64,000 bases of DNA from an uncultured delta proteobacterium (GTDB lineage: Bacteria > Desulfobacterota > Binatia > UTPRO1): assembly GCA_963797545.1 (NCBI GenBank), contig CAWCPU010000010.1, positions 61,732-125,731 of the forward strand. The letters run 5' to 3'. The notes beneath the pieces were generated by a model. It saw nothing but the letters and a program-made list of their open reading frames with translations, was not told the origin of the DNA and did no database searches. The position numbers were made by a program, and so were the translations under genes. Below, piece after piece: positions 1-64,000 of this stretch (positions are counted from its first letter, which is position 1; the number at the start of each line of letters is the position of its first letter).

Positions 1-1
1 T

Positions 2-412
2 CACCGCGAAATCGTGCAGCTGCACCCGCGGCGCGCCGTCGACGGCGACGCCGGTGGCAAAGCCGCGGATCGCGCCCGGTCCGAAGATCTCCGCCCCCTG
101 CGCAGTCGCCTCGACGACGACGCCGGCGGGCGACTGCTCGTCGCAGCGGCGCGTGAATCGGATCGTGTGGCCGTTCAGCTGCACGATCGAGCGTGGGTTC
201 CGCAACACCAGGCCCGTGCGGTCGCATTCGAGGTCGCGGTCGAGCATCACCGAGTCGCCGACGATCATGCCGCAGCGGGCAGGCGCGGGCCCGGCGCCGG
301 CGCTCCGCGGCGTCAGCGCGACGCAGACCACGACGCAGGCAACCGCGACGAGCGGCGCGACCGCGGTCGTCGGGGAATACGCTCGGGCGGTGCGTGACGG
401 GAGTGCTCTCAT
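2..412 (-). CDS. Secreted protein with probable right-handed beta-helix (NosD/pectin-lyase-like) repeats; 3' end runs off the window
   Basis: Manual translation from ATG at 412: MRALPSRT...LVAVACVVVCVALTPRSAGAGPAPARCGMIVGDSVMLDRDLECDRTGLVL..IVQLNGHTIR..GAIRGFATGVAV. Hydrophobic signal peptide, then a CG..(I/V)..L..DL.C...G...V.LNGHTI pattern typical of beta-helix N-termini. Not in the supplied ORF track. Confidence 0.6.
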   Translation of the reverse strand, partial: MRALPSRTARAYSPTTAVAPLVAVACVVVCVALTPRSAGAGPAPARCGMIVGDSVMLDRDLECDRTGLVLRNPRSIVQLNGHTIRFTRRCDEQSPAGVVVEATAQGAEIFGPGAIRGFATGVAVDGAPRVQLHDFAV

Positions 413-522
413 AGGTGGACGTGCTCGCCGGCGCGTGAGCGAGACGGCCATCACGCTGGAGCGATCGCCTCCCGCGCACGGGACCGCGCCGGTCGCACCT
501 GAATGCTCTCGCCGGGTCGGTA

Positions 523-1974
523 TCAGAGCTCGGGGCTGGACGGTAGCTGGGTCTCGCCCATCAGGAACGTGTCGACGCCGCGGGCGGCCTCACGGCCTTC
601 CCAGATCGCCCACACCACGAGCGATTGACCGCGGCGCATGTCGCCGCACGCGAAGACGCCCGGCACCGACGCCTGGTAGTCCTTGCCGACGGCGACGTTG
701 CCGCGTTGATCGAGCTCGACGCCGAGCTCCTCGATCATGCCGTTGCGCTCCGGGCCGAGAAATCCCATCGCGAGCAGCACCAGGTCGCAGTCGATCGCGA
801 ACTCGCTGCCGGGGATCTCGACCATCTGCGGGCGGCCGTTGTCGCCGGTCTTCCACTCGAGACGCACGCCGTGAAGCCGGCGGACGTTGCCGGAGTCGTC
901 GCCGGAGAAGTACTTGGTGTTGACGCTCCAGTCGCGGACGACGCCCTCCTCGTGCGAGCTCGAGCTCCGGAGGATCATCGGCCAGTACGGCCACGGGGCG
1001 ACCTCGGCCGTCCGCGACTCGGGCGGCTTCGGCAGCAGCTCGAACTGATAGACCTGCTTCGCGCCCTGGCGGTTCGAGGTGCCGAGGCAATCGGAGCCGG
1101 TGTCGCCGCCGCCGAGGATCACCACGTTCTTGCCGGTCGCGAGGATCTGGTTCTGGACGTCGTCGCCGGCGCTCTTCTTGTTCTGCTGCGGCAGGAACTC
1201 CATCGCGAAGTGGATGCCGTTGAGCTCGCGGCCGGGGATCGGCAGGTCGCGCGCCCAGGTCGCGCCGCCGGCGAGGACGATCGCGTCGAAGTGCTCGCGC
1301 AGGTACGCGACCGGGACGTCGACGCCGACGTGGGAATTGACGCGGAAGACGACGCCCTCGTCGCGCATCTGCTGGAGGCGGCGCTCGACGATCCACTTCT
1401 CGAGCTTGAAGTCGGGGATGCCGTACATGAGGAGACCGCCGATGCGATCGGCGCGCTCGAAGACCTCGACGTGATGCCCGGCGCGGTTGAGCTGCGCCGC
1501 CGCCGCGAGTCCCGCCGGCCCGGAGCCGACGACCGCGACGCGCTTGCCGGTGCGGCGCGAGGGCGGCGTCGGCACGATCCATCCCGCTTTGAACGCGTGG
1601 TCGATGATCTGCTTCTCGATCTGCTTGATCGTGACCGGGTCGTTGTTGATGTTGAGGACGCAGGCCTCCTCGCACGGCGCCGGACAGATCCGCCCGGTGA
1701 ACTCCGGGAAGTTGTTGGTCGCGTGCAGGCGGTCGATCGCGTCGCGCCAGCGGCCGCGGTACACCAGGTCGTTCCAGTCGGGGATGATGTTCCCGAGCGG
1801 GCAGCCCTTGTGGCAGAACGGGATGCCGCAATCCATGCAGCGCGCGCCCTGCGCCTGCAGCTTGTCCTCGGGGAGCTTGCCCTCGAGCTCGCGCCAGTCC
1901 TTGAGGCGCTCCTCGATCGGCCGCCGTGCCGGCAGCTCGCGAGGAATCTCCAGAAATCCGGTGACCTTCCCCAT
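523..1974 (-). CDS. gltD: Glutamate synthase small (beta) subunit
   Basis: MGKVTGFLE start, [18 protein letters not shown] Fe-S motif, GSGPAGL and GGGDTGSDC nucleotide-binding motifs; immediately downstream of gltB. Confidence 0.96.
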
Positions 1975-1986
1975 CGTTCCGCCGAA

Positions 1987-4900
1987 TCAGATCGCGGCGA
2001 GCCGCGCCTCGTCGGTGTCGAGGTGCGCGGCCGCGAGCACCTTGCGGTACTCGACCGGCATCACCTTCACGAAGCGCCGCGCGTTCTCCTTCCAGCCGGA
2101 GAGGATGCGCCAGGCGACGGCGCTCTCGGTGTACTCGTAATGGCGCTGGATCAGGTCCTTCACTAGCGCGAGGTCGGTGTCTTCCATCGGGTCGAGCGCG
2201 ACCATGCTCATGTTGCAGCAGCCGGCGCCGAACGAGGCGTCGACGTCGTAGACGTAGGCAACGCCGCCGCTCATGCCGGCCGCGAAGTTCCGGCCGGTCT
2301 TGCCGAGCACCACCACGGTCCCCTTCGTCATGTACTCGCAGCCGTGGTCGCCGACGCCTTCGACGACCGCGGTGACGCCGCTGTTCCGCACCGCGAAGCG
2401 CTCGCCCGCCTGGCCGCGGCAGAAGACCTCGCCGCCGGTCGCGCCGTAGAGCGAGACGTTGCCGACGATGATGTTCTCCTCCGGCACGAAGCTCGCGTTC
2501 TTCGGCGGATAAATGACGATCCGCCCGCCGGAGATGCCCTTCGCGAAGTAGTCGTTGGCGTCGCCTTCGAGCGTGATCGCGATCCCGGGCGCGAGGAACG
2601 CGCCGAAGCTCTGGCCGGCGGAGCCGGCGAAGCGCAGCGTGATGGTCTCGGGTGGCAGACCGTCGGCGCCGTGGCGGCGTGACACCTCGGCCGAGAGCAT
2701 CGTGCCGACCGTGCGATTGACGTTCCGGATCGGCAGCTCGACCTCGACCGGCGTGCGGTCTTCGAGCGCCGGCCGGCAGCGCGCGATGAGCTCGTTGTCG
2801 AGCGCGCGCTCGAGGCCGTGGTCCTGCGTCGTGGTGCAGTGGATCGGGATGGTGTCGGGCACCTCGGGACGGTGCAGGATCTCGGTGAGGTCGAGGCCGC
2901 GCGCCTTCCAGTGATCGATCGCCTCGCGCGCCTCGAGCTTGTCGACCCGGCCGACCATCTCCTGCACCGTGCGGAAGCCGAGCTCGGCCATGATCTCGCG
3001 CAGCTCCTCGGCGACGAACGTCATGAAGTTGATGACGTGCTCGGGCTTGCCCTCGAACTTCTTCCGCAGCACCGGATCCTGCGTCGCGATGCCGACGGGG
3101 CAGGTGTTGAGGTGGCAGACGCGCATCATGATGCAGCCCGACGCGACCAGCGCCGCGGAGGCGAAGCCGTACTCCTCGGCGCCGAGCAGCGCGGCGATCG
3201 CGACGTCGCGGCCGGTCTTCAGCTGGCCGTCGGTCTCGACCCGGATCCGCGAGCGCAGGTCGTTCATCACCAGGACCTGTTGCGTCTCGGCGAGGCCGAG
3301 CTCCCAGGGAATGCCGGCGTGCTTGATCGAGGTGAGCGGCGACGCGCCGGTGCCGCCGTCGTGACCGCTGATCAGGACGACGTCGGCCTTCGCCTTCGAG
3401 ACGCCGGCCGCGACCGTGCCGACGCCGACCTCGGCGACGAGCTTGACGCTGATGCGCGCGCGGTTGTTGGCGTTTTTCAGATCATGGATCAGCTGCGCGA
3501 GGTCCTCGATCGAGTAGATGTCGTGGTGCGGCGGCGGCGAGATCAGGCCGACGCCGGGCGTCGAGTAGCGGATCTTGGCGATGAAGGCGTCGACCTTGTG
3601 GCCGGGGAGCTGCCCGCCCTCGCCGGGCTTCGCGCCTTGCGCCATCTTGATCTGGAGCTCGTCGGCGTTGACCAGGTAGTAGCTCGTCACGCCGAAGCGG
3701 CCCGAGGCGACCTGCTTGATCGCGCTCCGCTTCGAGTCGCCGTTCGCGAGCGGCGCGTAGCGCTCGGGATCCTCGCCGCCCTCGCCGGTGTTCGACTTGC
3801 CGCCGATGCGGTTCATCGCGATCGCGAGGTTTTCGTGCGCCTCCCGGGAGATCGAGCCGAAGGACATCGCGCCGGTCTTGAACCGCTTGACGATCTCGCT
3901 CGCGGGCTCGACCTGCTCGATCGGGATCGGCCGCGACGGACGGAACTTGAGGAGACCGCGCAAGGTCGCGTGCTGGCGGCTCTCGTCGCTCACCAGCGCC
4001 GAGTACTCCTTGAACATGCGGTAGTTCCCGGCGCGCACCGCGTGCTGGAGCTTGGCGATCGAGTTCGGGTTGTACATGTGGAACTCGCCGCGCCGCCGCC
4101 ACTGGTACTGGCCACCGAGGTCGAGATCGCCGTCGAGCTCCGGCGCCACCTTGAAGGCGTGCGCGTGCCGCGTCGCGGTCTCGTGAGCGAGCGCCTCGAG
4201 GCCGACGCCCTCGATGCGCGACGCCGTCCAGGTGAAGTAGCGGTCGATGATGTCACGGTTCAGGCCGATCGCCTCGAAGATCTGGGCGCCGCGATAGCTC
4301 TGCAAGGTCGAGATCCCCATCTTGGTCATGACCTTGAGGATCCCCTTGTTGGCCGCCTTCAGGTAGTGATCGGCCGCCTCCTCGGCGTCGAGATCCTTGA
4401 GCCTGCCGTCGCGCACCATGTCCGTGATGGTCTCGAGCGCGACGTAGGGATTCACCGCGCCGGCGCCGTAGCCGACCAGCAGCGCGAAGTGCATCACCTC
4501 GCGCGCCTCACCGGTCTCGACGACGAGGCCGCAACGGGTTCGGGTGCCTTCGCGGATCAGGTGGTGGTGCACGGCGGCCGTCGCGAGCAGGCTCGGAATG
4601 CCGGCGTGCTCCTCGTCGATGCCGCGGTCGGAGAGAACGAGGATCGTCGCACCGCCCCAGATCGCCGCCGAGGCCTCCCAGCAGAGCGTCGCGACCGCCT
4701 TCTCCAGGCCCGCCGCGCCATCGTCGACGCGATAGAGCATCGGCAACGTCACCGTCCGGACGTCGCGCTGGTCGAGGGCCTTGATCTTCGCGAGGTCGGC
4801 GTTGCCGATGACCGGCGCCTCGAGCTCGAGCTGCCGGCAGTGCGCCTCGGTCTCCTCGAAGAGGTTCCGCTCCGAGCCGATCGTCGCCTTGAGCGACATG

Positions 4901-6525
4901 ACGAGCTCCTCGCGAATCGGGTCGATCGGCGGGTTCGTCACCTGGGCGAAGAGCTGCTTGAAGTAGCTGAAGAGGAGCTGCGGCTTGTCGGAGAGCACCG
5001 CGAGCGGCGTGTCGGTGCCCATCGAGCCGACGGCCTCCTGGCCGTTGAACGCCATCGGCGCCATGAGGATACGGAGATCCTCGATCGTGTAGCCGAACGC
5101 CTGCTGGCGGGTGAGCAGCGTGTCGGGGTCGTATCCCGGCACCTCCGCCTCCGGACGAGCCGGAAGCGACGAGAGCGGAACCAGGTTGGCGTCGAGCCAC
5201 GCCCGGTACGGTTGGCGCGCCGCCATCTGCGCCTTGAGCTCGGCGTCGTCGACGATCCGGCCGGCGGCGGTGTCGACGAGGAACATGCGCCCCGGCTGCA
5301 GCCGCCCCTTGGCGAGGACGTTCTCCGGCGCGATGTCGAGGACACCGACCTCGGACGCCATCACGACGAGCCCGTCGTGGGTGACGACGTAGCGGGACGG
5401 ACGGAGGCCGTTGCGGTCGAGGACGGCGCCGATGACGGTGCCGTCGCTGAAGGCGATCGACGCGGGACCGTCCCACGCCTCCGTCAGGCAGCCGTGGTAC
5501 TGGTAGAAGGCGCGCTTCTCCGCGCTCATGCTCTCGTGCTTCTGCCACGCCTCCGGGATCATCATCATGACCGCGTGGGGGAGAGAGCGTCCGGTGTGGA
5601 CCAGCAGCTCGAGGGCGTTGTCGAACATCGCGGAGTCGCTGCCGCCCGGCGCGATGATCGGAAAGAGCTTCTCCATGTCGTCGCCGAAGAGCGGCGACGC
5701 GAACATCGACTCGCGGGCGTGCATCCAGTTGATGTTGCCGCGCAGCGTGTTGATCTCGCCGTTGTGCGCGAGGAAGCGGTAGGGGTGCGCGCGGTCCCAC
5801 GACGGGAAGGTGTTGGTGCTGAAGCGCTGATGGACGAGCGCGAGGGCGCTCGCGAACGCCGGGTCGCGAAGGTCGTGGTAGAACTGCGGGATCTGCTCCG
5901 GCAGCAACAGGCCCTTGTAGACGAGCGTGCGCGACGAGAGGCTCGGGACGTAGAACGATTCCGAGTCGCGCAGGCCGGAGTCGCGGACCTGGCGCTCGAC
6001 GCGCTTGCGGATCACGTAGAGCTTGCGCTCGAGGGCGTCCGCGGGCGTGTTGCGGCCGCGGCCGATGAAGATCTGACGGATCTCGGGCATCGCGCGCCGC
6101 GCGACGGGTCCGCACTTGCTCGGATCGATCGGCACCTTGCGCCAGCCGAGGAGGCGCTGGCCCTCCTCGCGCACGACGCGCTCGAAGAGCTCGAGGCACT
6201 CGTTGCGCTCGTCGATGCGCTCCGGGAGGAAGACGATGCCGACGCCGTAGTCGCCGCGCGGCGGAAGCGTGATCTCCGCGGCGCCGCAGACGCGGCGCAG
6301 GAACGCGTCGGGTACCTGCACCAGGATGCCGGCGCCGTCGCCGGTGAGCGGGTCGCAACCGCAGGCGCCGCGGTGCGTGAGGTTCTGGAGGATCTGCAGG
6401 CCCTGCTCGACGATCGTGTGCGAGGCGACGCCTTTGACGCTGGCGACGAAGCCGACGCCGCACGCGTCGTGCTCGTGCATCGGGTCGTAGAGGCCTTCAC
6501 GTCGGGGCAGTCGCGCCTGTGCCAT
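1987..6525 (-). CDS. gltB: Glutamate synthase large (alpha) subunit
   Basis: DACGVGF N-terminal nucleophile Cys, [40 protein letters not shown]. Start placed at ATG 6525 behind AAGGAG rather than the track's 6795. Confidence 0.97.
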
Positions 6526-6554
6526 GATCGTTCTCCTTGCGAGCCGCCGGCGAG

Positions 6555-7097
6555 CTAGGAGGCGGCCTTCTCCGTATGGCCGCCGTTCCGGCGGCCGCGC
6601 TTCGCGGCGGGTGGTGTGCTGTCGTCCTCGAGCGCGAGCTGCACCCGTTCGGTATGCGTCGACAGCACGATCATCGTCTCCGTCCGCACGACGCCGTCGA
6701 GCGACCGGATGCGGCTCAACAGCTCCTCCAGCGACGTCGTGTTGGTCGTCTTGACCTTGAGGAGCAGCGAGTAGCCGCCTGTCACGTGGTGGCATTCGAG
6801 CACGTCGTCGAGCGCTTCGATCTCCTGCTCGAACCGCCCGATCGCGCGCGGGTGGCCGATCGAGACGCCGATGAAGGCGGTGATGTCCTTGCCGAGGAGC
6901 CGGGCGTTCAGGACTGCGCGATAGCCGGTGATCACGCGGCTGTCCTCGAGCTTCTTCACCCGCTCCATCACGGCCGGTGCAGAGAGCCCGACGTGGTCGC
7001 CGATCTTCGCGAGCGGCAGCCGACAGTTCTCCTGCAGGAGGTTCAAGATGCGGCGATCAATGGTGTCGAGATCGGGTGGCACGTCACCTAATTTCAT
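6555..7097 (-). CDS. Lrp/AsnC family transcriptional regulator
   Basis: [45 protein letters not shown], and [18 protein letters not shown] domain. Confidence 0.92.
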
Positions 7098-7124
7098 AAG
7101 GTTTAGACCCCGAGTTGCCGAACG

Positions 7125-7153
7125 GAACTACTGCGGACGAGAGACTCTGTCAA
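7125..7153 (-). promoter_or_regulatory. Possible sigma70 promoter for lrp-gltBD
   Basis: Minus strand TTGACA-N17-TAGTTC; perfect -35, weak -10. Confidence 0.35.
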
Positions 7154-7162
7154 GTTTTGTTA

Positions 7163-7184
7163 GGCACCTCGGCACCTCGGCACC
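7163..7184. repeat. Tandem 8-bp direct repeat (GGCACCTC x2.75) in a divergent intergenic region
   Basis: GGCACCTC GGCACCTC GGCACC read directly. Confidence 0.8.
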
Positions 7185-7327
7185 ATGGGGCTCGCGGCTT
7201 GTGGCGGCGCGGGTGGCGCCGTGGCAAAGCGAACGGCGACGATCACGCGCCGCGGGCTCCCCAGCAGCGGTGCCGGAGGCTAGAAGCTCGGTATCGACGC
7301 GCGTCGCGTCGGCGAGGAGGGACGGCG

Positions 7328-7930
7328 ATGCGAGAGATCATTCCCGACGTGCTCACCTGGAGCCGGTTCTCGGAGCCTCACGGCTACGATTTCAACGGGC
7401 ACCTGGTGCGCCACCCGAAGGGCAACATCTGCGTCGACCCCGTCGACGCCTCGGACGAGGTGCTGGCCGCTCTCGCTCGTGAGGGCGTCGCGGTGATCGC
7501 GCTCACCAATCGCAACCACGTCCGCGCCGCGAACGCGGTCCGAACGCGGACCGGCGCCCGCGCGCTGATTCACCCGGCCGACCGGCCGTACGCCGTGGGG
7601 CAGGGCGCCGAGATCGACGGCGATCTCGAGGGCGGGTGTCCGCTGGGACCGCTGACGATCGTCGGCGTGCCAGGCAAGTCCCCCGGCGAGGTGGCGCTGC
7701 ACTGGCGAGAGCGCCGCGTGCTGATCGTCGGCGACGCGATCATCGGGAACCCGCCGGGTGCGTGCAGCCTGTTGCGCGAGAAGGTGATGGACGATCCCGC
7801 CGAGCTGCGGGAGAGCGTGCGCGCGCTGCTGGCGCTCGATTTCGATACGCTACTCGTCGGCGACGGGGTCTCGATCCTCGGGGGAGCGATGGAGCGCGTC
7901 CGCGTGCTCTGTAATGCCTTTGCGCACTGA
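7328..7930 (+). CDS. MBL-fold metallo-hydrolase-like protein
   Basis: GGAGGG RBS before ATG 7328; ICVDP, LTNRNHVRAA (degenerate HxHxDH), VPGKSPGEVAL, LIVGDA, LLVGDG. Confidence 0.75.
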   Translation: MREIIPDVLTWSRFSEPHGYDFNGHLVRHPKGNICVDPVDASDEVLAALAREGVAVIALTNRNHVRAANAVRTRTGARALIHPADRPYAVGQGAEIDGDLEGGCPLGPLTIVGVPGKSPGEVALHWRERRVLIVGDAIIGNPPGACSLLREKVMDDPAELRESVRALLALDFDTLLVGDGVSILGGAMERVRVLCNAFAH

Positions 7931-8062
7931 CTGCCGCCGGAGCGCCGTCCGCGAGCGCGTGCTGCCTCCGACCTGCCGTATGGGTCGCCGGCGGCGGCCC
8001 GTCCGCGGCCCCGGATAACCGCCTCGCAGGGGGGCCCGCGAGCGGCTACAGTCGAGGACGCG

Positions 8063-8572
8063 ATGATCCTCACCCACGACGTCATCCTGCGAGAGATCGC
8101 GGCGGGCCGGATCGCCATCGAGCCGTTCGATCCGGCGCAAATCGGTCCGGCGTCGATCGACCTGCACCTCGGGGACGAGATTCGCGTCATGGAGGGCGGC
8201 CCGCCGGTGATCGAGCTCGACGAGGATGCGGACTACCGGACGGTGACGACCGTGCGGCCGCTCGACGGTCGCTACGTCCTCAAGCCGGGTGAGACGATCC
8301 ACGGCATCACGCGCGAGCGCATCCGGCTGCCGCCGGACATCGGCGGGTGGCTCGAGGGTCGGAGCCGCTTCGCCCGACTCGGCCTCATGATCCACGTGAC
8401 GTCGGGGTTCGTCGCGCCCGGCGTCGACAACCGGCAGGTGCTCGAGATGTCGAACGTCGCGGGACGGCCGCTCGCGATCCGCGCCGGCGTCCGGCTGTGT
8501 CAGATCGTCCTGCAGCGCACCGAGGGCGAGGCGACCTACCGCGGACGCTTCGCGAGCCAGCTGAAGCTCTGA
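8063..8572 (+). CDS. dcd: dCTP deaminase
   Basis: IGPASIDLHLG, LEGRSRFARLGL, GFVAPG, QIVL..TYRGRF. Confidence 0.9.
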   Translation: MILTHDVILREIAAGRIAIEPFDPAQIGPASIDLHLGDEIRVMEGGPPVIELDEDADYRTVTTVRPLDGRYVLKPGETIHGITRERIRLPPDIGGWLEGRSRFARLGLMIHVTSGFVAPGVDNRQVLEMSNVAGRPLAIRAGVRLCQIVLQRTEGEATYRGRFASQLKL

Positions 8573-8681
8573 CGCGACGGCGGCGCCGGACCGTTCGGCC
8601 GCCGCCGAGCTCCGAGGAGTGTCGAGCGGCGGTCGTGTGCTCCGCGGGCGCGTGTCACGCGGGACGACCGCCGCTTCGCGG

Positions 8682-9230
8682 TCACGCTTCTTTCGTCGGA
8701 TCGATCGTCGCCAGCAGATCGACCAGATCGTTGGCGTGCTCTTCCTCGACCGCGAGGATCTGCTCGAGCATGCGGCGCGTGGTCGGGTCGTCGTTGCCGA
8801 TGTATTGAACCATCTCCCGGTACGAATCGATCGCGATCCGCTCGGCGACGAGATCCTCACGGATCATGTCGATGAGCGACGTGCCCGCGACGTACTCCGA
8901 GTGGCTGCGGGAGAGCAGCCCTTCCGGATTGAAGTTGGGCTCGCCGCCAAGCTGCGTGATGCGGTCGGCGATCTGATCCGCGTGCTCTTGCTCTTGCATC
9001 GCGTGCTCCTGGAACTCGTCGGCGACCGGCTGCGCGTGGATGCCGTTCGCCATGAAGTAGTGCCGTTTGTAGCGGAGGACGCATACCAACTCGGTCGCAA
9101 GCGCCTCGTTCAGCATCTTCAGGACGGCGTTGCGGTTCGCGCTGTATGCCTCGGTGACGGCACCCTGCTCCATGTGCTGGCGCGCGCGGCGCCGAATCTC
9201 GGTCAGGTCGGTGACGAAATCGCCTTTCAT
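8682..9230 (-). CDS. Bacterioferritin-like (ferritin/Dps superfamily) protein
   Basis: ELVCVLRY, EQEHADQIADRITQLGGEP, EDLVAERIAIDSY, ILAVEEEHANDL ferroxidase-like ligands; GAGGGAG RBS. Confidence 0.85.
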   Translation of the reverse strand: MKGDFVTDLTEIRRRARQHMEQGAVTEAYSANRNAVLKMLNEALATELVCVLRYKRHYFMANGIHAQPVADEFQEHAMQEQEHADQIADRITQLGGEPNFNPEGLLSRSHSEYVAGTSLIDMIREDLVAERIAIDSYREMVQYIGNDDPTTRRMLEQILAVEEEHANDLVDLLATIDPTKEA

Positions 9231-9297
9231 GCTGGTCTCCCTCGCGACGGTGTTCCCGCCGCTGTCGTTTCGCACGACGATCCGCTCGTCGTGCCGC

Positions 9298-9603
9298 TCA
9301 TGCTGCCCGGCCGAGCGTCTCGGCGCCGGGCCGCGAAATTTGCCGGGCAGCGCTCACGGGTTTGCAACGCCTCGAGCGCCGGCAGCGTCTCTGCCGTCGA
9401 ACGGCCGGCGTGCGAGTTTCAATGTCGATGGGATCTCGTACTGCACAACACCCTCGGGGTCGCTGATGAACGGGCCGCCGCGTACGACACCGTCCCCCTC
9501 ACGCTCGACCCACGCCTCGTGGGAGTAGACGCTGTCCACGCTGATCGCAAATCACCTCGGCGTCGGGCGCCTTCGCGGTGTCGGTGTGACCGACTCGCAT
9601 CAT
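9298..9603 (-). pseudogene. ahpC: Degraded 2-Cys peroxiredoxin (AhpC) relic
   Basis: Fragments in different frames: MMRVGH; DAEVI / ISVDSVYSHEAWVE; RGGPFISDPEGVVQYEI; GRSTAETLPALEALQTRERCPANF; GAETLG. About 306 bp, and the peroxidatic-Cys segment is absent. Confidence 0.75.
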
Positions 9604-9606
9604 GGT

Positions 9607-10086
9607 TCATGACTTCCTGGCTTTTCGCGGCGCCGACCGCACGCCGCCCTTGCACTCCGCGCAGCTGCCGGTGAACTGGATCGAGTAGTCGTCCACCATG
9701 AAGCCGGCGCGCTTGACGTGCGGGATGCGGACGCCCCCGAGCGCGCGGTCGTCGAGATCCGCGACCTTGCCGCAATGCACGCACACGAGGTGATGGTGGC
9801 GGTCGGTGTTGGGATCGAACCGCACCTGGGCGCCGGCATGGCTCGCCTTGCGCGCCACGCCGAGCCGCACGAGCGTCTCCAGGACGCGATAGACCGTCGT
9901 GCGGGAGATGCCGGGGATCCGGCTCCGCACGGCCTCGAAGATGTCGTCGGCGGTCGGATGATCGTCGCGCGCGGCGAGCGCCTCGAGGATCGTGCGGCGC
10001 TGTACCGTCAGCGCGATTCCCTCGCGACGGCAGAGAGCGGTGAACGCGTCGAGCTTGCGTGCGCGGTGATCCGCCGGTGACTGCAC
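9607..10086 (-). CDS. Fur family regulator, PerR-like
   Basis: [44 protein letters not shown]; start taken at GTG 10086 just after the promoter. Confidence 0.88.
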
Positions 10087-10093
10087 GGATGGA

Positions 10094-10122
10094 ACGGTAT
10101 TCCAGGTGGTACTGATTGTCAA
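10094..10122 (-). promoter_or_regulatory. sigma70 promoter of perR-ahpC-bfr, probably leaderless
   Basis: TTGACA-N17-TACCGT, then 7 nt, then GTG; no SD. Confidence 0.6.
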
Positions 10123-10151
10123 ACACGGTCCGCCGCGACCGGAACGATCGC

Positions 10152-10926
10152 TTAGCGCGGGCCCATGCGCAGCGCGCCGTCGAGGCGGATCGTCTCGCCG
10201 TTCAGCATCGGGTTCTCGACGATGTGGCGCGCGAGCGCGGCGAACTCCGCCGGGCCGGCCGAGGCGCGACGGGAACGGAATCGCGGCGCCGAGCGCGTCG
10301 CGATGCTCCTGCGGGAGCAGCGCGAGCATCGGCGTGTCGAACGTGCCGGGCGCGATCGTCACCACGCGGATGCCGAGCGACGCGAGGTCGCGCGCGATCG
10401 GCAGCGTCATGCCGACGACGCCGCCTTTGGACGCCGAGTACGCCGCCTGGCCGATCTGGCCGTCGAAGGCGGCGATCGAGGCGGTGTTGATGATCACGCC
10501 GCGCTCGCCGTCCGTCGTTCGGGTCGTTCTTCGCCATCGCCGCGGCGGCGAGGCGGATCACGTTGAACGTGCCGATCAGGTTGACCTCGATCACCTTGCT
10601 GAAGAGCTCGAGCGCGCATCGGGCCCTCCTTGGTGATCGTCCGGCGCGCGATGCCGACGCCGGCGCAGTTCACCGCGACGTGCAACGCCGCCGAACGTCT
10701 CGACGGTCCGCGCGACCGCTTCCTCGACGGGGCCGGCCTGCGTCACGTCGGCCGGCACGAAGAGCGCGCGCTCGGCGCCGAGCTCGCTCGCGAGCTTCTC
10801 GCCGTCGGACTGCGGCCGGTCGAGGATCGCGGCGCGGCCGCCGGCGGCGACGATCGTTCGCACGGTTGCCTCGCCGAGACCCGATGCTCCTCCGGTCACG
10901 ATCGCGACGACGTCTGCAAGCTTCAT
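10152..10926 (-). CDS. SDR oxidoreductase, 3-hydroxyacyl-CoA dehydrogenase type II (HSD10-like); four apparent +1 frameshifts
   Basis: [48 protein letters not shown]. The pieces join after removing one base near 10690, 10615, 10510 and 10250 (775-4=771 nt, 256 aa). Confidence 0.85.
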
Positions 10927-11931
10927 CGGTGGCTCCCTTCCGCGGCGAGGTGTGGCTCTCCATACACCACCGCCGGGGAATTCGCAGCGGCGCGCCGCCG
11001 TCGTCGTTCCGAGGACGAGCAGGAACTGGCGCGGCAGATCGGCGCGCTCGATCTGACGAAAACCGGCGGCCGCGACCGCGGCACGAACGCGGCTCTCGGG
11101 AATCGCGTGCGCCTCCGGATGCCACTCGGCGGCGGGTCGATCGACGATGACGAGACGGCCGCCGGGGCGGAGCGCACGTCGCACCGCCGCCAGCGTTGCC
11201 GCCGGATCGCCGAGCTCGTGGTAGGCGTCGACCAGCAGGACGGCGTCGACGCTCGTCGGTCGCAGGCCGGGATCCGTCACGGTGCCGTGTCGGACGCGCA
11301 CCTGCGGGTACAGCGCCGGTGGAAAGCGTCGTGCGAGCGCGCGGAGCGCGCCGGTATCGATGTCGACCGCGATCACCAGGCCGTCGCGGCCGACGCGCGC
11401 CGCGAGCCGGTCGGTGAAGTACCCGCCGCCGGCTCCGAGGTCGACAGCGGTGCCGCCGGCCGTGATCGCCATCGCGTCGAGAATCCGCTCCGGCTGCTGC
11501 CAGCCGTCGCGCTCGTACTCGAAGCGGCGCTGGTATCCCGCCGGCCGCGCGACCAGAGCCGGCTCGACCGTGAGCGCTGCACCGTCGCGTTCGACGGCGA
11601 GGCGAACCGTGACGCCCGGCCGGCGACGGCGGACCGCGCGAACGAGATCACTCGCACGCCGGATCGGTTGTCGGTCCGCGTCACGGACCAGGTCGCCGTC
11701 GCGAAGACCGGCGTCGGCGGCGGGACTGTCACGCGCGATGACGCCGAGACGCGCGGCGGGGCCGACCTCCGGCGGCGCATCGGATACGGCGACACCGAGC
11801 CATCCAGGGTCCGCGAGCGATCCGACGGACGTCAGCGCGAGCACCACGAGCGCGGCGGCGACCGCGTGCGACGTGATGCTCGTCCGATTCGCGGCCGGGC
11901 GCCTGGCGCCGGCAGGTGCATGGGACGTCAT
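10923..11931 (-). CDS. Signal-peptide + PDZ + class I SAM methyltransferase protein
   Basis: Hydrophobic leader; WLGVAVS..SPAADAGLRDGDLV PDZ; RDGWQQPERILDAM..VDLGAGGGYF..IAVDID..VLLVDAYHEL methyltransferase. The 3' end is uncertain: removing one base near 11010 gives a stop at 10923 overlapping the SDR ATG. Confidence 0.75.
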
Positions 11932-11967
11932 CGCCGACGAAGGCCGGCTACCGGAATCGCGACCCGG

Positions 11968-13098
11968 TCAGCTGGCCGCAGTCTTCGCCTCGAACCAGTC
12001 GAGGATCGCGGGGTTCTCACTGCGCGGGTAGGTGTGCGACAGCTCGGGAAGCTCGCGGTACGTGAGATCGGCGCCGGCCTCCGTAAGGAGGTCGCGGGTC
12101 ATGCGCGCATACGCGACCGGGAAAAGGAAGTCGCGCGCCCCGTGCACGAGATAGATCGGGACGCCCGACGCGCGCGTGAGGTTGCCGTTGCTGAAGCTCA
12201 CCGGGTGGAACACCCCGCAGCACGGCGCGAGGGCGCGAAACGTCTCCGGGTGAGCGAGTCCGTAGACGAGACTGAACGTGCCGCCGTCGGAAAGGCCGGT
12301 CAGCAGCACGCGGTCACGGTCGATCGAGTAACGCGCGGCGATCCACCCCAGGATCTCGAGCAGGCCACGTTCCTCGACCGCGCTCCACGTCGAGGCGACG
12401 GCCGTCGGCGCAACCAGCACGTACCCGCGGCGGCGGGCGTCGCGCAGCCACGACCACAAGAAATCGCGGCCGTTTCCCGAGCCGCCGTGCAGGGCGACGA
12501 TGACGGGCCAGGCGCGCGCCTCGTCGTAGATCTCCGGAACGTAGAGCGAGAAACCACCGTGGTGACCGCCCGCCGACACGCGCACGAGTGGACTCCGCCC
12601 AGCGCCCAAGGAAGGCGTGTCGCGAGACGGAGCCGCGTTCGAGGCGAGAGGCAGGGCGGTGCTCGTGATCGCCGGATGCGACCAGTAGTCACGGAAGGCA
12701 GGCAGCAGCTCACGCACGACGTAGAAGTGCTCTTGCGCCTGCGCGTGGTGGTGGAGGGCCGACAGGATCTGCGCGACGCGCTCAGGCGGCGGCGCCGCAG
12801 GAAAGCTCGCGAACAGCGTCGCGCATTCGACGGCATGTCCGAACGCCGTCGCATAGATCGCATCGAAGCCGGCGAGGGCCTGCGGCGCGGGAGCGGCACC
12901 GAGCGCGGCGGCGGCGCCGGCGAGTCGGGTCGCGAACCGTTCGTGGATCGCGGCGGCCAGGGCGCCGGACCGCTCCGGCGCGAGCTCCTCGGCGACACGC
13001 TCCATGTCGGCGAGCAGCTCGGCGGCGACCTCACTGGTTCCGAGAACGGCGCTCAAGTACGCGCGCTCCTCAGGCGAGCGCTCGTCGTCGGGAATCAC
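11968..13098 (-). CDS. Phospholipase/carboxylesterase-family alpha/beta hydrolase with extra N-terminal helical region
   Basis: VALHGGSGNG, TGLSDGG nucleophile elbow, LVHGARD, LSHTY. Confidence 0.75.
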   Translation of the reverse strand: MIPDDERSPEERAYLSAVLGTSEVAAELLADMERVAEELAPERSGALAAAIHERFATRLAGAAAALGAAPAPQALAGFDAIYATAFGHAVECATLFASFPAAPPPERVAQILSALHHHAQAQEHFYVVRELLPAFRDYWSHPAITSTALPLASNAAPSRDTPSLGAGRSPLVRVSAGGHHGGFSLYVPEIYDEARAWPVIVALHGGSGNGRDFLWSWLRDARRRGYVLVAPTAVASTWSAVEERGLLEILGWIAARYSIDRDRVLLTGLSDGGTFSLVYGLAHPETFRALAPCCGVFHPVSFSNGNLTRASGVPIYLVHGARDFLFPVAYARMTRDLLTEAGADLTYRELPELSHTYPRSENPAILDWFEAKTAAS

Positions 13099-13340
13099 CA
13101 GCCCTCCATGGGTGTCCCGCGGCCACGCCGGAATCGACCGAGCATCTCACACGTCGGCGTTGGACCGCCGCGCGCCGAGCGTGCTCCCGACGAGATCTCG
13201 CTCGCGGCCTCGCAGCAGACCGCGAGCCCGGCTCGCCGAGGCGAACGGAAGCTCGTCTGCGGGCATGGCGGGACAGTACTCGTCGCATCGGACCAGTCAA
13301 TCCGTTGCCTCGTCGCGGGCGATCTGCCAGAGCGACGCGT

Positions 13341-13865
13341 ATGAAGATCTCGTCGCCGCATTTGATCCTGCTCCTGCGTCACGGGATCGCGGAGGACGCG
13401 CAGCGGGGCCAGAACGATGAAGATCGTCGCCTCACCGGCGAAGGGAAGCGCAAGCTCCGTGAAGCGGTCGCGGGTATGCGCGCCGCCGACATTCCGGTGG
13501 GGACGATTCTCACGAGCCCGCTGCGTCGTGCGCGCGAGACCGCAGAGATCGTCGCGGAGGGCTACGAGCGGGAGGATGACATGACCGAATTGCCGGCGCT
13601 CGCGCCCGGTGGTCGCGCCGAAGCCGTCCTCGAGGTGCTCGGCGATCATCGTGACGCCGGCGGGAGCGTCCTCCTCGTCGGCCACCAGCCGGATCTCGGC
13701 GAGCTCGCGTCGACGTTGCTCGTCGGCACGCCGAGCTTGGTGCCGCTGCCGTTCCGGAAGGCGGGGCTCGCCGGGATCACCGTGCCGGCGTTGCCGCCGC
13801 GGTCGGCCGGCGTCCTCGAGTTCTTTCTGACACCCGGCCAGCTGCGAAAGATGGCGCGCACGTGA
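13341..13865 (+). CDS. sixA: Phosphohistidine phosphatase SixA
   Basis: LLLRHGIAED, DRRLTGEG, ILTSPLRRARETA, LVGHQPDL. Confidence 0.85.
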   Translation: MKISSPHLILLLRHGIAEDAQRGQNDEDRRLTGEGKRKLREAVAGMRAADIPVGTILTSPLRRARETAEIVAEGYEREDDMTELPALAPGGRAEAVLEVLGDHRDAGGSVLLVGHQPDLGELASTLLVGTPSLVPLPFRKAGLAGITVPALPPRSAGVLEFFLTPGQLRKMART

Positions 13866-14674
13866 GCGCGTCCCCGTCGGTGTCGGCCGGACGCATCCAG
13901 GCGCTCTGGCGGTATCCGGTCAAGTCGTTTCGCGGCGAGCCGCTCGATGCGGCAGAGATCACCGCCGCCGGCGTCGCTGGCGACCGCGCCTACGCCGTGC
14001 GAGATCGCGAGACCGGTCGCGTGCTGAGCGCGAAGCGGTGGGCGCGGCTCCTCGAGTGCTCGTCGCAGTACCCCGATGGTCCCGACGCGCCTCCCGCGAT
14101 CACGCTACCCGACGGAGGCACCGTCCCCGCGAGCGATGCAGCGCCTGCCTTGTCGGCATGGCTCGGCCGGGACGTGGAGATCGTCCGTGCCGAGGCTGGC
14201 GTGATGAGCGTGTTCGAGATCGCGATCCAGACGGTCGACGAGATCGAGGCCGGCGTCGACCAACTCGCGATCGATGCTGGAGACTACCCGTGTCCGCGCG
14301 GGTCGTTCTTCGACGCCGCGCCGTTGCACCTCGTGACGACGGCCAGCCTGACGGCGCTGCGATCTCTGCACCCCAGCGGCCGTTTCGACGTGCGTCGGTT
14401 CCGCCCGAACGTCGTCGTCGATACCGGCGATGCCGCCGGCTACATCGAGGAGGAGTGGGTCGGTCGGACCGTCGCGCTCGGCGGCCAAGCCCGCGCCTCG
14501 GCGCTGGTGAGCACGATCCGCTGCGTGATGACGACGCTGCCACAGGACGGACTCCCGAAGGACCCCAAGATCCTCCGCACCATCGCCCAGAGCGCCAACG
14601 GCAACGCCGGCATCTACGCGACGGTCGAGCTACACGGCCACGTTCGGGTAGGCGACCCCGTGCTGGTGGTATGA
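13862..14674 (+). CDS. MOSC domain protein
   Basis: LWRYPVKSFRGE, GVAGDRAYAV, FFDAAPLHLVTTASL, RRFRPNVVV, RCVMTT; GTG overlaps the sixA stop. Confidence 0.9.
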   Translation: MSASPSVSAGRIQALWRYPVKSFRGEPLDAAEITAAGVAGDRAYAVRDRETGRVLSAKRWARLLECSSQYPDGPDAPPAITLPDGGTVPASDAAPALSAWLGRDVEIVRAEAGVMSVFEIAIQTVDEIEAGVDQLAIDAGDYPCPRGSFFDAAPLHLVTTASLTALRSLHPSGRFDVRRFRPNVVVDTGDAAGYIEEEWVGRTVALGGQARASALVSTIRCVMTTLPQDGLPKDPKILRTIAQSANGNAGIYATVELHGHVRVGDPVLVV

Positions 14675-14791
14675 CTTTCAGCGTGGGCGCACGTCGACCG
14701 TGACCGACAATCAGAACTCATCGATATTGGCGCAAGCTCCGGTTCGCCCTCGTCATTCAATCCCGCGGCGGGCAATCCCACCGCGAGTGCG

Positions 14792-14809
14792 CTATATCGA
14801 ACGATATAG
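14792..14809. promoter_or_regulatory. Perfect AT-rich palindrome, candidate operator
   Basis: CTATATCG-AA-CGATATAG: 8-bp arms, 2-bp spacer. Confidence 0.45.
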
Positions 14810-15158
14810 AACTTGCGTGTAGGCTAGACCCTGATGGGAGCCCCTCCGGCTCTGACGGGGGGAAGAAGTTTGACGGGTCCGGGAGTCTACGGGTGGGGCA
14901 GGGGCCGCGACGTGACGACGATTGCCGCGAGGACGGGAGTCGGGGGAACGCAGACGACGCGGTGCACGACGGCAACCCCAGAAACATCGAGGCGCGCCCG
15001 ATCGGCAGTGGCGGTTACAGTCGTGTACCGCGCGGGCTTCGGAGTGGCGCGAACCGCGAGTTCAAGCGGGTCCTCCTGCGCATTTTCTTCATGCCGCTTT
15101 GAGCGGCTCCCACATTCGAATTCCCGTGGCTCTGCTGGCGGATGTTTAACACGCCAGG

Positions 15159-15173
15159 TGGTTTGCTACTTGC
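15159..15173 (+). promoter_or_regulatory. Weak sigma54-like -24/-12 element upstream of the ketosynthase
   Basis: TGG-TTTGCTAC-TTGC has GG-N10-GC spacing, but the TGGCAC core is not conserved. Confidence 0.25.
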
Positions 15174-15230
15174 CTTTGCAAACGCAGGTGAGGTATCAAG
15201 ACAGCACCCCTCGGAGAAAGTGCCCGCCGC

Positions 15231-16460
15231 TTGCGTCGCGTCGTGATTACTGGCGTTGGATGCGTGACGCCCTGCGGAATCGGTGCCGACGAACTTTGGT
15301 CGCGCATCGTCGCAGGGAAGTCCGGCATCCGCCCCGTCAGTTCGTTCAATCCTGCGGGTTGCGGCAGCCAGGTGGCCGGCGAGGTTTTGGACTTCAATCC
15401 GGAGGAATATCTCGCCCGACGTGAAGCCCATGCATTCTCCCGCTACCTTCACCTCGGCGTCGCCGCCGCGCGGATGGCATGGGACGATGCTGGTTCGCCG
15501 TCAACTGCCCTCGACCGCGATCGAGTAGCGGTTTGCATCGGCAGCTCTGTCGGCGCGACGGCGCACATCGTCAGCCAAGCGGCGATCTTCTTCGAGAAGG
15601 GACTCGACCGGGTACATCCGATGTTTCCGGTTCAGTACCCGGGGAGCTTTCCGTCGGAAGTATCACTAGCGCTCGGCCTTCATGGGCCCTCCTACGCTGT
15701 CTCCTCAGCTTGCACTGCAGGTGCGGACGCGGCAGGTATCGCGCTTGGCCAGATCGCTTCCGGCACACTTGATGCGGCATTGGTGGGAGGCAGTGATGCC
15801 CCGATTTTCCCGATGCTGTTCGCGGCATTCGATCGCATGCAAGCGCTTTCGCGATTGAACGACCCGCCTCACGCTGCGTCGCGCCCGTTTTCACGTGATC
15901 GAAACGGCTTCGTTCTGTCTGAAGGCGCCGGTATGTTGATGTTGGAGGCTGAAGAGATAGCTCGTGAGCGCGGTGCCAGAATCTACGCGGAGCTCGCCGG
16001 GTTCGGCGCAACTTCTGACGCGTATCATCACCTCACCCCAGCCCCGGAGGGGACGCAAGCTGCGCGGGCAGTGCAACTGGCGCTCCAACATGCAGGAGTG
16101 TTGCCGGACCAGATCGACTATGTGAATGCGCACGGAACGAGCACACAAAAGAACGATGCAATCGAGACCACCGTTCTGAAGAGCGTCTTCGGCAAGTACG
16201 CATATGACATCCCGGTGAGCTCTTCGAAATCGATGTTGGGCCACATGATCGGTGCATCAGCTGCCGTGGAGCTCATCATCTGTGCGCTTGCGTTGCGCGA
16301 TGGGATCGTCCCGCCCACTGTCAATTTGACCGAAGCGGATCCGAACTGTGATCTCGACTACGTTAGCGAAGGAGCCCGTCGAAAGCCGCTGCGAACCGTA
16401 GTCTCAACGTCGTTCGGCTTCGGCTCGAGAAACGCGGCTCTCGTCCTTCGTCAAGTGTGA
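15231..16460 (+). CDS. Beta-ketoacyl-ACP synthase (FabF/type II KS-like)
   Basis: RRVVITGVG; SSACTAG (Cys), VNAHGTST (His), SMLGHMIGA (His); SRPFSRDRNGFVLSEGAG; STSFGFG. TTG start after GGAGAAAG. Confidence 0.92.
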   Translation: MRRVVITGVGCVTPCGIGADELWSRIVAGKSGIRPVSSFNPAGCGSQVAGEVLDFNPEEYLARREAHAFSRYLHLGVAAARMAWDDAGSPSTALDRDRVAVCIGSSVGATAHIVSQAAIFFEKGLDRVHPMFPVQYPGSFPSEVSLALGLHGPSYAVSSACTAGADAAGIALGQIASGTLDAALVGGSDAPIFPMLFAAFDRMQALSRLNDPPHAASRPFSRDRNGFVLSEGAGMLMLEAEEIARERGARIYAELAGFGATSDAYHHLTPAPEGTQAARAVQLALQHAGVLPDQIDYVNAHGTSTQKNDAIETTVLKSVFGKYAYDIPVSSSKSMLGHMIGASAAVELIICALALRDGIVPPTVNLTEADPNCDLDYVSEGARRKPLRTVVSTSFGFGSRNAALVLRQV

Positions 16461-16469
16461 GGTCGTATT

Positions 16470-16721
16470 ATGGACGACGTGACTGAAAAGGTGCGCGAGA
16501 TTCTCGTAGTGGAACTGCAGGTCGACCCGCATCGCGTCGTCCCTGCGGCCAGCTTGCGGCGTGATCTTGGAATGGATTCGGTTGCGGCGCTGAACATCTT
16601 GTTCGCGACTGAAGAGACGTTCGGGCTAACGACGATCGACGTCACGGAAATCGCAACGGTTCAGACGGTCGCGGATGTCGAGCGGCTGATTCGGCGACAC
16701 GGCGCTGGGCACGCCTCCTAG
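16470..16721 (+). CDS. Acyl carrier protein
   Basis: 83 aa, DLGMDSVAAL phosphopantetheine Ser motif, EETFG, TVQTVADV; directly after the KS. Confidence 0.88.
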   Translation: MDDVTEKVREILVVELQVDPHRVVPAASLRRDLGMDSVAALNILFATEETFGLTTIDVTEIATVQTVADVERLIRRHGAGHAS

Positions 16722-16743
16722 CCGTCACGAAGACCGTTCCACC

Positions 16744-17433
16744 GTGCGAGCTCTCCAGCGGCTTGAACCGCCGCTCGCGAGGCTACTCCACTTGTACCTG
16801 GCGTCCGTCGCGAGACGGAGTTCGTGTCAGTGGGTAGACGCGGCCGGCAAACCGCTCGTGCACTCTGACGTGCAGCGATTCGCTGCGACCTTGAACGATC
16901 CCCAGCAGCGGACGATCTTGAGTTACTGGATCAGTGACGTCCTGACAGTCGCGATGTTGCCGCTGCTCTCCCCTGTCTTCGCAGAGGCGGTTCCCGGATT
17001 TCGCTGCCTCATCGATGATACGCTTGGCGGCCGGATCGGCGGGCACTACATCGCGAGCGTCGGCGGCACCTACGCCAGGTTGCCGCTCCCCGATGACCCA
17101 ATGCGCCTGACCGAGGTACAGAAGCTGTTGGCCGAGGGCGGATCGTACGCCTTTCCGGTGGACGGTGGTGGCCCGTACCGCAAGGTCGGCACTGGACTGA
17201 TCGGTCTTGCGCTGGGGCTGCGGGCTACGATCATGCCTCTCGCGGCTTGGCCGACGCGTGGAACAACGGTTGGTCCGCAGTCAAGAGTGCGAATGCCGCT
17301 GCCAGGCGCGCGAGTCATCGCTGCGATCGGCGCACCGATCGTGGTCCAGCGCAAGGGCGATCGACAGGCTAGTGCGCGGTCAGTCGAACGCGCTCTCGAC
17401 GCACTTGGGCAAGCCGTAGTTCGCCGCCACTGA
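16744..17433 (+). CDS. Divergent lysophospholipid acyltransferase-fold (DUF374-like) protein
   Basis: YAFPVDGGGPYRKVGTGLIGLA..ATIMPLA..MPLPGARVIAAIGAPIVV resembles DUF374 AITPDGPRGP..GI..LA..PIVP..FGEPI; the canonical WH motif reads YWI. Confidence 0.6.
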   Translation: MRALQRLEPPLARLLHLYLASVARRSSCQWVDAAGKPLVHSDVQRFAATLNDPQQRTILSYWISDVLTVAMLPLLSPVFAEAVPGFRCLIDDTLGGRIGGHYIASVGGTYARLPLPDDPMRLTEVQKLLAEGGSYAFPVDGGGPYRKVGTGLIGLALGLRATIMPLAAWPTRGTTVGPQSRVRMPLPGARVIAAIGAPIVVQRKGDRQASARSVERALDALGQAVVRRH

Positions 17434-17548
17434 TGCGCGAGGCCACGTCGTGACACAGCCTCCGTGGTGTTTTTGCGCTTGAGGGTGCCTCGGCGATCGG
17501 TATAGCCTCGACCTCATCGCGTGTGAGTTCCGCGCGAGCTACGGGTTC

Positions 17549-18943
17549 ATGACTCTAGATGCCTCTACGAATGCGCTGAATTTGCGCCGGCGTTACGTCG
17601 AAGGCTTGCTGACGCGAGTCGTCGGCTGCCTAGTATTCGGAGCCTACTTCGCGGTCGCCGCCTCTTTTCACATCGGACTGACGTGGCGAAATGGCGGTCC
17701 CGTCGTTTGGATCTGTCTGTTCCTCGTCGCAGTGAACGTCCCGTACTGGTTTCTCGGCAAGCGTACCGGTTTTTCGTTGTCGTACTTCTATCTGCACTGG
17801 GCAGTTGACCTGATCGGCATCACGAGCGTTATCTATTTCCTCGGCGGCATCGACGTTCCACTTATCCAATTTACGTATCTCACCATAATACTGACAGCTT
17901 CGAATTTCGTCTCGCAGCGAGCTGCATTCCATCTCGCTGCCGGCGCGACCCTCTGTTATACGCTGCTCGCGGTCGGCGAGAGTGCAGGCTGGTTCCCGCA
18001 CCAGAGCGGTGTGTGGGCACATCATTACAGCGCCGACACGCGAATCTTCATCGTCACGAGTTCAGGTGTCGTGTTCTTCGTCTTCGCGTATCTTGCGGGC
18101 ACGCTGTCTGAGCTCCTGCGGGCTGCGAACGAGGAGCTCGCGCGCACGAAGGCTCTCGTGGAGCAGCAGAATCTGCTCCTCGAGGAGCGTGTTCGAGACC
18201 GCACGCGCACGCTCGAGGCACGCACGCTCGAGTTGCAGGAGCGGACGGACGAGCTGCAGGAGCTGGTGCACATCGTCACGCACGACCTGCAGAACGTGGC
18301 GGTGGCGAGCACGGAGACGACGCGGAAGCTGATCGACATCGATGCGCCGCAGTTGTCCGATCGGGGACGGCGCTACGCGGATCGACTGCTGCGCGACTGC
18401 CGGTTGATGGCGACGATGCTGCGCAATCTACTCGAGGTGGTGAACCAGACCGAGGTTGCGGAACGGCGGGAGCTGGTCGACGTCGCGGCGGTCGTGCGTG
18501 AGTCGGTGGCCCGGGCGCAGTCGGCAGTCGAGAGCAAGGGGATCGAGATCGCCGTCGGCGACCTACCGCCGGTGGTGGCGGAGCACCAGAAACTTCATCA
18601 CGTCTTCGAGAACTTGGTGACGAACGCATGTAAGTACGTCGGTGACAAGCCGCACCCGCGGATCGAGGTCGGCGGGTTCCTGCAGAACGGCAGTGTCGAG
18701 TACTTCGTGCGCGACAACGGCATCGGCATCGAGCCCAGCCAGCTTGGACGGATCTTTCAGCTCTATCACCGCGCACCGGATCAGACGGTCGGCGGTGTCG
18801 TTCAGCAGGGCCACGGCATCGGGCTCGCGGTGGTCAAGCGCATCGTCCAGCGGTACGGCGGTCGATTGTGGGTGGAGTCGGTACCGGGCGAGGGCTCGAC
18901 GTTCCGACTGAGTTTTCCTCGCGAAGAGAGGATGGCGTCATGA
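17549..18943 (+). CDS. Membrane sensor histidine kinase with about 6 N-terminal TM helices
   Basis: TM region with DLIGITSVIYFLGG..YLTIILTAS, coiled coil, H-box THDLQN, N-box NLVTNACKY, DNGIGI, GHGIGLAVV. Confidence 0.92.
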   Translation: MTLDASTNALNLRRRYVEGLLTRVVGCLVFGAYFAVAASFHIGLTWRNGGPVVWICLFLVAVNVPYWFLGKRTGFSLSYFYLHWAVDLIGITSVIYFLGGIDVPLIQFTYLTIILTASNFVSQRAAFHLAAGATLCYTLLAVGESAGWFPHQSGVWAHHYSADTRIFIVTSSGVVFFVFAYLAGTLSELLRAANEELARTKALVEQQNLLLEERVRDRTRTLEARTLELQERTDELQELVHIVTHDLQNVAVASTETTRKLIDIDAPQLSDRGRRYADRLLRDCRLMATMLRNLLEVVNQTEVAERRELVDVAAVVRESVARAQSAVESKGIEIAVGDLPPVVAEHQKLHHVFENLVTNACKYVGDKPHPRIEVGGFLQNGSVEYFVRDNGIGIEPSQLGRIFQLYHRAPDQTVGGVVQQGHGIGLAVVKRIVQRYGGRLWVESVPGEGSTFRLSFPREERMAS

Positions 18944-20067
18944 AGAAAGCGGCCCTCCTGGTGGAGGACAATACGTCGCACGCGGAGCTCGTCTGCGACG
19001 AGCTGGAGACCGTGCTGCAGGGATGGACGCTCGACGTCTCACCGACGTTGGCGGAGGCGCGGCGGAAGATGGCGGCGCGGCGCTACGACCTCTTCGTCTT
19101 CGACTTCCGGCTGCCGGACGGCGACGGGATCGAGTTGCTGCGCGAGGTGCGCGCCGCGGGCGTCGAGACGCCGACACTGTTCGTCACGACGGCGTCGTCG
19201 GCGAAGCTGGCGGTCGACGCGATGAAGCACGGCGCCGACGACTACCTCGTGAAGGAGGAAGGGTATCTCGCGATCCTTCCCTATCTCGTGCAGGAGGTCC
19301 TCGGACGGCGTCGTCTGGCCGAAGAGCGGCACGTTCTCGAGGAACGGCTCCAGCGCGCCGAGCGCGCCGCGACCCTCGGCTATCTCGCCTCCGGTCTCGC
19401 GCACCACATCAACAATCCGCTGGCGACGATACGGACGTTCCTGCAGCTGCTGCCGACCCACATGAACGACCCCGAGTTCTGCACGACGTACCTCGAGACG
19501 GCCCTTGCCGAGAGCGAGCGCATTCGGGATCTGGTGAAGGACATCATGCGGGCGGCGACGGTGCCGGTCGAAGGCCACGAGGTGCAGAACCTCGACGAGA
19601 TCCTGACGCGTGCCGAGGAGGGGGTGGCGAGCGCACTGAAGGCGAAGGGTCTCGTGTACCGCAAAGCCGTGCCGTCCGATGCGCCGGCTGTCCGCGTGCA
19701 CGGTGAGGCGGCGACCTGTTTGTTCTTGACGCTGCTGCAGAACGCGGTGCGATTCTCACCGGAAGGCGCGGAGATCGAGGTGCGCGCGAACGTCGACGAG
19801 AACGCCGGCCGCCTGGTCACGATCGTGCGCGATCACGGCCCCGGTATTCCTCCGGAGCATCGCGAAAAGATCTTCGAGCCGTTCTTCACGACCGCGGTCG
19901 ACGGCCTCGGGATGGGGCTGTTCGTCGCGTCGCGCATCGCCGACCTCCAGGACATCGAGCTCAGCTTCGAGAACGTCGAGCCGAACGGTGCGGCGTTCCG
20001 TGTCGGTCTGCCGCTCGCCCGTTCGGCGCCTGCGATGCAGTCGATCGGAGCCGCGGCGGAGATCTGA
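18940..20067 (+). CDS. Hybrid REC-HisKA-HATPase protein
   Basis: LLVEDN, FVFDFRLPDGDG, GADDYLVKE; H-box LAHHINNPL, NAVRF, DHGPGIP, FEPFFTT, GLGMGL; ATGA overlap with the upstream kinase. Confidence 0.92.
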   Translation: MKKAALLVEDNTSHAELVCDELETVLQGWTLDVSPTLAEARRKMAARRYDLFVFDFRLPDGDGIELLREVRAAGVETPTLFVTTASSAKLAVDAMKHGADDYLVKEEGYLAILPYLVQEVLGRRRLAEERHVLEERLQRAERAATLGYLASGLAHHINNPLATIRTFLQLLPTHMNDPEFCTTYLETALAESERIRDLVKDIMRAATVPVEGHEVQNLDEILTRAEEGVASALKAKGLVYRKAVPSDAPAVRVHGEAATCLFLTLLQNAVRFSPEGAEIEVRANVDENAGRLVTIVRDHGPGIPPEHREKIFEPFFTTAVDGLGMGLFVASRIADLQDIELSFENVEPNGAAFRVGLPLARSAPAMQSIGAAAEI

Positions 20068-20133
20068 CGCGGTCCCCTTGACCGGCCGCGCGGGGGTGTG
20101 CGACTAGCCGCGCGGTCGCAGCGTGTCAGGCTT

Positions 20134-20571
20134 TCAGCGCTCGATGATCAGCGTCACGGGACCGTCGTTGACGAGGCGTACTTGCATGTCGGCGCCGAAG
20201 CGGCCGGTCGCGACCGGCCCGACCTGCTCGGCGAGGAGCGCGACGAAGCGCTCGAAGAGCGGTGCGGCTTCGCTGGACGGCATCGCGCCGGCGAACGACG
20301 GACGGCGCCCCTTGGTCGCGTCGCCCAGCAGCGTGAACTGCGACACTGCGAGCACGCGACCCTGCACCTCGGCGAGCGCTGCGTTCATCAACCCCTCGGC
20401 GTCGGTGAAGATGCGGAGTCCGGCGATCTTCCGAGCCATCCACACCGCCTCGGTCTCGGTATCGCCCGACGCGATGCCGGCGAGCACGACCAGCCCGCGT
20501 CCGATCTCGGCGATCACCTGGTCCTCGACGACCACCTGCGCTTCGGCGACACGTTGCACGACGACTCGCAT
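20134..20571 (-). CDS. dtd: D-aminoacyl-tRNA deacylase
   Basis: MRVVVQRV, SQFTL, KGRRPSF, GRFGADMQVRLVNDGPVT. Confidence 0.94.
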   Translation of the reverse strand: MRVVVQRVAEAQVVVEDQVIAEIGRGLVVLAGIASGDTETEAVWMARKIAGLRIFTDAEGLMNAALAEVQGRVLAVSQFTLLGDATKGRRPSFAGAMPSSEAAPLFERFVALLAEQVGPVATGRFGADMQVRLVNDGPVTLIIER

Positions 20572-20640
20572 CTCCGTCCTCCCGCAGCCGGCGGCGGCAC
20601 GAAGCCGACGACGGTCGCGCCATCGATGAAGGCGACGCCA

Positions 20641-21045
20641 ATGATCATCACGATCGCGAGCACGCGCCACAAGGAATGCCTCGAGATCACCGAGCGCGTC
20701 CGTGCGATCGTGCGCGCCTCGGGCGTGACGCGAGGTCTCTGTCACGTGATGGCGCTCCATGCCACGGCCGCGATCGTCGTCAACGAGAACGACGATCCGA
20801 ACATCGGCCGCGACCTCGTGGCGGCGCTCGACGGCGCGATTCCCGACCACGCGGGGTGGTTGCACGACGCCATCGACGGCAACGCGCAGGCGCACATCAA
20901 GGCGGCGATCCTCGGGCCGTCGGAGACGGTGCCGATCGCCGACGGCGATCTCGCGCTCGGCCGGTGGCAAGGCATCATGCTGGTCGAGCTCGATGGCCCA
21001 CGCGCAGAGCGCCGCATCCTGGTGACCGTGGTCCCGAGCGATTGA
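20641..21045 (+). CDS. YjbQ / secondary thiamine-phosphate synthase family protein
   Basis: HATAAIVVNENDDPN, GNAQAHIKAAILG, LALGRWQGIMLVELDGPR. Confidence 0.88.
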   Translation: MIITIASTRHKECLEITERVRAIVRASGVTRGLCHVMALHATAAIVVNENDDPNIGRDLVAALDGAIPDHAGWLHDAIDGNAQAHIKAAILGPSETVPIADGDLALGRWQGIMLVELDGPRAERRILVTVVPSD

Positions 21046-21055
21046 CGCGCTTCGC

Positions 21056-22507
21056 ATGCGCAGGCAGGCGTCTCGCGTCGGAACCGTGGCTCGCTGCTTC
21101 GCCGGCGCGCTCATGGTCTGCGGAATCGCCTCGAACGCGGCGGCGCTCGACGCCACGATCGGCGGCGTCCCGCTTGGCGTCGGCGGCTCCGTCGAGGGGC
21201 TCGGCGTCATTCCGGTCGATCGGGACACGCGGCGCCAGCGGCCGGAGCTGACGCTCCGGCTCGCCGGCCACGCGGAGCCGCTGCGCAACCTGCGCCTCGT
21301 GATCTCGACCACCGGGCTCGTCGGCGGCACTCCCGAAGGCGCCGACGGTGCCGGCGTCTTCGACCTCGAGCGCGCGATCCAGAATCGCTCGCCGAGTCTC
21401 GAGTTCGAGGAGGCGTACGGCGATTGGCATCGCGCCGCGCTCGACGTTCGCGTCGGCAAGCAGAAGTTCGCGTGGGGCAAGCTCGACGTGCTCCAGCCGA
21501 ACGACTGGCTGAACCCCGAGAAGTACTACGACCCGCTGCTCGCCGACGAGGACGAGCGGAAGATCGGTGTCCCGGCGGTTGCGGTGTCGTGGTCGTTCGC
21601 CAGCAGCCGCCTCGTCTCGGACCCGCGGGCGACCGCGGTGTGGGTGCCGATCCACGTGCCGTTCCGGTTTCCGCAGCGGCGCGAGCGCTGGTTTCCGCCG
21701 CTTGCGATCCCGCCACGCACGTTTCGCAACGAGGGATTGATCCCGCTGCGCCTCACCGTCGAGAACGGCGACGGGTCGCCACGCGGGCTCGACGACGGCA
21801 ACGTGGCGCTGCGGCTCTCCGGGATCAGCGCCGACGTCGACTGGGCGCTGTACTACTTCGACGGATTCGATCCTCTGCCGCTCCTCGACGTTCACGGCCG
21901 CGCCGGCGGCGCCGAGCTCGAGGTCGTCGAGACGCCGGCGTTCCGCCGTTTCCGCGCCGGCGGCGCCGACCTCGCGTGGGCGATCGGCGGCCTCTCGCTG
22001 CGCGCCGAGGTTTCGTACCAGGCGCGCCGAGCATTCTTGCGCAACATCAAGCGCGACCTGTCCGACCGTGGCGACATCCCGGACGACGTCTTCGAGTTCC
22101 TCCGCCGATTCATCGTCGGCGAGACCACGCCGGCGTTCGTCGAGCGGGACGCCGTGCAGTGGGGCGTCGGCGTCGACTATGCGATCGCGGGATGGCTGCC
22201 GGTCGCGGAGGTCGTCCAGACGCGGGTGCTTGCGAACGACCGCCGCCTGGTGATCGAAAACGTGGAGACGCAGCTCGTCGGTATTCTTCGCAAGCGCCTC
22301 CTCGACGATCGTCTCGATGCACGGCTCGCGGCGATCTACGGAGTCGAGGGACGCTACTTCGTGCTGACGCCGCGGATCACCTACAGCGTGCGCGACGACG
22401 TTGCGCTGACCGCGGGGTACCTCGCGATCGGGGGCTCGCGCCAGTCCTTGCTCGGACAGTTCGCCGAGAACGACGAGGTGTTCCTGTCGCTGCGCTTCAG
22501 CTTCTGA
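21056..22507 (+). CDS. Putative outer-membrane beta-barrel, DUF1302-like
   Basis: Signal peptide; VGKQKFAWGKLDVLQPNDWLNP motif; C-terminal LSLRFSF ending in Phe. Confidence 0.65.
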   Translation: MRRQASRVGTVARCFAGALMVCGIASNAAALDATIGGVPLGVGGSVEGLGVIPVDRDTRRQRPELTLRLAGHAEPLRNLRLVISTTGLVGGTPEGADGAGVFDLERAIQNRSPSLEFEEAYGDWHRAALDVRVGKQKFAWGKLDVLQPNDWLNPEKYYDPLLADEDERKIGVPAVAVSWSFASSRLVSDPRATAVWVPIHVPFRFPQRRERWFPPLAIPPRTFRNEGLIPLRLTVENGDGSPRGLDDGNVALRLSGISADVDWALYYFDGFDPLPLLDVHGRAGGAELEVVETPAFRRFRAGGADLAWAIGGLSLRAEVSYQARRAFLRNIKRDLSDRGDIPDDVFEFLRRFIVGETTPAFVERDAVQWGVGVDYAIAGWLPVAEVVQTRVLANDRRLVIENVETQLVGILRKRLLDDRLDARLAAIYGVEGRYFVLTPRITYSVRDDVALTAGYLAIGGSRQSLLGQFAENDEVFLSLRFSF

Positions 22508-22563
22508 GGCCCGGGTTCGGCGGTGGGCTTTCGCGGCGCGGTTTTGTAAAGACGCGAGGGTTC

Positions 22564-23472
22564 ATGAGCGTCGTCGCGCGGATCGCCGGGATGATCGTCG
22601 AGCGTCCGTACGTGTTCGTGTTCTTCGGCATCTATCTCCTCCTCGCGGTCACGCGTCTCGGGTGGCGGCGAACCGCGCTCTTCACGGTGATCGCGTACGT
22701 CGTGGCGTTCTCCGCCGAGTTCTCCTCGACGCGGAACGGCTTTCCGTTCGGGCTCTACCGCTACATCGAGACGACGCGCGCGCGGGAGATCTGGATCGGC
22801 AACGTGCCGTTCTGGGACTCGCTGTCGTTCACGTTTCTCTGCTACCTGGGCTGGCGGCTCGCGGTGCTGCTGTACGCGCCGCTGGTGATCGAGGCGCGCG
22901 ACGTGCAAGTCGCCGAGACCCGCGCGCTCGCGACCTCGTGGCGGGTCTGCCTCACCGGCGCCATGTTGATGACGCTGCTCGACGTCGTGATCGATCCGCT
23001 CTCGCTTCGCGGCGACCGCTGGTTTCTCGGGCAGGTCTACTATTACCCGAACGGCGGCCTCTACTTCGGCGTGCCGCTCAGCAACTTCGCCGGCTGGTTT
23101 CTCGTCGGCGCGACGACGATCGGACTCTACCAGTCGTGCGAGCGCGCGAAGCCGTGGCGCGGTGGCGGCCGCGGCGTCCGGCACGTTCGCTTCGGCGCCT
23201 TGCTCGAGCCGCTCCTCTATCTCGGCGTTCTCTCGTTCAACGTCGCGCTCACGTTCGCGATCGGCGAGCGCCTCCTCGGAACGATCGCGATCCTCCTCTA
23301 CGTGCCGGTCGTCGCGCTCTTCGTGCCGCATTTCTTGAATTCGCAGCGGCGCGCCACCCGTGACGACGTCGCCGCCCATCTGCGCGACTATCCGGTCTCA
23401 CCGCTCGCGAGCTTGCCGACGAGCGCGAGCGCGACGCGGCGGACGCCGCCGGTCGCCGCCGATTCCAGTTGA
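22564..23472 (+). CDS. Carotenoid-biosynthesis (CruF/DUF422-like) membrane protein
   Basis: EFSSTRNGFPFGLYRY, NVPFWDSLSF, LDVVIDPL, YFGVPLSNFAGWF. Confidence 0.7.
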   Translation: MSVVARIAGMIVERPYVFVFFGIYLLLAVTRLGWRRTALFTVIAYVVAFSAEFSSTRNGFPFGLYRYIETTRAREIWIGNVPFWDSLSFTFLCYLGWRLAVLLYAPLVIEARDVQVAETRALATSWRVCLTGAMLMTLLDVVIDPLSLRGDRWFLGQVYYYPNGGLYFGVPLSNFAGWFLVGATTIGLYQSCERAKPWRGGGRGVRHVRFGALLEPLLYLGVLSFNVALTFAIGERLLGTIAILLYVPVVALFVPHFLNSQRRATRDDVAAHLRDYPVSPLASLPTSASATRRTPPVAADSS

Positions 23473-24212
23473 TGGGACGCATCGTCGTCGTCACGGCGGT
23501 CCGGGCGGAGACGCGCGCGGTGCTGGCGGCGATGCAGACGCCGCGCCGTCGTCGCGGCGAATCCGTGCCGCGTTGGGAAGGGCGGGGTGGTACGCACGAC
23601 GTTGCCGTCCTCGAGGCGGGCGTCGGTCCCGCGGCCGCGGCTCGCGCCCTCGAGATCGCCGCCGTCGACTGCGATCTCCTCGTCTCCGTCGGCTTCGCCG
23701 GCGCGCTGGTCTCGAGCCTCGCCCCGGGTGATCTGGTCGTCCCGCGTCGCGTGGTGTGGGAGAACGGCTCGGGGACGCGGTGCCTCTACGACGTTCCGGC
23801 GGCGCTCCATGCCGCGATCAGCGCCGCCACGGCGCACGCGCTTCGTGCCGAGGCCGTGGGGACGCTGTTCTCATCGCCGGTGATCGTCGCGACGCCGGTC
23901 GCGAAACGCGCGTTGGCCGAGCGCCACGACGCGGTCGCGGTCGAGATGGAGGCGGGCGCGCTCGCCACATGGGCGCTGGCGCGCGATCGGCCGTTGCTCG
24001 TCGTGCGCGCGATTCTGGACGGAGTCGACCTGTCGCTCGAGACGTTGCCCGCCGACATCGGCACCAGCTGGTCGGCGCGTGCCGGCGTCGTCGTCACACC
24101 GAGCACGTGGCCTCTCTTGTTGGCGTTGCGGCGACACGTCGGGGCGGCGGCGCGCACGTTGCGCGCCGCGGCCGCGGCGGTCTTCAGCGCGTGGGCGCCT
24201 TCAGGTGCGTGA
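23472..24212 (+). CDS. Nucleoside phosphorylase family protein, HpnG-like
   Basis: AGVGPAAA, SVGFAGAL..LAPGDLVV, AVEMEAGA, VVRAILD; TGATG coupling to the upstream gene and adjacent to hpnH. Confidence 0.65.
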   Translation: MGRIVVVTAVRAETRAVLAAMQTPRRRRGESVPRWEGRGGTHDVAVLEAGVGPAAAARALEIAAVDCDLLVSVGFAGALVSSLAPGDLVVPRRVVWENGSGTRCLYDVPAALHAAISAATAHALRAEAVGTLFSSPVIVATPVAKRALAERHDAVAVEMEAGALATWALARDRPLLVVRAILDGVDLSLETLPADIGTSWSARAGVVVTPSTWPLLLALRRHVGAAARTLRAAAAAVFSAWAPSGA

Positions 24213-24248
24213 TCCGATCGCGGCGCACTGCCGCCGCTCCGCTGCAAC

Positions 24249-24277
24249 TTGCCTCGCCGGGTGGCGAACCGTATAGT
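24249..24277 (+). promoter_or_regulatory. sigma70 promoter upstream of hpnH
   Basis: TTGCCT-N17-TATAGT. Confidence 0.55.
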
Positions 24278-24308
24278 TTCGCGCCTCACAGGCGGAGGGG
24301 GGTCGTTC

Positions 24309-25307
24309 ATGCGGTTTCCGGCGCACATCACCAGCGACATGCTCAAATGGCAGGCCAAGAACTGGCTGCAGGGCAAGAAGCGCTATCCGGTCGTGTTGAT
24401 GCTCGAGCCGCTTCACACCTGCAACCTGGCGTGTTTGGGCTGCTCGCCGGAACGCTACAACGGGGACCTGAAGGACCGCCTGTCGCTCGAGGAGTGCTTT
24501 CGCGCGATGGACGACAGCGGTGCGCCGGTGCTGTCGATCTGCGGCGGCGAGCCGACGATCTACCCCGAGCTGAGCGAGCTCATCGCGGGTGCGATCGAGC
24601 GCAAGCGGCACATCTATCTCTGCACGAACGGCATCCTGCTCGATCGCTTCTACAAGAAGAACTCACCGCACTCGCGGCTCTCGATCAACGTCCATCTCGA
24701 CGGCATGGCGAAGACCCACGACTTCATCGTCGATCGCCCCGGGGTGTTCGAGAAGGCGATCGAGATGATCAAGGTCGGAAAGTCGCTCGGCTACAACGTC
24801 TGTACCAACACGACGATCTATCGCGAGACCGACATGGCCGAGATCGAGCAGATGCTCGAGTACCTCGATTCGCTCGGCGTCGACGGCATGCTGCTCTCGC
24901 CCGGGTACCACTACGAGGTGCTGCCCGATCGGCACTTCCTCTATCGCAACGAGGTGAACGACAAGTTCAAGCGCGTCCTCGCGCTCTCCAAGCGCTACCG
25001 CTTCTACTCGACGCCGCTTTTCCTCGAGTTCGCCGCCGGGCTTCGCGACTATCCCTGCACCCCGTGGGGGAACGTCACGCGGACGCCTCAAGGATGGAAA
25101 GGTCCCTGCTACTTGATCGGTGAGAAGTTCTTTCCGACATGGGATGCGTTCTGGAACGGCGTCGACTGGGACTATTGGGAGAGCCGGCAGGATCATCGCT
25201 GCCAGGACTGTTTGATGCACAGCGGTTTCGAGGCGTCCGTCGTTCGCAAGCTCCCCGACAGCGGGCGCGACATCTGGACGATGGCGAAGTGGAACTTCCT
25301 CGGCTGA
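24309..25307 (+). CDS. hpnH: Hopanoid radical SAM protein (adenosyl-hopene transferase)
   Basis: RYPVVLMLEPLHTCNLACLGC, SICGGEP, LCTNG, CTPWGNVTR..GWKGPCYL, CQDCLMHSGFE (DUF3463-type C-terminus). Confidence 0.88.
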   Translation: MRFPAHITSDMLKWQAKNWLQGKKRYPVVLMLEPLHTCNLACLGCSPERYNGDLKDRLSLEECFRAMDDSGAPVLSICGGEPTIYPELSELIAGAIERKRHIYLCTNGILLDRFYKKNSPHSRLSINVHLDGMAKTHDFIVDRPGVFEKAIEMIKVGKSLGYNVCTNTTIYRETDMAEIEQMLEYLDSLGVDGMLLSPGYHYEVLPDRHFLYRNEVNDKFKRVLALSKRYRFYSTPLFLEFAAGLRDYPCTPWGNVTRTPQGWKGPCYLIGEKFFPTWDAFWNGVDWDYWESRQDHRCQDCLMHSGFEASVVRKLPDSGRDIWTMAKWNFLG

Positions 25308-25457
25308 CGCCGGTCCGCTCGTAACGATCAGCTCGCATGGCGTCGGTGCCGCTTTACGGCGCTCCCGGCACAGCGAGCGTCGCGCGCGTGACGGCGCCGG
25401 CACGGCACCGCCGGAGGCGCAGCCGGCGGTCCCGGTTCTGCCTACGCTTTCACAGCC

Positions 25458-26345
25458 GTGGCGTCGGGCATGGCGGTTGCACTTACGCCCGTCGTGGCCA
25501 TCCGGAACGTACTCGCACGCGCGCTCGCGCCGTTCTACGAAGAGGTGATCCGCTCGCCGTCGCTCTGCCTCTCGCTCCTGCGCGCGCACGCGGGCACGAT
25601 GTCGGCGCACGACGACGATGGCATGATCGCGACGCCGGAGTCACCGGTGCTCGTCCTCGGCGGGTTCCTGAGCCATCCCGTCTACTACGCGCCCTTCGCG
25701 CGCATTCTCGCGCGCGGCGGACACACCGTGCATCTCGACGAGGCGATCAACTGTCGCCGCTTCAACTCGCACATCGACCGTTTGTGCCGCCGCGTGGACG
25801 AGATCGTCGACCGCACCGGGAAGCCGCTGCGTGTCGTCGGCCATTCCCTCGGCGGTCTCCAGGCGCTCGCACTGCTCGTGCGGCGGCCCGCCGCGGTCGG
25901 CCAAGTGATCGCGGTCGCGAGCCCGATCAACGGTGGAACGCCATGGCATCCGTTGCAGCGTCTCGTGGAGCGTACGCTGCGCGTCCGTGTACGCGACGCG
26001 CAGTCGCTGCGGCGCCGGATCGCGCCCTATTCTCGTCGCGTCACGACGATCTCCTCGCCCGCGGACTCGATCGCGCCGCCGCGCGTGTGCGCGATTCCGA
26101 ATGCCGGCAACGTCGTGCTGTCGACGGTCACGCGCGCCGACCGGGCGCTTGCGAGCCACACCGGCATGATCCTGATGCCGACGGCATTGCGCGTGATCCG
26201 GCGGCTGTTGCTGCGTCCGTGTAGCGCGCTCGACGCCGTTCAAGCGTGCACCCTGGCCCGCGCGGGGCGCTCGCGGCGGCCCGCCGCGCGACCCGGAGAT
26301 CGCCGTGGCCCACGGCCTCCGACCGCGGCCGGCGATCGCGCATAA
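25458..26345 (+). CDS. Alpha/beta hydrolase (lipase-like)
   Basis: VLVLGGFLS, VVGHSLGG (GxSxG), VASPING, SPADSI, SHTGMI; start uncertain (25458 or 25470). Confidence 0.7.
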   Translation: MASGMAVALTPVVAIRNVLARALAPFYEEVIRSPSLCLSLLRAHAGTMSAHDDDGMIATPESPVLVLGGFLSHPVYYAPFARILARGGHTVHLDEAINCRRFNSHIDRLCRRVDEIVDRTGKPLRVVGHSLGGLQALALLVRRPAAVGQVIAVASPINGGTPWHPLQRLVERTLRVRVRDAQSLRRRIAPYSRRVTTISSPADSIAPPRVCAIPNAGNVVLSTVTRADRALASHTGMILMPTALRVIRRLLLRPCSALDAVQACTLARAGRSRRPAARPGDRRGPRPPTAAGDRA

Positions 26346-26395
26346 CTCTGCGACCCCATGGACGTTTCACGTCCAGCGCAGGCTTCGACCCTGGC

Positions 26396-26424
26396 TTGAC
26401 TCCCCGAGTTCGTTTGGCCACAAT
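26396..26424 (+). promoter_or_regulatory. sigma70 promoter upstream of the PKD lipoprotein
   Basis: TTGACT-N17-CACAAT; GAGGAGG RBS before ATG 26463. Confidence 0.5.
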
Positions 26425-26462
26425 CCGGCGCCGTTTTACCGAACGGGTCGCGAGGAGGACGA

Positions 26463-26903
26463 ATGCGAACTTCGCTCTGGATGACCGTGGGTGCCGTAAC
26501 CGTCGTGTGCGCTGCGTTCGGGTGTACGCGGCACGAGGAGAAGGCGACCCCGGCCGCTAGCGCGACGCCCGCCACGGTGGCGTCTCCCGCCGCCGCAGCG
26601 GCGTCGAGTCCGGCGGCCGCCGAGGCGGATGAGGGCGAAGAGATCTTGATGGTGTGGGCGGAAGCCGAGCCCGAGGAAGGCAAGCCGCCGCTCGCCGTTC
26701 AGCTCAAGGCGGACATCTCCGGTGGGAGCGGTCAACGCACGATCAAGTGGGACTTCGGCGACGGCTCGCCGACCAGCAGCGAAGTGAATCCGACGCATAC
26801 CTACGACAAGCCGGGCACGTACCGTGCCTCGGTCGAGGTGGGAGATTCGACCGGCGACTCGGATTCGGATTACGTCGACATCGAGGTCGGGGGCGGCGAG
26901 TAG
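26463..26903 (+). CDS. PKD-domain lipoprotein
   Basis: Lipobox-like AFGC, Ala-rich linker, WDFGDGSPTSSEVNPTHTYDKPGTYRASVEV. Confidence 0.78.
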   Translation: MRTSLWMTVGAVTVVCAAFGCTRHEEKATPAASATPATVASPAAAAASSPAAAEADEGEEILMVWAEAEPEEGKPPLAVQLKADISGGSGQRTIKWDFGDGSPTSSEVNPTHTYDKPGTYRASVEVGDSTGDSDSDYVDIEVGGGE

Positions 26904-26926
26904 CGTCGGGGGACGCGATCGGCCGC

Positions 26927-28033
26927 TCAGTGGCGCGGCGTGATCGTGAACACGGTCGTGTCGTGTTTCAGGCGCACACCGGTCGGTGTGATCGCTGCGA
27001 TCGTCAGACCGGCCGCCGTATCGCCCTCGCGTACGCGCTGACTCGGACCGCCGTCGATGCTGATGAACGCGAACCGACGGTCGGGGTCCGTCGACCACTG
27101 AAGGAAGCTCAAAGAGACCTTCGGCTGCCCCGTCGGTGACCGGCCGGTATCGATGAACGTCTCGTGTGGCGGCGGCGGGACGTGCTCTTCCGGCTCTTCC
27201 GCCTCGAGGGCAACGTCGGGTTCGCGCGAAGCCACTTCGCCGAGATCCTCGTCAGCGACGTTCGGAGCCGACGATTGTGCTGGCGGCTCTCCGGTGCCCC
27301 GTTCCTCGGTCGGTGCCGGCGCCTGCAGCTCCTCCGGCGCCGCTGCTGCCGGCGCTTGGGCTGCAGCGGGCGCTCCCGCGGACGGCGCGCGATGTGGGCC
27401 GAAGGGTGACGGCTCGAGCGCCGATTCCCTCTCCACGGCTCGTGCGTCGGGTGCGCCGTCGACGCGGACCGCGGGTGCGCGATCCATGGTCGCTTCCGGT
27501 GCACCCGCGACGTGCGTTCCATCGATTGCGGGTCCCGGCACCGGCAGTGCCGGCTTCGCGCTGGCAAGCCGCTCGGGCGCCCCTTCCGCGGCCGCCGCTG
27601 CGGGCGGAGGCTGCGAGACGCCGCCCCCCGGAGGAGCAGCCGGCGCAGCGTTGGCCGCCGTCGCAGTCTGTCGTTCGGGAGCCGCAGCCGGGTGATCGAC
27701 TTTCGAGCGACGCCGCTCTTCGGGCGCGCCCGCGACAGCCCCATGGCGCCGGACGACGTGCGGCGCGGTGCCGACGTCGGGTTGCGACGGCACTTCCGCG
27801 GTCGCGGGTCTCGCCGGAACGGCCGCGATCTCGACGGGCGCCGTGTTTCTCCAGATCGCGAGACCGACACCGGCGGCAAAGCCGAGCACCGCACACGCGC
27901 CGATGACGCCGAGGGAAACCCGTCGCCGCGGCGTCGGCTCGTGCTCGCCGGGCTCGGTGACGTCGAGAAGCGGCCCGCGCGCCGGTTGGCGCTCGCGCTC
28001 CACCTTCTTCAGGGCGTCGAGAATCGTGCTCAC
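26927..28033 (-). CDS. GspB/ExeB-domain protein
   Basis: MSTILDALKKVERER N-terminus, one TM, long Pro/Ala linker, C-terminal QWSTDPDRRFAFISI..VREGD..IAAITPTGV; follows exeA. Confidence 0.75.
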   Translation of the reverse strand: MSTILDALKKVERERQPARGPLLDVTEPGEHEPTPRRRVSLGVIGACAVLGFAAGVGLAIWRNTAPVEIAAVPARPATAEVPSQPDVGTAPHVVRRHGAVAGAPEERRRSKVDHPAAAPERQTATAANAAPAAPPGGGVSQPPPAAAAAEGAPERLASAKPALPVPGPAIDGTHVAGAPEATMDRAPAVRVDGAPDARAVERESALEPSPFGPHRAPSAGAPAAAQAPAAAAPEELQAPAPTEERGTGEPPAQSSAPNVADEDLGEVASREPDVALEAEEPEEHVPPPPHETFIDTGRSPTGQPKVSLSFLQWSTDPDRRFAFISIDGGPSQRVREGDTAAGLTIAAITPTGVRLKHDTTVFTITPRH

Positions 28034-28036
28034 GTG

Positions 28037-29938
28037 TCAGCTGCGGAGACGCGGGTGCTCGTAGCCCGCGACACCGTCGTAGAGAAGGATCTTGGTCAGT
28101 GGTCCGACGATACCATCGGGTGGCAGACGGCGCGAGCGTTGGAAGCGTGCGATCGCCTCGGCCGTCTCGCGATCATAGCGGCGTGAGGGATCGTCGCGGT
28201 ACTCGCCGAGCCGCCCGAGGAGCTGCTGCAACCGCTCGACCTCCGGTCCGGCGCTTCCGAGGGCGAGGTATGGAGGGAACCGTTCAAAGTCGCGCCAGAA
28301 GAGGTGCGCGTCGCCGAGCCAGGCGGCGCTCATCGCGTCGCCGTCGAGCGTCGCTTCCGCGGAGCCGAATCGCATCACCGGGCCGGTCGCGTCCACGCGC
28401 GCCAGGAGCGCGAACCGGCGCTGGCCCGAGCCGGGAAGCGACAGCTCCAGTACCGCGGGAAGGTTCAAGAGCTCGAGGCGCGCGAGATTGCCGCTCGCCG
28501 GCAGATAGCGCAGCCCGCGACGCGCGGCGATCGCCGCGAGATCGAGACTCGGGGCGGCCCGCTCCTCGGGCCGGAGCGGCTCGGCCTTCCATGCCGCGAG
28601 GAGCGCATCGACGGCGACGATCGCCGCCTCGCGATGGTCGACCGCGGCGAGCGCGTTCCAGAGCTCGCGTGCTCCCGGCGCTCCCTCCGGCGACGCGTCG
28701 GCCGGTGATGCGGCGGTTCCGGATGCGGCGAGCCCGTCTTCGGTCCCCGGCGCGCCTTCGGGAGCGCCGGCGCGCTCGGCCGGCGCCGCGTCGCCATCGA
28801 CGGGCGGTGCCGCGGCCGCGGGCGCGGTATCGGCTGCGGCGACGGTCGCCGGTCCGCCGTCCGGCGCGCTCGCGGTCGTCGAGTCTCCGGCGGGGGGCGC
28901 TGCGGCGACGTCGGCCGCGGCGGGTTCTTCCGGTGCGAGCGGCGGCGCCGGATCCCCGCTCGTCGCCGTTGCGGCGGCGAGAGCCGCGCTCGGCGCCTCG
29001 GAGGTCGCGCTCCGCGCCGGCGGTCGGAGCGCGCTGAACGCAGCAGCGACGGCGAGAGTCGCCGCGGCAGCGGTCGCACCGACGACGCGCCAGCCGGTCG
29101 TGAGACCGAGGCGGCGGCGAACGCCGGCGTCGTCACGGCGGAGCTCGCGCACGGCACGCGCGGCAACGCGGCTGGTCAGCGTGCGGCGCTCTTCGGTGTA
29201 GCCGATCAAGAGCGCGCGGTGCGCGGCGATGTTGATGAGTCGGGGGACGCCGCGCGAATACCAGTAGACGCGGCGCAGCGCCGCCGGGGTGAAGAGGACC
29301 GCCGCCTGGGCACCGCCCGCGATGCGCAACCGGTGTCGAACGTATGCCGCGGTCTCGTCACGATCGAGCGTCGCGAGGTGCCAGCGCACGGTGATGCGCT
29401 GGTTCAGCTGCTGCAGGTCGGAGCGACCGAGCATGTCGCGGAGCTCCGGCTGGCCGACGAGCACGATCTGCACGAGCTTGTCGGTCTCGGTCTCGAGGTT
29501 CGACAGCAGCCGGAGCTGCTCGAGCACGGACGGTGCGAGGTTCTGCGCCTCGTCGACGATGACGATCACCCGCCGTCCTTGCTCTCGCTGCGCGACCAGG
29601 AAGCGGTTCAGCGCGTCCACGAGCTCCTTCTTGCTGGCCGAGCTCGATGCCAACCCGAACTCGCTGTTGATCGTCTGCAGCAGCTCGAGGTCGGAGAGGG
29701 CGGGATTGAAGACGTAGGCGACGACGGTGTTCGACTCGAGCTCACGCAAGAGCGTGCGCAGGAGCGTCGTCTTGCCGGTCCCGATCTCGCCGGTGACCGC
29801 GACGAAGCCGGCGCCCTCGCGAATGCCGAACAACAGGTGTCCGAGCGCTTCGCGGTGATGCTTGCTCAGGAAGAGATAGTGGGGGTCCGGGGTGAGCCGG
29901 AACGGCAGCTCCCGGAGACCGTAAAAGCCTTCATACAT
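28037..29938 (-). CDS. ExeA/GspA family AAA ATPase with C-terminal peptidoglycan-binding domain
   Basis: MYEGFYGLRELPFRLTPDP, TGEIGTGKT, IVDEAQNL, LVGQPEL, GVPRLIN; C-terminal AIARFQ..PDGIVGPLT. Confidence 0.9.
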   Translation of the reverse strand: MYEGFYGLRELPFRLTPDPHYLFLSKHHREALGHLLFGIREGAGFVAVTGEIGTGKTTLLRTLLRELESNTVVAYVFNPALSDLELLQTINSEFGLASSSASKKELVDALNRFLVAQREQGRRVIVIVDEAQNLAPSVLEQLRLLSNLETETDKLVQIVLVGQPELRDMLGRSDLQQLNQRITVRWHLATLDRDETAAYVRHRLRIAGGAQAAVLFTPAALRRVYWYSRGVPRLINIAAHRALLIGYTEERRTLTSRVAARAVRELRRDDAGVRRRLGLTTGWRVVGATAAAATLAVAAAFSALRPPARSATSEAPSAALAAATATSGDPAPPLAPEEPAAADVAAAPPAGDSTTASAPDGGPATVAAADTAPAAAAPPVDGDAAPAERAGAPEGAPGTEDGLAASGTAASPADASPEGAPGARELWNALAAVDHREAAIVAVDALLAAWKAEPLRPEERAAPSLDLAAIAARRGLRYLPASGNLARLELLNLPAVLELSLPGSGQRRFALLARVDATGPVMRFGSAEATLDGDAMSAAWLGDAHLFWRDFERFPPYLALGSAGPEVERLQQLLGRLGEYRDDPSRRYDRETAEAIARFQRSRRLPPDGIVGPLTKILLYDGVAGYEHPRLRS

Positions 29939-30003
29939 CGGCGCGACCGGGCGAATCATCGGATAGGACCCGGAGCTTTGCAAGACGAGTCGCCCCCACG
30001 CCG

Positions 30004-31572
30004 TCAGCGCGTTTCGCGCCGGTAGGGGTCGCCACGATAGCGGCTGATCGCGCCCGCCACCGCGAGCGCGACGACCAGCCACGAGAAGGCGTCGCCGACT
30101 GTCGCGTAGACCGTCGATTGCTCGAGCAGACGCACCTCGACGGGGACGGCCGCGGCCTCGAAGAGCGGTAGCGCGACGGTCACCTCGCCGGCCGCCGTGA
30201 TCGCGCTCGTGAGCCCGGTGTTGGTCGCGCGGACGAAGTCGCGCCGGGTCTCGACGGCGCGCCAGATCGCGAGCGCTTGATGCTGCTCCGGCTCGGCGCT
30301 CCGGCCGTACCACGCGTCGTTCGTCAGGTTGACGAGGAGCGTCGCGCCCTTGCGAACGGCGTCGCGTGCCGGTCCCGGGATCACGTCCTCGTAGCAGATG
30401 AGCGGCGCGATTCGCGCGGCCGTGGTCGCCGCGAGCACCACCGCCTCGCTGCCGGCGGTGAAGTCGCTGGTCGCCGGGCTGAGCTCACGGAGGCGCGGGA
30501 AGCGATCGCCGAAAGGCATGTACTCACCGAACGGCACCAGGACCCGCTTGTCGTACCGGCCGGCGACGCCGCCGTCCTCGCGGACCAAGAACGCGCTGTT
30601 GAAGAGTCGGCGCCGGCCGCCGACGGTGCCGATCGCCAGGCCGCCGAACAGCAACGGGCGGGGCGCGTTCGCGAAGGGATTCTCCGCGCCGACGAGGACG
30701 GCCACGTCCGTGCGGATATGCTGTTGGACGACGGTCTCCGGCCAGACGAGCAGATCGACGTCGGGTGCGACGGTGCGGGAGAGCCGTCGGTACTCCTCGA
30801 GGTTGCGGGTGAAGAAGCTCCGATCGCCTTTGCGCTCGACGCCGATGTTGCCCTGCACGATCCCGACCCGGTACGCCGGCGCCGCGGCGCGGGCCTCCCG
30901 TACCGCGGCCATGCGCCATGCGCCGTAGACGACCAGCGCCGTGAGCGTGGCGACCGCCGGAACGACCGTCCGCAGCGCCGTGCGGGTCGCCGCGCGGCGC
31001 TGGCGGCCGGCGCGGACGAGGCGCGATGCGGCGAGGACGGCTGCGCCCGTCCATACGATCGTGAAGCTCAGCAGCGCCGGGCCCGCGAGGTCGCCGGTCT
31101 GCAGCAAGATCGGCAGGCGGTACTGGGTGTGCGCGAGACGCCACGGGAAGAGCGACGGGAAGAGGAACTCGACGGCGGTGAAGGCGACCGGCGCGCCGAA
31201 GCCGCAGGGTAGGGGACCGAGGATCGCGAGCGCGCCGGCGAAGCAGCCGATCTCGAGCGCCATCCACCCGACCGGCGCGACGTAGATTGCAATCGCGAGC
31301 GGCGTCGAGAAGCCGCCGAAGACGCGGAAGGCATACACCAGCCACGCGAACGCGACGGCGATGCCGGCGGCGCCGGCGAGCGTGCCGAATGCAAACGCAC
31401 GGCGTGGGCTCGAGCGTTCGGCGATCGCGATGAGCGGGGCGATGGCGAGCCACGGCAGCAGCCACAACCGGAAGTCGACGAAGCTGAGGCCGAGCGCGAC
31501 GCCCGCGGCGATCGCGACGAGCGCGTCGCGGCGCGTCGCGCGGCGAGCGCGTCGAGCCGGCGCTGGCGACCG
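30004..31572 (-). CDS. lnt: Apolipoprotein N-acyltransferase (start codon unresolved)
   Basis: VGIVQGNI, LLVWPETV, YDKRVLVPFGEYMP, LICYEDV, NLTNDAWYG, RATNTGLT. No clear ATG/GTG/TTG at the expected 5' end, so the coordinate is approximate. Confidence 0.88.
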   Translation of the reverse strand, partial: RSPAPARRARRATRRDALVAIAAGVALGLSFVDFRLWLLPWLAIAPLIAIAERSSPRRAFAFGTLAGAAGIAVAFAWLVYAFRVFGGFSTPLAIAIYVAPVGWMALEIGCFAGALAILGPLPCGFGAPVAFTAVEFLFPSLFPWRLAHTQYRLPILLQTGDLAGPALLSFTIVWTGAAVLAASRLVRAGRQRRAATRTALRTVVPAVATLTALVVYGAWRMAAVREARAAAPAYRVGIVQGNIGVERKGDRSFFTRNLEEYRRLSRTVAPDVDLLVWPETVVQQHIRTDVAVLVGAENPFANAPRPLLFGGLAIGTVGGRRRLFNSAFLVREDGGVAGRYDKRVLVPFGEYMPFGDRFPRLRELSPATSDFTAGSEAVVLAATTAARIAPLICYEDVIPGPARDAVRKGATLLVNLTNDAWYGRSAEPEQHQALAIWRAVETRRDFVRATNTGLTSAITAAGEVTVALPLFEAAAVPVEVRLLEQSTVYATVGDAFSWLVVALAVAGAISRYRGDPYRRETR

Positions 31573-31573
31573 C

Positions 31574-32938
31574 TCAGGGGAGCGCGACGATCGCGAGGTC
31601 GTTCGGGAACGAGTCGACGGTGTCTCCCGTCGAGTTTTGCAGTGGGCCGGTGCTCGTCGCCGGGAGATCGGCGAGGCCGCCGTCCGGTTGGATGCGGAAG
31701 CCGTCGACGCGGCCGAGACCGCCCTCCGCCACGTACAGCACCGAGCCGGTCGGATCGGCGGTGAGCGCGACCGGAAGCGCATCGGGGTCCTCGGCGGTGC
31801 GGCTGAAGGTCCGCGACGGCAGCAAGCCGTCCTCGAGGCGATAGACGTCGACGCGTCCCTGGTTGAAGACGCTGGCGTACAGCACCGAGCCGTCCGGACG
31901 ATCGACCTTGAGCAGGTTCTGCGGCACGCCGAGCCGTTTGGTGCTGCTGGTGTCGTTGCCGCCGATGACGCCCGCGCTGTCGATCTGAAACGTGAAGATC
32001 CGCCGGCTGACCTCCTCGCCGATGAAGAGGCGCCCGACCGGGACGTCCGGCGTCGGCACGAACAGCAGGTCGGTGACGAACGCGCCGCCGATCGACGAGG
32101 TCGTCGTCGACACCGAGTGCGCATCGATGCAGGCGGCGTCCATCTCGCCGGTCGTCGGCAGGATGCGCGGCAGGAACTGGCCGTTCCGCCGCTCGTAGAT
32201 GTCGATCGACGTCCGGCCGGCGGCGACGATGAAGCCGCTGCTCGCCAGCGTCACCGCCGCGTACTCGGTCTTGTTCGGCGCGACCGCGCAGGAGGTCGGC
32301 ACGTCCGGGATCGTGCCGTCGTCGGCGATCGTGTAGGCGTCGAGACGGTTCGCACCGCGAGAGCCGACGTAGAGCACGCCGTTGGTGCCGACCGTCGGAT
32401 CGATGAGGACGTCGATCGGGTCGAGATCCTCCTTGACGCCGGGGACGACCTCCTTCTCCGCCAGCGTCTGGTCGATGCAGCGGCTGCCGCCGGCGCCGGC
32501 CAGCCGAAAGACCTGGATGCGTTTGCGGGTCGCGACGTACAGCAACGTCGGGTCGTTCGGATGCACGATCACGCGCCGCGGGTTGTCGGCGGTCGCGATC
32601 AGCGCTTCCGGCGCGGCGCCGGCGCGCGGGTCGCCGTTGCCGACGAGCAGCCCCGTCGACCCGACGCGATAGATCGCCAGGCCGCGGACGTTGCCGGCGC
32701 CGAGCTCGCACGCCGTGTCGGTCGGTGCGACGCACTCGCCGGCGGTGCACTCGTTGTGCGTCTCGACCGCGATCAGCACACGGTCGCTCGGAGTCGCGTC
32801 GAACTCCGTTCCGGCGGGGAGCTGGAAGCTCCGGTTCTTGCCGCCGCCGCCGCCGCAGCTGGCGACGGCGAACGCGAGGGCGATCGTCGCGAGCGAGACG
32901 CGGCCCCGTCGATTCCTCAGCGTCGCCGCGTCCCGCAT
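31574..32938 (-). CDS. Lipoprotein, probable beta-propeller (lactonase-like)
   Basis: Lipobox-like VASC then GGGGG; repeats HPNDPTLLYVA, DPTVG..VLYVG, DPTGSVLYVAEG..VDGFRIQPDGGL. Confidence 0.6.
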   Translation of the reverse strand: MRDAATLRNRRGRVSLATIALAFAVASCGGGGGKNRSFQLPAGTEFDATPSDRVLIAVETHNECTAGECVAPTDTACELGAGNVRGLAIYRVGSTGLLVGNGDPRAGAAPEALIATADNPRRVIVHPNDPTLLYVATRKRIQVFRLAGAGGSRCIDQTLAEKEVVPGVKEDLDPIDVLIDPTVGTNGVLYVGSRGANRLDAYTIADDGTIPDVPTSCAVAPNKTEYAAVTLASSGFIVAAGRTSIDIYERRNGQFLPRILPTTGEMDAACIDAHSVSTTTSSIGGAFVTDLLFVPTPDVPVGRLFIGEEVSRRIFTFQIDSAGVIGGNDTSSTKRLGVPQNLLKVDRPDGSVLYASVFNQGRVDVYRLEDGLLPSRTFSRTAEDPDALPVALTADPTGSVLYVAEGGLGRVDGFRIQPDGGLADLPATSTGPLQNSTGDTVDSFPNDLAIVALP

Positions 32939-33100
32939 GCCGCCTCGCGCATCCACGTGCGGCGGCGTGTATCGTATTCGTTCGTGCGCGTCCATAAGGT
33001 CCGACGGCGACGCGGCCGCGCCGACGACCAGGTCGGGGGCGACGAGCGTTCGATGCCGTGCGCGTTGGCATCGCGCGCGAACTGCGGTATCAGCGCGTCG

Positions 33101-33940
33101 ATGAGGAGCGGCCTGCGCGCGCGGCGGACACGACTCGGCGGAGCGGCGGTGGTGCTGGTGATCGTCGTCGCGGCGTGGCTCGCCGCCGCGACCGGTGCCG
33201 TCGCCGACGAGCTCTCGGCGGACGAGATCATGCGCCGGAACTTCATGGTCGGGAAGGTCCGCGACTCGCGCGCCGAGATCACGATGACGCTCATCAACGC
33301 CGGCGGCGACCGCCGCGAGCGCTCGACGCTCGGCTTCACCAAGCTCGCCGAGAACGGCGTCGATCAGAGGCGCGTGGTGCGCTTCCTCACACCCGCCGAC
33401 GTGAAGGGGACCGCGACGCTTCTCATCGAGCATTCCGACGGCGACGACGACATCTGGATCTACCTGCCGGCGCTGCGCAAGGTCCGCCGACTGGTCGCGA
33501 ACAACAAGAAGGACAGTTTCGTCGGCACCGACTTCTCATACGGCGACGTGATCGGGCACAAGGTGGAAGGGTGGACGCACCAGCTCGTCGGCAAGGAGAG
33601 CGTCGACGGTGTCGACACCTTCGTCGTCGAGTCCGTGCCGCGTACCGACGCCGTCCGCGACACCAGCGGCTACGCCAAGCGCAAGACGTGGATTCGGCAG
33701 GACAACTTCGTCGCGATCAAGGGCCAGTACTGGGACACCAGCGGCGCCCTGCTGAAGGAGAGCACGGGTCGCGACGTCCGCGAGATCGATCCCGCCGAGC
33801 ACAAGTGGCAGGCCTTCACGCTCACCATGCGGAACGTGCAGACCGGCCACAGCACGGAGATCGTCTGGAAGAAGCTCGAGGTGGGCGTCGGGCTCGGCGA
33901 CGACGTCTTCACCGAGCGCTACCTCGAGAAGGAAAGCTGA
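33101..33940 (+). CDS. Outer-membrane lipoprotein-sorting (LolA-like) protein
   Basis: FLTPADVKGTATL, DDIWIYLPALRKVRRL, SFVGTDFSYGD, DDVFTERYL. Confidence 0.85.
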   Translation: MRSGLRARRTRLGGAAVVLVIVVAAWLAAATGAVADELSADEIMRRNFMVGKVRDSRAEITMTLINAGGDRRERSTLGFTKLAENGVDQRRVVRFLTPADVKGTATLLIEHSDGDDDIWIYLPALRKVRRLVANNKKDSFVGTDFSYGDVIGHKVEGWTHQLVGKESVDGVDTFVVESVPRTDAVRDTSGYAKRKTWIRQDNFVAIKGQYWDTSGALLKESTGRDVREIDPAEHKWQAFTLTMRNVQTGHSTEIVWKKLEVGVGLGDDVFTERYLEKES

Positions 33941-33948
33941 GCGCGCGC

Positions 33949-35331
33949 GTGCCGGGCGCGCGACGGCGCGCGGTCGCACCGTGCTGGCCGCTGCTCCTCC
34001 TCGCCGCGATCCTCGTTGCCGGCCGCGCGGTTGCGGCAGACGGCTTGCATGAACGGCTCGTCGCCGCCGGGTTCAGTGGGTCGGTCTCGCTCCAGTACTT
34101 CAGCTCGAACCACGGCATCGACGATCGGCGACACTTCCCCGGTCTGCACCTGATCCTGAAGCAACGGCAGAGCCTGGGCGACGGCGTGCGGTGGGTCGCG
34201 GAAGGCCGCGTGCTCGCCGATCAGGTCGGCCACGAGGACGACGACGCGACCCACTGGTCGGCGCGGAGCGTGCGCTACGCCGACGAGGTCACCAGCGAGC
34301 TGCGCGAAGGCTACCTCGAAGTCGCACGCGAGCATTGGGAGCTTCACGTCGGGCGCCAGATGATCGTCTGGGGGCGCGCCGACGAGATCAATCCGACCGA
34401 CGTCATCACCCCGAAGAACTTTCTGCTGCTGATGCCGGAAGGCCAGCCGGGCTACCGGTTCGGCGCCAACGCCGTCAAGCTCGATGCGTTCCTGCCATGG
34501 TCGCTGCGGGCGACCGGCGTCTGGGTGCCGTTCTTCACGCCTTCGGTCATTCCGCTGGCGATCCCGCGCGGCGTGCATCTCGAGGAGCGGTTGCCGGCGA
34601 CGTCGCTGCGCGACGGCTCCGCCGGCGTCAAGCTCGACCGCACCGGCGGCAAGGTCGACGGGTCGCTCTCGTACTTCTACGGGTTCAATCTCCTGCCCGA
34701 GGTGCGGGTCGACGAAGCGCGACAGGATCCGCTCACCGGAGCGCTCGCGGCGCGCGTCGCGCTGACGCACGCGCGCCAGCACATGGTCGGCGTCGACGCT
34801 GCGACCGCGCACGGGCGCTTCGGCTACCGGGCGGAAATCGCCTACGTCCACACCGGGAATCCCGCGGGGCGGCGTTTCGATGAAGTCACGCCGTATCTCT
34901 TCTACGTCCTCGGCATCGAGCGCAGCTTCTTCGAGAATCTGAGCGTGATCGTGCAGTACGTCGGCCGGTGGGTTCCCGAGCGCGTCGATCCCGCTCGGGC
35001 GCTCGCCGACGCCGATCCGGTGCGCGGCCGCGCCCGCTTTCTCGCCGCGCGGGAGACGTTCGTCATCAACCAGCAGCTCGATTCGGTGCAGAACGGCTGG
35101 TCGTTGCGTCTCGACAAGAAGTACTGGAACGACACGCTCGATTGCGAGCTGCTCTCCCTCCACTACCTCGAGCGCAACGATTTCTATCTCCGTCCGAAGA
35201 TCAGCTACGAGATCACCGACGCGTGGCGCGGAACGGTCGGCGGCGAGATCTTCGGCGGGCCGCGGCACTCGTTCTTCGGTCGCGTGCGAAAGAACACCGG
35301 AGCGTTCGTCGAGCTCGCGTACAGCTTCTGA
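33949..35331 (+). CDS. Putative outer-membrane beta-barrel, DUF1302-like
   Basis: ELREGYLE, VGRQMIVWGRADEINPTDVITP, C-terminal VELAYSF; start approximate (GTG). Confidence 0.65.
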   Translation: MPGARRRAVAPCWPLLLLAAILVAGRAVAADGLHERLVAAGFSGSVSLQYFSSNHGIDDRRHFPGLHLILKQRQSLGDGVRWVAEGRVLADQVGHEDDDATHWSARSVRYADEVTSELREGYLEVAREHWELHVGRQMIVWGRADEINPTDVITPKNFLLLMPEGQPGYRFGANAVKLDAFLPWSLRATGVWVPFFTPSVIPLAIPRGVHLEERLPATSLRDGSAGVKLDRTGGKVDGSLSYFYGFNLLPEVRVDEARQDPLTGALAARVALTHARQHMVGVDAATAHGRFGYRAEIAYVHTGNPAGRRFDEVTPYLFYVLGIERSFFENLSVIVQYVGRWVPERVDPARALADADPVRGRARFLAARETFVINQQLDSVQNGWSLRLDKKYWNDTLDCELLSLHYLERNDFYLRPKISYEITDAWRGTVGGEIFGGPRHSFFGRVRKNTGAFVELAYSF

Positions 35332-35346
35332 ACCGCCCACGGAGCG

Positions 35347-36360
35347 TCATCCTGCACTCGGTAGGACCGCGACCTTGATCGCGCCGGAGGTCTTGTCGGC
35401 CGCGATCGCGAAGCCGCGCGCGACGTCGGCGAGCGGCACGCGGTGCGTGATCAGCCGCTGGAGGCGTACGCACTCGCGGGCGAGGAGGTCGAGCGCGTGG
35501 ACGAAATCGGGCTCACCGCGCCGGCAGTAGGTCATCGAGGAGACGAGGCGGACCTCCTTCATCAAGAAGCGCAACGGGTCGAGCGCGATCGGCTGCGTGA
35601 ACATCCCGAGTCCGACGATGCGGCCGCCGGGCCGGACGACCTCGAGCGCGAGATCGAGCGTCCCGCCGGCGCCGCCGACCGTCTCGAGGACGACGTCCGG
35701 ACGGTCGTCGGCGCACGCGGCGAGGACCGCAGCGCGGTCGGCGTCGAGGACGCGCGTCGCGCCGAGATCACGCGCGGCGGCGCGCTGTTGGGCGTAGCGC
35801 GCGCTGATCGTCACGTCGGCGCCGCGGTCGGCGACGACGAAGGCCGCGAGGAGACCGATGACGCCGGCACCGAGCACCAGGACGCGCTCCCCCGGCTCGA
35901 TCGCCGCGAGGTGTGCGGCATGCACGCCGACCGCGAGCGGCTCGGCGAGCATGGCGATGTCGAGATCGATCGCGGACGGTACGCGGTAGACCGTCGAGGC
36001 CGGGACCGCGACGGCGTCGGCGAGGCCCCCCGGCGCCCGATTGCCGAGGATCCGAAGCCGGGCGCAGAGGTTGGGCTCGCCGGCTCGGCAGCGCGGGCAG
36101 GTGCCGCACGCCAGGAGCGGCTCCACGACGACGGGGTCGCCGACCGCGAACGGGCTCGAACCGGCGTCGGCGATCGTGCCGCTGATCTCGTGGCCGAGCG
36201 CCACCCGCGGAGGCGTCGCAGCGCCGCAGTAGTAGTGAAGGTCGCTGCCGCAGATCCCACAAGCATGCACCCGCACGATGACGCTGCCGGCCTGCGGAAG
36301 GGGATCTGGGAGCTGACGCAGCTCGATGTCGCGCGGAGTGAGAGAGAACGCTGCCCGCAT
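35347..36360 (-). CDS. Zn-dependent alcohol dehydrogenase (MDR) family
   Basis: CGICGSDLH, LGHEISG, CGTCPRCRAGEPNLC, EPLAVGVH, GAGVIG. Confidence 0.9.
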   Translation of the reverse strand: MRAAFSLTPRDIELRQLPDPLPQAGSVIVRVHACGICGSDLHYYCGAATPPRVALGHEISGTIADAGSSPFAVGDPVVVEPLLACGTCPRCRAGEPNLCARLRILGNRAPGGLADAVAVPASTVYRVPSAIDLDIAMLAEPLAVGVHAAHLAAIEPGERVLVLGAGVIGLLAAFVVADRGADVTISARYAQQRAAARDLGATRVLDADRAAVLAACADDRPDVVLETVGGAGGTLDLALEVVRPGGRIVGLGMFTQPIALDPLRFLMKEVRLVSSMTYCRRGEPDFVHALDLLARECVRLQRLITHRVPLADVARGFAIAADKTSGAIKVAVLPSAG

Positions 36361-36527
36361 GTCCCGTCCAGGTAGGAGGTCACTCCCGGCGACGCAAGTC
36401 TCCTATCGCTCAACAAGGTATCCCGGGCGTGCGATATCGCTCCGCGAAGAATTTGACGAATCGGTCGTCGGAGGGTACTCGATGGCCCGCGCTTCCCCGG
36501 CGCCTACTGCACAGGGAGGACGACCTC

Positions 36528-37124
36528 ATGAGGTTGATTGGCATGCGGCTCGCCCTGCTCGTGACTCTTCTCGTGGCGAGCGCGAGCGACATTCCGGCAC
36601 CGACGATACCCGTAGCTTCGGCTCCCGCAGCCGTTCGCCTGGCTTCGGCTGCGGTCGATCGATCCCGGTCGGACCTTGGCGCGGAGCCGTCGGTTGGCGC
36701 GCTCTCGGCGTGGAAGCGCATCCGAGCCGTTGCCGTGCTGGGTGCGGCGACGGATTCCGTGACGCGCCGTGGGAGCGCCGTGCATGCGGCAGGCTATGCG
36801 ATCCCGGCGGACCATCCGCGGCCTCCGCTCGGCGAGTTCAAGCTGACGGCGTATTCGGGTCCTCAGCTCGGCCAGGCGAAGCCGATAACGGCAACCGGCA
36901 CCGCGGCGCGCGCGGGTCGGACCGTCGCGGTCGACCCGAAGGTGATTCCGCTCGGATCTCGCGTGTACATCGAGGGTCTCGGGGAGCGAATCGCGGAGGA
37001 CATCGGCTCGGCTATCCGCGGTCGCCACATCGACGTCTACGTGCACACGGTGCCGCAGGCGAAGACGTTCGGCGTCAAGAGCCGGACCGTGAGCCTGGTC
37101 GCATTGCCCGACGATCAGGGCTGA
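36528..37124 (+). CDS. Exported 3D-domain (cell-wall lytic transglycosylase-like) protein
   Basis: GGGAGG RBS, signal peptide, LTAYS..TATGT..TVAVDPKVIPLGSRVYIEG..AEDIGSAIRGRHIDVY. Confidence 0.87.
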   Translation: MRLIGMRLALLVTLLVASASDIPAPTIPVASAPAAVRLASAAVDRSRSDLGAEPSVGALSAWKRIRAVAVLGAATDSVTRRGSAVHAAGYAIPADHPRPPLGEFKLTAYSGPQLGQAKPITATGTAARAGRTVAVDPKVIPLGSRVYIEGLGERIAEDIGSAIRGRHIDVYVHTVPQAKTFGVKSRTVSLVALPDDQG

Positions 37125-37173
37125 GGCAACGCCGGCTACGGCGCCCGCGCCGTTCCGGCTCGGCTCGGCCGGG

Positions 37174-37368
37174 CTGAGCGTTCGTCACCTCCGCGAGTCG
37201 ACGCGCGACGCCGAGTACGATCTCGCCATCCGGTAGGCAAACGAGGTGATCGCGGCCGGCGCCGTGCACCACGTGACCGAGGATCGCATCGAGATCAGGG
37301 CGACGGTCGCCGCCGACGGCGCCGAGCGCTACCGGACGACCTGGCAGCGCTCCTGGCGCGCGTCGTGA
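37174..37368 (+). pseudogene. Coding-like fragment with in-frame TAG and no start codon
   Basis: LSVRHLRESTRDAEYDLAIR*ANEVIAAGAVHHVTEDRIEIRATVAADGAERYRTTWQRSWRAS*; high GC3 codons on both sides of TAG 37234-37236. Confidence 0.3.
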
Positions 37369-37616
37369 AAGCACGGCCGCGTCCGGAACGGTGACCTGCG
37401 TCCGCGCGGGGCCGTTCGACTGGGAGATCGACCGCATCGCGCGTGACCGGAACGCGCGGCATGGAGCGGTGACGTCCAACGACTTCACGGCCGGGCGGCA
37501 TCCCTTGGTTGCTCGTTCGCGATCCTCTGGTATGGTGACGCGCTCGTGCAGCGCGTGACCCCGAGCTTGCCGCCGCCGGAGCTCTCCACGCACGACTCAG
37601 GGTGGCCGGTCGCGCG

Positions 37617-38837
37617 ATGAGCGCTCCCGCGCCCCGTCCGTTCCGTCCTCTCGTCGCGATCGTCTGCGCCTTGTTGCTCGCGCTGCAGTGGGCGGTGCTT
37701 CGCGGCATCGGCGCGACCTTCGCCCCGCACTGGACGGCCCTGCTCGCCGGCGCCGGGATCTTCGGCGCAGCGTTCCTCCTGTCGTGGGGAGCCGAGGTCG
37801 CGCAGCTCGACGTGCCGCAGGCGCTCGCGCTCGCGTTCCTCGCGCTCGTCGCCGTCCTTCCGGAGTACACCGTCGACATCTATTTCGCGTGGCAAGCCGG
37901 CAAGAATCCGACGTACACCGCGTTCGCGACCGCCAACATGACGGGCGCGAACCGGCTGCTGATCGGGGTCGGGTGGGCCAGCGTCGTCTTCGCGGTGTGG
38001 CTGAAGACGCGTCGGCGCGGCATCTCGATCACGCGCGATCACGGCGTCGAGCTGTTCTATCTGCTGCTTGCAACTGCGTACTCGTTCGTCCTGCCGGCGA
38101 AAGCGACGCTCTCGATCCTCGACACGATCGTCCTGTTGACGATCTTCGTGTTCTACGCGCTGACCGCGGCGCGGGCACACGTGGTCGAGCCGGAGCTCGA
38201 GGGCCCGTCGGAGCTGATCGCGACCCTCACGCCCACGCTGCGACGGCTGGCGACGCTCGGCCTCTTCCTCGTCGCCGGCGGCACGATCCTGCTCGCCGCC
38301 GAGCCGTTCGCCGAGGGGCTACTCGAGTGCGGACGGCGATTCGGCATCGAGGAGTTCCTGTTGGTGCAGTGGCTCGCGCCGCTCGCCTCCGAGGCGCCCG
38401 AGTTCATCGTCGCGATCCTCTTCGCGGTACGCGGCAATGCGGGCGCCGCGATGGGCACGTTGATCTCGTCGAAGGTCAACCAGTGGACGCTCTTGATCGG
38501 CATGCTGCCGCTCGCCTACGGCGTATCGGCCGGCCACCTCGGCGCGCCGATGCATCTCGACAGCCGCCAGGTCGAGGAGATCCTGCTCACCGCGGCACAG
38601 TCCCTGTTCGCGGTGATCATCTTGGCGGACTTTCGCTTCTCGCTCCTGGACGGGACGGTCCTCTTCGTGTTGTTCAGCACGCAGCTGCTCTCGACCGATC
38701 CCGTGTTCCGCTACTGGTACAGCTTTCTCTACCTGGTCCTGGCCGCGGCGTTCGTGCTCTTTCGTTCGAACGTGCGCCATTCGCTCTGGGAGCTGTTGCG
38801 CCGAGCCCCCCGCGGCGAGCTCGTGCCGCCGGCGTGA
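37617..38837 (+). CDS. Na+/Ca2+ exchanger (CaCA) family antiporter
   Basis: Multi-TM; [17 protein letters not shown] and [21 protein letters not shown] alpha-repeats. Confidence 0.8.
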
Positions 38838-38972
38838 CGGGACGACGCCTCCTGCATACCGGTCCGACGCCGGGCTGAACCGGTCGTCGCCATCGCGGGC
38901 GACCGGGGCCGCCCGCAGACGATCGCCTCCGGGCTCACTGCATGGTCCGTCGTCGCCGCCGGGTCGGCGGCG

Positions 38973-39221
38973 TCAGGTGCTCGCGAGGAGCTCGAGGAGC
39001 GTTGCCGGGTCGTCCGGTTCCTCGTGATCGCCGAGCGCGATCATGATGTCGGTGTGCGAGCGGTCCTCGCCGTTCCACTCGGCGAGGATTCGCCACGCTC
39101 CGCCGCGCTCCCGCGCGAAGAGATGGACCTGGCGCCCTTCGCTGAGACCGATCGCGGCGCGGCCGCTCGGCGTCATGCAGAAGAGCACGTAGCCCGCCTT
39201 CTTGCTGGTCACGAAGTACAT
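38973..39221 (-). CDS. Hypothetical protein (82 aa)
   Basis: ATG start, codon usage matches the genome, in line with moaA and the upstream hypothetical. Confidence 0.6.
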   Translation of the reverse strand: MYFVTSKKAGYVLFCMTPSGRAAIGLSEGRQVHLFARERGGAWRILAEWNGEDRSHTDIMIALGDHEEPDDPATLLELLAST

Positions 39222-39252
39222 CGAGGATGTCCGGACGTCGTCGAAGCCATCG

Positions 39253-39948
39253 TCACTGTTGGGCGCAGATGCCGAGCGTCCCGAATCGCACCGCCCGCGA
39301 GTACCCGAGCACGTGCAGTCCGGCCGGGCCGAACTCGCCGGCGGTGACGTAGCCGCCGTCGGCCGTCGGCGTGTCCGACCAATCCCATGCGCGTGCGAGC
39401 AGGCGGACGCCCTGCGCGCGCTCGAACATCACGGTGTCGTACACCATCTCGATTCCGCTGCGGCGGTGCAGGCGCGACTCCAAGCCGATGCTCTCGGCGT
39501 AACGGGCGAGCGCCGCGTCCTGAAGGTCGTAGCTCAAATTGCACGTGCTGGGGATCGGTTCGCGTTGCACGAGACGCCATTCGAGCCGGCAGGTCGCGGT
39601 CGCCGCGAACGGCTCCTGGTCGAGCGTCCACTCGTCCTTGAGGAGATATCCGACTCCCTGGAAGAGCTTCGGCTGGATCGCCTCCGGGAAGCGCTCGCGC
39701 AGCCGAAGGACCGTGAGGGGGGCGGCGCCGTCGGTCGGCACGCGAAACACCAGCAACTCGCCACGTCCGTGCGCCGCCTCCAAGATCTCGATCGCGTAGG
39801 GGACCTCATCCAGAAGATGCGGCGCCTCCGCGGCGAGGGCGACCGGATCGACGTCGAGGGCTCGGCCGACGTCGGCGGGGGTCAGGGCGTCGCCGCCGAA
39901 CAGCGCCAGCGCGCGGTCGAGCGGCGTGTGCGCGTGCCCGAGCGTCAT
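39253..39948 (-). CDS. Hypothetical protein (231 aa)
   Basis: ATG overlaps the moaA stop (TGATG); C-terminus WDWSDT..DGGYVTAGEFG..GLHV..RFGTLG. Confidence 0.65.
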   Translation of the reverse strand: MTLGHAHTPLDRALALFGGDALTPADVGRALDVDPVALAAEAPHLLDEVPYAIEILEAAHGRGELLVFRVPTDGAAPLTVLRLRERFPEAIQPKLFQGVGYLLKDEWTLDQEPFAATATCRLEWRLVQREPIPSTCNLSYDLQDAALARYAESIGLESRLHRRSGIEMVYDTVMFERAQGVRLLARAWDWSDTPTADGGYVTAGEFGPAGLHVLGYSRAVRFGTLGICAQQ

Positions 39949-40934
39949 CAGCCGCCGAGCTCGAACATCTCGCGCCGCTCGATCGTACGACCTTCGGCGA
40001 GGTGATGTCCGACGGGTTTCGCGCCGACCGCGCGCAGGAGCACGGCGGCGACCGCTTCCTCACCGCCGCTGCGTAGCGCGCCGCGGACGTCCAGCTCGGC
40101 GTCGTTCAGAAGACAGAGGTGAAAGCGGCCGGCGGCGGTGAGGCGCATCCGATTGCAGCTGCCGCAGTACGGCTCGCTCACGGGACTGATGAATCCGACG
40201 ACGCCCGCGGCGCCGCTCAGGCGATAGTTCCGGGACTCGTCGGCCTCGTCGTGGCGCGGCAACGGCGACAGGGGGCCGAGCGCGCCCTCGATGCGCGCGC
40301 GCGTCTCGGCGGTCGGGACGAAGCCGCCGCGCGCGAGCGCAGCGGGCTCGCCCGTACCGAGCGGCATGAGCTCGATGAACCGGACGTGCCACCGGCGATC
40401 GCGGGTGAGCGCGGCGAGGTCGACGACGTCCTCGTCGTTGAAGCCGCGCGCCACGACGGCATTGAGCTTGATCGGCGTGAGGCCCGCGGCTTCCGCCGCC
40501 ATGATGCCGGCCCAGATCTCGGCGAGCGTGCCGAAACGCATCACCCGCGTCAGCCGATCGGGATGGAGGGTGTCGACGTGAATGTTGATGCGGCGGAGCC
40601 CGGCGGCGGCAAGCGGCATCGCGAGTCGCGGCAACAAGATGCCGTTGGTCGTGAGCGCGAGGTCGTCGACACCGGAGATCGCGGCGAGACGCGCCACGAT
40701 CTCGATCAGCTCCGGCCGCAGGGTCGGCTCGCCGCCCGTGAGACGGATCTTCCGAAACCCCGTGGCGACGGCGGCACGCGCCACGATCTCGATCTCGTCG
40801 GGTGTGAGCAGGTCGTCGTGCCGCAGGAAGGTCATGCCCTCGAGCGGCATGCAGTAGACGCAGCGGAGATTGCAATGATCGATGAGCGAGATCCGCAGGT
40901 AGTCGATTTCTCGCCCGAAACGGTCGCGCGGCAC
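39948..40934 (-). CDS. moaA: GTP 3',8-cyclase
   Basis: DRFGREIDYLRISLIDHCNLRCVYCMP, RLTGGEPTL, LTTNG, GFISPVSEPYCGSCNRMRL, C-terminal GG. Confidence 0.94.
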   Translation of the reverse strand: MPRDRFGREIDYLRISLIDHCNLRCVYCMPLEGMTFLRHDDLLTPDEIEIVARAAVATGFRKIRLTGGEPTLRPELIEIVARLAAISGVDDLALTTNGILLPRLAMPLAAAGLRRINIHVDTLHPDRLTRVMRFGTLAEIWAGIMAAEAAGLTPIKLNAVVARGFNDEDVVDLAALTRDRRWHVRFIELMPLGTGEPAALARGGFVPTAETRARIEGALGPLSPLPRHDEADESRNYRLSGAAGVVGFISPVSEPYCGSCNRMRLTAAGRFHLCLLNDAELDVRGALRSGGEEAVAAVLLRAVGAKPVGHHLAEGRTIERREMFELGG

Positions 40935-40941
40935 GGCGCGG

Positions 40942-40970
40942 ATTGTCTCGGTCGCTCCGAGGCCTGTCAA
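40942..40970 (-). promoter_or_regulatory. sigma70 promoter of moaA, probably leaderless
   Basis: TTGACA-N17-GACAAT, then 7 nt, then GTG 40934. Confidence 0.55.
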
Positions 40971-41053
40971 GGACGAGACCGCGCCGTCAGGCCACCGTCG
41001 GAGTCCGCGCCGGCGGACTGGCAGTGCGCGCGCGTGCGTCGCGCGCCACCGGC

Positions 41054-42059
41054 TCAGAGGCGGCGCTCCTCGATCTCGGTGACGATACCGTCGAGCGCTT
41101 GGCGATAGGCCGAGTACGGGAGGTTCGCGAGCACGGCGCGCGCACGCTCGGAGTACTCCTCGGCGAGTCGGCGCACCGTCGCGAGCACGTCGAGCCGCCG
41201 GACGCGCGCCAGCGCTGCCGCGATCTCGGAGGACGTCGGCTCCGGCTCCGTGAACACGCGGCATACCTCGGCGTCCTCGGCGATCGCGAGCACCAGCGGC
41301 AACGACGGATTGCCGTCGCGGAGGTCGATGCCGACCGGCTTGCCGGTGACGTCCTCGTCGCCTTCGACGTCGAGCAGGTCGTCGACGATCTGGAACGCCA
41401 TGCCGATGTTGAATCCGCAGGTCCACATCGCCTGCGTGGCCTCCGCGGACATGCCGGCGAGGTGCGCGGCGACGCGCGCGCCCTGCGAGAACAGCGACGC
41501 CGTCTTGCGGGCGATGATCTCGAGGTAGTCGTCGACGGTCACCGCGGGATTGCGCCGGAACCGTCCCTGCATCACCTCGCCTTCGGTGAGGCTGATGCAG
41601 GCGTCGGCCGCCCACCTGACGATGCCTTCCTCGAAACGACCACAGAGCTCGAACGCCTTGCTGAAGAGGAAGTCGCCGGTGACGAGGGTGTCGGCGAGCC
41701 CGAAACGACTGAAGGCGGAGCGCCGGCCGCGCCGCGTCTCGCCGCCGTCGATGATGTCGTCGTGCAGCAGCGTCGCCGAGTGGATGAGCTCGAGCGCGAC
41801 CGCGACGTCGATCATGTCCGGTGAGATCGTCGCCGCCGCACGCCTTGAAGACGAGCAACGCGACGGCGGGGCGAATGCGCTTGCCGCCGCCGACGACGAG
41901 GTACTGGGCGATCTCGGTGACCAGCGGCTCGCGCGATACCAACAGCCGCGCGAGCTGCGCCTCGACGCGGGCGAGATCCGGTGCGATCAGATCGAGCGCG
42001 GCCCCGCCGTTGGCGCGAAACGACGTGCTCCGGTCGATCGGATCATGCGAATCGCTCAA
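41054..42059 (-). CDS. ispB: Polyprenyl-diphosphate synthase (IspB-like); one apparent +1 frameshift near 41819
   Basis: GGKRIRP, LELIHSATLLHDDIID..RRG, KTASLF, FQIVDDLLD..GKPVGIDLRDG; removing one base gives 1005 nt. Confidence 0.85.
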
Positions 42060-42165
42060 TCCTGCGTCCTTCCTGATGATGCCGATGGTGGGGCGCGCGT
42101 CAGCTAACGGTAATCAAATCGCATTGTCAAGGCGAAGTCAGCAAAACGCATGATGGAACGGCGCG

Positions 42166-42194
42166 TTGCATTCGGAGCCAGCCGCCACTAGCGT
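42166..42194 (+). promoter_or_regulatory. sigma70 promoter upstream of mrp
   Basis: TTGCAT-N17-TAGCGT, 10 nt before ATG 42205, no SD. Confidence 0.45.
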
Positions 42195-42204
42195 TGGCCG
42201 CTGC

Positions 42205-43278
42205 ATGGGACGCCTCGAAGACGTTCACGCGTGCCTCGCACGCGTCCGCTACCCCGGCTATCAGCGCGACGTCGTCTCCTTCGGAATGGTGCGCGACGTC
42301 GAGGTGCGCGAGGGGTGCGCGATCGTGCTCCTCGACGCCGCGAGCGGCGACGCGGCGGTCCTCGACGAGCTGCGGACGCGGATCGCGCGCGAGCTCGCGT
42401 CGGTCGCGGGGATCACCGCCGTGGACGTGCGGCTCGTCGGCGCCGATGCCGCACGGGCGGCCGCGCGCAATCCGTTCGATGAAACGGCGCCGCTTCCCGG
42501 GGTGCGCGACATCGTCGCCGTCGCGAGCGGCAAAGGCGGCGTCGGCAAGTCGACGGTCGCCGTGAACCTCGCGCTGGCCTTCGGTCGGCGCGGCGTGCGC
42601 ACCGGCCTCCTCGACGCCGACATCTACGGTCCGAGCGTTCCGCTGATGATGGGCGTGCCCGACGCTCGCCCGCGCATGACCGAAGGCAAGAAGATCTTTC
42701 CGATCGAGCAGCATGGGATTCGCCTGATCTCGATGGGCTTCTTCCTCGACGACCGCTCGCCGGTGATCTGGCGCGGGCCGATGGTGATGAGCATCGTGCG
42801 GCAGTTCCTGCTGGACGTCGTCTGGGGCGAGCTCGACGTGCTCGTGGTCGATCTCCCGCCCGGGACGGGCGACGCGCAGCTCACGCTCCTCCAGCAGGTC
42901 CCGGTCGCGGGCGGCGTCATCGTCACCACCCCGCAGGACGTCGCGCTCCAGGACGTCAAGCGCGGCATCGCGATGTTCCAGACCGTCAACGCGCCGGTGT
43001 TCGGCATCGTCGAGAACATGAGCGTTTTCGTCTGCCCGGAGTGCGGCACGCGCGACGACGTCTTCGGACACGGCGGCGGCGCCCGCGAGGCGGCGGAGCT
43101 CGGCATCCCGCTCCTCGGTGAGATTCCGCTCGTCGAGACGCTGCGCGCGAGCATGGACTCGGGCATGCCGCTCGTCGTCGCGAGTCCGGAGCACGACGTT
43201 GCGCGGCGCTTCGACGACGTCGCGACGCGGGTCCTCGGCATGCTCGAGTCGGCGCGAGACGATACGCGGTCACCCTGA
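42205..43278 (+). CDS. mrp: Mrp/NBP35 Fe-S cluster carrier ATPase
   Basis: N-terminal FeS_assembly_P-like region, [39 protein letters not shown]. Confidence 0.93.
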
Positions 43279-43345
43279 CGCGAACGAGTCTTTACGCTGT
43301 TTCCGGCCCATGTTACCGATGGGCGCTTCGAGAAGGAGAGTCGGG

Positions 43346-43678
43346 ATGTCGACCATGATCACCGAGGAGTGCATCAACTGCGGGGCGTGCGAGCCCGAGT
43401 GCCCGAACACCGCGATCTACGAGGGCGGGGCGCCATGGGAGAACGAAGGCGAGACCCACGGCGCGATCATGACCGACATCTATTACATCGTCCCGATCAA
43501 GTGCACGGAATGCGTGGGGTTCTTCGATCAGGAGCAATGCGCCGCGGTTTGTCCGGTCGATTGCTGTGTGCCGAATCCCGATGATCCCGAGTCGGAAGAG
43601 CAGCTGATCGAAAAGGCACGGCACATCCACCCTGATCGCGAGTTCGGCGCCGCGTTTCCTTCCCGCTTCAGGAAGTAG
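43346..43678 (+). CDS. YfhL-family 4Fe-4S dicluster ferredoxin
   Basis: [34 protein letters not shown]; AAGGAG RBS. Confidence 0.9.
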
Positions 43679-43838
43679 CGCCGCTTCGGGGACCGAGCCG
43701 GCGGTCGCTGCTCCGGGGAATGGCGCCGGTCGCGACCTCGGCGGGCGTTCATCGCCGCTATCGGTGCGCCTTGCCGGTCGTCGTTCTGCGTCGCGCCCGC
43801 GTGGCGCGCTCTTTCCCTGACCGGCCCTTGACCGACTC

Positions 43839-43867
43839 TTTACAAACAGGAGGGTGTTCAATATAAC
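43839..43867 (+). promoter_or_regulatory. sigma70 promoter of the ino1 operon
   Basis: TTTACA-N17-TATAAC in an AT-rich patch. Confidence 0.6.
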
Positions 43868-43965
43868 GCGCATTTCGTTCGTTATTTCGTGACCTTGTAA
43901 CGATCGGCTCGTGCGGGTCGCAGTGAGGGACGCGAGTCGACGAACTGGTGGCAGGGGAAGAGGCT

Positions 43966-45069
43966 ATGACGAAGATCCGGGTCGGCATCGTCGGGGTTGG
44001 CAACTGCGCGAGCAGCCTCATTCAAGGCATCGAGTATTACCGGAACCGGAACGGTGCTGCCCACACGGAGCACACCGGCCTGATGCATTACGATCTCGGC
44101 GGGTATCGGCCCGAGGACATCGAGATCGCCTGTGCGTTCGACATCGACGAGCGCAAGGTCGGTGAGCCGCTCCAGCGCGCCGTCTTTGCGAAGCCGAACA
44201 AGGCGATCGACATCTGGCGGGAGCTCCCCGAGTACGGCGTCACCGTCGAGATGGGACCGGTGCTCGACGGCGTCTCGGAGCACATGGCCGATTACCCGGA
44301 CGACGAGACGTTCGTGCCGGCGAAAAAGCCCGCGGTCGACGTCGCCGCGGTGCTGAAGCGGACGCGCACCGAGGTGCTGATCAGCTATCTGCCGGTGGGG
44401 AGCCAGCGCGCGGCCGAGCATTATGCTTCGGCCTGTCTCGAGACCGGGACGAGTCTCGTGAACTGCATGCCGGTCTTCCTGGTCTCGGACCCCGGCTGGG
44501 CCGAGCGCTTCGCGACGCGCGGCATCCCTGTGGTCGGCGACGACATCAAATCGCAGCTCGGCGCGACCATCGTCCACCGCACGCTCGCAAAGCTCTTCGC
44601 CGACCGCGGCATCAAGCTCGAGCGCACCTACCAGCTGAACACCGGCGGCAACACCGATTTCCTGAACATGCTGAACCGCAGCCGTCTCGGCTCGAAGAAG
44701 GTGTCGAAGACCGAGGCCGTCCAGGCGGTCCTGCCGGAGCGGTTGCCGGCGCGTGACGTGCACATCGGCCCCAGCGACTACGTTCCCTGGCAGGGCGACA
44801 ACAAGATCTGCTTCCTCCGCATCGAAGGCCGCGCCTTCGGCAGCGTGCCGATGGAGCTCGAGCTGCGGCTTTCGGTGCAGGACAGTCCGAACTCGGCCGG
44901 AGTCGCGATCGATGCGGTGCGATGCTGCCGCCTCGCGCGCGATCGTCAGGTAGGCGGCCCGCTTCGCAGCGTCTCCGCGTATCTGATGAAGCATCCGCCG
45001 ACCCAGATCACCGACGACCTCGCGCGCGATCTGGTCGAGAAATTCATTCGCGGAGAGATCGATCACTGA
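43966..45069 (+). CDS. ino1: myo-Inositol-1-phosphate synthase
   Basis: IVGVGNCASSL, SYLPVGS, GDDIKSQLGAT, YQLNTGGNTDFLNM, SKKVSKT, DSPNSAG, MKHPP. Confidence 0.94.
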   Translation: MTKIRVGIVGVGNCASSLIQGIEYYRNRNGAAHTEHTGLMHYDLGGYRPEDIEIACAFDIDERKVGEPLQRAVFAKPNKAIDIWRELPEYGVTVEMGPVLDGVSEHMADYPDDETFVPAKKPAVDVAAVLKRTRTEVLISYLPVGSQRAAEHYASACLETGTSLVNCMPVFLVSDPGWAERFATRGIPVVGDDIKSQLGATIVHRTLAKLFADRGIKLERTYQLNTGGNTDFLNMLNRSRLGSKKVSKTEAVQAVLPERLPARDVHIGPSDYVPWQGDNKICFLRIEGRAFGSVPMELELRLSVQDSPNSAGVAIDAVRCCRLARDRQVGGPLRSVSAYLMKHPPTQITDDLARDLVEKFIRGEIDH

Positions 45070-45090
45070 CCGCCGGTAGACGCCGCGGTC

Positions 45091-45819
45091 ATGTGCCATC
45101 CCTGGCTCGCCGCGGGCGTGATCTGCTTCATCGTCGGTCAGCTGGTCCGCGAGCTCGGTCCGATCGTCGCGCGTCACGGCTGGGGTGCCGATGAGACGTC
45201 GAGCGGCTTTCTCGGCGGCGGCGTACGTACGTGGTTCCGCGACCGCGTCGAGCCGCTCGTCGACGCGCTGCTTCGCGCCGGCGTGACACCGAACGGCGTG
45301 ACGGGCTGGCAGCTCGCGGGCAGCGTCGTCTGCGGCCTCGCGTACGCGGCGGGCTGGATCTTCACCGCGGGATGGCTCCTGATCGCGACCGGCACGCTCG
45401 ACGTCCTCGACGGCGCGATGGCGCGGCGCCGCGGCGACGCGACCCCGCGCGGCGCCTTCATGGATTCGGTCGTCGACCGCTACGGCGAGTGCGCCGTCTT
45501 CGCGGGTCTCGCGCTCTACTTCGCCGGCGGTCTCGCGCTCTGGCTGGTGCTGGCCGCGTGCTTCGGGGCCTTCATGGTCAGCTACACCCGCGCGCGGGCC
45601 GAGGGGCTCGGCGTCGAGTGCCGCGGCGGCGTGATGCAGCGCCCGGAGCGCTACGTCACGCTCGGCTTCGGCTCGATGGCGAGCGTTCTCGCAGCGAACC
45701 TCGTCTGCTCGCCCGCGCCGCGGCACGCGCTCTTGATCCTGACCGTCGTCGCCGTCGCGATTCTCGCCAACCTCACCGCGATCCAGCGCGCGATCTGGGT
45801 CGTGCGGCGGCTGCCGTGA
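45091..45819 (+). CDS. CDP-alcohol phosphatidyltransferase (phosphatidylinositol-phosphate synthase-like)
   Basis: TPNGVT, DVLDGAMARRRG..RGAFMDSVVDRYGE signature, VSYTRARAEG, QRPER; adjacent to ino1. Confidence 0.88.
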   Translation: MCHPWLAAGVICFIVGQLVRELGPIVARHGWGADETSSGFLGGGVRTWFRDRVEPLVDALLRAGVTPNGVTGWQLAGSVVCGLAYAAGWIFTAGWLLIATGTLDVLDGAMARRRGDATPRGAFMDSVVDRYGECAVFAGLALYFAGGLALWLVLAACFGAFMVSYTRARAEGLGVECRGGVMQRPERYVTLGFGSMASVLAANLVCSPAPRHALLILTVVAVAILANLTAIQRAIWVVRRLP

Positions 45820-45983
45820 CGTCCGCCAGCGCGCGCCGGCCGTATGGAGTCATCGGCGTGTTCCTCGTCCTCCTCGGAGCCGGCGTGATTCTCGACGATC
45901 AGCGCACCGGCTGGGGCTCGGGAGTCATCATCGCCGGTACGGCGTGTCTGGTCGCCGAGTGGCGGCAGGGACGCGAGGAGTGA
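45816..45983 (+). CDS. Small two-TM membrane protein (55 aa)
   Basis: GTGA overlap with the upstream stop; two hydrophobic segments; its stop sits in the RBS region of the next gene. Confidence 0.5.
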   Translation: MTSASARRPYGVIGVFLVLLGAGVILDDQRTGWGSGVIIAGTACLVAEWRQGREE

Positions 45984-45988
45984 CCGCG

Positions 45989-46999
45989 ATGGGGCGGTGG
46001 GGACGCATCGTGTTCGGCGTCGCGATCTCCGCGCTCGCGCTCTACCTCGCGCTGCCGCCGCGGGCGGAATGGTCGAGCGTGCGCGCGGCGTTCGCGCGCG
46101 TGCAGTACGGCTACCTGCTGCCGATCGCGCTGCTCTCGGCCTACAGCATCGTGGTCCGCTGCCAACGGTGGCAGATTTTGCTGCGGCCGGTGGGACGCGT
46201 GTCGTTCCTGCCGCTGTTCTCCGCGACCTGCATCGGCTTCTTCTGCAACATGGTGTTGCCGCTGCGCGTCGGCGAGGTCGTGCGGCCGGTGCTGCTCGCG
46301 CGGCGGACCGGCCTTCCCACGAGCAGCGTCCTCGGGTCCGTCTTGTTGGAGCGGCTCTGCGACATGCTGACGATCCTGCTCTTCCTCGGCATCGTCGTGC
46401 TGCTGGTGCCGGTCCCCGACACGATCCGCCGGAGCGGCGTGGTCTTCGTGGTGTTCGCCGCGGTCGCGGTGGCGCTCGTCGTCGCGCTGCAACGCCGTCA
46501 CCCAGTGGCGTTGCGCCTCACCGACCTCGTGTTCGGCCGGCTACCCGCTGCGCTGCGGGCGCGTGCCGAGACCGCCTTGCACGGCTTCATCGACGGGCTG
46601 CAGGGTGTCGGCGGCGGCACCCTGGTGTCGATCGCGCTGTGGTCGGTCTTCCTCTGGCTCGTGATCGCGTCCGTCTTCGCGCTCGGCTTCATCGCGTGCG
46701 GACTGCCGGTGCCGCTGGTGAGCGGCGGCCTCGCGCTGGTGACGGTCGTCGCCGGCGCGGTGTCGGCGCCGTCCGCGCCGGGATTCATCGGCACCTTTCA
46801 GGCAGGCTGCGTTCTCGCGCTCGCGCTCTTCGACGTCACCCGCGCCGATGCGATACCGTATGCCTTCGTGGTCTGGGCGGCACAGTGGCTGATGCAGATC
46901 GTCTTGGGCCTTGTGTTCCTGCTGCGAGAGAACATAAGCTTTCGCGACATCCAGGCCGTCGAAGCCACAACCACCGCGGCCGTGGAACCCGAACGATGA
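45989..46999 (+). CDS. UPF0104 / lysylphosphatidylglycerol synthase TM-domain (flippase-like) protein
   Basis: RCQRWQILL, NMVLPLRVGEVVRP, LLERLCD, APSAPGFIGTFQ. Confidence 0.82.
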   Translation: MGRWGRIVFGVAISALALYLALPPRAEWSSVRAAFARVQYGYLLPIALLSAYSIVVRCQRWQILLRPVGRVSFLPLFSATCIGFFCNMVLPLRVGEVVRPVLLARRTGLPTSSVLGSVLLERLCDMLTILLFLGIVVLLVPVPDTIRRSGVVFVVFAAVAVALVVALQRRHPVALRLTDLVFGRLPAALRARAETALHGFIDGLQGVGGGTLVSIALWSVFLWLVIASVFALGFIACGLPVPLVSGGLALVTVVAGAVSAPSAPGFIGTFQAGCVLALALFDVTRADAIPYAFVVWAAQWLMQIVLGLVFLLRENISFRDIQAVEATTTAAVEPER

Positions 47000-48237
47000 G
47001 CCTCAAAGGCAAGACGATCGTCCTCGGCATCACCGGGGGAATCGCCGCCTACAAGAGCTGCGAGCTGATCCGGCTCCTGGTGCAGGCGGGCGCGTCGGTG
47101 CGCGTGGTCCTCACCCGCGCGGGCGCCGAGTTCGTGACGCCGCTCACGCTCCAGACGCTTTCCGGCAACCCGGTCGCGCGTCACACCTTCGATCTCACGG
47201 AGGAATCCGAGATCGGTCACATTCGGCTCGCGCAGAGCGCCGACGCGCTGGTGATCGCGCCGGCGACCGCGAACGTGATCGCGAAGCTCGCGAGCGGACT
47301 CGCCGATGATCTGCTCACGACGATCGCGTTGGCGACGCGCGCGCCGGTTCTCGTCGCTCCCGCGATGAACGTGCACATGTACGAGCACCGGCTGGTGCGC
47401 GACAACATCGCGCGGCTCGCCGCCGCCGGTACCGCGATCATCGACCCCGGAGAGGGTTTTCTCGCGTGCGGCTACGAAGGCGCCGGACGCCTCGCGGATC
47501 CCGCCGCGATCGTCGAGGAGATCCACGTCGCGCTGAGCGCAAAGGACTTCTCCGGTCAGCGAGTCGTCGTCACCGCGGGTCCGACGTGGGAGATGCTCGA
47601 CCCGGTTCGGCACCTCGCGAATCGCTCGTCCGGCAAGATGGGCTACGCGGTCGCGCGCGTCGCGCGCCGCCGCGGCGCCGACGTGACGTTGATCAGCGGA
47701 CCGACGCACCTGCCGCCGCCGAAGGGCGTCACGGTCTCACGCGTGACGAGCGCGCTCGAGATGGAGCGGGCGGTGACGGAGTCCGCGCCGACGGCGGACG
47801 TCGTGGTGATGGCCGCCGCGGTCGGCGACTATCGACCCGCGCTGGCGGCGCGCCACAAGATGAAGCGCGGCCGCGGCGAGATCGACGTCCGCCTGGTGCC
47901 GAACGCCGACATCCTCGCGCGCGTGAGCACGATCCCGGGCACTCGGATCCTGGTCGGCTTTGCCGCCGAGACCCGCAATTTGGTCGCCAATGCGCGCCGC
48001 AAGCTGCAAGCGAAGGGCGTGCACCTCATGGTGGCGAACGACGTCACCGCCGAGGGCGCCGGCTTCGACGTCGACACCAACGTGGTGACCTTGCTCGACC
48101 GCGCCGGCCGCGTCGAGCGGCTGGCGATCATGAGCAAGGAGGACGTCGCGACGGCGATCCTCGACCGGGTCCGTCAAATCCGGACGCCGCGTCGCAGTGA
48201 GAGCAGCGAGCCGCGGCGCCTGCCGCGATCGCGCTGA
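46996..48237 (+). CDS. coaBC: Phosphopantothenoylcysteine decarboxylase/ligase
   Basis: LGITGGIAAYK, HIRLA, APAMN, TAGPTWE.LDPVR.LANRSSGKMG, VGFAAET. Confidence 0.95.
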   Translation: MSLKGKTIVLGITGGIAAYKSCELIRLLVQAGASVRVVLTRAGAEFVTPLTLQTLSGNPVARHTFDLTEESEIGHIRLAQSADALVIAPATANVIAKLASGLADDLLTTIALATRAPVLVAPAMNVHMYEHRLVRDNIARLAAAGTAIIDPGEGFLACGYEGAGRLADPAAIVEEIHVALSAKDFSGQRVVVTAGPTWEMLDPVRHLANRSSGKMGYAVARVARRRGADVTLISGPTHLPPPKGVTVSRVTSALEMERAVTESAPTADVVVMAAAVGDYRPALAARHKMKRGRGEIDVRLVPNADILARVSTIPGTRILVGFAAETRNLVANARRKLQAKGVHLMVANDVTAEGAGFDVDTNVVTLLDRAGRVERLAIMSKEDVATAILDRVRQIRTPRRSESSEPRRLPRSR

Positions 48238-48331
48238 GACGGTCCGCGGCCGTCGCACGCTGGTGCGGTGGCCGCCGACCCTCGCGCGCTCGTGCGGCAC
48301 TGCGCCGCCGGCGACCGCGCTTCCCGACCGC

Positions 48332-49222
48332 TCAGGCGGCGCCGATCTCCGCCTGGAGCGCGGGAACGACGCGGGCGAGAATCGCGTCTTGCAACGCCGG
48401 CGTCAGCTCACGCCGGCGACGGAGAGCGCGCAGACGTTTGCGAATGTGCTCGGCGCGCGCGATGTTCTCACGGCCGGTCGGGTCGAGCGCGATGCAGCAC
48501 GCGTCGGGGCCGGTCTTGAGCACGTCGAGCGCGGCATTGCCGCAGAGGGTGTCGTAGCGGGTGAGCTCCGAAGCGGCGAGGCCGTAGCGCGAACGCGTCG
48601 CGACCCGCTGCATGAGGCGGCGCCATTGCTCGAGACGATGCAGCGCCAGCACCGAGTTGAAGATGCGTTTGTTGGTGCGAAACGAGAACAGCGTGCGCTC
48701 GACGGTGCGCTCCATCAGATCGTCGCAATCGCGGTGGAGGTGGCTCACGACGGCGTGCACGCGGTCCCAGCACGGCGTCGGCTGCATCGCGTCGAATCGC
48801 GCCTCCCAGTACGCGTGCTTCAAGGCTCGCGCCCGGAAGCTCACGATCAGCTGCAGCGGTACGAAATAGTTGTGCGAGTACGTGTCGCCCGCGAGATGGG
48901 TCAGGTATCCGTACGCGAACGCGCGCTCCGCGTCGCTGTGCGCGTTGTCGAGCACCTGCCATCCCACCGCCCACGAGTGGCAGTGGTAACGCAGGTCGCG
49001 CGTGAACTTCTTCGCCTGGATGATGTCCGCGCCGACGCAGCCGTAGAGGAACGCGTCGGCGTGTGCGCCGAGAATTTCTTGTAGGGTGGGGGTCAGGATG
49101 CTAAGACGCGACAAGACGGTTGCGCCATGTACCAGATGGGTGACCGGTCCCCACGCCAGCGCGTCGCCGGGCGCGAGCAACACGAGCGCCGCCGAGATGA
49201 CTCCGATGACGACGAGCATCAT
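48332..49222 (-). CDS. Exported zinc-dependent phospholipase C family protein
   Basis: Signal peptide then WGPVTH, D..AKK, CHSW, YGYLTHLAGDTYSHNYFVP. Confidence 0.8.
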   Translation of the reverse strand: MMLVVIGVISAALVLLAPGDALAWGPVTHLVHGATVLSRLSILTPTLQEILGAHADAFLYGCVGADIIQAKKFTRDLRYHCHSWAVGWQVLDNAHSDAERAFAYGYLTHLAGDTYSHNYFVPLQLIVSFRARALKHAYWEARFDAMQPTPCWDRVHAVVSHLHRDCDDLMERTVERTLFSFRTNKRIFNSVLALHRLEQWRRLMQRVATRSRYGLAASELTRYDTLCGNAALDVLKTGPDACCIALDPTGRENIARAEHIRKRLRALRRRRELTPALQDAILARVVPALQAEIGAA

Positions 49223-49318
49223 TGGCGAAAAGACTACTCCGCGTCGCAGAGGGCGACAACAGCAAATGCCAGCGGCAACGGCCCGTGCGTGCGCCGCGAC
49301 CGCGTCGGGTCGACGCCG

Positions 49319-50152
49319 ATGAACGAGCGACGCATTCTTCACGCGCTCGTGGTCGCGGCGCGAGCGCATGCCGAGTGGTTGCGCGAGACCGGGGTGGACG
49401 CGGTGGACGTTCCACCGGCTCGCGACATCCAGCCGGCGCCATCCGCCGCGCGGTCGGTCGAGGCGCCGCCAGGTGAGCTCGTCGCCGCCGATCTGCCGGC
49501 ATCGTCGAGTGACGCGGGGTCGCCGCGTCGCGACGTCGTCGCAGCGCCGCGGAGCGCCGCCGGCGATCTCTTCATGCCGGCCGGAGCGGCGAGCGCCGCG
49601 ACCCTCGACGACTTGCGCGCGGCGATCGGCGACTGCCAGCGCTGCAAGCTCGCGCCGCATCGCACCACGCTCGTCTTCGGCGTCGGTAACCCTCGGGCCG
49701 AGCTGGTGTTCGTCGGCGAGGCGCCGGGGCGCGACGAGGACCTCAAGGGCGAGCCGTTCGTCGGCCGCGCCGGCCAGCTGCTGACCGAGATCATCGTGAA
49801 GGGCATGAAGCTCCAGCGCGAGGACGTCTACATCGCGAACGTCATCAAGTGCCGGCCGCCGCAGAACCGCAATCCCGAGCCCGACGAGATCGCCTCGTGC
49901 GAGCCCTTCCTCATTCGTCAGCTGGAGGTCATCGGACCGAAGGTCATCGTCGCCCTCGGGACGTTCGCCGTGCAGGCGCTGCTCAAGATCCGTACGCCGA
50001 TCACGCGACTGCGCGGCAACTGGGCGGACTACCACGGCATCCCGTTGATGCCGACGTTCCATCCCGCCTACCTGCTGCGGAACCCCGGCGACAAGCGCCT
50101 GGTATGGCAAGACATTCAGCAGGTGATGAAAGTGCTCGGCCTGCCGCGATGA
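49319..50152 (+). CDS. Uracil-DNA glycosylase family 4
   Basis: [45 protein letters not shown]. Confidence 0.93.
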
Positions 50153-51438
50153 GGCGGTGGTCGCCGGTCGTCGTCGCGCTCGCGCTGATCGCGACGGCGA
50201 CGACGGCAGCCGCGGCGCGCGTCGACCTGATCGTGATCGACGGCACGATCAATCCGGCCGTCGACGATTTCATCGGCGAGAGCATCGCCACGAGCGCGCG
50301 CGACGGCGCCGTCGCGCTCGTGATCCAGCTCGACACGCCGGGCGGGTTGCTCACCTCGACCAAGCACATCGTCAAGGAGATCCTCGGCGCGCCGGTTCCG
50401 GTGATCGTCTACGTCGCGCCGGCCGGGGCGAGCGCATCCTCGGCCGGGGTGTTCGTGACGATGGCCGGCCACGTCGCGGCGATGGCGCCGGGAACGACGA
50501 TCGGCGCAGCGCACCCGGTCGGCCCCGGGGGCTCCGACGTCGGCGGCGACATGCGCGAGAAGATCGAGAACTTCACGGTGTCGTTCGGGCAGTCGATCGC
50601 CGAACGGCGCGGCCGCAACGTCGCATGGGCGGAGAAGGCGGTCCGTGAGAGCGTGTCGATCACCGAGAAGCAGGCGGTCGAGAAGAAGGTCGTCGACGTC
50701 GTCGCGCCGGACCTGAAGTCGCTGTTCGCGCAGATCGACGGCCGCGAGGTGCAGGTCGGCGACACGCGGCGGAAGCTCGCGCTCGGCCCCGATCCCGATC
50801 TCCATCGCCTGGAGATGCGGCTCAAGGACCGGCTGCTCGACCGCATCGCCGATCCGAACATCGCCTACCTGCTCTTCATGGCGGGCGTCCTCGGCCTCTA
50901 CTTCGAGTTCGCCCACCCCGGAGTCGTCTTTCCGGGCGTCGCGGGCAGCATCTGTCTTCTCCTCGCGCTCGCCGCCTTTCAGGTGTTGCCGATCAACGCG
51001 ACGGGAATCCTGTTGCTGCTGATCGGGATCGCGATGCTGATCGCCGAGATCTTCGTGGCCAGCTTCGGCGTGCTCGGCGTCGGCGGGGTTGCGGCGTTCG
51101 TATTGGGGTCGCTCTTCCTCTTCGACGCCGCTGATCCCACGATGGCGGTCCACCGGCCGATCATCGCGGCGGCGGCGCTGACGGTGAGCGCATTCTTCCT
51201 GGCCGTCGGCTATCTGGTTCTCCGGACGCAAGTGCGGCGCGCCACCACGGGCAGCGAAGGCCTCGTCGGCGAGCTCGGCGTGGTCCGCGAGCGCGTAATG
51301 GGAACCGGCAAGGTCTTCGTGCACGGCGAGTACTGGAACGCGGTAAGCGACGCGCCGCTCGAGGTCGGCGAGCGCGTCGAGGTGACGTCGGTCGAGCCCG
51401 GCATGCGCATCCGCGTGCGCCGGGCCGCGCAACCATGA
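50149..51438 (+). CDS. nfeD: NfeD family membrane serine protease
   Basis: [27 protein letters not shown]-terminal [14 protein letters not shown] fold; upstream of an SPFH gene. Confidence 0.92.
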
Positions 51439-51448
51439 GGGGGGTCGT

Positions 51449-52219
51449 ATGGGTCTCGGACCGTTGTTGACCGCGCTGCTGTTCGCGGCCGTATTCGTGG
51501 TGAGCGGTCTGAAGGTGCTGCGCGAGTACGAGCGCGCGGTCGTCTTCCGTCTCGGCCGCCTGGTTGCGCACCGCGGGCCGGGCATCATCTACGTGATCCC
51601 GGCGCTCGAGCGGATGTTGAAGGTGGATCTCCGAACGATCACCATGGACATCCCACCGCAGGACGTGATCACCAAGGACAACGTGTCGGTGAAGGTGAAC
51701 GCGGTGCTCTACTTCCGCGTCATCGATCCGAATCGCGCGGTGGTCGAGGTCGAGAACTACCTCTTCGCGACGTCGCAGCTGGCCCAGACGACGCTGCGGA
51801 GCGTCTGCGGCGAGGGCGAGCTCGACGAGCTGCTCGCGGAGCGCGAGAAGATCAACTCACGCATTCAATCGATCCTCGACTCGCAGACCGAGCCATGGGG
51901 CATCAAGGTCGTGCTGGTCGAGCTCAAGCACATCGATCTGCCCGAAGCGATGCAGCGGGCGATGGCACGGCAGGCGGAGGCCGAGCGCGAGCGGCGCGGC
52001 AAGGTGATCGCGGCCGAGGGCGAGTACCAGGCCGCGCAGAAGATCACCGACGCGGCGCGGATCATCGAGACCCACCCGGTCGCGATCCAGCTGCGCTTTC
52101 TGCAGACGCTCGTCGAGGTCGCATCCGGCAACAACACGACGACGATCTTCCCGGTGCCGATCGATCTGCTCGGGCCGCTGCTGCACGCGAAGGAGTCGCC
52201 GGACGTTCCAAGAAGCTGA
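51449..52219 (+). CDS. SPFH/stomatin (slipin) family protein
   Basis: [48 protein letters not shown]. Confidence 0.94.
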
Positions 52220-52262
52220 TTTGACTGCCTTCCCGGTTCCAGGTTAGACGACCGGTTTCACC

Positions 52263-53291
52263 ATGGATTCGCAGCATCTCGACTACAGGCTCGATCCCGC
52301 TCTGATCGCGCAGCGCCCGCTCGCCGCGCGCGACGGCGGCCGCCTCTTGGTCGTCGACCGCGACCACGGCGTACGCGCACACACGGCGGTGCGGCGGCTC
52401 GACGAGTGGCTCCGTCGCGGCGACCTGCTGGTCGTGAACGACGCCGAGGTGATCCCCGCGCGCCTCCACGGCGAGCGTGCGAGCGGCGGCGCGATCGAAG
52501 TCCTGCTCACCGAGCAGCTCGACGACGACGGGCTGTGGGCGTGTCTCGGCCGGCGCACTCGGCGTCTGCACGACGGCGAGATCATCCGTTTCGGAGGCGG
52601 GCTCGAAGGCCGGTGGCAGGGCGGCGACGGCTCGTGCCGGCAGATCCGCCTTCGCGCCGAGGGCGATCTGGCGTCGGCGCTCCGGGAGCACGGCGAGCTT
52701 CCGTTGCCGCCGTACATCCATCGTCCTGCGGGTCCGCTTGCCGAGGACCACGTGCGTTATCAAACCGTTTTCGCGCGGGTGCCGGGCGCGGTCGCGGCGC
52801 CGACGGCGGGACTGCATTTCACCGAGCCGTTGCTCGCGCGGCTCGCCGCGGTGGGCGTCCAGCGCGTCGCGGTGACCCTGCTCGTCGGCCCGGCGACGTT
52901 CCTGCCGGTCCGCGAGGGCTTCGAGACGCGCACGGTGCCGAGCGAGCGGTACGAGATCTCGACGGCCGCCGCTGCCGCGATCGACGAGACGCGCGAGCGC
53001 GGTGGTCGCGTCGTCGCGGTCGGCACGACGACGGTGCGTGCGCTCGAGAGCGCCGCGACCGACGGCGGCAAGGTCCGAGCGGGACGTGGTCGCACCGACC
53101 TCGTCATCACGTCCGGCCATCGGTATCGTGTCGTCGACGCGCTGATGACGAACCTGCATCTGCCGCGGTCGAGCTTGCTCGCGCTCGTGGCCGCGTTCGG
53201 CGGCGTCGAGCCCGTCCTCGCAGCCTACCGCGCGGCTCTCCGCACCGGCTATCGCTTCTACAGCTACGGCGATGCCATGCTGATCCAGTGA
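52263..53291 (+). CDS. queA: S-adenosylmethionine:tRNA ribosyltransferase-isomerase
   Basis: IAQRP, VNDAEVIPARL, LPPYI, YQTVFA..GAVAAPTAGLHF, AVGTTTVRALES, YRFYSYGDAM. Confidence 0.96.
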   Translation: MDSQHLDYRLDPALIAQRPLAARDGGRLLVVDRDHGVRAHTAVRRLDEWLRRGDLLVVNDAEVIPARLHGERASGGAIEVLLTEQLDDDGLWACLGRRTRRLHDGEIIRFGGGLEGRWQGGDGSCRQIRLRAEGDLASALREHGELPLPPYIHRPAGPLAEDHVRYQTVFARVPGAVAAPTAGLHFTEPLLARLAAVGVQRVAVTLLVGPATFLPVREGFETRTVPSERYEISTAAAAAIDETRERGGRVVAVGTTTVRALESAATDGGKVRAGRGRTDLVITSGHRYRVVDALMTNLHLPRSSLLALVAAFGGVEPVLAAYRAALRTGYRFYSYGDAMLIQ

Positions 53292-54427
53292 TCGGTTTTC
53301 GGGTCCTTCGGCAGGCGCCGGGCTCCGCCGCGCGCCTCGGCTCGCTGAGCCTCGCTCACGGCGAGGTCGCGACCCCCGCGTTCATGCCCGTCGGCACGCG
53401 GGGGAGCGTGAAAGGGCTCACGCCGGCGCAACTCCACGAGACCGGAACCGAGATCGTCCTCGGCAACGCCTACCATCTGTCGCTGCGCCCGGGATCGGCG
53501 ACGATTGCCGCGTTGGGCGGACTGCATCGCTTCATGGGATGGGACGCTCCGATTCTCACCGACAGCGGCGGCTATCAGCTGTTCTCGCTCGCGGCGCTCG
53601 CGCGCGCCAGCGACGAGGGGATCAGCTTTCGCTCGCACATCGACGGCAGCGCGCACGTCGTCACGCCGGAGAGCATCGTCCGCGTGCAGGAGGAGTTGGG
53701 AAGCGACGTGGCGATGATCCTCGACGAGTGTCTCGCGGCCGGCGCGACCCGCGCCGCCCTCGAGCGCGCCGCGGAACGCACCGCGAGCTGGGCCGTGCGC
53801 GCCGCCGCGGTCCGGACACGGAAGGACCAGGCCCTGTTCGGCATCGTCCAAGGCGGTACCGATCTCGCGCTCCGCCGACAGTGCGTCGATGCCATGGTGG
53901 CGCTCGCGTTCGACGGCTACGCCATCGGCGGTCTGGCGGTCGGCGAGCCCCGCGAGACCACGTGGGCGGTCGCGGCACTGACCGCGGCGCAGCTGCCGGG
54001 CGATCGACCCCGGTACTTCATGGGCGGCGGTACGCCCGAAGACCTCGTCCGGCTGGTCGCCGCGGGCATCGATTTGTTCGACTGCGTTTTGCCGACGCGA
54101 CATGCGCGGAACGGCACGCTTTTCACGTCGAGCGGACCGGTCGTGCTCCGCCACGCCTGCTGCGCCGCCGACCATACTGCGGTCGACGCCGCATGCCCGT
54201 GCTATACGTGTCGCCGATTCAGCCGCGCGTATCTGCGGCATCTGCTGATGGCGCGCGAGCCGCTGGGCGTCACCCTCAACACGATCCACAACGTCACGCA
54301 CTACCAGAGGCTGATGGCCGACATGCGAAACGCGATTGCGAACGGAACGTTCGCCACGTTCGCCGCCGGCCGATCGCGGGACCGGCACCAAGGGGAGGAC
54401 CATGAGAGTGTGGCATGCCTGACGTAG
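53288..54427 (+). CDS. tgt: tRNA-guanine transglycosylase
   Basis: TPAFMPVGT, TDSGGYQ, LDEC, GIVQGG, GGLAVGE, CPCYTC..HN. Confidence 0.96.
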   Translation: MIGFRVLRQAPGSAARLGSLSLAHGEVATPAFMPVGTRGSVKGLTPAQLHETGTEIVLGNAYHLSLRPGSATIAALGGLHRFMGWDAPILTDSGGYQLFSLAALARASDEGISFRSHIDGSAHVVTPESIVRVQEELGSDVAMILDECLAAGATRAALERAAERTASWAVRAAAVRTRKDQALFGIVQGGTDLALRRQCVDAMVALAFDGYAIGGLAVGEPRETTWAVAALTAAQLPGDRPRYFMGGGTPEDLVRLVAAGIDLFDCVLPTRHARNGTLFTSSGPVVLRHACCAADHTAVDAACPCYTCRRFSRAYLRHLLMAREPLGVTLNTIHNVTHYQRLMADMRNAIANGTFATFAAGRSRDRHQGEDHESVACLT

Positions 54428-54759
54428 CGTTTGCGCAAGCGGGCCCGGGCGCGGGCGCGGTGGGGCCTGGACCGCTGGTGAGCATCGCACCGATCGCGCT
54501 GATGTTCGTGATCCTGTACTTTTTGCTCATTCGTCCTCAGCAGAAGCGAGCGCGTGAGCACGAGACGATGGTGCAGAACATCAAGCGCAACGACGAGATC
54601 ATCACCACCGGCGGCATCTACGCGCGGGTGCACGCGACGAGCGACAAGGTTCTGACGGTCGAGATCGCGCCGAACGTGAAGGTCCGCCTCGAGCGGGCGC
54701 AGGTGTCGAGTGTCGTCCGGGCCGGGAAGCCCGAGGAGCGCGACAAGGAGAAAGCATGA
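54415..54759 (+). CDS. yajC: Preprotein translocase subunit YajC
   Basis: ILYFLLIRPQQKR, DEIITTGGI; conserved tgt-yajC-secD order. Confidence 0.94.
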   Translation: MPDVAFAQAGPGAGAVGPGPLVSIAPIALMFVILYFLLIRPQQKRAREHETMVQNIKRNDEIITTGGIYARVHATSDKVLTVEIAPNVKVRLERAQVSSVVRAGKPEERDKEKA

Positions 54760-56341
54760 AAGTCGGTTATCGGGTGCTGCTGGTGGTCGCGCTGGTCGCC
54801 GCCGGGTTCGTCTACCTGGCGCCGTCGCTGGTGCGTCCGCTTCCCGGTTGGTGGCCGTCGTTCTTTCCGCGCGAGCCGATTCGCCTCGGACTCGATCTGC
54901 AGGGCGGTATCCACCTGATCCTGCAGGTCGAGGTGGACAAGGCAGTCGAGAACGCCCTCAACGGCACGATGGAAGACCTCAAGCGCGAGCTCGCAGCCGC
55001 GCAGATCACGACGTCGCGCGTCGAGCGCAAGGGCGACCGCATCTTCGTCCAGCTTCGCGATCCGGCGCAGAGCTCGAAGCTGTCCGATCTGTTGAAGAAC
55101 CAGTTTCCGGTGTTGGTGAACGCGCCGCAGGAAGGCGGCGACCCGAGCGTCCTCGCGCTCACCTTCGAGCCGCGCGAGCTGCGTCGCGTTCGCGAGTTCG
55201 CCGTCGACCAATCGCTCGAGACGATCCGCAACCGCATCGACCAATTCGGGGTGCGGGAGCCGGTCATCCAACGCAGCGGCAGCGACGGCATCCTCGTCCA
55301 GCTCCCGGGCATCCAGGATCCGCAGCGTGCGAAGGACTTGATCGGCAAGACCGCGGTGCTGGAGTTCAAGCTGGTGAGCGAGGCGGCTGCCGATCCGACC
55401 AAGCCGCCGCCGAGCGGCACCGAGATCGTCTACGGCCAGGAGCGCGACTCGGTGACGGGCCAGGTCAATCGCAAGATCCCGTACGTCCTCGAGCGCAAGA
55501 CGCTGATGACGGGCGAGGTGATCGCCGACGCGCGCGTGCGGCCGTCGACGCAGCTCGAGGGCCCGTACGTCGAGGTGGTGTTGAACAGTCGAGGGGCGAA
55601 GCTCTTCGACCAGCTCACGACGGCGAACGTCGGCCGTCGGCTCGCGATCGTGCTCGACAACACCGTGTACTCGGCGCCGGTGATTCGCGAGCGGATCGGC
55701 GGCGGGCGCGGCGTCGATCACCGGCAATTTCGACATCAAAGAGGCGCGGGATCTCGCGATCGTGTTGCGTGCCGGCGCCTTGCCGGCTCCGGTGGCGCTC
55801 GCCGAAGAGCGCACGGTCGGGCCGACGCTCGGCCGCGACTCGATCCACCAAGGCATGCTGTCGTTCGGCGTCGGCGCGTTGCTCGTGGTCGGTGTTCATG
55901 GTCGTCTACTACCGCGGCGCCGGCCTGATCGCGGACGCCGCCCTGATCCTCAACGTCTTCCTGATCATCGCGGGACTCGCCGCCTTCGAGGCGACGTTGA
56001 CTCTGCCGGGCATCGCCGGACTCGTCCTCACCCTCGGCATGGCGGTCGACGCCAACGTCCTCATCAACGAGCGCATCCGAGAGGAGCTGCGCCTCGGCAA
56101 GACGGTCCGCGCGGCCATCGACGCCGGCTACGAGCGCGCACTGCCCGCGATCCTGGATTCCAACATCACCACGTTCCTATCCGGCGTGATCCTCTTCCAG
56201 TTCGGATCGGGCCCGGTGAAGGGATTCGCGGTGACGCTCTGTATCGGTCTCGTCACCAGCGTGTTCACGGCCGTCGTGTGCACGCGCATCGTCTACGACT
56301 ACATGCTCGCCAACCGGCGCCTGACGCACGTCAGCATTTGA
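54756..56341 (+). CDS. secD: Protein translocase subunit SecD; two apparent +1 frameshifts near 55710 and 55891
   Basis: LGLDLQGG, RNRIDQFGVREP, LRAGALPAP, GMAVDANVLINERIREE; removing 2 nt gives 1584 nt. Confidence 0.93.
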
Positions 56342-56351
56342 AGGGAGAGCC

Positions 56352-57278
56352 ATGCTGCAGCTGATCAAGCCGGGGACGAACATCGACTTCGTCGGTCAAC
56401 GGAAGTACGCATTCGCGTTCTCGGGCGTTCTGGTGGGCCTGAGCATTCTGCTGATCCTGCTCGGCTGGGGGCCGCGCTACGGCATCGACTTCGCCGGCGG
56501 GACGCTCGTCCACGTCCGCTTCGTACACGACGTCGACATCGGGGCGATCCGCGGCGCGCTGCGCGACTTCGGCGACGTGTCGGTGCAGGAGTTCGGCAGC
56601 GCGAAGGGCGAGTACCTCCTGCGCATTCCGGAGTCGGCGAGCGACCTCGCCGGTCTCGGGACGCGCATCAAGCAGGAGCTCGACGGCGCGTTCGGCGCCG
56701 GCGCGTACGAGGTGCTCCGCAACGAGACGGTCGGGCCGCGCGTCGGCAAGGAGCTGCGTCGCAAAGCGATCATGGCGGTCGTCTTCTCGACGCTCATGAT
56801 GGGCGTCTACATCGCCCTGCGGTTCGAGATCCGCTTCGGCATCGGCGCCGCGGTCGCTCTGGTGCACGACGTGATCGTCACCATCGGCGCCTTGGTGCTG
56901 ATGCGCTACGAGTTCGACCTCACGATCGTCGCGGCGTTGCTGACGATCGTCGGCTTCTCGGTCAACGATACGGTCATCGTCTCCGATCGGATCCGCGAGA
57001 ACATGCGGAAGAGCCGGAGACAAGCGCTGCCCGTCCTGATCAACCAGAGCATCAACGAGACGCTCTCCCGCACCGTGCTGACGACGGGAACGGCGATCAT
57101 GGTCATCGTCGCGCTCTATCTCCTCGGTGGCAGCGTCATTCACGGCTTCGCCTTCGCCCTGTTGGTCGGGTTCACGATCGGCACGTACTCGTCGATCTTC
57201 GTGGCGAGCCCGATCGTGCTCGCGTTCGAACGCTCGCCGGCGCCGGCAGCGCGTCCTCGCCGGGCCGCATCGTCGTAG
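56352..57278 (+). CDS. secF: Protein translocase subunit SecF
   Basis: YGIDFAGG, VGPRVGKEL, HDV, GFSVNDTVIVSDRIREN, TLSRT, GTYSSIFVA. Confidence 0.95.
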   Translation: MLQLIKPGTNIDFVGQRKYAFAFSGVLVGLSILLILLGWGPRYGIDFAGGTLVHVRFVHDVDIGAIRGALRDFGDVSVQEFGSAKGEYLLRIPESASDLAGLGTRIKQELDGAFGAGAYEVLRNETVGPRVGKELRRKAIMAVVFSTLMMGVYIALRFEIRFGIGAAVALVHDVIVTIGALVLMRYEFDLTIVAALLTIVGFSVNDTVIVSDRIRENMRKSRRQALPVLINQSINETLSRTVLTTGTAIMVIVALYLLGGSVIHGFAFALLVGFTIGTYSSIFVASPIVLAFERSPAPAARPRRAASS

Positions 57279-57518
57279 CGGGCTGCACCCGCCGCGGGCC
57301 TGGGTGCGATCTGCGATGGGATGTGACACGCAGGTCGCGCCCCTCGGCAGCGCCCTTTCGGCGTCTCGGGCGACCGGCACGGTGAGGCACCGCGTATAAT
57401 ATCTAATGATCTCCAGTACTTGTGTTGGCGGCGCTGCCTCCGAACGAGGCTGCTGGCTTGACGGGATTTTTGACACCGTGGTATACGCCACGCATTCCAA
57501 TCACGGAGAAAGCGCCCC

Positions 57519-57710
57519 ATGTTCAGCCGGGACGACACGTACTTGAACAGCAAAGAGGTGGCGCAGATCCTCGACGTCAGTCCCGACACCGTGAACGAGC
57601 TGGCGCGGAAGCACGTGCTGCCGGCTTTCAAGCAGGGGCGGCAGTGGCGGTTTCGGAAGCGCGACATCGCGTCGTTTAAGCGGCAACTGCGGGGGACTAC
57701 CGCCGCCTGA
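57519..57710 (+). CDS. Small excisionase-like (HTH_17/MerR-type) DNA-binding protein
   Basis: YLNSKEVAQILDVSPDTV..LA..LPAFKQGRQWRF; GGAGAAAG RBS. Confidence 0.8.
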   Translation: MFSRDDTYLNSKEVAQILDVSPDTVNELARKHVLPAFKQGRQWRFRKRDIASFKRQLRGTTAA

Positions 57711-57754
57711 TCCGGCGTTCCCCACCCCCCGAAGCGCATCACACGCAGCATCAG

Positions 57755-57787
57755 CCCGAAGGAGCGGAGTCACCTTCGGGTTTTTTT
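57755..57787 (+). terminator. Rho-independent terminator
   Basis: CCCGAAGG / 10-nt loop / CCTTCGGG followed by T7. Confidence 0.8.
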
Positions 57788-57835
57788 GGGTCTCGCCCGG
57801 GAGAATCGCGGGTCCGGCATCGCAGAGGGGGGTGC

Positions 57836-58504
57836 ATGACGCAGCTAGCGAACGGGAGCGCCGCGGGCAAATCGAATCCACACCAGAGCAAGATCTACTC
57901 GGAGTTCTCTCACCTCTACGACAAGATTTTCGAGCGCGTGTTCTTCCCGCGCATCACACGCGTCGTGAGCTCGCTGCGTATTCCGCCGGGCGCGCGCGTT
58001 CTCGAGCTCGGCGTCGGTACCGGCTTGTCGCTGAGCGCGTATCCCTCGCACTGTGAGGTCGTCGGCGTCGATCTCGCGCGCGACATGCTCGAGCAGGCGG
58101 AGGAGAAGATTCACCGCAATCGGTGGTCGCACATCACGCTCCAGCAGATGGACGCGCTGGATCTGCGGTTTCCGAGCGACAGCTTCGACTACGTGACGGC
58201 TTTCCACGTGATCAGCGTCGTGCCCGACGCGCACCGCATGATGGACGAGGCGACGCGCGTCTGCCGGAGAGACGGCACGATCGTGCTGATCAATCACTTT
58301 CGGAGCCAGCGCCCGGTGATCGGGACGCTGGTCGATCTCGTCGATCCGGTGACGCGGAAGCTCGGCTGGCGCACGACCCTGCGGCTCGCCGACGTTCTGA
58401 ACGACGCGCCGGTCGAGGTCGCGCAGTGCTACAAGACCTCGCCGCGGTCGTTGTTCACGGTCCTGGTGGCGCGCAACCGTAAGGAGCTCGCCGCCGTCGG
58501 CTGA
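57836..58504 (+). CDS. SAM-dependent methyltransferase, phosphatidylethanolamine N-methyltransferase (PmtA)-like
   Basis: YD..F..VF, VLELGVGTGLSL..YP, MDA..L.FPSDSFD, SVVPD, INHF, LGW. Confidence 0.8.
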   Translation: MTQLANGSAAGKSNPHQSKIYSEFSHLYDKIFERVFFPRITRVVSSLRIPPGARVLELGVGTGLSLSAYPSHCEVVGVDLARDMLEQAEEKIHRNRWSHITLQQMDALDLRFPSDSFDYVTAFHVISVVPDAHRMMDEATRVCRRDGTIVLINHFRSQRPVIGTLVDLVDPVTRKLGWRTTLRLADVLNDAPVEVAQCYKTSPRSLFTVLVARNRKELAAVG

Positions 58505-58616
58505 GCGCCGTTCGCCCGGACTTTCGGTGCAACCGACGCCCGCGCGCTGCGGCCCTTCGCCGACCTCGTATCGACGCGTACGCTACCCGTCCGATCTCCG
58601 CAGCTCGCTGCGCTCC

Positions 58617-58825
58617 TGTGGATAAGCTGTAGATTCGGAGCGGTCAGTATTATCAACGACTTGCACCGACGGAGCACTCGATCGCGCACAACCGTCAACA
58701 ATGCGTGATCCACGACGCGTAAGTCGCTGATTCCTCAGCAGGAGTCTCGCTGTAACCCAGCGATCATCGAGTGATGACTACGTAGGTGCACGGCAGATCC
58801 TCCCCTGTGGATAACCTGTGGGCAG
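58617..58825. promoter_or_regulatory. DnaA-box cluster with two IHF-consensus sites
   Basis: Perfect TGTGGATAA at 58617 and 58806, each followed after 2 nt by a degenerate box; 2-mismatch boxes at 58650 and 58706; IHF WATCAANNNNTTR exact at 58651-58663 and 1-mismatch on the minus strand at 58720-58732. Confidence 0.65.
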
Positions 58826-58867
58826 GCGAAGCGTCCGGACACGATCGATGATCGACATCAAGGCGAA

Positions 58868-58939
58868 TGCCCCCGCCCAGAATCGAACTGGGACTTAGGG
58901 TTCCGGAGACCCTCGTGATGTCCTTTTCACTACGGGGGC
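58868..58939 (-). tRNA. tRNA-Arg(CCG)
   Basis: GCCCCCG/CGGGGGC acceptor stem, AGGGT-CT CCG GA-ACCCT anticodon arm, CCCAG TTCGATT CTGGG T-arm; CCA not encoded. Confidence 0.93.
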
Positions 58940-58985
58940 GAAGACGAGCGAGGTGAGCGTCGGGTACCACGGCACCTCCGAGCCG

Positions 58986-59813
58986 TCAACGCGACTGAGC
59001 ATCGGGGTGCGGCCCGAGCTCGTTCAAACGCGCGGTGAGCGTCGTGACCATGGCGGCATGCACTCGGCCGTTCGACGCGAGCGTCTGCATGCCGAACGCA
59101 TCGAACCGTCCGCCGCGGAAATCCGTCACGACCCCGCCCGCCTCGCGTACGACGAGGGCACCGGCGGCGGTGTCCCACGGCTGGAGCTTCCATTCCCAAA
59201 AGCCGTCGAGACGACCGCAGGCGACGTAGCAGAGGTCGAGTGCGGCGGAGCCGTTGCGCCGCACGCCTTGGCTTTGTCGTACGAGATCCGCGAAGAACGC
59301 GAGGTAGAACTCGAGGTGCACGCGGCGGTCGTAAGGAAAGCCGGTCGCGAGCAGCGCGCCGTCGAGATCCGGCGTTGGCGATACCGTGATCGGTGTGCCG
59401 TTCAAGCGCGCGCCGCGGCGATGCTCGGCGGAGAACGTCTCGTCGCGCAGGGGATCGTAAACGATCGCAAATCGCGTTTCGCCGCCGTGCGCGAACGCCA
59501 GCGAGATCGCGAAATGCGGATACGCGTGGGCGAAGTTCGTCGTGCCGTCGAGCGGATCGACGTACCACACGTCCTCGGTCGCCGCGGGCCGCTCGATCAC
59601 GCCGCCCGCCGATGCCTCTTCAGCGACGATGCGGTGGCTCGGAAACGCCTGTCGCAAGCGGCCGACGATCAGGCTCTCGACTTCACGATCCGTTGCGGTG
59701 ACGAGATCGATCGCGCTCTTGTACTCGACCGTCTTGCGCTCGCGCCACGTCGCGCGCAGCAGTGTTCCGCCTTCGGCGAGGGCCGCGCGCGCGACGCGCT
59801 CGAACTCCGTCAT
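58986..59813 (-). CDS. suhB: Inositol monophosphatase family protein
   Basis: DLVT..D, AEE, WYVDPLDGTTNFAH, RRNGSAALDL, WDTAAG..VVREAGG. Confidence 0.93.
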   Translation of the reverse strand: MTEFERVARAALAEGGTLLRATWRERKTVEYKSAIDLVTATDREVESLIVGRLRQAFPSHRIVAEEASAGGVIERPAATEDVWYVDPLDGTTNFAHAYPHFAISLAFAHGGETRFAIVYDPLRDETFSAEHRRGARLNGTPITVSPTPDLDGALLATGFPYDRRVHLEFYLAFFADLVRQSQGVRRNGSAALDLCYVACGRLDGFWEWKLQPWDTAAGALVVREAGGVVTDFRGGRFDAFGMQTLASNGRVHAAMVTTLTARLNELGPHPDAQSR

Positions 59814-59871
59814 GCGCGCGACTAGTCGCACGTTGAAACCACCGGATCAAGGTGAGACGATCGCGCGCCTC

Positions 59872-60861
59872 ATGGACGACGTCGCGCAATCCGTCATGCG
59901 CGCCAGCTGGCGGTCGCCGGCAAAGGTGAACCTGTCGCTGCGCATCGTCGGGCGGCGGCCCGACGGCTACCATCTGCTCGATTCGGTGTTCGCGGCGGTC
60001 GATCTCTGCGACGACATCGCTGTTGCCGTGCGCGATCTCCGGGCGGGAGCGGAGCCGGTGGTCGAGGTTCGCTGCGATCGGCCCGACGTGCCGACCGACG
60101 CGCGCAACTTGGCGGCGCGCGCGGCGCGCGTGCTCCTGTGCGAGCGCGGCATCGGCGCGCGTGTCGCGATCGATCTCGAGAAGCGGATTCCGCCGGGAAG
60201 CGGCCTCGGCGGCGGCAGCAGCAACGCCGCGACCGTGTTGGCCGGCTTGAACGCGCGCCTCGGCCTCGGCGTCGAGCCGCTACGCCTCCGAGAGCTCGCG
60301 CTCTCGCTCGGCGCCGACGTGCCGTTCTTTCTCGACGGCGGCGTCGCGCGCGTCGGCGGCGTCGGCGAGCTGGTGGAGCCGATCGCGTGGTCGGACTTGC
60401 ATCTCGTGCTCGCGATTCCGTCGGTCGCGGTGTCGACCGCGTGGGCGTTCGAGGCGTACGACGAACGGGCGGCGAGCTCCGCTCCCGGCGACGAGGCCGC
60501 GCCGCGCGCAGCGGGTCTGGTTCCCGATGGGCGCCTCTTCGTGAATGCGCTCGAAGCGGTCGTCTTCGCGAGATACCCCGAGCTCGCGACGCTCAAGCGA
60601 GACGTGCTCGCGGCCGGCGCTGCCGCTGCCGTGATGTCCGGCAGCGGATCGGCCATTCTCGGCAGCGCCCCGTCGCCACCCGCGGCGCACAGGATCGCCG
60701 ACACGCTCGTTTCGCGCCGTTCCGACGTGCGTGTCGAGGTCGTGAGCCTGTTCACCAGGGGAGTCGGCGAGGAGGGGCCCGGCGCCGGCGGTTCGCTGGC
60801 GATGGGCGACGAGGGGTGCCCGACCGGGTCGCCGGTTGACCGCTACCGACCGTCACACTAA
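59872..60861 (+). CDS. ispE: 4-(cytidine 5'-diphospho)-2-C-methyl-D-erythritol kinase
   Basis: SPAKVNLSL..GRRPDGYH, KRIPPGSGLGGGSSNAA, LGADVPFF, MSGSGS; TTGAAA-N17-GACGAT lies 10 nt upstream of ATG 59872 (alternative start 59896). Confidence 0.94.
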   Translation: MDDVAQSVMRASWRSPAKVNLSLRIVGRRPDGYHLLDSVFAAVDLCDDIAVAVRDLRAGAEPVVEVRCDRPDVPTDARNLAARAARVLLCERGIGARVAIDLEKRIPPGSGLGGGSSNAATVLAGLNARLGLGVEPLRLRELALSLGADVPFFLDGGVARVGGVGELVEPIAWSDLHLVLAIPSVAVSTAWAFEAYDERAASSAPGDEAAPRAAGLVPDGRLFVNALEAVVFARYPELATLKRDVLAAGAAAAVMSGSGSAILGSAPSPPAAHRIADTLVSRRSDVRVEVVSLFTRGVGEEGPGAGGSLAMGDEGCPTGSPVDRYRPSH

Positions 60862-60955
60862 GATCCGTCGGTTTCCGGCCTGCTCCCGCTACTCGATGCC
60901 AGAGGGAAAGCGACGCGCTCCGTCGGGCAGCCGATCGGGGCCGGCGAGGCTGTGA

Positions 60956-61026
60956 TGGGCGGTCGCCAAGCGGTAAGGCCCCGGACTTTGGATCCGGTAT
61001 CGAAGGTTCGAATCCTTCCCGCCCAG
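60956..61026 (+). tRNA. tRNA-Gln(TTG)
   Basis: TGGGCGG/CCGCCCA acceptor stem, CCGGA-CT TTG GA-TCCGG anticodon arm, GAAGG TTCGAAT CCTTC T-arm; classic ispE-tRNA-Gln-prs position. Confidence 0.95.
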
Positions 61027-61051
61027 CTGTGATCTGATCGAGAACGCGAAA

Positions 61052-62013
61052 ATGGCGCTGCGAGCGAAAGACGACGTCATCATCTTCGCGGGGAGCTCGA
61101 ACCGAGCACTCGCCGAGGATATCTGCCGCTACCTCGGGACCCGCCTTGCCAGCGCCGACGTCGGCCGCTTCAGCGACGGCGAGACCCAGGTCGAGGTGAT
61201 CGAAAACGTGCGCGGCGGCGACGTGTTCGTCATCCAATCGACGTGCCCGCCGACGAACGATCACTTGATGGAGCTGCTGTTGATCCTCGACGCGCTCAAG
61301 CGCGCGTCGGCCGGTCGGATCACGGCGGTGGTGCCGTACTACGGCTACGCGCGCCAGGACCGGAAAGTCTCGCCGCGCGTACCGATCAGCGCCAAGCTCG
61401 TCGCGGATCTCATCACCACCGCCGGCGCGGCGCGGGTGCTGACGATGGATCTGCACGCCGGACAGATCCAGGGCTTCTTCAACATACCCGTCGACAACGT
61501 CTACGCGACGCCGGTTCTGCTGCGCTACATCCGCGAGAACGTCGTCGACGACGAGCCGGTCACGGTCGTCTCGCCCGACGCCGGCGGCGTCGAGCGTGCC
61601 CGTGCGTTCGCCAAGCATCTGAAGGCGAACCTCGCGATCATCGACAAGCGGCGCGCCGCCGCCAACCAGGTCGCCGAGATGCACATCATCGGCGAGGTGA
61701 CCGGCCGCGTCGCGGTGATCGTCGACGACATCGTCGACACCGCCGGGACGATCGTCGCCGCCGCCGACGCGCTCCGCGGCGCCGGCGCCCAGCAGGTGTT
61801 CGCGTGCTGCACGCACCCGGTGCTCTCCGGCCCGGCGATCGAGCGGCTGACCGCCTCGAGCCTGAAGAAGCTCATCGTCACCAACACGATTCCGCTGCAC
61901 CCGCGGGCGCCAGGAGGCTCCGAAGCATCGCCGTGCTCTCCGTCGCACACCTGATCGGCGAGGCCATTCGACGCATTCACAACGAGGAATCGATCAGCTC
62001 GCTCTTCGTCTGA
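61052..62013 (+). CDS. prs: Ribose-phosphate pyrophosphokinase; apparent frameshift near 61910-61927
   Basis: [43 protein letters not shown]. The conserved tail [24 protein letters not shown] is in another frame; removing 2 nt gives 960 nt. Confidence 0.95.
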
Positions 62014-62032
62014 GCCGGCGCGAGGAAGGGAA

Positions 62033-62705
62033 ATGGACGAGATCGCATTGAAGGTGGAGGAACGCGGCGGGCGCGGCAAGGCGCCGGCGCGGCAGCTGCG
62101 GCGGGACGGGAAGATTCCGGGCGTCTTCTACGGTCCCGAAGACGCGATGCAGTGGCGCTCGCCGTCGACGCCGCGGAGTTCAGCGCGCACGTCGAGACCA
62201 TCGAGGGCTCGCACCTCATCCGTTTCCAGTCCGACGCGGCAGCGCTCGGGCAGCAGGTGGCGCTGGTCCGCGAGGTGCAGACGCACCCGCTCTCGGGCGC
62301 GATCCTGCACATCGACTTCTACGAGGTCGATCTGACGCAGCGGCTGCAGGTGACGGTGCCGCTCCACTTCGTCGGCAAGGCGCGCGGCCTTGCCGAGGGC
62401 GGTATCCTGCAGCCGGTTCTGCGCGAGATCGAGGTCGAGTGCCTGCCGACGGACATTCCCGCAGTACATCGACGTCGACGTCAGCGGTCTCGCGATCCAC
62501 GACGCGGTCCATCTGGCGGACATCCAGATGCCGCCGAACGTGACGCGCGGTCTTCGAGAGCAACGACGCCGTCGTCACCGTGCTGCCGCCGACGGTCGAG
62601 GAGGTGAAGACGCCGGAGGCGGCGGAAGGCGTCGTGGCTGAGGGCGTCGCCGCAGAAGGCGCCGCGCCGGCCGCCGAGGGCGAGGCGAAGAAGAAGGAGA
62701 GCTGA
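62033..62705 (+). CDS. rplY: 50S ribosomal protein L25/Ctc; apparent frameshifts near 62140, 62460 and 62545
   Basis: ARQLRRDGKIPGVFYG, REVQTHPL..ILHIDF, VTVPLHFVG, VECLP.DIP, acidic tail; removing 4 nt gives 669 nt. Confidence 0.92.
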
Positions 62706-62772
62706 GTCCGGCGGCGCCGGAGGCTCACCGCGAGCCGTGCATCCGCCGCGGCAGCGCGCCCGCGCACCGCAC

Positions 62773-63366
62773 ATGAAGCTCGTCGTCGGACTCGGGAACC
62801 CGGGCGCACGCTATCGCCGGACGCGACACAACGTCGGATTCCGGATCGTCGATCGCCTGGCGGAGCGCTGGAACGTCGTCCTCGATCCCAGCCGCGGCGC
62901 CGCGGAGGTCGCGGACGCGCGCTACGCGTCGACCCGGGTCGTGCTCGCGAAGCCGTCGACCTTCATGAACGCGAGCGGCGAGGCGGTCGCAAAGCTGCGG
63001 TACGCGTATGGCGTCGAGCCCGCGGATGTCGTCGCGGTTCATGACGATCTCGATCTCCCGCTCGGGCGCGTCCGCGTCCGCGGCGGTGGCGGCGCCGGCG
63101 GACATCGCGGAGTGCTGTCGTTGATCGCCGAGCTCGGTGCCGAGTTCGCACGCGTGCGGATCGGGATCGGCCGGCCGCTCGACGACGGCGACCCGGTCGC
63201 GTTCGTTCTGGCCGAGTTCACGCCGGACGAGACTCCGCGTGTCGAGGAGATCGTCGATCGCGCGGCCGACGCCGTCGAATCCCTGATCCGCGACGGATTG
63301 GAGCGCACGATGGGCACGTTCAACCGCGTACCGTCGACGCTGGCAATCGGCGGGATCGTAAGATAA
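62773..63366 (+). CDS. pth: Peptidyl-tRNA hydrolase
   Basis: MKLVVGLGNPG..Y..TRHNVGF, KPSTFMNASG, HDDLDLP, GGHRG, RIGIGRP. Confidence 0.96.
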   Translation: MKLVVGLGNPGARYRRTRHNVGFRIVDRLAERWNVVLDPSRGAAEVADARYASTRVVLAKPSTFMNASGEAVAKLRYAYGVEPADVVAVHDDLDLPLGRVRVRGGGGAGGHRGVLSLIAELGAEFARVRIGIGRPLDDGDPVAFVLAEFTPDETPRVEEIVDRAADAVESLIRDGLERTMGTFNRVPSTLAIGGIVR

Positions 63367-63394
63367 GAATCCACGTTTCACGAAGGAGGCAGCC

Positions 63395-63812
63395 GTGGCC
63401 CGCGGAGAGCAAACCCGTCGAGTACGAGAGCATGATCGTGCTGCGCGCCGACCTGCAGGAGGCCGGCGTTCAAGAGCACCTCGAGCGACTGCGCAAGGTT
63501 CTCGAAGGCAACGGCGCGACGGTCGCGGGCGTCCACGAGTGGGGCAATCGCGAGCTCGCCTACGAGATCGAGAAACAGCGCCGCGGCTTCTACGTGCTCC
63601 TCGAGTACACCAGCACCGCGGCCGCGGTCGCGGAGCTGGAGCGACAATTGAAGCTCTCGGACGCCGTGTTGCGGTTCGTTTCGGTGCGGCGCGAGAAGGA
63701 CACGCCGGCGACCGCCGCGATGCCGTCGGCGGAAGCCCAACCGGCGACGCCGGTCGTGGGCGACGAGGACGAGGAGCCGCTCGGCGATACCGAGATGGCC
63801 GACCTCGAGTAA
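63395..63812 (+). CDS. rpsF: 30S ribosomal protein S6; apparent +1 frameshift near 63419
   Basis: AAGGAGG RBS before GTG 63395; the (R)EYESMIVL..WGNRELAYEI..LSDAVLRF frame is offset by one base; removing 1 nt gives 417 nt. Confidence 0.93.
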
Positions 63813-63833
63813 CGCGAAAGGATCACAGGAGCC

Positions 63834-64000
63834 ATGCCGGGAAGAGCTGGAGGGCGGAGCGGCGGCGCGCGCGGCCGCGGGCGCTCGCGCGACGAGCGCG
63901 GGCCTGGTCGCGGACGCCGTCCGGGCCGGCGGAAGGTCTGCCGGTTCTGCGCCGAGAAGGGCATTCGCATCGACTACAAGGACACCCGCGTGCTCGGAAA
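63834..64000 (+). CDS. rpsR: 30S ribosomal protein S18 (partial, runs off the window)
   Basis: RRKVCRFC..IDYKD; follows rpsF; AGGA RBS. Confidence 0.93.
   Translation, partial: MPGRAGGRSGGARGRGRSRDERGPGRGRRPGRRKVCRFCAEKGIRIDYKDTRVLG

Follow-up and report, generated by a model that had tools for sequence, protein, structure and literature searches.

A conserved DnaA-box and IHF-consensus module, a candidate datA-like locus, in the terminus region of a Binatia family

To our knowledge, what is understood of DnaA control by loci outside the origin (datA, DARS1 and DARS2) comes almost entirely from E. coli and its close relatives. IHF-dependent control is regarded as restricted to a few phyla (PMC10380432). 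In a 64,000-nt stretch of an uncultured Binatia genome (hereafter the window), an intergenic spacer holds a cluster of DnaA boxes and IHF-consensus sites. What does such a cluster do there? A preliminary description of the window offered two answers, a replication origin at an unusual location and, as the likelier one, an undescribed DnaA-regulatory locus. Here we compared the spacer with related genomes, located it relative to the origin and terminus of replication, and weighed the possible functions against each other.

The module in the window and in its family

The spacer (58505..58867, no strand assigned, 363 bp) lies between a class I SAM methyltransferase gene (57836..58504, + strand; Pfam Methyltransf_11/25) and a tRNA-Arg(CCG) gene (58868..58939, - strand; found by ARAGORN and Rfam), which served as left and right synteny anchors. 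Both genes have their 3' ends toward the module and both are transcribed toward the spacer. The GC content of the spacer is 60.6% vs ~70% for the genome, in agreement with its earlier description as lower-GC intergenic DNA. No promoter-like site and no intrinsic terminator was detectable in the spacer. A structured RNA was considered and ruled out: the tRNA was the sole Rfam match in the spacer region and RNAalifold found 0 consensus pairs among 13 family sequences. Single-sequence folding gave z-scores of -1.0 and -2.4, and the modest minus-strand value arises because the two IHF-like sites described below make an inverted repeat, in this genome only.

Two perfect DnaA boxes about 190 bp apart had been reported and both are present. 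Box 1a is located at 58617..58625 on the + strand (reading TGTGGATAA on the + strand and TTATCCACA on the - strand) and box 2, also a perfect TGTGGATAA, at 58806..58814 on the + strand, co-directional with box 1a and 189 bp downstream. Each box heads a tandem pair with a 2-nt spacer. Box 1b (TGTAGATTC, 58628..58636, + strand) is the low-affinity partner of box 1a, placed head-to-tail with an 11-bp period, and the partner of box 2 (TGTGGGCAG) occupies 58817..58825 on the + strand. An IHF-consensus site (TATCAACGACTTG, 58651..58663, + strand) shows 0 mismatches to WATCAANNNNTTR and starts 34 bp from the start of box 1a, while a second, inverted IHF-like site (AATCAGCGACTTA, 58720..58732, - strand) fits only the relaxed consensus WATCARNNNNTTR. 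The spacer also contains three opposite-direction boxes with two mismatches each. Shuffles of the window predict 0.04 perfect boxes vs the 2 present in the spacer, and boxes with up to two mismatches number 5 in these 363 bp vs 0.19 expected at the density of the window.

The whole assembly (6.24 Mb in 15 contigs) has 7 perfect DnaA boxes. The five outside the spacer are isolated singles, and no second place in the 6.24-Mb genome contains three or more boxes (up to one mismatch) within 500 bp. Perfect boxes were also seen in two other settings in this assembly. Those at C3:436004 and C9:260492 belong to a repeated element that ends in an AT-rich tail and whose copies there (>500 bp) are near-identical. 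On contig C12, at ~162.75-163.02 kb, a perfect box stands beside 3-4 direct repeats of cctagtgaaagcacgaac in AT-rich DNA, and these repeats look like an iteron-type origin of a plasmid or integrated element.

When the spacer was compared by blastn with 40 relatives, no match was found. Conservation was revealed by anchoring on the methyltransferase gene, whose orthologues (68-85% identity) are present in 17 of the 19 genomes of the window's family (f1). The DNA downstream of the orthologue was taken from 13 of the 17 genomes, giving 14 family sequences from 5 genera with the window included. All 13 relatives possess a convergent spacer that ends at tRNA-Arg(CCG) and contains two same-strand boxes, and conservation beside this tRNA gene is thereby established. 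The family alignment shows four blocks kept amid otherwise unalignable spacer DNA: cTGT[G/T]GATAA-NN-TGTNGAT, then WWTCARnnACTTR at an offset of 33-34 from the first box, a weak TAA...CTGA, and TGTGGATAAC. Box 1a takes the form TGT[G/T]GATAA and box 2 the form TGTGGA[T/C]A[A/G] in 14/14 sequences, box 1b retains the form TGTNGAT across the family, and the three boxes share one direction in every sequence. The distance from box 1a to box 2 is exactly 214 bp in 10 of the 14 sequences (two genera). The window's genus has 189 bp, and two others have 217 and 224 bp. A further weakly conserved block, rCGTGmkCCAgA, was noticed in genera g3 and g5 (58675-58700 region of the window; alignment columns ~180-195), where it precedes box 2 by ~45-50 bp; in g3 it is not a DnaA box.

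The other elements fared unequally in this comparison. Twelve of the 14 sequences carry the IHF consensus at an offset of 33-34 with no more than one mismatch, the consensus positions being kept and the N positions 7-8 varying; the block carries an extra invariant AC (ACTTG) and is missing from the other 2 family members. Of the two inward IHF-consensus sites that had been described, both exist in the window, but the second recurs at the same offset in only 3/14 sequences. Likewise, both tandem pairs are real and the first is kept in the family, but the partner of box 2 is genus-specific, occurring only in the window and one relative of the same genus. The opposite-orientation boxes are present as described, but their conservation in the family sequences is no better than that of shuffles.

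In some relatives the locus holds all the perfect boxes there are. In G018 (7.7 Mb) both perfect TTATCCACA boxes at the locus are the only ones in the genome, and the single perfect box of G012 (4.9 Mb) is the one at the locus. G018, G012, G013 and G004 together have 3 perfect boxes elsewhere vs 27 matches for a reversed-pattern control.

Position relative to the origin and terminus of replication

Several features invite the reading that the spacer is the chromosomal oriC, or a second origin served by a second DnaA paralogue: the genome's strongest DnaA boxes are here, the placement of a box beside an IHF site is reminiscent of R1-IBS in E. coli oriC, and a second dnaA gene is found 100-200 kb away. 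The left half of E. coli oriC (R1-IBS-R5M...) resembles the locus in having a high-affinity box that adjoins an IHF site and is followed by same-direction boxes, and in the 2-nt spacer between tandem boxes. It differs in that the present locus is without a DUE, trios and a skew minimum, and the pair is bordered on its outer side by a coding region. The absence of a DnaA-trio run and of a long AT-rich unwinding element had already been remarked on, and scanning the 363 bp again revealed neither; the converging flanking genes moreover leave no room for a DUE, which speaks against an origin.

The skew data are also against it. On contig C10, which contains the window, the cumulative GC skew climbs to 148.6 kb and then drops, with the site at 120.3 kb, and contig C5 shows negative skew along all of its 1.47 Mb. 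Synteny with G018 orders the contigs C10(+), C14(-), C5(+); a junction of C10 with contig C12, which carries dnaA, was considered and rejected. For G018 the skew was computed from 40 sampled windows plus a contiguous 400 kb of a 7.0-Mb contig. It is positive from 1.15 to 2.55 Mb and negative from 2.6 to ~5.5 Mb, and its cumulative maximum at 2,580,634 is close to the site at 2,636,992-2,637,214. The G-rich strand carries 45 of the 61 tRNA genes and the single rRNA operon, which indicates the usual skew polarity; polarity was taken from tRNA and rRNA orientation, gene-strand bias from a crude ORF caller being uninformative. With this polarity, the switch from plus to minus means that replication forks converge at the site. 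In both genomes the site is thus near a cumulative skew maximum and not the minimum that an oriC would show. In the window's genome the sole rRNA operon, found by primer motifs, maps to C5:159.2-161.1 kb; the dif-like site described next is ~130 kb away, and a terminus-proximal rRNA operon is an unusual placement.

A search with the E. coli dif consensus, allowing up to 5 mismatches, gave no match. A relaxed search with ATAA-N6-TTATG found one site per genome. The window's genome has a single copy of the dif-like sequence CCGATAA-GCGGGA-TTATGT (C5:29,903; G000:C5:29893-29923), and 15 of the 19 f1 genomes have one each, with 0 matches for the reversed control. Its full form is CCAAyGTCCGATAA-GCGGGA-TTATGTwAACC, located in G018 at C6:2701557-2701590. 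Variants of the form GATAAGAyAyrTTATGT were observed once per genome in families f3, f4, f10 and f11. The distance from the module to this unique dif-like site is 64 kb in G018, 87 kb in G013, 118 kb in G012 and ~101 kb in the window's genome. The second dnaA gene (dnaA-2; C5 ~72.9-74.3 kb in the window's genome, loci L002/L003, and C6:2739289-2740614 in G018, locus L043) follows 19-78 kb beyond dif in every f1 genome that has both on one contig, and the order site, dif, dnaA-2 is kept in 4 genomes of 3 genera, wherever contigs allow.

A better origin was found next to the canonical dnaA gene. Contig C12 carries hemL-dnaA-dnaN, and its cumulative skew minimum at 109,728 adjoins dnaA; in G018 the skew changes from minus to plus near 5.6-5.9 Mb, with dnaA at 5.948 Mb. 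The dnaA-dnaN spacers of 4 genera share a TGTGGATrr box and, after it, three degenerate nnTGGAnnn boxes with an 11-bp period, a TCCAC box, an AT-rich stretch, and CCTACTACTAyTA, which corresponds to TAG trios on the other strand. The boxes in this spacer are all weak, and in G018 none of them comes within two mismatches of the consensus. The dnaA-dnaN spacer is likely the oriC of the lineage. We concluded that the site sits in the terminus region and not at oriC: the plus-to-minus skew switch, the nearby dif-like site, the converging genes and the better candidate at the skew minimum together refute the origin proposed in the preliminary description.

The proteins that could act at the module are encoded. 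In the window's genome, the IHF alpha and beta genes score 128.8 and 120.8 bits vs NCBIfam equivalog cut-offs of 111 and 115, respectively. The relatives encode two full-length DnaA proteins, both above the TIGR00362 cut-off. DnaA-2 (442-471 aa; 38-40% identity to E. coli DnaA) retains the Walker A and B motifs, the arginine finger R285, the sensor II residue R334 and the base-contacting residues R399, D433, H434 and H439, and either paralogue could read TTATCCACA. Both dnaA genes of the window's assembly are read as split frames. The canonical one (L001; C12:107-110.5 kb) is spread over three reading frames by assembly frameshifts and its orthologues are intact. This assembly appears to be rich in indels, which is probably the reason for its completeness estimate of 68.6%.

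Distribution across the class

The pattern TGTKGATAANNTGTNGA was found in 75 of 251 genomes of the class vs 2 for the reversed control. Head-to-tail perfect boxes, (TGTGGATAACC)n, fill the dnaA-dnaN spacer of family f8 with an 11-bp period and a copy number that varies from 3 to 14 between genomes (loci L055-L076; for example G130:C1:4923704-4923852 and G151:C1:293348-293485). On the contigs examined (21 genomes), the f8 matches are located at oriC, except for one non-origin pair in G201. Since these origin arrays use TGTGGATAA with a 2-nt spacer, this arrangement is the real DnaA grammar of the class.

A different picture was seen in f6, f10, f13 and the f11 genome G071, which have a single pair with a same-direction box 185-196 bp downstream, once per genome; the other f11 genomes have only a 2-mismatch GTGGAGAA at the position of the distal box. 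The flanking genes of these modules are other than those of f1, and a clear IHF consensus is absent from the modules of f10, f11 and f13. In the f11 and f13 modules (L154-L158, L163 and L164), the inverted repeat CTTGGATTGCC-N8/9-GGCAA was observed ~50 bp past the box pair, occupying the place of the IHF-like block of f1.

Two dnaA genes are common in 14 of the 20 families of the class. Pattern matches are present in 45 of 122 genomes in two-dnaA families vs 6 of 93 in one-dnaA families without f8, as raw genome counts that ignore kinship. The chromosomal position of the module differs between families. In f10, hemL-dnaA-dnaN is 11-13 kb from the module, which falls within the zone of the skew minimum, and the second dnaA copy of f10 is ~350 kb from dif. 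A dif-like site is found 17 kb from the pair in G071. In another f11 genome and one f6 genome the skew around the module is uniform, and any skew switch is at least 140-200 kb off. We had considered that the module is always at the terminus, and the f10, f6 and f11 positions led us to reject this. Terminus placement is therefore a trait of f1 and not of the module.

A datA-like reading and its alternatives

The comparisons indicate that the spacer is a genuine, selected, non-origin DnaA-box/IHF-consensus module. We favor, with a probability of roughly 0.55, that it is a datA-like locus exerting trans-acting control of the initiator pool through titration, stimulated ATP hydrolysis, or both. 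E. coli datA, the DDAH locus, stimulates the IHF-dependent hydrolysis of ATP carried by DnaA. Its minimal form comprises two strong boxes (2 and 3), one weak box (7) and a single IHF site, and its essential boxes are co-directional (PMC5742627). In MG1655 we measured that datA occupies the convergent spacer from glyY to queG, behind tRNA genes; that its box 2 reads TTATCCACA; that its IHF site, TATCAATAGGTTA, starts 65 bp on; and that 162 bp separate the starts of boxes 2 and 3. Three sequence-level properties of datA recur in the Binatia locus, namely box direction, a single IHF-consensus site (in 12/14 sequences), and a convergent spacer on the side of a tRNA gene. Both loci combine co-directional essential boxes with a weak box beside a strong one, and in both a single IHF site (at sequence level here) falls between two strong boxes in the same orientation relative to them. 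The strong boxes are comparably far apart (162 bp in E. coli vs 189-214 bp here), and both spacers are apparently untranscribed.

There are also differences. In the Binatia locus, 14 bp separate the IHF site from the pair and 142-167 bp separate it from box 2, whereas the distances in datA are ~55 and 85 bp, and with this geometry the looping model of datA is not directly transferable. datA is origin-proximal, a position that is copied early in the round of replication, whereas the f1 locus is terminus-proximal; sequence homology is none beyond the motifs; and the host here is a Binatia MAG with two DnaA paralogues. Geometry, position and lack of homology count against the datA-like reading. 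The IHF-like block with its invariant AC could, in addition, be the site of another protein, and with only 3-4 boxes the capacity for pure titration would be small.

On the other side, 2 of the 7 perfect boxes of the genome stand here in the same direction, 189 bp apart. The retention of boxes, tandem partner and spacing in 13/13 relatives, in a spacer otherwise unalignable, suggests selection on a DnaA-binding arrangement, and the IHF consensus stands at a fixed offset in 12/14 sequences, in a lineage whose window genome encodes IHF alpha and beta. The use of TGTGGATAA with a 2-nt spacer in the f8 arrays is consistent with recognition of the pair by DnaA, and the intact key residues of DnaA-2 would allow both paralogues to take part. 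By analogy, box direction, IHF orientation and the convergent tRNA-side spacer are those of datA. Finally, a module occurring once per genome at varied chromosomal positions (f6, f10, f11 and f13) is what is expected of a trans-acting locus.

The datA-like locus could work as follows. The high-affinity box 1a and its weak head-to-tail neighbour would nucleate a short DnaA oligomer. IHF, bound 14 bp past the box pair, would bend the DNA, and the second high-affinity box, in the same direction and a fixed 189-214 bp away, would then enter the complex. The complex would act on the initiator pool in trans: it would either sequester DnaA (titration) or stimulate the hydrolysis of ATP carried by DnaA, and could thereby set the level of active DnaA that reaches the weak-box origin between dnaA and dnaN. 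Binding by DnaA and IHF is predicted here from the motifs, and so is the direction of the effect, taken to be inactivation or titration and not reactivation. In f1 the locus is fixed in the terminus region, 64-118 kb from dif, and each chromosome would therefore carry a single copy until replication is all but finished.

The reading preferred in the preliminary description, an undescribed DnaA-regulatory locus, agrees with all of these observations: the boxes, spacing and IHF site conserved in 5 genera, the datA-like architecture and the IHF genes. The opposite-direction boxes and the second IHF site, which it also listed, are not conserved. Non-origin clusters of consensus boxes in intergenic DNA are also known from Bacillus subtilis (the DBCs) and Streptomyces (D78), where they are thought to titrate or tune DnaA. 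They resemble the Binatia locus in being intergenic and non-origin, and differ in having more boxes, no IHF site (IHF is absent) and a mostly origin-proximal position. The literature searched contained no published terminus-proximal DnaA-box/IHF locus, second dnaA gene or datA homologue in other bacteria.

Reactivation of DnaA was considered as the opposite activity. In a DARS-like locus, ADP-DnaA would assemble on the boxes and IHF-aided release of ADP would regenerate ATP-DnaA, and duplication of the locus at the terminus would boost reactivation after each round. DARS1 and DARS2 are likewise non-coding DnaA-box clusters away from oriC, the boxes are combined with an IHF site as in DARS2, conservation is strong, and a terminus position might be a sensible timer for non-overlapping cell cycles. 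The DARS core, however, has box I opposing boxes II and III at fixed spacing (PMC5742627), whereas the conserved boxes here are all co-directional and the opposing ones are not conserved; this makes a DARS-like function unlikely.

A role specific to the terminus is doubtful as well. A DnaA-IHF complex, perhaps with DnaA-2, might pause forks, organise the terminus, or report completion or dimer resolution to the initiation machinery. The conserved order of site, dif and dnaA-2 (4 genomes, 3 genera) fits this, as does the f11 pair 17 kb from the dif-like site. But a similar module in f10 is at the skew minimum near dnaA-dnaN, the modules of f6 and another f11 genome are inside uniformly skewed DNA, the distance to dif in f1 varies between 64 and 118 kb, and no mirrored site was found past dif, where the first 1.1 Mb of C5 is without a perfect box. 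The linkage in f1 may also be plain synteny. Since the module is at differing positions between families, regulation of DnaA in trans is more probable than a role confined to the terminus. A related and equally speculative idea is that the strongest DnaA boxes and a second intact dnaA, flanking dif, form a terminus circuit that senses completion or resolution and licenses or blocks the next initiation at the weak-box origin. If true, it would be an undescribed link between ending and starting the chromosome cycle.

It is improbable that the module is a local transcriptional device, that is, a DnaA/IHF roadblock or insulator between convergent transcripts or a regulator of a small transcript. 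DnaA-box complexes do block RNA polymerase in E. coli, as known from work on the asnC terminator, the convergent spacer has no detectable intrinsic terminator, and the f10 pair also directly follows the stop codon of a gene. Such a device would leave the fixed 214-bp spacing and the second box unexplained, as well as the fact that the module is the sole home of consensus boxes in several genomes. The lack of a promoter-like site, Rfam match or conserved RNA structure argues against it too, and so does the persistence of the module across families while the flanking genes change. An origin at the spacer, chromosomal or secondary, is very improbable on the evidence from skew, dif and the dnaA-dnaN spacer given above.

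The locus thus appears to be a single-copy module, deeply conserved in an uncultured phylum, whose grammar is datA-like. In some genomes of 5-8 Mb no consensus DnaA box occurs outside it, and the origin uses weak boxes. This is a caution for origin-prediction tools: the best DnaA-box cluster of a genome can sit at the terminus. If DnaA and IHF bind the module, the datA type of solution would be old, or convergent, outside Proteobacteria, and the position of the locus, at the terminus here and on the origin side in a sister family, would offer a comparative handle on the timing of initiation in slow-growing bacteria.
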